DNA from: an uncultured Chloroflexia bacterium
Lineage (GTDB): Bacteria > Chloroflexota > Ktedonobacteria > Ktedonobacterales > JADMIN01
Direction: 5' to 3'
DNA length: 32,000 bases
Assembly (NCBI GenBank): GCA_963718915.1
Contig: CAVRAI010000009.1
Location: 60,001 to 92,000, forward strand
The notes beneath the pieces were generated by a model. The model saw only the letters and a list, made by a program, of their open reading frames with translations. It was not told the origin of the DNA and searched no databases. Shown here piece after piece: positions 1 through 32,000 of this stretch. The translations under genes were made by a program, and so were the position numbers. Numbering within the stretch: position 1 is the stretch's first letter; each line of letters begins with the position of its first letter.

Positions 1-7544: not shown

Positions 7545-8480
7545 ATGCACGTAGATGATCCCTTTCCTACGTCGAGCCATCAGGTGCATGCCTCATGGGT
7601 GCAGCGGCTCCTGCTTCTCTATCCCCGCGCCTGGCGCGACCGCTATGGTGATGAGGTGGCTTCCGTGCTGGCCGAGCACCGCGTGACGTACTGGACGGCA
7701 CTGGATCTTATTCTGGGCGCGCTTGACGCCCACTTACACGGGGATCTGCTCCCCAGGAGGTTGGTATCCATGGCTCACCGCATTCGCAGCAGCGAGATTG
7801 CCATCTTTTGCGCCTTTGTGCTCTTCTGCATCGCCTGGTTGCCGCTCAGCCTCGTTCGCGATCCCCTGTCTATCTGGCAAGATGCCGTGACTGCGCACCC
7901 AGAACTGCTGATCGCGCTCACGCTCCTGGGCATCGCCGCGCTCATCGCGACGCTCGCCATCCTCGTAGGTGGAGTCCCGCTAGTGGTCTCCGCGCTCGCG
8001 CAATCGATCACCGCTCGCCGCTGGTGGCTGCTCGCGCTCTTCGCTGTTCCAATCCTTGCCGTCGCAGCGCTCGTTGTTGTCAAGCTCGGCGACATCCAGT
8101 GGTCCAGTGTCTCACAGTCGGGCGTGCTGTCCATGCGGCAGCCCATCGCTTTGCAGATCGGCCTGATACTTCTGCCGCTTGTCGCAATCGGAGGCAGCGC
8201 TGCGGCGGTCGCGGCGGCGATTGGGCGCAGTGAGTTGAGCCTCAGCATGTTCCGGTTTGCTTTGCTGCCCGCCGGTGTGGCCACCGCCGCGCTTGCGCTC
8301 GGTCTGCTTGGGGCTGTCACGCTCACGGCGCTGCTCTTCGCCGAAGCGCCACAGATCAGCGCGGGGCCACCGCTACAGATAGGGGGCCTCGTCGTGATGC
8401 TTGCTGCCGTCATCCTTGCAGCTTTCGCGTTGCGGCACGGCGTACAGGCAGCTCATGAAGGCCGACTGGCTGAGGATTAG
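7545..8480 (+). CDS. Polytopic membrane protein co-transcribed with PadR (function unknown)
   Basis: It starts 19 nt after the PadR stop. N-terminal LYPRAWRDRYGDEV is followed by about 6-7 hydrophobic spans. The stop overlaps the convergent J-domain gene stop. Confidence 0.6.
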   Translation: MHVDDPFPTSSHQVHASWVQRLLLLYPRAWRDRYGDEVASVLAEHRVTYWTALDLILGALDAHLHGDLLPRRLVSMAHRIRSSEIAIFCAFVLFCIAWLPLSLVRDPLSIWQDAVTAHPELLIALTLLGIAALIATLAILVGGVPLVVSALAQSITARRWWLLALFAVPILAVAALVVVKLGDIQWSSVSQSGVLSMRQPIALQIGLILLPLVAIGGSAAAVAAAIGRSELSLSMFRFALLPAGVATAALALGLLGAVTLTALLFAEAPQISAGPPLQIGGLVVMLAAVILAAFALRHGVQAAHEGRLAED

Positions 8481-8980
8481 ACAGTCTGGTGCAGCCAGCG
8501 GAGGATGGAGTCGGCGGCGAGGTTGATCGAGACCATCATCGTGTGGCCGCCGCCCGCGTCGGGATGATACTGGCGGGCGAGGGCGCGGCGGGCCTGCGTC
8601 ACGTCTTCGGCGGAGGCGCCCGGTGGCAGGTGCAGCACGCGATAGGCCGATTCGATGTCGCGCGGGATGTAGACACGCCGTTGCGCGCGCGGGCGGATGC
8701 TGGCGTAGAAGCTGCTGACATCCTCCGAGATGCTCGGCGAGCGCTGATGCCACTGCCCCAGCGCCTCGGCCAGCGCCGGGATGCGTCGCGCCAGTCGCGA
8801 GATGGCGTCCTGCGAGATCCACCAGATGCGCTCCTCGGCAATCCAGCGCCGCTGCCAGGGATCGAGGCCGACGACGACATGCACGGCTGGTGAGAAGACG
8901 CCCGCGCCGCCAGTGAACGCGATCAGAAAGCCATCCTCCACCGCCTCGAAGAGCAGCACGCGCAGCTCAGTCGCTTCCAT
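8477..8980 (-). CDS. J-domain (DnaJ-like) protein with an uncharacterised N-terminal domain
   Basis: C-terminal J-domain core YRVLHLPPGASAEDVTQARRALARQYHPDAGG carries the HPD tripeptide. ATG at 8980 is preferred (AGGAG about 9 nt upstream). The longer ORF reaching 9250 has non-coding-like composition. Confidence 0.7.
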   Translation of the reverse strand: MEATELRVLLFEAVEDGFLIAFTGGAGVFSPAVHVVVGLDPWQRRWIAEERIWWISQDAISRLARRIPALAEALGQWHQRSPSISEDVSSFYASIRPRAQRRVYIPRDIESAYRVLHLPPGASAEDVTQARRALARQYHPDAGGGHTMMVSINLAADSILRWLHQTV

Positions 8981-9482
8981 TCTGTCCCGACTCCTATTGC
9001 CTGCTTTTGAACGCAGATAGTCCCTGCGACTGGGGATGACCATTCGCACAGGAGAAGAATGCCATCTGGCGCGCGAAAAAACATCGGACGAATGGACGGT
9101 GCGCACTGGCCATATTCTGGGGTATAATGGGAGAGTCGGAAATTCCCCGGAATGCTTCCCCGAATTGATGTGCCGCCCGCGGTTACTGTGACTCGAAGGA
9201 TTGTTAAGCGCGGGCGAGGTGAGCAATAATCCGGCTTCGCGGCATGACATAGTTTTAGAGAATAGTGAGGACGGATCTCCAGCCTGCGACAGCGGTCTGC
9301 TGAGTGACGCATGCCGGAGCCTGCCAGCGAATTGCCCGGCCAGCGCAGGCGCTCATCCGTCCATCCGTCCATTCGCCGGAGCGTTCACGCTACGGTCTGC
9401 TCACCTCACCACAATGCCCGTGTCCGTCGCACGTGCTAACACAACATCATGCCGCGAAGGTCGATTGTCTGGCATCGCGTCA

Positions 9483-11042
9483 TCAGCCGTGGATGCCGTG
9501 GGCGTGCATTTCGGCCTCACGCGCCTCATCTTCGCGGCCCAGCGCGCGGAGCACCGCCGCTTTGTTCGCCCAGGCGGGCGTATAGTGGAGATCGAGCGTA
9601 ATGGCGCGGTCACAGGAGGCGAGCGCCTCGTTGTGGCGGCCCAGCGCGGCGAGAACGCCACCCTTGTTGCTCCAGGCGGCGACGAATGCTGGATCGAGTG
9701 AGAGGGCGTGGTCGCAGGCCAGCAGCGCTTCGTTGTGGCGGCCCAGGCGTGCCAGCGTACTGGCCTTGCGGTTCCACGTTGGAGCGGAGTTTGGCATGAA
9801 GGCGAGCGCCCGCTCGCTGGCGTAGAGCGCGTCTTCGTAGCGACCCATGCGGAAGTGCGCCGTGGCCTTGCTGGCCCAGGCAGCGCCAAAACTCGGCGCG
9901 TGCGCCAGCGCGGAATCATAGGCGGCGATGGCCTCATCGTAGCGCTGCAATCCGGCGAGCACCAGGCCTTTGTTTCGCCAGTAGTCGGCGGAGTTGGGAT
10001 TGCGGGTCAGTGCGGAATCATAGGCGGCCAACGCCTCAATCGGCCTGCCCAGTCCGGCGAGGGCGACACCCTTGTTGTTCCAGGCGAAATCGGAGTTGGG
10101 ATCGAGCACCAGCGCGCCATCGCAGGCGACCAGCGCCTCATCGTAGCGGCGAAGCTGCACCAGCACATTCGCCTTGCTCGCCCAGGCCAGCGCGAACTGC
10201 TCATTCAGCGCAATCGCCTGATCGTAGGCAGCCAGCGCTTCGGCAAAGCGAGCCAGCTCGGCGAACATGAATCCGAGATGGAACCATGCCGGCGATGACT
10301 GAGGGTTACGCTGCATCGCCTGCTGGAAGGCGGCCAGCGCCTCTTCGGGGCGGCCCTGGGTGCGCAAGGCATTGCCCTGTGCGATCAGGCTCTCTACGTC
10401 GTCGTCGGCGTGCGGACCAACCATTGCGTGGGGCGCATGGGGCACGTGCTGTGGTGGCGCGGTGACGACCTTGAAGCGTCCGCCGCTCTTCGGGCCGCTA
10501 TAGCCCTCGAAGCCCTCGACGTGCGTTACCTGTGTAGGCTGCGTCGGCTGTGATGGTTGCGAGGGCAGCGAGGATAGCGAGGATAGCGACGGCGGCGACG
10601 GCGGAGGCAGCGCCTCGACCATGGGCAGCAGCGAGAGCGAGCGAAGCGTCGCGTGAATCGCCTGATCGCGTGGCAACGTTCGGATGATGGGCATCGTGGG
10701 CTGTGTGTGGAAGCCCTCGAAGAAGGCGCGGAGCGCGTTATCGTCTACGGGCTGGGCCAGCACCGGCAGAAAGCGCCGGTTCGGATCGTGGCGCAGATAG
10801 GTCGCCGCCCAGGTGCAGGCGGCGGTGACGGTGCCAGATCGTAGCGCGGCGGGCGAGAGGATGACGATGAATACCGGGCGGGAACGCACCTCCGGCTCGA
10901 TCACCGGCAGCAGTTGGCTCAGCGCATAGTGCTGATCGTTGACCCAGACATCCGCGCCAGCATTCCGCAACGCCCCCACGAGGTCCTGACAAAAGTCGTC
11001 ATCCTCGGGCGTGTGGCTGACGAAAATGCGCGCTGGGTACAT
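9483..11042 (-). CDS. TIR-like (TIR_2-type) N-terminal domain, Pro/Ser/Gln linker, and about nine TPR repeats
   Basis: The N-terminus IFVSHTPEDDDFCQDLVGALRNAGADVWVND...RPVFIVILSPAALRS follows the TIR_2 pattern. The linker is PPPSPPSLSSLSSLPSQPSQPTQPTQ. The C-terminal half is 34-aa repeats (A/W..KG..L..LGR..EAL..YD.AL.L.P). ATG at 11042 has a GGAGA upstream. Confidence 0.75.
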   Translation of the reverse strand: MYPARIFVSHTPEDDDFCQDLVGALRNAGADVWVNDQHYALSQLLPVIEPEVRSRPVFIVILSPAALRSGTVTAACTWAATYLRHDPNRRFLPVLAQPVDDNALRAFFEGFHTQPTMPIIRTLPRDQAIHATLRSLSLLPMVEALPPPSPPSLSSLSSLPSQPSQPTQPTQVTHVEGFEGYSGPKSGGRFKVVTAPPQHVPHAPHAMVGPHADDDVESLIAQGNALRTQGRPEEALAAFQQAMQRNPQSSPAWFHLGFMFAELARFAEALAAYDQAIALNEQFALAWASKANVLVQLRRYDEALVACDGALVLDPNSDFAWNNKGVALAGLGRPIEALAAYDSALTRNPNSADYWRNKGLVLAGLQRYDEAIAAYDSALAHAPSFGAAWASKATAHFRMGRYEDALYASERALAFMPNSAPTWNRKASTLARLGRHNEALLACDHALSLDPAFVAAWSNKGGVLAALGRHNEALASCDRAITLDLHYTPAWANKAAVLRALGREDEAREAEMHAHGIHG

Positions 11043-11348
11043 CACTCGCCAATCTCCAACAGAGAGCATGGTCGTATCACCGCTAATCCTGGCTCAGAAG
11101 CGTCTATCTCACCATAACCATCGCGCGCCCTGTGAGTGCGTGTGCTAGGGATAATACCTTGACGCTTCACACTATGAGCCATTTTCCGGTACATATGGCA
11201 TAGGTCACATAGGCCGACATCGCGTGTCGCGTGGGGCTGGTAGCCGCCATTGCGAGCAAAATCAGGTCTCAGTATCCCACGCCAGGGCGGCCAGGCGCAA
11301 ATGGACTGCCCCATTGGAGTCTGGCCCTGTCGCGCGCTGGCCCTGTCG

Positions 11349-11822
11349 TTACCTCATTGGCCGCAGCAGCACCAGCGGAATCTCGCGGGTAATGTTCCGC
11401 TGGTAGCGCGCATAATACGGCGAGACACGCACCAGGTCGGCCCAGATGCGCGGGCGATCCACCGCGTCGACGAGGCTGGCGGTCGCCCACTGGCGCTTGC
11501 CCTCACGCTCGACCTCGACGGTGGGGTTCGCCAGCAGGTTGAGATACCACGCGGGCGGATAGTCTTTGCCATAATTGGAGCCGATGACGTAGGGTGTCTG
11601 GCCGTCGGTGTGGTACTCCAGCGGGATGGCGTAGCGCGCGCCAGTCTTGCGCCCGGTGGTCGTGAGCATCAGAAAGCGGCGTCCTGGGATTCTGGTGGCG
11701 AGCCTGCCGCGACTGGCACGATAGAGCCAGAGGTGAAAGCGTGCGAACGTGGGCGCGCGTGGCGGCGACGACGCAAGTGGTGGCAATGGAGACAATGGCG
11801 GCAATGATATTGTCTCGGTCAT
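11349..11822 (-). CDS. Deazaflavin (F420)-dependent nitroreductase-family oxidoreductase (DDN/PF04075-like)
   Basis: Family pattern: FLMLTTTGRKTGARYAIPLEYHTDGQTPYVIGSNYGKDYPPAWYLNLLANPTVEVE...YYARYQRNITREIPLVLLRP. ATG at 11822. Confidence 0.75.
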   Translation of the reverse strand: MTETISLPPLSPLPPLASSPPRAPTFARFHLWLYRASRGRLATRIPGRRFLMLTTTGRKTGARYAIPLEYHTDGQTPYVIGSNYGKDYPPAWYLNLLANPTVEVEREGKRQWATASLVDAVDRPRIWADLVRVSPYYARYQRNITREIPLVLLRPMR

Positions 11823-11975
11823 GATCGCTCCAGTGTTGGATATATGATTGCAGGCAGCAGCTGATGGTGATAAGCCTATGCTAGTCGATGGTATGATACA
11901 ACAAGCCACCGATGATGAAGTTGAGTAGAAGCCGAGCTGGTCAGGCGTTCACATGGTACTGAGAGGGATACGACT

Positions 11976-13124
11976 ATGCCTAATGACACGATAGTCTTTC
12001 CAAATCCACAGGCTACGCAACAGATCGACGGCGAATTCCCACGCGGCGAGGCGTTTGACTTCCATCAGAAACTACCGGGCTACAGGGAATCACCCCTTAT
12101 CGATGCTCCTGGCATTGCGGATGCGCTTGGCGTTGGCAAGGTCTGGGTGAAGGATGAATCGAGCCGGTTCGGCCTGCCAGCCTTCAAGTTTCTTGGCGCG
12201 TCGTGGGCGGTCTATCGCGTGCTGCTGGAGCGGATGGGCGGCAACGTTGAGCCGTGGCAGACGTTTGACGATCTGAGGGAGCGGTTCGCGCCGCTCAAGC
12301 CCCTCACCTTGGTAGCCGCAACGGATGGCAATCATGGCCGTTCCGTCGCGCGGATGGCTCGCCTCCTGGGGTTCGCGTCGCATATTCTCGTTCCACGCGA
12401 GATGGCTCTGGCGCGTATTGACGCCATCAAAGGCGAGGGCGCGGATGTTACGATTGTCGATGGAAGCTATGATGACGCCGTCACGCAAGCGGCGGCCCTG
12501 GCGTCGGAAAATACCCTGGTCATCTCGGATACGGCGTGGGAAGGCTATACGCGGATTCCCCGCTGGATTATGGAGGGCTATACCACCATTCTGCGCGAGC
12601 TTGACGACCAGCGGGCGGCAACAGGCGGTACCCGCGTGGATCTGGTCGCTGCCCAGATGGGCGTCGGCGGCCTGGCGACAGCAGTGGTGTGGCATTACCG
12701 GCGACCGGAGCTGACTGACCACCCCACATTAGTTGGCGTTGAGCCGTTAGCCGCCGATGCCATTCTGCGCTCAGCCCAGGCCGGGCACATGGTCGAGGCG
12801 CCGGGGCCGCATACATCTATCATGGCGGGACTCTGCTGCGGCGTTCCCTCGCTGGTGGCGTGGCCGATTATCGCGAAGGGCATCGACATGTTCGTCGCCA
12901 TCGACGACGAATGGGCGCGCGAGGCCATGCGCGAACTCGCTCAAGCGAGCGTCGTCTCGGGCGAGACGGGGGCGGCAGGCCTCGCTGGCCTCCTTGCGTT
13001 GCTCTCAGGCCCGGAGCGGGAGCAGCACAGGCGCCTGCTGGGACTCACACCGGATTCGCATGTCGTGGTTATCTCGACCGAAGGGGCAACCGATCCCGTA
13101 GCCTACCAGCAAATCGTTGGGTAG
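11976..13124 (+). CDS. dpaL: Diaminopropionate ammonia-lyase (PLP-dependent, YgeX-like)
   Basis: It tracks E. coli YgeX blocks: KDESSRFGLPAFKFLGASWA, ATDGNHGRSVA, DTAWEGYTRIPRWIMEGY, IMAGLCCGVPS, VSGETGAAGLAGL, VVISTEGATD. Confidence 0.85.
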   Translation: MPNDTIVFPNPQATQQIDGEFPRGEAFDFHQKLPGYRESPLIDAPGIADALGVGKVWVKDESSRFGLPAFKFLGASWAVYRVLLERMGGNVEPWQTFDDLRERFAPLKPLTLVAATDGNHGRSVARMARLLGFASHILVPREMALARIDAIKGEGADVTIVDGSYDDAVTQAAALASENTLVISDTAWEGYTRIPRWIMEGYTTILRELDDQRAATGGTRVDLVAAQMGVGGLATAVVWHYRRPELTDHPTLVGVEPLAADAILRSAQAGHMVEAPGPHTSIMAGLCCGVPSLVAWPIIAKGIDMFVAIDDEWAREAMRELAQASVVSGETGAAGLAGLLALLSGPEREQHRRLLGLTPDSHVVVISTEGATDPVAYQQIVG

Positions 13125-13140
13125 GTTCTCCCCGAACGTG

Positions 13141-14694
13141 CTATGACGCTGTCGCCGCCTTGGCGTCGGCCCACCACGCCAGCCACTCCTCCTGCGAGAG
13201 CGCATCGAGCGCGCGGTTCTCGTCGTGGGCGCGATGCTCCATTGCCGCGAAGCGGCGACGGAAGCGGCGATTGGCGCGCTGGAGAGCATCCTCCGGCTGA
13301 ACACCAAGGGTATCGGCGAGGCGTGCCAGCACGAAAAGCACGTCGCCCAACTCCTCGGCGCGGCGCTCCGGCGACTCATCCATCGCCTCAACCAGTTCGC
13401 GCGCCTCCTCGGCCAGCTTTTCGAGCACACCAGAGACATCGTGCCAGTTGAAGCCCACCTTCGCGCCTGTCCGCCCAAGCTCGTACGCCTGGAGGAGGGC
13501 GGGTGCGCTGCTTGGTACCTTGCGCAGAATGCTCTCGTGCTCGACCGCCTCGCCGCGCTCCTCACGCTCGCGCCGTTTGATCGCCTCCCAGTTGCGCACG
13601 ACATGCGCGGCGTCCTTCACCTGCACATCGCCAAAGACATGGGGGTGGCGGCGGATCAGCTTCTCGGTGATGTGCTGGTAGACGTCCGCCAGCGAGAAGA
13701 GGTCTTCCTCATCGCCAATCTCGGCCTGGAGGTAGACCTGGAGCAGCAGATCGCCCAACTCCTCAGCCAGCTTCTCGGCCATCTCCGGGCTGCCGTCCCA
13801 CTCGTCCAGCACCTCGGCGACCTCGTAGGCCTCCTCCAGCACATACTTGCGCAGCGACTGATGCGTCTGCTCGCGGTCCCACGGGCAGCCATCCGGCGCG
13901 CGCAGCTTCGCCACGATATGACGCAGGCCCTCCGGCGCGCGTAGCGCCTCGGTCGGCGGCAGCGGCGGAACATAGATCGTCGTCAGGTGGTCGGCGCGGT
14001 CATTGCGGTCCAACTCAACCAGCGGCATCCGCTCGATAGCCTCCTGCTCGGGCATGCCTGCCCAGCGCACGACAGTAATCTCCCAGTCGTCGGGATATAG
14101 CTCGCTCAGCGCCAGCTTGACGCCGCCCGCGACGCGGCGATTATAGACCTGCGCCACCAGCGCCGGAACCGTCGGCAGCACCGCGCCCGCAAGCGCCGCC
14201 GTCGAGACATCGGCCAGCAATGTGGCGTCCAGCAGTTGCAGATCACGTTGCAGTGGATCGATCCCCAGCGCCGCGCAGACTGGCTCGACAAAAGAAAGGC
14301 CCGCTACGATGCGCACCACGACGCCGCGATCCACCGCCAGCGCGCGCAACTGGCGCACCGACTCCTCGCCGATGAGCGGATGTCCCGGCACGGCGTAGAC
14401 CAGCGCCTGCCCAGCAGGCAGGGCTGCCGCCTGCTCCAGGAGTCGATTTGCCATCAGGGGATAGAGGTCGGCGAAGTTCTCGGCGCTGTCATAGAGCGCA
14501 TCGAACGAGTTCAGCGGCAGATTCGGGCGGCGCGAGCGCAGCGCATCCACGGTGGGGTGGCGCTCGGTGCGGACGACGACGGCGGAGGCGGTATCGAGAA
14601 TCGCCTGCGCCTCAACCGTCAAGTCCTCCCAGCGCCCAGGACCAAGCCCAACGACGATGATGATGGTCTGCGCTGCCTCAGTAACCTCAGCCAA
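13141..14694 (-). CDS. mazG: YabN-type fusion: tetrapyrrole-methylase-like domain plus tandem MazG NTP pyrophosphohydrolase domains
   Basis: The N-terminus IIIVVGLGPGRWEDLTVEAQAIL...VYAVPGHPLIGEES is TP-methylase-like. The C-terminus carries two MazG blocks: EEAYEVAEV...LAEELGDLLLQV, and EEARELVEA...AEELGDVLFVLARLA. TTG start overlaps the upstream PPIase stop by 8 nt. Confidence 0.85.
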   Translation of the reverse strand: MAEVTEAAQTIIIVVGLGPGRWEDLTVEAQAILDTASAVVVRTERHPTVDALRSRRPNLPLNSFDALYDSAENFADLYPLMANRLLEQAAALPAGQALVYAVPGHPLIGEESVRQLRALAVDRGVVVRIVAGLSFVEPVCAALGIDPLQRDLQLLDATLLADVSTAALAGAVLPTVPALVAQVYNRRVAGGVKLALSELYPDDWEITVVRWAGMPEQEAIERMPLVELDRNDRADHLTTIYVPPLPPTEALRAPEGLRHIVAKLRAPDGCPWDREQTHQSLRKYVLEEAYEVAEVLDEWDGSPEMAEKLAEELGDLLLQVYLQAEIGDEEDLFSLADVYQHITEKLIRRHPHVFGDVQVKDAAHVVRNWEAIKRREREERGEAVEHESILRKVPSSAPALLQAYELGRTGAKVGFNWHDVSGVLEKLAEEARELVEAMDESPERRAEELGDVLFVLARLADTLGVQPEDALQRANRRFRRRFAAMEHRAHDENRALDALSQEEWLAWWADAKAATAS

Positions 14695-15625
14695 CGGTCA
14701 CATACTCCTCGACGGATGCTCCCGGGCGCACCACTTGCGCCAGCCACGCATTGACGGCGTCGGACTGGGTCTGGGTGTCACTGATGCTCGAGACGGCATG
14801 TGGGCTGAAATCGGTCAGCTCGAGCAGCCAGTAATTGCCCTGATACAGCAGCACCATGTATTTGCCAGGATGCGCGCCCGGTGCGAAGACCGCTTTATCG
14901 AAATCGGCGTTGACCTGCCCTGGGAAGAAGGTGCCCAGTTCGCCGCCGATATCTCCGGTCGACTTATTCTGCGAGTTATCGTGGGCGAGCGTCGCGAAGT
15001 CGGTACCGCTTTCCGCTTTCTGCTGCAGGTCGCGCGCGTCCTGCTGATTCTTTGCCTCGATCCCGCGCAGATGGATCGCCAGAATCTTGCCCTTCTGCTG
15101 CATCAGGGCCTGGATGGCCTCCTGCTCGGAGAGCATGCTGATCACATCGGGTGTGATGCTATCGAGCAGCGACTTGAGCGCGGGATCGGGGCTTTGCTCT
15201 AGTTGCTTGCGGCTCTGGGCAATCTGGCTATTGAGCGTATCGCGCGCCGTCTGTATCGACTTCGCCGAGACGGTGAGATGCTGCTTGCTCAATTGCTCGC
15301 GCGTCAGCTCGGTGGTGATGAGGAGGTCGAGCACCTGCTGCTGGGTTGAGGCAAGGTCGGAGCGCTGGCTGGCGTTGCGCCAGTCGGTAAAGAAGTTATT
15401 GCGGGCGTTGGTGGAGCGATAGAGGGCAAGCATCTGCTGATACTGTGCCAGCGTCACCGGATGTCCATTCACCTTCGCCGCCAGCAGCGGATCAGCGGCG
15501 GCATTCGCGCCGCAGCCCGCCAACAACATCACTGCCATCATCATCAGGCCGAGCAGTGACGCTAACCGCGCGCGCCGCATGCTCTGTATCCATCCGAGTC
15601 TCGATTTCGCCATCATTCCGCTCAC
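14687..15625 (-). CDS. Parvulin/PpiC-type peptidyl-prolyl isomerase lipoprotein (PrsA/SurA-like)
   Basis: Signal peptide with lipobox LLAGC. C-terminal rotamase-like block: DARDLQQKAESGTDFATLAHDNSQNKSTGDIGGELGTFFPGQVNADFDKAVF. The true start may be the internal Met at 15580 (MRRARLASLLGL...). Confidence 0.7.
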   Translation of the reverse strand: MSGMMAKSRLGWIQSMRRARLASLLGLMMMAVMLLAGCGANAAADPLLAAKVNGHPVTLAQYQQMLALYRSTNARNNFFTDWRNASQRSDLASTQQQVLDLLITTELTREQLSKQHLTVSAKSIQTARDTLNSQIAQSRKQLEQSPDPALKSLLDSITPDVISMLSEQEAIQALMQQKGKILAIHLRGIEAKNQQDARDLQQKAESGTDFATLAHDNSQNKSTGDIGGELGTFFPGQVNADFDKAVFAPGAHPGKYMVLLYQGNYWLLELTDFSPHAVSSISDTQTQSDAVNAWLAQVVRPGASVEEYVTVG

Positions 15626-15819
15626 GCCTCGCTCCTGGTCACTCGCTGGTCACTCGCCGCGCTATCGGGGCATATCCGCCGTCGTTACAGTTCTTACGCT
15701 AGTTCTTAACGTCGCCACGTCATGCCTTATCCTATCGTACCGCGCATGACGGTATCCTGGCGATGGTACCATGAGTGCGGGGCGCGCGTCAATGCAAGCG
15801 GGCGACTGTACACGTGAGA

Positions 15820-17292
15820 CTATGGCGCAAGGGCAGGATCGACGAACGACAGGTCGATGGTCGGCAGCGCATGCCAGAGCAGCCGTCCGGTGGCGGCGTC
15901 GAGCGCGAAGAGGCCGAGCCACGTGCCGAGAAAGACGATCCCCCACCGAGCCACAAGCCAATTGGCGTTCACCGCATTGTCTACCCGCCATGGATGCCGC
16001 CAGTGTCCCTGAGTAAATTCACGCCACAGCGGCAACCCAACGTTGTTCGCAATGCTGTGCCCTATATCGTGAAGCCGTCTGCCAGGTGTTCGCCGCTGTT
16101 GAGGGAATCTACTGCGCGAGGGCGGCCTGCGCAGCCTAAACCATGGCTGCCAGACAATCTCGCGGAGGGTCGCCACTGACTTTTCGGTCGAGTCCCAGAG
16201 CATGGCTGGCATACGGCGCGCTCCCCAGAGGTGTAAGAGTTCGCCCAGTGAGTCCGGGGAATGCCATTGCCACAAGCGCTCGCCCGTCGCCGCATCGAGA
16301 GCGCCAATCTCGACATTGCCCATGCCCGGATTGGTGCGCGAATAGCAGAGGATCGAGCCATCCAGCGCCAGATAATCGTGCGCCACATCCGTTGTGCGCC
16401 ACAACTCCGCACCGGTACGCGCATCCATTGCCGCTATCCAGGTGGCCTCCTGGTAATAGTTCATGTCCGTGTAGGCAATGCCCTCATCACTGAGCTGGTG
16501 GATCACCCCTTCGGTCGGGAAACTGGCAAGCTCGGAGCCATCATGGGCATGTAGCAGCGCTATAGCGCCTGGGCGGTCATAGTTGGGCCGCTGTTCACCA
16601 ATCAGCGCGCTATTTGGCGAAAAGACCCAGTGTTCAGGGTGACGGCGCTGCCATAACGGTTGGCCGCTACGGATTTCAAGCGCAAAGATCTCGTCAGGAG
16701 GCGCGTGATGCGCGTGAAGATGCGTATAGACCCGACCGCCACGCGCCGCGAAAAGCTGTGCATCATCTCCTCCATCACCAAGCTCACCAAGCTGCCCCAG
16801 GGTCCAGAGCGGCCTGCCGCTGGCGGCATCGAGCGCCTGAATATCGGGGGCGCCTGCCTCGAAGTGGCGAGGGTTTGCCGCGATGACGACTCCACTCTCC
16901 ACTTCGACATGCATCTGTCCTGTGACCAGCGGGTGGATATGCGTCCACAGCAGCGTGCCATCGTGCGCCCGCCGCGCTTCCAATGGAGTGGGGATATCGA
17001 GTGCAGCCGCCGCTCTATGCCATTCGACGCTATCGGATTCAGCGCGCTGGAGCCGTTTCTGCAGTGCGTAGCTACCGCCAGGCGCAAGATACGCCGCCTG
17101 GTGATCCAGTGCGAAGGCTCCGTGGATTCGTCCTGTCCGGCGCACCCAGCAGACATGGCCCGTGCGCGCCTCCACAACAGCCACCTCGCCTGCCAGGCCC
17201 GCCAAAGAGCCAACCATCAGCCGAGGCGGCGTCTCGCGCTTGCGCTCGCGATCATCGCTGGTCTGGCCTTGTTGCTCTCCAGAATCAAGCAT
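15820..17292 (-). CDS. PQQ-like (BamB-type) beta-propeller repeat protein
   Basis: Recurrent blade motif: ALDAASGRPLWT, ALEIRSGQPLWQ, AMDARTGAELWR, ALDAATGERLWQ, ALDAATGRLLWH. The start is placed at ATG 17292. The longer ORF reaching 17577 overlaps the divergent MFS gene and looks non-coding. Confidence 0.7.
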   Translation of the reverse strand: MLDSGEQQGQTSDDRERKRETPPRLMVGSLAGLAGEVAVVEARTGHVCWVRRTGRIHGAFALDHQAAYLAPGGSYALQKRLQRAESDSVEWHRAAAALDIPTPLEARRAHDGTLLWTHIHPLVTGQMHVEVESGVVIAANPRHFEAGAPDIQALDAASGRPLWTLGQLGELGDGGDDAQLFAARGGRVYTHLHAHHAPPDEIFALEIRSGQPLWQRRHPEHWVFSPNSALIGEQRPNYDRPGAIALLHAHDGSELASFPTEGVIHQLSDEGIAYTDMNYYQEATWIAAMDARTGAELWRTTDVAHDYLALDGSILCYSRTNPGMGNVEIGALDAATGERLWQWHSPDSLGELLHLWGARRMPAMLWDSTEKSVATLREIVWQPWFRLRRPPSRSRFPQQRRTPGRRLHDIGHSIANNVGLPLWREFTQGHWRHPWRVDNAVNANWLVARWGIVFLGTWLGLFALDAATGRLLWHALPTIDLSFVDPALAP

Positions 17293-17473
17293 GGTAGGTC
17301 GCCCTTTCGCAACGGGAATAGCGCCTGATCCTTCACCTATACACCTATATGACGCCAGCCGCCGCGCAAGGTTGCAGGCATTGTGGCGTGGCAGAGTTGG
17401 CTCGCTCGCTTGTCCCGCAGACGCTGTGGCGGATAGGATAGTGGCAGTCGCAGGCGAGAATTGCGGGGATACC

Positions 17474-18712
17474 ATGGGCGAAAGCATGACGGCGGAACAG
17501 GAAACGGACGAGACGCGACCGGGGCGGGGTGGGCGCCGGACAGCGGCGCAGGTGGTCTTGCTTGGCGCGTTCTTCATTGACCTCCTGCTCTATAGCCTCG
17601 TCGTCCCCTTCCTGCCGAGCGAGGCGGAGCAACTGGGCGCGACTCCAGCCATCACGGGGGCGCTCTTCGCCATGTATGCGGTGGGATTGTTCGGCGCGAC
17701 GCCGCTGGCCGCATGGCTTACTGACCGCGCTGGCCCTAGGCGGACGCTGCTCTGGGGGTTGGTGGCGCTGGGGAGCGCGACGCTGCTCTTCGCCTTCTCG
17801 CCCGCGCTCTCGCTGGGGCTGCCGGGCCTCTTCGTCGCCCGCACGGCGCAGGGAGCCGCCAGCGCGATCACCTGGACGGCTGGGCTGGCGGTGCTGGCGC
17901 AGTTATACACGGCGAAGGAGCGTCCGCGCATCTTTGCCCGCGCCTTCACCGTCACCGGGCTGGGCACGCTGATTGGCCCACCGCTCGGCGGCGCGCTCTA
18001 CTCCTGGGGCGGCTTTATGCTGCCCTTTCTCTTCGCCACCGGCCTGGTGCTGCTGGATGGCCTTGGCCGCGCCTTCCTGCTGCCCGGCGACGACCTGCTC
18101 CCCGCCACCCGGCCGGAACGTGGCGCATTGCGGACACTGCTCCGCGATAGGCGTTTCCTGCTGGGGCTGTTTGCGGCGGCGGCGGGCGCGGCGGCCATCT
18201 CATCGCTGGAGCCAGTGACACCGCTGCTGCTGGGCGGCTCGTTTGGCTTGCCCGCGTGGGCGATTGGCGCGGTCTTTGGCGTCATCTCGCTCTGCTTCGT
18301 CCTGATGCAGCCAGCGGTCAGCCGCACCGAACGCCGCCTGGGCGCGAGACTCACGATAGCGGTCGGGCTGGCAGTGACGGCAGGATGCTTTGCCGCGCTG
18401 GCGTTCGCCTCCAGCGTGTTCGTGGTGTTGGCGCTGCTGGCGGCGACGGGCTGCGCAATCTCGCTCGTGCTCATCCCCGCGCCGGAACTGCTCACTAGCA
18501 GCGGCCAGAGGCTGGCGGGGCCAAACGGCGCGGCGTATGGCGCGATCTATGCCGCCTACAACGCCGCCTACGCGCTCGGTATCCTCATTGGCCCGCTCAC
18601 CACGGGCGCCGCCGTCACCGCGCAAGGCGTGGCAGAGAGTTTTGTCTGGCTGGCGGTTATCCCGGCAATGGGCGCGCTGGCGCTGTTCCTGTTGCGGAAA
18701 CGAGCCGCATAA
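17474..18712 (+). CDS. MFS transporter
   Basis: About 12 hydrophobic spans with the MFS loop motif WLTDRAGPRRTLLWG. The start is placed at ATG 17474 (an alternative is 17486). The last three codons and the TAA stop lie inside the 39-bp direct repeat. Confidence 0.8.
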   Translation: MGESMTAEQETDETRPGRGGRRTAAQVVLLGAFFIDLLLYSLVVPFLPSEAEQLGATPAITGALFAMYAVGLFGATPLAAWLTDRAGPRRTLLWGLVALGSATLLFAFSPALSLGLPGLFVARTAQGAASAITWTAGLAVLAQLYTAKERPRIFARAFTVTGLGTLIGPPLGGALYSWGGFMLPFLFATGLVLLDGLGRAFLLPGDDLLPATRPERGALRTLLRDRRFLLGLFAAAAGAAAISSLEPVTPLLLGGSFGLPAWAIGAVFGVISLCFVLMQPAVSRTERRLGARLTIAVGLAVTAGCFAALAFASSVFVVLALLAATGCAISLVLIPAPELLTSSGQRLAGPNGAAYGAIYAAYNAAYALGILIGPLTTGAAVTAQGVAESFVWLAVIPAMGALALFLLRKRAA

Positions 18713-18738
18713 GACTGGATAGGCTACGCCGTGTGCTG
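18700..18738 (+). repeat. Direct repeat, left copy (39 bp, perfect)
   Basis: ACGAGCCGCATAAGACTGGATAGGCTACGCCGTGTGCTG. It spans the MFS stop codon and the last five codons (incl. stop) of the minus-strand 79-aa gene. Confidence 0.95.
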
Positions 18739-18963
18739 TTCATGCCGCTGTTGCTGATAGGCGGCGATAGCGTCGAGGATACCCTGCCGTTTGCGATACA
18801 CGCGAAAGAGTTCCTGACGGGCTTCCTCCAGGCGTTGGGGATCTTGCTGGCTAGCAAAAAGAGTAGCTTCTCGCATTGCTACGATCTCATTAAAGCGCTC
18901 CAGCCCAGCAATATAGCCAGCGAGTTCCTGGTCATTGGTGATAGGTGGTTGTGCGTCTTGCAT
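18724..18963 (-). CDS. 79-aa predicted helical protein, second gene of the cassette (unknown function)
   Basis: ATG at 18963 has a GGAGA SD about 10 nt upstream, 41 nt after the upstream gene's stop. The sequence MQDAQPPITNDQELAGYIAGLERFNEIVAMREATLFASQQDPQRLEEARQELFRVYRKRQGILDAIAAYQQQ is heptad-like. Confidence 0.5.
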   Translation of the reverse strand: MQDAQPPITNDQELAGYIAGLERFNEIVAMREATLFASQQDPQRLEEARQELFRVYRKRQGILDAIAAYQQQRHEQHTA

Positions 18964-19004
18964 CCGTACTCGTCTCCTACATGCAAACTCTTCACGCCAG
19001 ACAA

Positions 19005-19418
19005 CTATATCGTTAAAATCACCACTCCTCGCAGTTGTCCTATGCGGTCGGCTATAAAGAATCTCACCCATCCTTCGAGACCGAGCGGCGCCGTTTCTAC
19101 AAACACATCGAGTACAGCCAAATCCACCCCTTCCAGGCTCAGCTGTTGAAGCGTTGCTGTCTCACTAGCTCCGGTTGAAAGCAATGCCAGATCTATATCG
19201 TCAGGCTCATCCTTTCCTGAGACATAGCTACCATCAATAACAACGATCGTGCCGAGGTGCTGACGTCTCACGACATCTATGAACTGAGCAAGGGCCGAAT
19301 TGAGAACTTGCCGCTTAGCGTTCCGTGCAGGAAATGTAGCGAACACATCATTTATGTCCGTGACCTGATGCTGCCCAGGCGGTAATGTGCCATCAGGCTG
19401 CAACGGAGGCAAGGTCAT
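19005..19418 (-). CDS. Minimal nucleotidyltransferase-fold protein (MNT/DUF6932-like)
   Basis: The N-terminal G.LPPG.H motif (PDGTLPPGQHQV) and a pol-beta NTase signature (VIDGSYVSGKDEPDDIDLAL; G-S ... D-x-D) are present. The gene has lower G+C than its neighbours. Confidence 0.6.
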   Translation of the reverse strand: MTLPPLQPDGTLPPGQHQVTDINDVFATFPARNAKRQVLNSALAQFIDVVRRQHLGTIVVIDGSYVSGKDEPDDIDLALLSTGASETATLQQLSLEGVDLAVLDVFVETAPLGLEGWVRFFIADRIGQLRGVVILTI

Positions 19419-19492
19419 CTCATACCCCCACTTTTTTTCTCAAAGTATACACGCATTTCGCTTGAACCGGACTTCCTGCTGCTGTGGCGAAG

Positions 19493-19531
19493 ACGAGCCG
19501 CATAAGACTGGATAGGCTACGCCGTGTGCTG
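19493..19531 (+). repeat. Direct repeat, right copy (39 bp, perfect)
   Basis: It is identical to 18700-18738. It is preceded by TTCCTGCTGCTGTGGCGAAG, a diverged and 6-nt longer version of the MFS C-terminal coding sequence. Confidence 0.95.
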
Positions 19532-19571
19532 GTGGTTGTGCTGTAGCGCTCCATATATTCATGCGAGTGAT

Positions 19572-20489
19572 TTAGAGTTGCAGCGCCCCTTCCGCCACCG
19601 TCACGCCAGCGCCAAAAATGCTCACCTCATCATTCCGCAGGAGCACCTCGATACGACTCGGCCTGCCCAACTCATAGCCCTGTTCAATCATCACGGTCGC
19701 CTCAGGCGCTATCCTGCCATACCTCGCCAGGTAGCAGGCCAGTGGCCCCGCCGCGGTTCCAGTGGCCGGATCTTCGGCGATGCCCTCGGTGGGATTGAAG
19801 AAGCGTGTATGCGCCACAGCCGCTGGATCAACCGGATCAAGGCTGAAGAGATAGCAGCCCAGCCCGTCTACCGCGCGAAGCTGCTGGAAGAGGCGTTGCG
19901 CGTCTGGCTGAGCGCGCGTGATCGCGTCACGGCTGCGTACCGGCACGAGCAGATGTTCCGCACCTGTGGAGACCACCTGCGCGGGAAGACCCTCCACCGT
20001 CAGATCATCCGCCTCTAGAGCGAGCGCCTCGGCCAGCTTGCCCGGATCGCTGTGGATAGCGCCAAATGATGGCGCGGTCTGTCGCAAGCCGATTGCGGTT
20101 GGTCGCCACTGCGCCCCATTCGCTCCCTGCTCCGCCAGCACTTCCACAGGCAGAACATGCTCCCCAATCTCCTGATGAAAGACCGTCTGTGATCCCGCGA
20201 GCGGAAGCCGACCCGTCTCCGCCAGCCACCACCAGGTACCGAGCGCGTGATGGCCAGCCCCAGCGACCTCTACGCCTGTTGTGGTGAATGAGCGTAGGCG
20301 CCAGTCGGCCTCTGGTCTGGTTGGCGGAAGCAGGAAGACCGTCTCCGACTGATTGAACTCGCGCGCGATGCGCCGCATTGTCTCCACGCTCAACTGCTCT
20401 GCGTCAATCACCAGCGCGAGCGGATTCCCACTCAATGGCTCCCGCGCGAAAGCGTCAATCAAATAGAAACGAATCGTCTGCCCGCTCAT
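19572..20489 (-). CDS. PhzF-family isomerase (phenazine biosynthesis protein-like)
   Basis: Family hallmarks: FYLIDAFAREPLSGNPLALVIDAEQLS...MRRIAREFNQSETVFL...RSFTTTGVEVAGAGHHALG. ATG at 20489 is preferred (AAGGAG 7 nt upstream). Confidence 0.85.
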   Translation of the reverse strand: MSGQTIRFYLIDAFAREPLSGNPLALVIDAEQLSVETMRRIAREFNQSETVFLLPPTRPEADWRLRSFTTTGVEVAGAGHHALGTWWWLAETGRLPLAGSQTVFHQEIGEHVLPVEVLAEQGANGAQWRPTAIGLRQTAPSFGAIHSDPGKLAEALALEADDLTVEGLPAQVVSTGAEHLLVPVRSRDAITRAQPDAQRLFQQLRAVDGLGCYLFSLDPVDPAAVAHTRFFNPTEGIAEDPATGTAAGPLACYLARYGRIAPEATVMIEQGYELGRPSRIEVLLRNDEVSIFGAGVTVAEGALQL

Positions 20490-20695
20490 CAGTTGCTCCT
20501 TCTCCGCCATTCCTAATCTCCCGCAAGGGCAAGGAATGCGCGGGGATAGATTGGGCTTACCTGGAATGCCTCTGCCGCAGCCAGCAAGTCGTGGGAGCAA
20601 GCCCGCTCCAAGCGTACCTTACCCCGCACAGGCGGTTATCTGGCGCCGCCAGGTGAGCTAGCACTATGAGTGGTCGGTAGTGGTCGGCGCGCTGG

Positions 20696-21277
20696 TTATG
20701 ATCCCCAGTACTCACGGACGAAGCGCTGATATCCTTCAAAGATGCCGTATTCGCGCACAAGGCGAAGGATTTTCAGATGGTCACGGGCGATGGCGCGGTC
20801 TTCCTCATCTGGCAAAGTGGTGATTGACATTTGCATGAGTGCGGCGGCTTCATCACAGATAATGGTGTGGTGTATCCCAAGATAGGCTTTGGACTCGCCC
20901 CAGTTCGGTGTATTCATCCATTCGCGCATCAAACGCATGAGTTCAGCGTGGTCAGGCGCATTGGGTTCATGGAATGCCTCATCGCCAATCAGCGCGCGAT
21001 AGGCGGCGTCTACATTCTCTCCGAGAGACGATTCCAGCAGGCGCGCATGGAGCAAGAGTTCGTCGTCGATTGCCGCTTCCGCGCTTGTGCGCACTGAGTC
21101 GGCCACGCCCAGCAGTGCGAGTGCGCTTGCGGCGGCAGGCGTAATAAGCCCGGTATGCGCGTTCAACCATTCGCGTGAGAGCCGCCAAGAGCGCGTCTCA
21201 TACCACGGCAGCAGCTCTGGCGCGCTCACCTTAAAATACACGTAGCAGCCAAAGGGATCTTTCGGTTTGCCTGGCAT
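20696..21277 (-). CDS. Hypothetical protein (no family recognised); lower G+C than neighbours
   Basis: This is a 193-aa ORF with balanced, coding-like composition. It has its own near-consensus promoter upstream. Confidence 0.5.
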   Translation of the reverse strand: MPGKPKDPFGCYVYFKVSAPELLPWYETRSWRLSREWLNAHTGLITPAAASALALLGVADSVRTSAEAAIDDELLLHARLLESSLGENVDAAYRALIGDEAFHEPNAPDHAELMRLMREWMNTPNWGESKAYLGIHHTIICDEAAALMQMSITTLPDEEDRAIARDHLKILRLVREYGIFEGYQRFVREYWGS

Positions 21278-21408
21278 CTCAACGCCTCTCTTCTCACATC
21301 AAATTCCCGTACAGTCCACAGTTGAAGCGCGAAAGATTGATGCGTCGCACGAGCATGGATGAAGTCTGCCGCATGAAAAACCCGCCATAGTGTCTGACGT
21401 TGAGCCAA

Positions 21409-21437
21409 AGTATACTCTAATAACAGATGCCATGCAA
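21409..21437 (-). promoter_or_regulatory. Sigma-70-like promoter for the 20696-21277 gene
   Basis: The minus strand reads TTGCAT (21437-21432), a 17-nt spacer, then TATACT (21414-21409). This implies a leader of about 125 nt. Confidence 0.4.
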
Positions 21438-21550
21438 TACAAAACATCATGCAACCATGCGTGCTTCTTAGCCGTCCTGGCGCCTCATCTTTGTGCCCTC
21501 TGCCCTCATCGTCCTCTCATATTTCTCTGCCATAATGCTCTGGCACTCCC

Positions 21551-21579
21551 TTGACACGACTGCCAGCAGGTGATACCTT
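21551..21579 (+). promoter_or_regulatory. Promoter of the hrcA-grpE-dnaK operon
   Basis: TTGACA (21551-21556), a 17-nt spacer ending in an extended-10 TGa, then TACCTT (21574-21579). CIRCE begins 9 nt downstream. Confidence 0.5.
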
Positions 21580-21587
21580 TTTCAGTG

Positions 21588-21614
21588 TTAGCAGTCGCCA
21601 CGTGTGACTGCTAA
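21588..21614. promoter_or_regulatory. CIRCE operator (HrcA binding site), variant half-sites
   Basis: The perfect inverted repeat TTAGCAGTC-N9-GACTGCTAA lies 66 nt upstream of hrcA. The consensus is TTAGCACTC-N9-GAGTGCTAA. Confidence 0.8.
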
Positions 21615-21679
21615 CGGTCACTTTTGGCGAGTGCTCAGGTGGGCGATAGATCACGGCAGATACAGGAGAGAGCGGCACG

Positions 21680-22828
21680 ATGACACAGGAGGGCAGACTC
21701 AGCGCGCGCAGAGAGGTCGTTCTCCGCGCCCTGGTCGAGCAGTACGTGCGTACCGGCGAGCCGGTACCCTCCAAGTTCATCTCTGATCAGCTCGCCGCCA
21801 TCTTTGGTCCGGGCTACGCCTCCGCGACGATCCGTAACGAGCTGGCGGCCCTTGAAGAGGACGGCCTGATCTCGCAGCCGCATATCTCCGCCGGACGCAT
21901 CCCGACCGACCTGGGCTATCGCTACTTCGTCGAGCGACTGATGGGTGAGTCGCAACTGACCCTCGACGAGCAGCGGCTTATCCGCCACCAGTTCTATCAG
22001 GTGCAGCACCGGCTGGACGAATGGGTGCGGCTCACCGCCTCGATTCTGGCGCAGGTCTTGCAGACCGCCGCCGTCATCACGCCACCACGCGACGCCGAGG
22101 CACGGCTGAAGCACTTCGAGCTGCTCTCCCTCTACGAGAGCTTCGTCCTGATCGTGCTGGTGCTGGAGGATGGCACCGTGCGCCAGGAGCGCATCATCCT
22201 CGATAATCCCGCCAGCCAGGAAGACCTGAGCCGACTCGCCAGCCGTCTCAACGACCGCTTTCGCGGCGCCGACGCACGCACGATGGATACGCTTGCCTTC
22301 ACCGAGGGCAGCGACCTGCCCCCAGACGAGGTGTTGGTAATGGCCTCGCTGGCGCGGATGCTCGCCCAGCTAGACATCCTGACGCCCGACGCCTTCTATC
22401 ACGAGGGCATCGGCCAGTTGCTCCAGCGCGGGGAATTCACCCACGCCGACGCCGACCAGGTGCGGAAAGTGGTTGAGGCGCTGGAACAGAACCGCTTGAT
22501 GCCCGCGCTCGCGCCACAGGTGATGCAGGGTGACGGCGTGCAGATCATCATCGGCGGCGAGAATGAGGCCGATGCGCTCAAAGATATGAGCGTCGTCGTC
22601 GCGCGCTATGGCGAGCGTGGCGGCATGGGCGGGCTGCTCGGCATCGTCGGGCCAACCCGCATGCAGTATGGCCGGGCGGTCGCGGTGGTGCGTTATCTGA
22701 CGCAACTGCTCAACGACCTGCTCGCCGAAACGTATAACCCACAGGACGTCTCTGAACCTCCCGGACCGGATGAGCCGGATGGACCGACCGTACCGTATTC
22801 AGATGTTTTCCGAGGCGAGGAACCATGA
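21680..22828 (+). CDS. hrcA: Heat-inducible transcription repressor HrcA
   Basis: The N-terminus LSARREVVLRALVEQYVRTGEPVPSKFI...ASATIRNELAALEEDGLISQPHISAGRIPTDLGYRYFV is HrcA-like. AGGAGAGAG SD upstream. The stop overlaps the grpE ATG (ATGA). Confidence 0.9.
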   Translation: MTQEGRLSARREVVLRALVEQYVRTGEPVPSKFISDQLAAIFGPGYASATIRNELAALEEDGLISQPHISAGRIPTDLGYRYFVERLMGESQLTLDEQRLIRHQFYQVQHRLDEWVRLTASILAQVLQTAAVITPPRDAEARLKHFELLSLYESFVLIVLVLEDGTVRQERIILDNPASQEDLSRLASRLNDRFRGADARTMDTLAFTEGSDLPPDEVLVMASLARMLAQLDILTPDAFYHEGIGQLLQRGEFTHADADQVRKVVEALEQNRLMPALAPQVMQGDGVQIIIGGENEADALKDMSVVVARYGERGGMGGLLGIVGPTRMQYGRAVAVVRYLTQLLNDLLAETYNPQDVSEPPGPDEPDGPTVPYSDVFRGEEP

Positions 22829-23547
22829 GCCAGGACGAGCACAGCGCAGAGCCAGCCATCGAGGCCGACATCCAGCTCGACCCAGGGGCAGACGCACAGC
22901 CAGATACGCAGCCCGCGACAGCAGGCGATGGCGCCACACCAGCGGGGAGCGCCGATGACTCCAGCGCGCGTATCGCGGAACTAGAGCGTCAGCTTGCCGC
23001 CGAGCGCGACGCCGCCACCGATTACATGCAGAAGTGGCAGCGCGCCGTGGCCGACTTCACCAACTTCAGGCGGCGCGCTCAGCAGGAACAGGAGCAGCGC
23101 GACCAACTGTTTGCCGCGCAGGCGCTCACGCCCGTGCTGCATGCGCTGGATAGCTTCGAGCGCGCCTTCGCCACGCTGCCCGACTCGCTCCGCGGCTATA
23201 CCTGGATCGAAGGGGTGGCGCTGGTGGACTATCAGTTGCGGCGCGCGCTGGAGGCGCAGGGGGTTACCGAGGTAGACGCCGAGCCGGGACAGGCGCTCGA
23301 TCCGACACGCCATCAGGCGGTGGGCGAGATCGAGACCGACCAGCAACCCGACGGACAGATCGCTGTCGTGCTCCAAAAGGGCTACCAGACATCCGGCCTG
23401 CTGATACGGCCCGCGCTGGTGCAGGTGGCGCGCGCGCCAAAAGCATCCGGGGCGACGGCGGCGTCGGGGCAGATGGAGGGGGAATCGACCGCGCCAGCCA
23501 CGCCCGAAGCGCCTGAAGAGACGCAGCCATCCGGGCCTGCGCCGTGA
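22825..23547 (+). CDS. grpE: Nucleotide exchange factor GrpE
   Basis: Acidic N-terminal tail, then the coiled-coil and core: YMQKWQRAVADFTNFRRRAQQEQEQ...VLHALDSFERA...GYQTSGLLIRPALVQV. Positioned between hrcA and dnaK. Confidence 0.9.
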   Translation: MSQDEHSAEPAIEADIQLDPGADAQPDTQPATAGDGATPAGSADDSSARIAELERQLAAERDAATDYMQKWQRAVADFTNFRRRAQQEQEQRDQLFAAQALTPVLHALDSFERAFATLPDSLRGYTWIEGVALVDYQLRRALEAQGVTEVDAEPGQALDPTRHQAVGEIETDQQPDGQIAVVLQKGYQTSGLLIRPALVQVARAPKASGATAASGQMEGESTAPATPEAPEETQPSGPAP

Positions 23548-23655
23548 GTGGCTGGGTGAGTTGCGACTCACGCATAATGCCCAACGTAGACATCCATGTG
23601 CGGAAATGACCGAATCGCGAACCGTTTCGAATGTTCATGTTAAGGAGTACCAATC

Positions 23656-25560
23656 GTGGCAAAAGTGATTGGCATAGACCTGGGAACAACCAATAGCTGC
23701 GTCGCGGTGATGGAGGGCGGCGAGCCTGTCGTCATCCCCAACGCCGAGGGCAGCCGCACCACGCCGTCCGTCGTCGCCTTCACCAAGAATGGTGAGCGAC
23801 TGGTGGGCGAGGTGGCCAAACGCCAGGCCATCACCAACTCAGAAAACACCGTCTTCTCGATCAAGCGCTTCATGGGCCGCAAGTATGACGACCCCGAAGT
23901 GGACCGCGACCGCCGCCTCGTCCCCTACAAAGTGGTGCGCGCAGCCAACGGCGACGCCTGGGTAGAGGCGCAGGGCAAGCAGTATAGCCCGCCGGAAATC
24001 AGCGCGATGATCCTGCAGAAGCTGCGCACCGACGCCGAGGCGTATCTTGGCGAGAAGGTCAGCCAGGCCGTCATCACCGTCCCCGCCTACTTCAACGACG
24101 CGCAACGCCAGGCGACCAAGGACGCGGGCAAGATCGCCGGCCTCGAAGTGCTGCGCATCATCAACGAGCCGACGGCCGCCTCACTGGCCTACGGTCTCGA
24201 CAAGAAGAAGGACGAGCGTATCGCCGTCTATGACCTGGGCGGCGGCACGTTCGACATCTCGGTCCTGGAACTGGGCGAGGGCGTCTTCGAGGTGAAGGCG
24301 ACCAACGGCGACACCCACCTGGGCGGCGACGACTTCGACCAGCGCATCATCAACTGGCTCGCCGACGAGTTCCGCCGCGAGCAGGGCATCGACCTGCGCC
24401 AGGATAAGATGGCGCTGCAACGGCTGAAGGAAGCGGCGGAGAAGGCGAAGAAAGAACTCTCATCCTCGATGCAGACAGAGATCAATCTGCCGTTTATCAC
24501 GGCGGATCAGTCTGGCCCGAAGCACCTGACGATGACGCTCTCGCGCGCCAAGCTCGAGCAACTGGTGGACGACCTGGTTGACAAGTCGCGCAAGCCCTGC
24601 GAGCAGGCGATGTCTGACGCCAAGGTGTCGCCCGCGCAGATCGATGAGGTGGTGCTGGTCGGCGGTATGACCCGCATGCCGTCGGTGCAGGCGGTCGTCA
24701 AGCGCATCTTTGACAAGGAGCCAAATAAGGGCGTCAACCCGGACGAGGTGGTCGCCATCGGCGCCGCCATCCAGGCGGGCGTGCTGACCGGCGACGTGCG
24801 CGACGTGCTGCTGCTGGACGTGACGCCGCTCTCGCTCGGCATCGAGACACTCGGTGGGGTCTCCACGAAGCTGATCGAGCGCAACACAACGATTCCGACG
24901 CAGAAGAGCCAGGTCTTCTCCACCGCCAGCGATGGCCAGACGAGCGTGGAGATCAATGTGCTGCAGGGGGAGCGCGAGTTGGCGAAGGATAACCGCTCAC
25001 TGGGTCGCTTCATCCTCGATGGCATTCCCCCGGCCCCGCGTGGCGTGCCACAGGTCGAGGTGCAGTTCGATATCGACGCCAACGGTATCGTGAACGTTCG
25101 CGCGCACGATAAGGGCACGGGCCGCGAGCAGCGCATCACCATCCAGGCGTCGAGCGGCCTCTCCAAGGACGAGGTCGAGCGCATGGTGCATGACGCCGAG
25201 TCGCACGCCGAGGACGACCGCCGCCGCCGCGAGGAGGTGGAGGTGCGCAACGAGGCCGACAACGCCGCCTACACAGCAGAGAAGACCCTGCGTGACCTGG
25301 GTGACCGCATCCCCGCCGACCTGAAGAGCGACGTGGATACGAAGATCGCCGACGTGCGCGCGGCCCTGGGCACCGATGACATCGAACGCATGCGCTCCGC
25401 CAAGGACGCATTGCAGCAGGCGATGTATAAGGTCAGCGAGCAGATCTACTCGGCGGGCAGCGGTGGCAGTGGCGGCGCCAGTGGTGAGAGCCAACCCACC
25501 GATGGCGGCCCGGCTGACGACGATACGGTCGACGCGCAGTTCAAAGAGGAGCCGCAATAG
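23656..25560 (+). CDS. dnaK: Chaperone DnaK (Hsp70)
   Basis: Hsp70 signatures are present: [42 protein letters not shown] start with a TAAGGAG SD upstream. Confidence 0.97.
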
Positions 25561-25830
25561 GCGGCTACCATCGGTCATCGTGGGGGCTGGAGCTGTCTAC
25601 CATCTCCGGCCTCCGCGTCGCCTGATGGGCTACGTGTTCTGGCGTACGTGACGGTTTCTCCCGCGCAGGTGCGCCAGTACGTCATTATGGCGCCTCATCT
25701 TGATGCGATACCGGGGACTTTCTGGCCGATTGAGTATCATTTGTTGCGATATGCTGTGTTATAGTAGGGTTACTTTGCGGATACCGACCAGGCGGCGCGC
25801 CTTGCGTCGCATACGGTGAAGAGGAAGCCA

Positions 25831-26976
25831 ATGGCTGCCAAACGCGATTATTACGAGCTACTGGGCGTGAGCAGGAGTGCCTCCGAAGACGAGATCAAGA
25901 AGGCATTTCGCGGGCTGGCGCGAAAATATCATCCTGATGTCAATAAGGAAAAGGGCGCTGAAGAACGCTTCAAAGAGATTAATGAGGCGTATGAGGTGCT
26001 GGGCGACGCGCAGAAACGCCAGGCGTATGACCGCTTCGGCCATGCGGGCGTCTCCGGCGCTGGCGCAGGTGCGGCCGGTAACCCCTTCGAGGGCTTCGGC
26101 TTTGGCAGCTTCAATGACTTGTTCGAGCAACTCTTTGCCAATGCCTCCGCGGGCACACGCCGTGGCGCGCCGCAGCGTGGCGCTGACCTGAAATATGAGT
26201 TGACGCTTTCCTTTGAAGAAGCCGTACATGGCTGCCAGAAAGAGATTGATATCCCGCGCTGGGAGTCATGCTCCAACTGTCGTGGCAATGGCGCGCAGCC
26301 GGGCACGAATACGACACGCTGCCCAAACTGCCAGGGAACCGGCGAGATTCGTCGCGTGCAGCAGTCGATCTTTGGCCAGTTCGTCAACGTGATGGTCTGT
26401 GACCGCTGCCGTGGCGAGGGACGCATCATCACCACGCCCTGCGAGCGCTGCCACGGCCAGGGGCGCGTGCGTAATGTGCGCCGCGTGCCGGTCAACATTC
26501 CCGCTGGAGTGGACGACGGCATCACAGTCAGGGTGACGGGTGAGGGCGAGGCGCCCGCGCGTGGTGGCACGCCGGGCAATCTGCTCATCACGCTCAACGT
26601 CAAGCCGCACGAATACTTCAAGCGGCAGGCCAGCGACATCCTCTTCGAGTTGCCGGTGAGCTTCGCCGATGCGTCGATGGGCGCGGAGGTTGAGGTACCT
26701 ACCCTCGACGGCAAAGAGACGGTGAAGATGCCCGCGGGTACGCAGAGCGGACGTATGTTCCGGCTCAAGGGCAAGGGCGTGCCGCTGGTACACAGCAACT
26801 CGCGAGGCGACGAGCTGGTGACGGTCAAGGTGGTCATCCCACAGAACCTCACCTCGCGGCAGAAAGAGCTGCTGAAAGAGTTCGCCGAGATCGAGCGCCA
26901 GCAGAATGAGAAGGGCGCGCACAATCTCTTCGAGCGCGTCTCCGATAAGATCAAGGACGCGCTCCAGTTCGAGTAA
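25831..26976 (+). CDS. dnaJ: Co-chaperone DnaJ (type I: J-domain, G/F region, four CxxCxGxG zinc motifs)
   Basis: DYYELLGV...[16 protein letters not shown] is the J-domain. The zinc motifs are [24 protein letters not shown] and [11 protein letters not shown] at 25831 with a GAGGAAG SD. It is separated from dnaK by 270 nt. Confidence 0.95.
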
Positions 26977-27085
26977 AGAAGGCTTGCGGTTAAACCCGCG
27001 CCTATACGGCCCGCGGCCACGAAGCCGCCTGCGCGGACTTCCCAGAATGTCTCCCATCGAGATGCCCGCTGGCAAGAGGAGTAGT

Positions 27086-27107
27086 GAAACCCGCGACGGC
27101 GGGTTTC
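27086..27107 (+). terminator. Perfect 9-bp/4-nt-loop hairpin downstream of dnaJ (terminator-like; one of three related palindromic units)
   Basis: GAAACCCGC-GACG-GCGGGTTTC. The trailing TTTC is part of the stem, so the U-tract is weak. Related units lie at 26986-27002 and 27135-27151. Confidence 0.35.
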
Positions 27108-27269
27108 GTGGCGGAGCGTCAGCGAGACCGTTCAGGCGCGGTTTTAACCGCCCGCATCCGTGTTCGCTGACCCACTCCGCGAGAAGGGTGGCCATCCATC
27201 AGCCTCACGCTCAACCTCGACGCGCTCGCCCATCCTGGCAGACGCCAGCCAGTCTTCGCGCCGCATGGC

Positions 27270-28820
27270 GTGGTCGCCACCAGCCAGCCACTGGCCTCAC
27301 AGGCTGGTCTGGCCATCCTCCGGCAGGGCGGCAATGCCGTGGACGCCGCGCTGGCAGCGGGCATCGCGCTGACCGTCGTCGAACCAGCCTCGAATAGCAT
27401 CGGCGGCGATACTCTGGCGCTCGTCTGGGATGGTGAGCGGCTCCACGGTCTGAATGGAACAGGGAGGGCACCCGCCGCGCTCACCCCGGAGACGCTGCGA
27501 CGCCAGGGTCATAACGCGATGCCGCTCCATCACTGGTCGGCCGTCACCGTGCCGGGAGCGCCCGCCGCCTGGCGCGATCTGCACGAGCGTTTCGGCAGGC
27601 TGCCCTTCGCGACACTCTTCACCGCCGCCATCGACTACGCCGAGCGCGGCTATCCCGTCCCGCCCATCTCACAGCGGGGGTGGCGCCGCTCGCTGGAACA
27701 GATTCACACGAGCCTGACAGGCGACGAGTTCGCGGGGCTGCCCGCCGTCTTCGCGCCAGAGGGACGCGCGCCGCACGTCGGCGAGGTCTGGCGCAACCCG
27801 GAGATAGCGCGGACGCTGCGGCTCATCGCCGAGACAAACGCCGACGCTTTCTATCGCGGCGAGATTGCCGAGTGCATCGTGGCTTTCGCCGCGCGCACAG
27901 GCGGGTTCCTGGCGGCGGATGACCTGGCGCGGCATACCAGCGACTGGGTCGAGCCAATTACGACGAGCTACCGTGGCTACGACGTCTGGGAGATGCCACC
28001 CAGCACGCAGGGATTGGCCGCGCTGCTGGCGCTCAATATCCTCGAAGGCTACGAACTGAGCCAGTTCCCGCGCGACTCGGTGGAAAGCTTCCACATGCAA
28101 CTTGAGGCGATGAAACTGGCCTTCGCCGATGTACACCACTTCGTCGCCGACCCACAACACGAGCATATTCCCGTCGAGGAGCTGCTCTCCAAGGCGTATG
28201 CCGCGAAACGCCGCGCGCTGATTGGTGAGCAGGCGCTGCTGGCCGAGGTGGGCGATCCGCTGGGCAGCGATACGACCTATCTCTGCGCCGCCGACGCCGA
28301 CGGGATGATGGTGAGCTTCATCCAGTCCACGTTCCACTCCTTCGGCGCGCACATCGTCGTGCCGGGGACGGGCTTCCCGCTGCAAAATCGCGGCCACGGC
28401 TTCTCGCTCGTCGAGGGCCACGCCAACATCCTCGCGCCGGGCAAGCGCCCGTTCCATACCCTCATCCCCGGCTTCCTGACGCGGGCGGGCCAGGCCATTG
28501 GGCCATTCGGCGTGATGGGCGGGCATATGCAGCCGCAGGGGCATGTGCAGATGATGGTCAATACGCTCGACTACGCGATGGATCCTCAGAGCAGCCTTGG
28601 CGCGCCGCGCTGGTGGTGGGGGGAGAAGCGCTTCATCAAACTGGAGCCGGGCTCAGCGGCGGTCGCCGGGGAGCTGGCGGCACGCGGCCATGCGGTCGAG
28701 GTGGACGCCGAGGTGGATTGGGCGGGGCGCGGCCAGATCATCTGGCGCCTCTCTGACGAAACCGGCGGCTATATCGCGGGCAGCGAGCCGCGCGCCGATG
28801 GGCAGGCGGCAGGCTATTAG
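27270..28820 (+). CDS. ggt: Gamma-glutamyltransferase (YwrD-like, no signal peptide)
   Basis: VATSQPLASQAGLAILRQGGNAVDAALAAGIALTVVEPASNSIGGD is family-typical. The autoprocessing/catalytic Thr context is GSDTTYLCAADADG, and GGHMQPQGHVQ is also present. The listed GTG (27270) is the first canonical start, but family-like sequence continues in frame upstream to about 27201 (see findings). Confidence 0.85.
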   Translation: MVATSQPLASQAGLAILRQGGNAVDAALAAGIALTVVEPASNSIGGDTLALVWDGERLHGLNGTGRAPAALTPETLRRQGHNAMPLHHWSAVTVPGAPAAWRDLHERFGRLPFATLFTAAIDYAERGYPVPPISQRGWRRSLEQIHTSLTGDEFAGLPAVFAPEGRAPHVGEVWRNPEIARTLRLIAETNADAFYRGEIAECIVAFAARTGGFLAADDLARHTSDWVEPITTSYRGYDVWEMPPSTQGLAALLALNILEGYELSQFPRDSVESFHMQLEAMKLAFADVHHFVADPQHEHIPVEELLSKAYAAKRRALIGEQALLAEVGDPLGSDTTYLCAADADGMMVSFIQSTFHSFGAHIVVPGTGFPLQNRGHGFSLVEGHANILAPGKRPFHTLIPGFLTRAGQAIGPFGVMGGHMQPQGHVQMMVNTLDYAMDPQSSLGAPRWWWGEKRFIKLEPGSAAVAGELAARGHAVEVDAEVDWAGRGQIIWRLSDETGGYIAGSEPRADGQAAGY

Positions 28821-28856
28821 CCCTTACCTCTTTCATCGCCCGGCGCTGGCCGATGC

Positions 28857-29660
28857 TCAACAGACGGCATGATAGCTGGTATCAGACGAGGCGACATCGG
28901 GCAGCTTATGAAGCTGATCGCGCCAGGTGACGGCGCTGACGAGCGGGACAGGAGCAACGACGAGCGCATGCGAATAGCTGAATGTGATCTCCTGACCCAT
29001 CGGATGCCACTGCTGCGGGTGCTGATGGGGCAGCAGCGATTGCTCATAACACGGATCGGCCAGCCGCAGCCCCAGATTACTGACATCGTAGAGCGCGGTA
29101 TCGTAGTCCACGCCTGCCGCGAACGTGACATAGGCGTAAATGCCAAGCGGTTCGAGCACCTGATTGTCAGCTGGATTGAGCGTCAGTACGTCTGGGGCGA
29201 CCTTCGGCGGCGGTGGACCAGCGTTGGCATGGCCGTCCGAGCAGCCGTAATTTTGCGATGAGGAATCCGTGTGAAACCCTGAAAGTTTATATATCTTCAG
29301 CCATTCTTGCCCAGTGATGGTCTGCACCACCCACATCCGATGTTCTTGCTGGAACCGATCTCGCTGGCCGGCGGGCAGCCACTTAGACTCGATGACCTTT
29401 CCAGCGGCAACGTCGCTGGGGTACCCACAGAATACCGCGGGCTGGACACCCAGATCCGTCATTCCGCGTAAGGCATCGGCATAGGAGACCGAGGCGTCGA
29501 AGAGAACCGGTACTGCGCTTATCGGTGGAGCGCTTGGAGTACACTTGTCTGTACAATCATTCGGCAAGGAGATACGACAACTGGCCAGGATGAGCAAACC
29601 ACAAGCAAGCGCCAGCAGCGTCAACGCCCTGCCAAGTCTGAATCTAATGCGTCGTGACAT
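28857..29660 (-). CDS. Lipoprotein of unknown function with an internal duplication
   Basis: Signal peptide MSRRIRFRLGRALTLLALACGLLILASC has a lipobox. There are two related segments: VSYADALRGMTDLGVQPAVFCG and VDYDTALYDVSNLGLRLADPCY. ATG at 29660. Confidence 0.55.
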   Translation of the reverse strand: MSRRIRFRLGRALTLLALACGLLILASCRISLPNDCTDKCTPSAPPISAVPVLFDASVSYADALRGMTDLGVQPAVFCGYPSDVAAGKVIESKWLPAGQRDRFQQEHRMWVVQTITGQEWLKIYKLSGFHTDSSSQNYGCSDGHANAGPPPPKVAPDVLTLNPADNQVLEPLGIYAYVTFAAGVDYDTALYDVSNLGLRLADPCYEQSLLPHQHPQQWHPMGQEITFSYSHALVVAPVPLVSAVTWRDQLHKLPDVASSDTSYHAVC

Positions 29661-29782
29661 CGCACGTTCCCACTCTATTTCGCGCACCTGTTGCAGCCAA
29701 CTCGCGATGGGCCACCCACGATGGGAGCCAGAACGCCAAAGCCCTGACCGGCATACGAACTATGCGCACCGACCGCACGGAT

Positions 29783-30532
29783 TCAACTGGGATTTACAGC
29801 TATGCGCCGCACCGTGATATACGCGATCTCGCCAAGGGCGTGACGCTCGCCCTCCATCGCGAAGTCGAAGCGATTGGCCGCCAGCGCGGCGGTCACGTCG
29901 CCCGCGGGAAAATCTTCCAACCCCTGCAAGAAGATGCCGCTACATTCAATGGCGCTGATTCGCTCGATGCTCCGCGCCAGAACGGCGTCGGCGTCGTCTC
30001 GTCTGGTGAGTAGCGCCTCCAGATAGTCGGCGCAGGCCTCGTCTTCGATGGATTGTCTTCCGCCATCCTCAAACGTACTCGCCGTTGGCATCAGCGTCAT
30101 CTGGCCCGCTCCGATTGTTGCGGCCAGCTGCGCGGCATACGTTGCCGTGGCGCGCGCGTTGACTAGCGAGGCCACCAGCAGCCGCGAGGCATGGCGAGCG
30201 TTGACGGCGCCCTGCGTGCCCGCGCCGGTCCGCTGGATGATGAGGCGGTCGCGCACATCAGCGGACTGCATGCGCGCCGGGGAATTATTGAGATCGAAGC
30301 CGGGAATAAGACGTCCGCCTACCTCGCCCGCCAGAAGTGCGTCGGGATGAGCCTCATCGCGCAGAGTAAGCGCTTCCTCGACGCCGCGCACTAGCAGCAA
30401 CTCGCGCGCGCCTCCCGCCAGCGCATACGCCGAAACCGTGAAGGCGCGTAACACATCAATGACCACGACAACGCCACGCGCCTGTTCGGCATTGCTTCCA
30501 TGGATACGCACAACATCGACCGTTTTCGCCAC
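29783..30532 (-). CDS. comB: 2-phosphosulfolactate phosphatase family protein (ComB-like)
   Basis: Family motifs VVVIDVLRAFTVSAYAL and GFDLNNSP are present. The GTG start immediately follows the corA TAG stop (TAGGTG). Confidence 0.7.
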   Translation of the reverse strand: MAKTVDVVRIHGSNAEQARGVVVVIDVLRAFTVSAYALAGGARELLLVRGVEEALTLRDEAHPDALLAGEVGGRLIPGFDLNNSPARMQSADVRDRLIIQRTGAGTQGAVNARHASRLLVASLVNARATATYAAQLAATIGAGQMTLMPTASTFEDGGRQSIEDEACADYLEALLTRRDDADAVLARSIERISAIECSGIFLQGLEDFPAGDVTAALAANRFDFAMEGERHALGEIAYITVRRIAVNPS

Positions 30533-31516
30533 CTAGATCCATCCTCGCCGTTTGAAGAACAACAGTTGTCCGACGGTAATAACCAGCATCAGCAGCAGCA
30601 CAAGCCAGAAATTGAGGCCGCCGTCATGCTCCACCTGGGGCATATGGCCAAAGTTCTGCCCGAAGACTCCGGTCACGAAGGTGATCGGCAGAAAGATCGT
30701 CGCGATGATCGTCAGTTGCTTCATGACGACGTTGAGCCGGTTGGAGACGGTCGTCAGGTAGACATCGAGCAGGCCGCTCATCAGGTCGCGATAGGAGTCG
30801 AGCACCTCGAAGGCGCGAATCAGATGGTCATGCACATCGCTGAAATAGGCCTCGGTGTCGGCGGGGATGTATTCGCGGGTGCGGGTAATCAGCGCGTTCG
30901 TCACCTCAACGCTGGGGCTGATGACCCGCCGCATATGCGCCACCTCGCGCTTGATATGGAAGATGCGCGCCTGCACCTGATTCGAGGTCGTACTGACGGT
31001 CAGGTCTTCGAGCTGGTCGATCACGTCGTCGAGGTCGTCGAGGACGGGGAAGTAGTCGTCAACCAGCCCCGAAAGGACGGTGTAGAGCAGATAGGCGCAG
31101 CCGCGCTTGCCAGGGCTTTCGTCGCTGGTATCGACGCGCACGGACTCGCGCAGCTTGTCCATCCACTCTAACGGCTGGCGGTGCAGCGTCACCAGGTAGT
31201 GCTTGCTGAAGATGACATCCAGCTTCGGCGTGCTGGCGTCCTCGGTCTGCTGGTCGAAGCCGATGCCATGCATGACGAGGTAGAAGTAGTTGTGCCCCTC
31301 GACAAACTTGGCCCGCTCATGCTCTTCGCCGATGGTGCGCACCGTCAGCCGCGAGAGGCCAAAGGTATGCGAGAGCAGCTTCTGGGCCTCGGTTGGATCG
31401 CCTTCGATGTCGAGCCAGATCAGCGAGCCTTCGACATTGAGTTCCTGGCTCAGGTTGCTGGGCGAGAGGCCGGTTTGCAGTTCGCCATTCTGCCACACGA
31501 GGAGATGTTGTCGCAC
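30533..31516 (-). CDS. corA: CorA-family divalent-cation channel with an atypical GQN signature
   Basis: The C-terminus has two TM helices flanking FLPITFVTGVFGQNFGHMP, where canonical CorA has YGMNF. Overall length and layout are CorA-like. GTG start at 31516. Confidence 0.8.
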   Translation of the reverse strand: MRQHLLVWQNGELQTGLSPSNLSQELNVEGSLIWLDIEGDPTEAQKLLSHTFGLSRLTVRTIGEEHERAKFVEGHNYFYLVMHGIGFDQQTEDASTPKLDVIFSKHYLVTLHRQPLEWMDKLRESVRVDTSDESPGKRGCAYLLYTVLSGLVDDYFPVLDDLDDVIDQLEDLTVSTTSNQVQARIFHIKREVAHMRRVISPSVEVTNALITRTREYIPADTEAYFSDVHDHLIRAFEVLDSYRDLMSGLLDVYLTTVSNRLNVVMKQLTIIATIFLPITFVTGVFGQNFGHMPQVEHDGGLNFWLVLLLMLVITVGQLLFFKRRGWI

Positions 31517-31646
31517 GCTGTGCGCTCGCTTTCATCGGGTTTATACCCATCGGCCAGGAGAATTCCCCTGGACACCGTTCACCATCATACGACGATGATG
31601 GCGACGACGATGCGAGCGCAGTACAACAGGCGTCGGCGCTACCTGG

Positions 31647-32000
31647 TCAAGACTGTTTGCGCGCCTCCCTGCCCGGCTCCCAACCTGCTTCGTGGTAGTA
31701 GAGCGGTTCATCCAGGCCCATCACCTGGCGCAGATAGACCAGCTCGCCCAGGTGATAGCAGCGGTGACGGATCGCCGACCAGATAGCGGCGCGATAGGTC
31801 ATGGTATCGCCTGTCCACCAGGTCAGTGGCTCATCCAGCTTGCCGGGCGTTGCGATTTCCTGCTGCAGCTCCTCATGCGCCTTGCGAAAGGCGGCAAGCG
31901 CTTCGTCTTTGCTGGCCGGTTTTTCAGGAACGGCGTTGAAGGCCAGATGCCAGACGATGTCAAGCGCCGATGTGGCTTTCTCGTTGGGACGCCAGGCAAA
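31647..32000 (-). CDS. DinB-family (DinB_2-like) protein, C-terminal part; 5' end lies outside the window
   Basis: This ORF is not in the supplied track because it runs off the window. My own translation of the minus strand from 32000 gives FAWRPNEKATSALDIVWHLAFN...AAIWSAIRHRCYHLGELVYLRQVMGLDEPLYY...KQS*, with the stop at 31647-31649. The H..CYHLGEL motif is DinB-like. Confidence 0.65.
   Translation of the reverse strand, partial: FAWRPNEKATSALDIVWHLAFNAVPEKPASKDEALAAFRKAHEELQQEIATPGKLDEPLTWWTGDTMTYRAAIWSAIRHRCYHLGELVYLRQVMGLDEPLYYHEAGWEPGREARKQS

Follow-up and report, generated by a model that had tools for sequence, protein, structure and literature searches.

The two exact 39-bp direct repeats that enclose a low-G+C gene pair at the 3' end of an MFS transporter gene are most likely two alleles of one ancestral gene junction, united by recombination between related genomes and with no dedicated insertion machine involved. 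The enclosed two-gene module, which encodes a DUF6932 nucleotidyltransferase and a 79-aa helical-hairpin protein, was most likely re-imported from a related bacterium at a pre-existing junction, leaving an ordinary recombination scar rather than marking a new kind of mobile element. We assign a probability of roughly 55% to the reading in which the MFS tail, the small gene and the DUF6932 gene of a lower-G+C relative entered the locus by junction-anchored recombination and displaced the resident gene end. Coordinates (Table 1) refer to the window, the whole 32 kb stretch of DNA analysed here, which comes from a metagenome-type contig.

Table 1. Features of the locus between the MFS gene and the hrcA promoter, in window coordinates
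Feature	Position	Strand	Evidence or content
MFS (DHA1-type) transporter, conserved anchor gene of the locus	17474..18712	+	Pfam MFS_1, E = 3e-43
Atypical MFS 3' tail, probably imported with the cassette	18632..18699	+	Excess of unique substitutions; breakpoint
Left 39-mer	18700..18738	+	MFS codons CGA GCC GCA and TAA, 11 nt spacer, reverse complement of the small-gene end
79-aa helical-hairpin protein gene	18724..18963	-	N-terminus MRDxQPPITND and C-terminus Q[HQ][TGS]A conserved
DUF6932 minimal nucleotidyltransferase gene, 137 aa	19005..19418	-	Pfam PF22014, 57 bits vs cut-off 27, residues 4-133
Module 5' leader	19419..19457	-	Contains CGTGTATACT, a -10-like box
Joint between module DNA and orphan MFS tail	19458..19472		No homology to L022 or any MFS tail
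Orphan fragment of clade-typical MFS 3' tail (...LLLWRR)	19473..19492	+	CCTGCTGCTGTGGCGA; 16/16 identical to L021 MFS tail
Right 39-mer	19493..19531	+	Exact repeat search
Short remnant, possibly of an older small-gene copy (...LQHNH in frame ahead of QHTA*)	19532..19555	-	9/16 identity to left flank; in-frame reading
Rest of variable segment, MFS to hrcA promoter	19572..21495	-	PhzF gene, 193-aa gene, low-G+C spacer
PhzF-family gene	19572-20489	-	Pfam PhzC-PhzF, E = 1e-55
193-aa orphan gene	20696-21277	-	In variable segment

Sequence and extent of the direct repeats

The perfect direct repeats described in the initial annotation were recovered in a window-wide search, in which the 39-mer ACGAGCCGCATAAGACTGGATAGGCTACGCCGTGTGCTG occurs in exactly two copies (18700-18738 and 19493-19531), both on the plus strand, in direct orientation, 793 bp apart and with 0 mismatches, and allowing up to 3 mismatches reveals no third copy in the 32 kb. 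The 39-mer gave 0 matches in 100 shuffles of the sequence, and the pair is the sole non-coding-type direct repeat of at least 18 nt with a spacing within 4 kb in the whole window. In addition to the MFS end, the left copy contains, on the minus strand, the 3' end of the 79-aa gene (its final four codons and stop, QHTA*), which the initial annotation had overlooked; this C-terminus is native to the small gene, being conserved in homologous pairs at unrelated loci. Weaker ungapped homology around the repeats extends over 72 nt (18683-18754 versus 19476-19547, 60/72 identical), and all 12 of its 12 mismatches fall outside the 39-mer (clustering P = 2e-5). By our own reading of the alignments, the orthologous stretch in L021, a related contig, is about 82% identical, a level at which a 39/39 match would arise with P = 4e-4, so the perfect identity represents more than simple conservation. 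A perfect block of 39 nt between far more diverged flanks resembles an att core, and this observation counts against the recombination reading.

The 39-mer did not prove to be a common dispersed repeat, a possibility that had been raised earlier: only two copies exist in the window, it is absent from IMG/VR, and its 18 nt sub-block GCCGCATAAGACTGGATA recurs, among the 61 loci searched, only in L021 and at the orthologous place. An integron attC cassette was rejected on the folding z-scores of both copies and both strands (-0.66 to +0.80), the folding test revealing no hairpin or dyad in the 39-mer, and a dif-like site was rejected by eye, since there is a weak resemblance to the dif XerC arm and no palindrome. 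A transposon or MITE was likewise rejected, as the duplications vary in length (18, 39(-85) and about 155 nt); no terminal inverted repeats are present at the module ends, which themselves vary between loci.

Two alleles of the MFS gene end

Orthologues of the MFS gene (80-89% identity) adjoin hrcA in Ktedonobacterales contigs. A diverged second copy of the MFS 3' end is indeed present next to the right repeat, and the translations given for the two ends (FLLRKRAA* for the MFS gene, FLLLWRRRAA* for the right fragment) are correct. The description of the right-hand end as 6 nt longer holds under a gapped alignment, but it is alignment-dependent and an ungapped alignment works as well. The polarity implied by calling this copy a surrogate end is probably reversed, because the right-hand tail is the clade-typical one and the tail attached to the MFS gene is the outlier. 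The orphan tail agrees with L021 at every position upstream of the variable codons and at 37/40 positions overall, and the right copy as a whole constitutes a roughly 70-85 nt orphan piece of a second junction allele. The attached tail (18632-18699), in contrast, is 67-70% identical to relatives that are 83-90% identical among themselves over the same stretch. Substitutions unique to the window number 13/68 in this tail versus 41/992 in the MFS body (Fisher p = 1.4e-5), compared with 1-2/68 unique substitutions of the relatives' own, and a max-chi-square breakpoint was located inside the MFS gene at 18631-18634 (permutation p = 0.0065 against L013 and 0.025 against L021). The atypical tail was found in no other retrieved MFS homologue, and A/T-ending codons are more frequent in it, according to our own reading of the alignment; it could instead reflect lineage-specific fast evolution. 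As is characteristic of 3'-end displacement, an orphan 3' fragment lies downstream of the module, the two ends are different alleles, and a recombination breakpoint falls within the anchor gene.

The MFS/small-gene junction in related genomes

Convergent arrangement of the MFS gene and the small gene is shared by several Ktedonobacterales. In L014 and six sister contigs (MFS 80% identical), a convergent gene for an 81-aa homologue of the small protein lies 4 nt past the MFS gene, the DUF6932 gene being missing at this junction, and on the P0076 contig (small protein 90% identical) a convergent 425-aa MFS gene is found 10 nt from the small gene. L021 (MFS 83% identical) keeps GCCGCATAAGACTGGATA and, as a stub, about 45 nt from the 3' end of the small gene, an analogue of the right-hand stub in the window; the latter, a very short piece, is possibly the remainder of an older small-gene copy, judging from its reading frame. 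The junction is therefore intact in two lineages and present as a decayed stub in a third, and on these comparisons it is ancestral and not an insertion joint. Entry of the cassette into an empty MFS 3' end, as originally proposed, fails because related genomes share the junction.

A search for the corresponding empty site (MFS, one 39-mer, PhzF) found none among the relatives fetched, which include no very close one, and PhzF occupies this locus in none of them; downstream of MFS, the relatives carry the small gene, its stub or unrelated genes. When the genome contigs were scanned with MFS for the empty site, the only relatives returned were 80% and 62% identical, and the DNA downstream was not syntenic. 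In L022, the DUF6932/small-gene pair lies directly beside the hrcA promoter, without PhzF. Homology among relatives in the hrcA promoter/CIRCE region begins near 21495, and no pair remnants were detected near the hrcA promoter. Small-gene DNA identity is 75-79% for same-locus and other-locus copies alike, so that small-gene phylogeny did not separate vertical inheritance from import.

Composition and gene content of the module

The lower G+C content attributed to the enclosed DNA was confirmed by computation: G+C between the repeats is 0.517, versus 0.695 in MFS, 0.63 in PhzF and 0.631 in the whole window. GC3 of the cassette genes (0.49 for DUF6932, 0.54 for the small gene) compares with 0.83 for MFS, 0.80 for hrcA and 0.87 for dnaK, and the low value of the pair relative to the host core genes (0.49-0.54 versus 0.80-0.87) points to import. 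GC3 is 0.73 in the L014 small gene, and PhzF (0.69) and the 193-aa gene (0.62) also fall below the core genes.

The nucleotidyltransferase fold suggested for the first gene is supported by the Pfam DUF6932 match and by the catalytic motif, in which D62-G-S-Y, K69, P72 and D76 are invariant and D74 is near-invariant. The AlphaFold2 model of this protein (pLDDT 94) has MNT antitoxins as its best PDB fold matches in Foldseek, although these are weak (E 0.02-0.05, TM about 0.4), and the protein reaches 15 bits with the NCBIfam MntA model, whose cut-off is 60; the enzyme may be distantly MNT-like. It also matches PADLOC PDC-M63A partially (residues 16-90, E = 6e-12), with no match to the PDC-M63 B component in the pair. 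Its closest homologue, 69% identical (L063), is situated between two methyltransferase genes, without repeats. A literature search found no paper mentioning DUF6932, and a PDB sequence search yielded 0 matches for either protein of the pair. Module homology with L022 covers 18723-19457, including the leader; the CGTGTATACT motif is also present upstream of the pair in L022, L026 and L063, and this -10-like box was not called in a generic promoter scan.

The 79-aa gene is preceded by an AGGAGA Shine-Dalgarno sequence, and its product has no Pfam, NCBIfam or PADLOC match. Its homologues form 77 clusters with Ktedonobacterales as the sole named source; a search of 1.84 billion representatives gave only 52 matches, and the plasmid, phage and IMG/VR collections gave 0. 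Tyr56 is invariant in the small protein, and Tyr17 and Tyr69 are nearly so. The AlphaFold2 model (pLDDT 93) consists of two long helices, for which Foldseek returned generic helical hairpins only and no specific fold match, and the protein lacks the conserved R-x4-6-H motif of HEPN. The earlier statement that the partner is not HEPN is supported by all three properties, namely the two-helix hairpin, the missing Rx4-6H and the lack of a family match. The small protein is also found with HicB-like proteins or alone. Collectively, the cargo is a conserved two-gene module made up of a nucleotidyltransferase with an intact catalytic motif and a very conserved hairpin.

Module contexts at other loci

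In L026, L054/L062 and L058, the comM 3' end is present in two to four diverged versions (31-477 nt), which lie between unrelated cassettes; the small gene is in the first cassette, and the orphan comM copies measure 31, 117, 148-157 and 477 nt. The L054/L062 contig was recorded in two samples, and the comM arrays, which may share ancestry, count as only partly independent cases. The DNA within about 8-10 kb of the L062 array contains no integrase; likewise, the initial report that neither integrase nor transposase is present agrees with the absence of such domains from the ORFs tested across the 32 kb window. At L039, promoter DNA forms an exact 18 nt repeat, unrelated to the 39-mer, on either side of the pair. 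The position of the module boundaries relative to the repeats differs from locus to locus, and no flanking repeats were found in about 25 other module contexts. The comM arrays suggest that homology-anchored re-seeding is recurrent in Ktedonobacterales.

Proposed mechanism and alternative explanations

Under recombination at the ancestral junction, the resident locus would have comprised the MFS gene with its clade-typical tail, followed by a decayed small-gene stub and PhzF. DNA arriving from a lower-G+C relative would have carried an atypical MFS end, the spacer, an intact small gene, the DUF6932 gene and the leader, and may have paired with the resident junction, with the 39-mer, the sole long identical stretch, as the site of pairing, crossover or conversion. 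An illegitimate join would then have connected the far end of the incoming DNA to a point about 20 nt short of the resident MFS stop, either by homology-facilitated illegitimate recombination (HFIR) or, if the fragment had circularised, by a Campbell-type single crossover. The outcome would be a 3'-end displacement in which the MFS gene acquired an imported tail, whereas the resident tail, 39-mer and stub were orphaned 793 bp downstream. In a homology-anchored event, the recipient would have read typical tail ending in CTGCTGCTGTGGCGAAG, 39-mer, GTGGTTGTGCTGTAGC, PhzF; under Campbell-type or site-specific integration, it would have read atypical tail ending in GTTCCTGTTGCGGAA, 39-mer, a sequence beginning GTGGTTGTG, PhzF. 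We infer the role of the 39-mer as pairing segment as well as the direction of transfer and the topology of the event, the latter two because no donor- or recipient-type genome was found among those retrieved. Orphan 3' fragments produced by HFIR or C-terminal displacement have published precedent (PMC5361080 and the rhs work cited there). However, HFIR normally employs longer anchors, and recipient DNA is usually deleted rather than duplicated, which counts against this reading.

A site-specific integrative element without its own recombinase, either CIME-like (CIMEs being defined in PMC5704250) or mobilised in trans, in which the 39-mer would be the att core and a surrogate MFS end would be carried along, is rather unlikely. 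Perfect direct repeats over the 3' end of a target gene, with the MFS stop included and the flanks diverged, would fit such an element, as would the low-G+C cargo and the fact that several genomes carry the module at the 3' end of one of two target genes, MFS or comM. There is also a precedent in Chloroflexi, where tandem ssrA islands are bounded by a 20 bp gene-end repeat and some lack integration genes (PMC3146451), and under this reading the conserved MFS/small-gene junction of the relatives would stem from integration at one attB, either repeatedly or long ago. However, no recombinase was detected in the 32 kb window or in the ~8-10 kb around the L062 comM array, the orphan comM fragments of 31 to 477 nt have no common crossover point, module ends are unfixed relative to the repeats, and the roughly 25 other contexts are free of flanking repeats. 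Independent insertions share no core, as the L039 repeat is an unrelated 18 nt and there is one MFS case only; the 39-mer has neither hairpin nor dyad structure, and no empty attB (MFS, one repeat, PhzF) occurs in the relatives fetched. Moreover, homology extends to both sides of the core, so that the reconstructed attP simply equals a relative's chromosomal junction, and the MFS-internal breakpoint at about 18632 is not predicted. It is doubtful, too, that cassettes ending with the 79-aa hairpin gene form a recombinase-less mobile family, which would insert beside gene 3' ends or promoters by an undescribed mechanism, leave target duplications that differ in length (18, 39 and about 155 nt), and involve the small protein itself in mobilisation or retention.

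The direction of transfer may also be reversed, with the pair and the atypical tail resident and with the orphan junction fragment, PhzF and the 193-aa gene incoming, anchored on the hrcA side. This seems improbable, given that the atypical MFS tail and the very low GC3 of the pair would need a separate explanation, although PhzF and the 193-aa gene occur at this locus in no relative while the pair or the small gene does, the L022 pair directly adjoins hrcA, and both additional genes have GC3 values (0.69 and 0.62) below those of core genes. Gene conversion between close repeats is common, and the two repeats are only 793 bp apart; both points would accommodate an origin by local duplication of the junction inside a single genome, for instance as a 793 bp tandem unit that lost most of its second copy, after which the flanks diverged and conversion kept 39 nt identical. 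This origin is nevertheless very unlikely, because the right-copy tail is nearer to L021 (16/16) than to the left copy, indicating a different allele and not a drifted copy, and because the mismatches are strongly clustered; furthermore, the 13 unique substitutions lie in the attached tail and the orphan is clade-typical, the opposite of the decay expected of a non-functional copy. An assembly artefact, in which two strain haplotypes of a variable locus were stitched in series in the metagenome-assembled contig, is highly improbable. The locus does vary between strains, and the DUF6932, small-protein and MFS sequences were all found on one contig of 322,588 bp and have no further member sequences; however, a serial join would require reads linking 19472 to 19473, a point without a shared k-mer between the alleles, and independent assemblies contain similar structures, among them that of L054/L062, a contig recorded in two samples.

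Relation to known systems

The locus recalls in its logic the 3'-end displacement of rhs, CDI and T6SS effector-immunity genes (PMC5361080 and its references 41, 42, 44 and 47), where an incoming module uses a conserved upstream gene as its anchor, the displaced 3' end survives downstream as an orphan, no recombinase is involved, and arrays grow by repetition, as in the comM loci here. It differs in that the anchors are ordinary genes (an MFS transporter and comM) rather than polymorphic toxins and in that the displaced piece is tiny, about 70-85 nt; because cargo and anchor gene point towards each other, the 3' ends of both lie within the homologous anchor. With 3'-end integrative and cis-mobilisable elements (PMC5704250; Dehalococcoides ssrA islands, PMC3146451) the locus shares direct repeats containing the target 3' end, low-G+C cargo, tandem arrays and the existence of members without integration genes. 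In contrast to those elements, no integrase is found nearby, the comM repeat lengths are variable and not fixed, homology flanks the core on both sides, and relatives have the junction without a second repeat.

The gene pair itself resembles HEPN-MNT (HepT-MntA) type VII modules (PMC7641770, PMC11586414) in that a small nucleotidyltransferase gene precedes a small partner gene, the catalytic G-S...D-x-D motif is kept in DUF6932, and MNT antitoxins are the best structural matches. However, the partner here is a 79-aa two-helix hairpin without Rx4-6H, the MntA score and the fold match (TM about 0.4) are low, and the partner also occurs with HicB-like proteins or by itself. The DUF6932 protein partially fits the A profile of the PADLOC candidate PDC-M63AB, and the pair has no match to a B component; in an E. 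coli NILS69 test, PDC-M63AB itself gave no defence activity (PMC12409345). As a low-confidence guess by analogy, DUF6932 may act in an MNT-like way, either nucleotidylating its small partner or being titrated by it, in the manner of a toxin-antitoxin or defence pair.

Implications

To a specialist, the findings offer little surprise overall. If the main reading is true, recombination with relatives would return small accessory modules to one and the same chromosomal junction, and orphan gene ends would be datable scars of such events. This displacement logic is known from rhs, CDI and T6SS loci and would here apply to ordinary genes in Ktedonobacterales. In addition, the analysis defines an uncharacterised and narrowly distributed gene pair, a DUF6932 nucleotidyltransferase with a helical-hairpin partner, which by analogy is a candidate non-HEPN variant of MNT-type toxin-antitoxin or defence systems.

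Exact direct repeats and the enclosed gene pair

The 39-mer ACGAGCCGCATAAGACTGGATAGGCTACGCCGTGTGCTG occurs exactly twice in the window, in direct orientation (18700-18738 and 19493-19531), as described in the initial annotation; no third copy with up to three mismatches was found in the window, and none appeared in shuffled sequence. The repeat is genuine and chance is excluded. No other sizeable direct repeat with copies within 4 kb occurs anywhere in the window, apart from those of a gene (9483-11069, minus strand) encoding a TIR-domain protein fused with eight TPR repeats of 102 nt each. Ungapped homology around the two copies reaches 72 nt (60/72 identical), and all 12 mismatches fall outside the 39-mer (P = 2e-5). 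On the plus strand, the left copy contains the last three codons and stop of the MFS transporter gene, and on the other strand the last four codons and stop of the 79-aa gene (QHTA*), an overlap that had been overlooked. In pairs from unrelated loci on other contigs (L001, L022, and L063), the small gene has the same QHTA* end, so 15 nt within the 39-mer belong natively to this gene. The 39/39 match nevertheless goes beyond conservation (P about 4e-4), since the orthologous stretch of L021, the MFS locus of a relative, is only about 82% identical (an approximate reading) and the allele flanks differ by 30-40%. The block is best read as a site of pairing, crossover, or conversion.

The 754 bp between the copies hold two genes, and their low G+C, remarked on initially, was borne out (G+C 0.517; GC3 0.49 in the DUF6932 gene and 0.54 in the 79-aa gene), with GC3 far below host values (MFS 0.83, hrcA 0.80, dnaK 0.87). 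The nucleotidyltransferase fold proposed for the first gene agrees with its Pfam match and with its structural model (pLDDT 94), which has a nucleotidyltransferase core; in the motif D-G-S-Y...K..P.D-x-D, all positions are invariant except D74, which is near-invariant. The top PDB matches of the model are MNT antitoxins of HEPN-MNT systems, albeit weak (E 0.02-0.05, TM about 0.4), and the NCBIfam MntA model scored far below threshold. The small protein is modelled as a two-helix hairpin preceded by a 10-residue tail (pLDDT 93), and the structural search gave no specific relative. Unlike the partner in HEPN-MNT systems, it lacks a HEPN motif, as the initial annotation had judged, and membership of the pair in these systems fails on the partner. 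An MNT-type mode of action is a reasonable guess. The PADLOC candidate PDC-M63A covers part of the enzyme; one test found no defence activity for this candidate (PMC12409345). Upstream of a familyless 168-aa ORF is a second small nucleotidyltransferase gene (NTP_transf_2, 5136-5666), which may form a further MNT-type pair with this ORF (4199-5666, minus strand). Elsewhere in the window, an acetyl-CoA synthetase-like gene (2443-4114) appears to be divided between overlapping ORFs at 2443-3501 and 3434-4114, each with parts of the AMP-binding domain, suggesting a frameshift or sequencing error. A homologue of the NpmA-family 16S rRNA (A1408) methyltransferases, a type known from aminoglycoside resistance, is encoded at 5996-6670 (minus strand; Pfam E = 1e-52).

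Coordinates of the gene pair in the window and of comparable arrangements on other contigs
Feature	Location	Position	Strand	Remarks
DUF6932 gene	Window	19005-19418	-	Pfam 57 bits (cut-off 27)
79-aa gene	Window	18724-18963	-	No family match
HicB-like gene, then small gene	L054	2530-3240		With HicA
HicB-like gene, then small gene	L058	2271-3240		
HicB-like gene, then small gene	L040	599-1162		
comM 3'-end array	L026	32-2365		Copies about 155 nt; exact blocks 38, 21, and 25 nt
comM 3'-end array	L062 (same contig as L054)	6277-14574		Three orphan comM fragments over about 8 kb
comM 3'-end array	L058	1713-5018		Copies 31 and 117 nt

Distribution of the pair and of the small gene

The DUF6932 gene and the 79-aa gene, in this order, form a conserved pair, present on many metagenome contigs and in metagenome-assembled genomes in at least eight different genomic settings, with Ktedonobacterales as the only organism named among its sources. 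The small protein, which keeps the N-terminus MRDxQPPITND and the C-terminus Q-x-x-A, is markedly more conserved (84-90% identity) than the enzyme (58-69%) and also exceeds all its other partners in conservation; its gene also follows HicB-like genes and is solitary in L014. Its profile gave 52 matches among 1.84 billion representative proteins, and no match was found in plasmid, phage, and IMG/VR collections. In L042 (about 300-340), three tandem copies of the small gene's final 12 nt (CAGAGCGCCTAG) stand at its 3' end. In L039 (395-435), a tandem duplication (CGCGACGATCGATGAA, twice) breaks the reading frame of the DUF6932 gene, which is probably a pseudogene.

The MFS-hrcA locus and its two tail alleles

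In relatives, MFS orthologues (80-89% identity) adjoin hrcA as in the window, and the DNA from the MFS stop to the hrcA promoter/CIRCE (about 18713-21495) varies between genomes. A convergent small-gene homologue lies 4 nt after MFS, without DUF6932, in L014 and six sister contigs; on the contig of homologue P0076 (small protein 90% identical), it and a convergent MFS gene of 425 aa are 10 nt apart. In L021, GACTGGATA and a stub of about 45 nt from the small gene's 3' end come after the MFS stop, and in L022 the full pair directly adjoins the hrcA promoter. Because the L014 group, the P0076 contig, and, as a stub, L021 carry the convergent MFS/small-gene junction, it is old at the locus and no product of a recent insertion, contrary to its initial interpretation as an insertion joint; the empty site then envisaged did not occur among the relatives' loci retrieved. 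The PhzF-family gene and the 193-aa gene downstream of the pair were found at this locus in no relative examined. The hrcA operator (CIRCE) of the window (21588-21614) reads TTAGCAGTC-N9-GACTGCTAA, against the canonical TTAGCACTC-N9-GAGTGCTAA in 4/4 relatives, a change that is symmetric in both arms and keeps the inverted repeat. A more distant relative (L008 7695-10309) has tandem paralogous genes immediately after its MFS orthologue, with repeats of 100-556 nt that are 69-83% identical.

The second, diverged MFS 3' end recognized earlier beside the right 39-mer is a clade-typical tail fragment occupying the 20 nt to its left: CCTGCTGCTGTGGCGA matches the L021 MFS tail at 16/16 positions, or 37/40 by our own count when the first 18 nt of the core are included. 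The outlier is the tail attached to MFS, from about 18632. This stretch is 67-70% identical to L013, L021, and L014, which share 83-90% among themselves, and window-unique substitutions amount to 13/68 here versus 41/992 in the gene body (Fisher p = 1.4e-5). Max-chi-square analysis places the breakpoint at 18631-18634 (permutation p = 0.0065 and 0.025), and the attached tail type was absent from all MFS homologues retrieved. A/T-ending codons are commoner in this tail, and the L014 small gene (GC3 0.73) is nearer to its host (0.83-0.85); together with the GC3 of the pair, these compositional features support a putative import of the pair. Beyond the right 39-mer, on its right-hand side, 16-24 nt with the in-frame reading ...LQHNH|QHTA* may be an older small-gene stub, as in L021, in a stretch too short for proof.

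Comparable arrays and proposed origin of the structure

A comM/yifB-type Mg-chelatase gene in each of three other genomes has the small-gene cassette at its 3' end, enclosed by diverged copies of this gene end. Overall, these arrays hold two to four diverged 3'-end copies of unequal length (31-477 nt) that separate unrelated cassettes: HicA-HicB with the small gene, a membrane protein, a BNR protein with alcohol dehydrogenase, and a 5'-3' exonuclease. No two of the three genomes have related second cassettes. In L026, a third copy lies about 1.2 kb downstream of the second. The orphan fragments of L054/L062, called as ORFs of 76, 186, and 94 aa, are set apart by unrelated cargo including the alcohol dehydrogenase and BNR protein, and no integrase was found within about 8-10 kb of the L062 array. 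Common ancestry of the comM cases is possible, because L026 and L054 have derived bases in common in the copy after the small gene. An exact 18-nt repeat of promoter DNA stands on both sides of the pair in L039, and about 25 other contexts showed no flanking repeats; the distance from repeat to module end differs between loci. The variable fragment lengths and module ends and the repeat-free contexts speak more for homology-anchored exchange than for a dedicated recombinase that would use a fixed core.

In the proposed event, a lower-G+C relative would have donated its MFS tail, spacer, small gene, DUF6932 gene, and leader to a resident locus carrying the typical tail, small-gene stub, and PhzF. 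One side would have been settled by homology, while the other end (19472|19473) would have been joined illegitimately about 20 nt ahead of the resident stop, resulting in 3'-end displacement. Alternatively, the same map, but with the parental flanks exchanged, would arise if a circularised fragment integrated by a Campbell-type single crossover within the 39-mer. The recipient genomes predicted by the two versions differ, and displacement by import is the simplest single event yielding the structure. Such displacement has been put forward to explain orphan arrays at rhs, CDI, and T6SS loci and ascribed to homology-facilitated illegitimate recombination (PMC5361080), and the window event would be of the same kind.

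A CIME-like site-specific cassette mobilised in trans is a less probable alternative; a perfect core with diverged flanks is the usual look of att sites, and the tandem islands of Dehalococcoides, likewise bounded by a gene-end repeat and in some cases without integration genes, provide a precedent (PMC3146451, PMC5704250). However, a recombinase was found neither among the window ORFs tested nor near the L062 array, fragment lengths vary, homology lies on either side of the core, and the breakpoint inside MFS would be left without explanation. Local duplication with conversion is disfavoured, because other genomes resemble the orphan tail more closely than its partner copy does, and an assembly artefact is unlikely. 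Import in the reverse direction, with PhzF and the 193-aa gene arriving beside a resident pair, is a real alternative but rather improbable. The best-supported reading is a recombination scar, combining two alleles of the ancestral junction with 3'-end displacement and enclosing an uncharacterised module of nucleotidyltransferase and hairpin genes with foreign composition. Being better conserved than its partners, the 79-aa hairpin gene may be the constant component of such cassettes.
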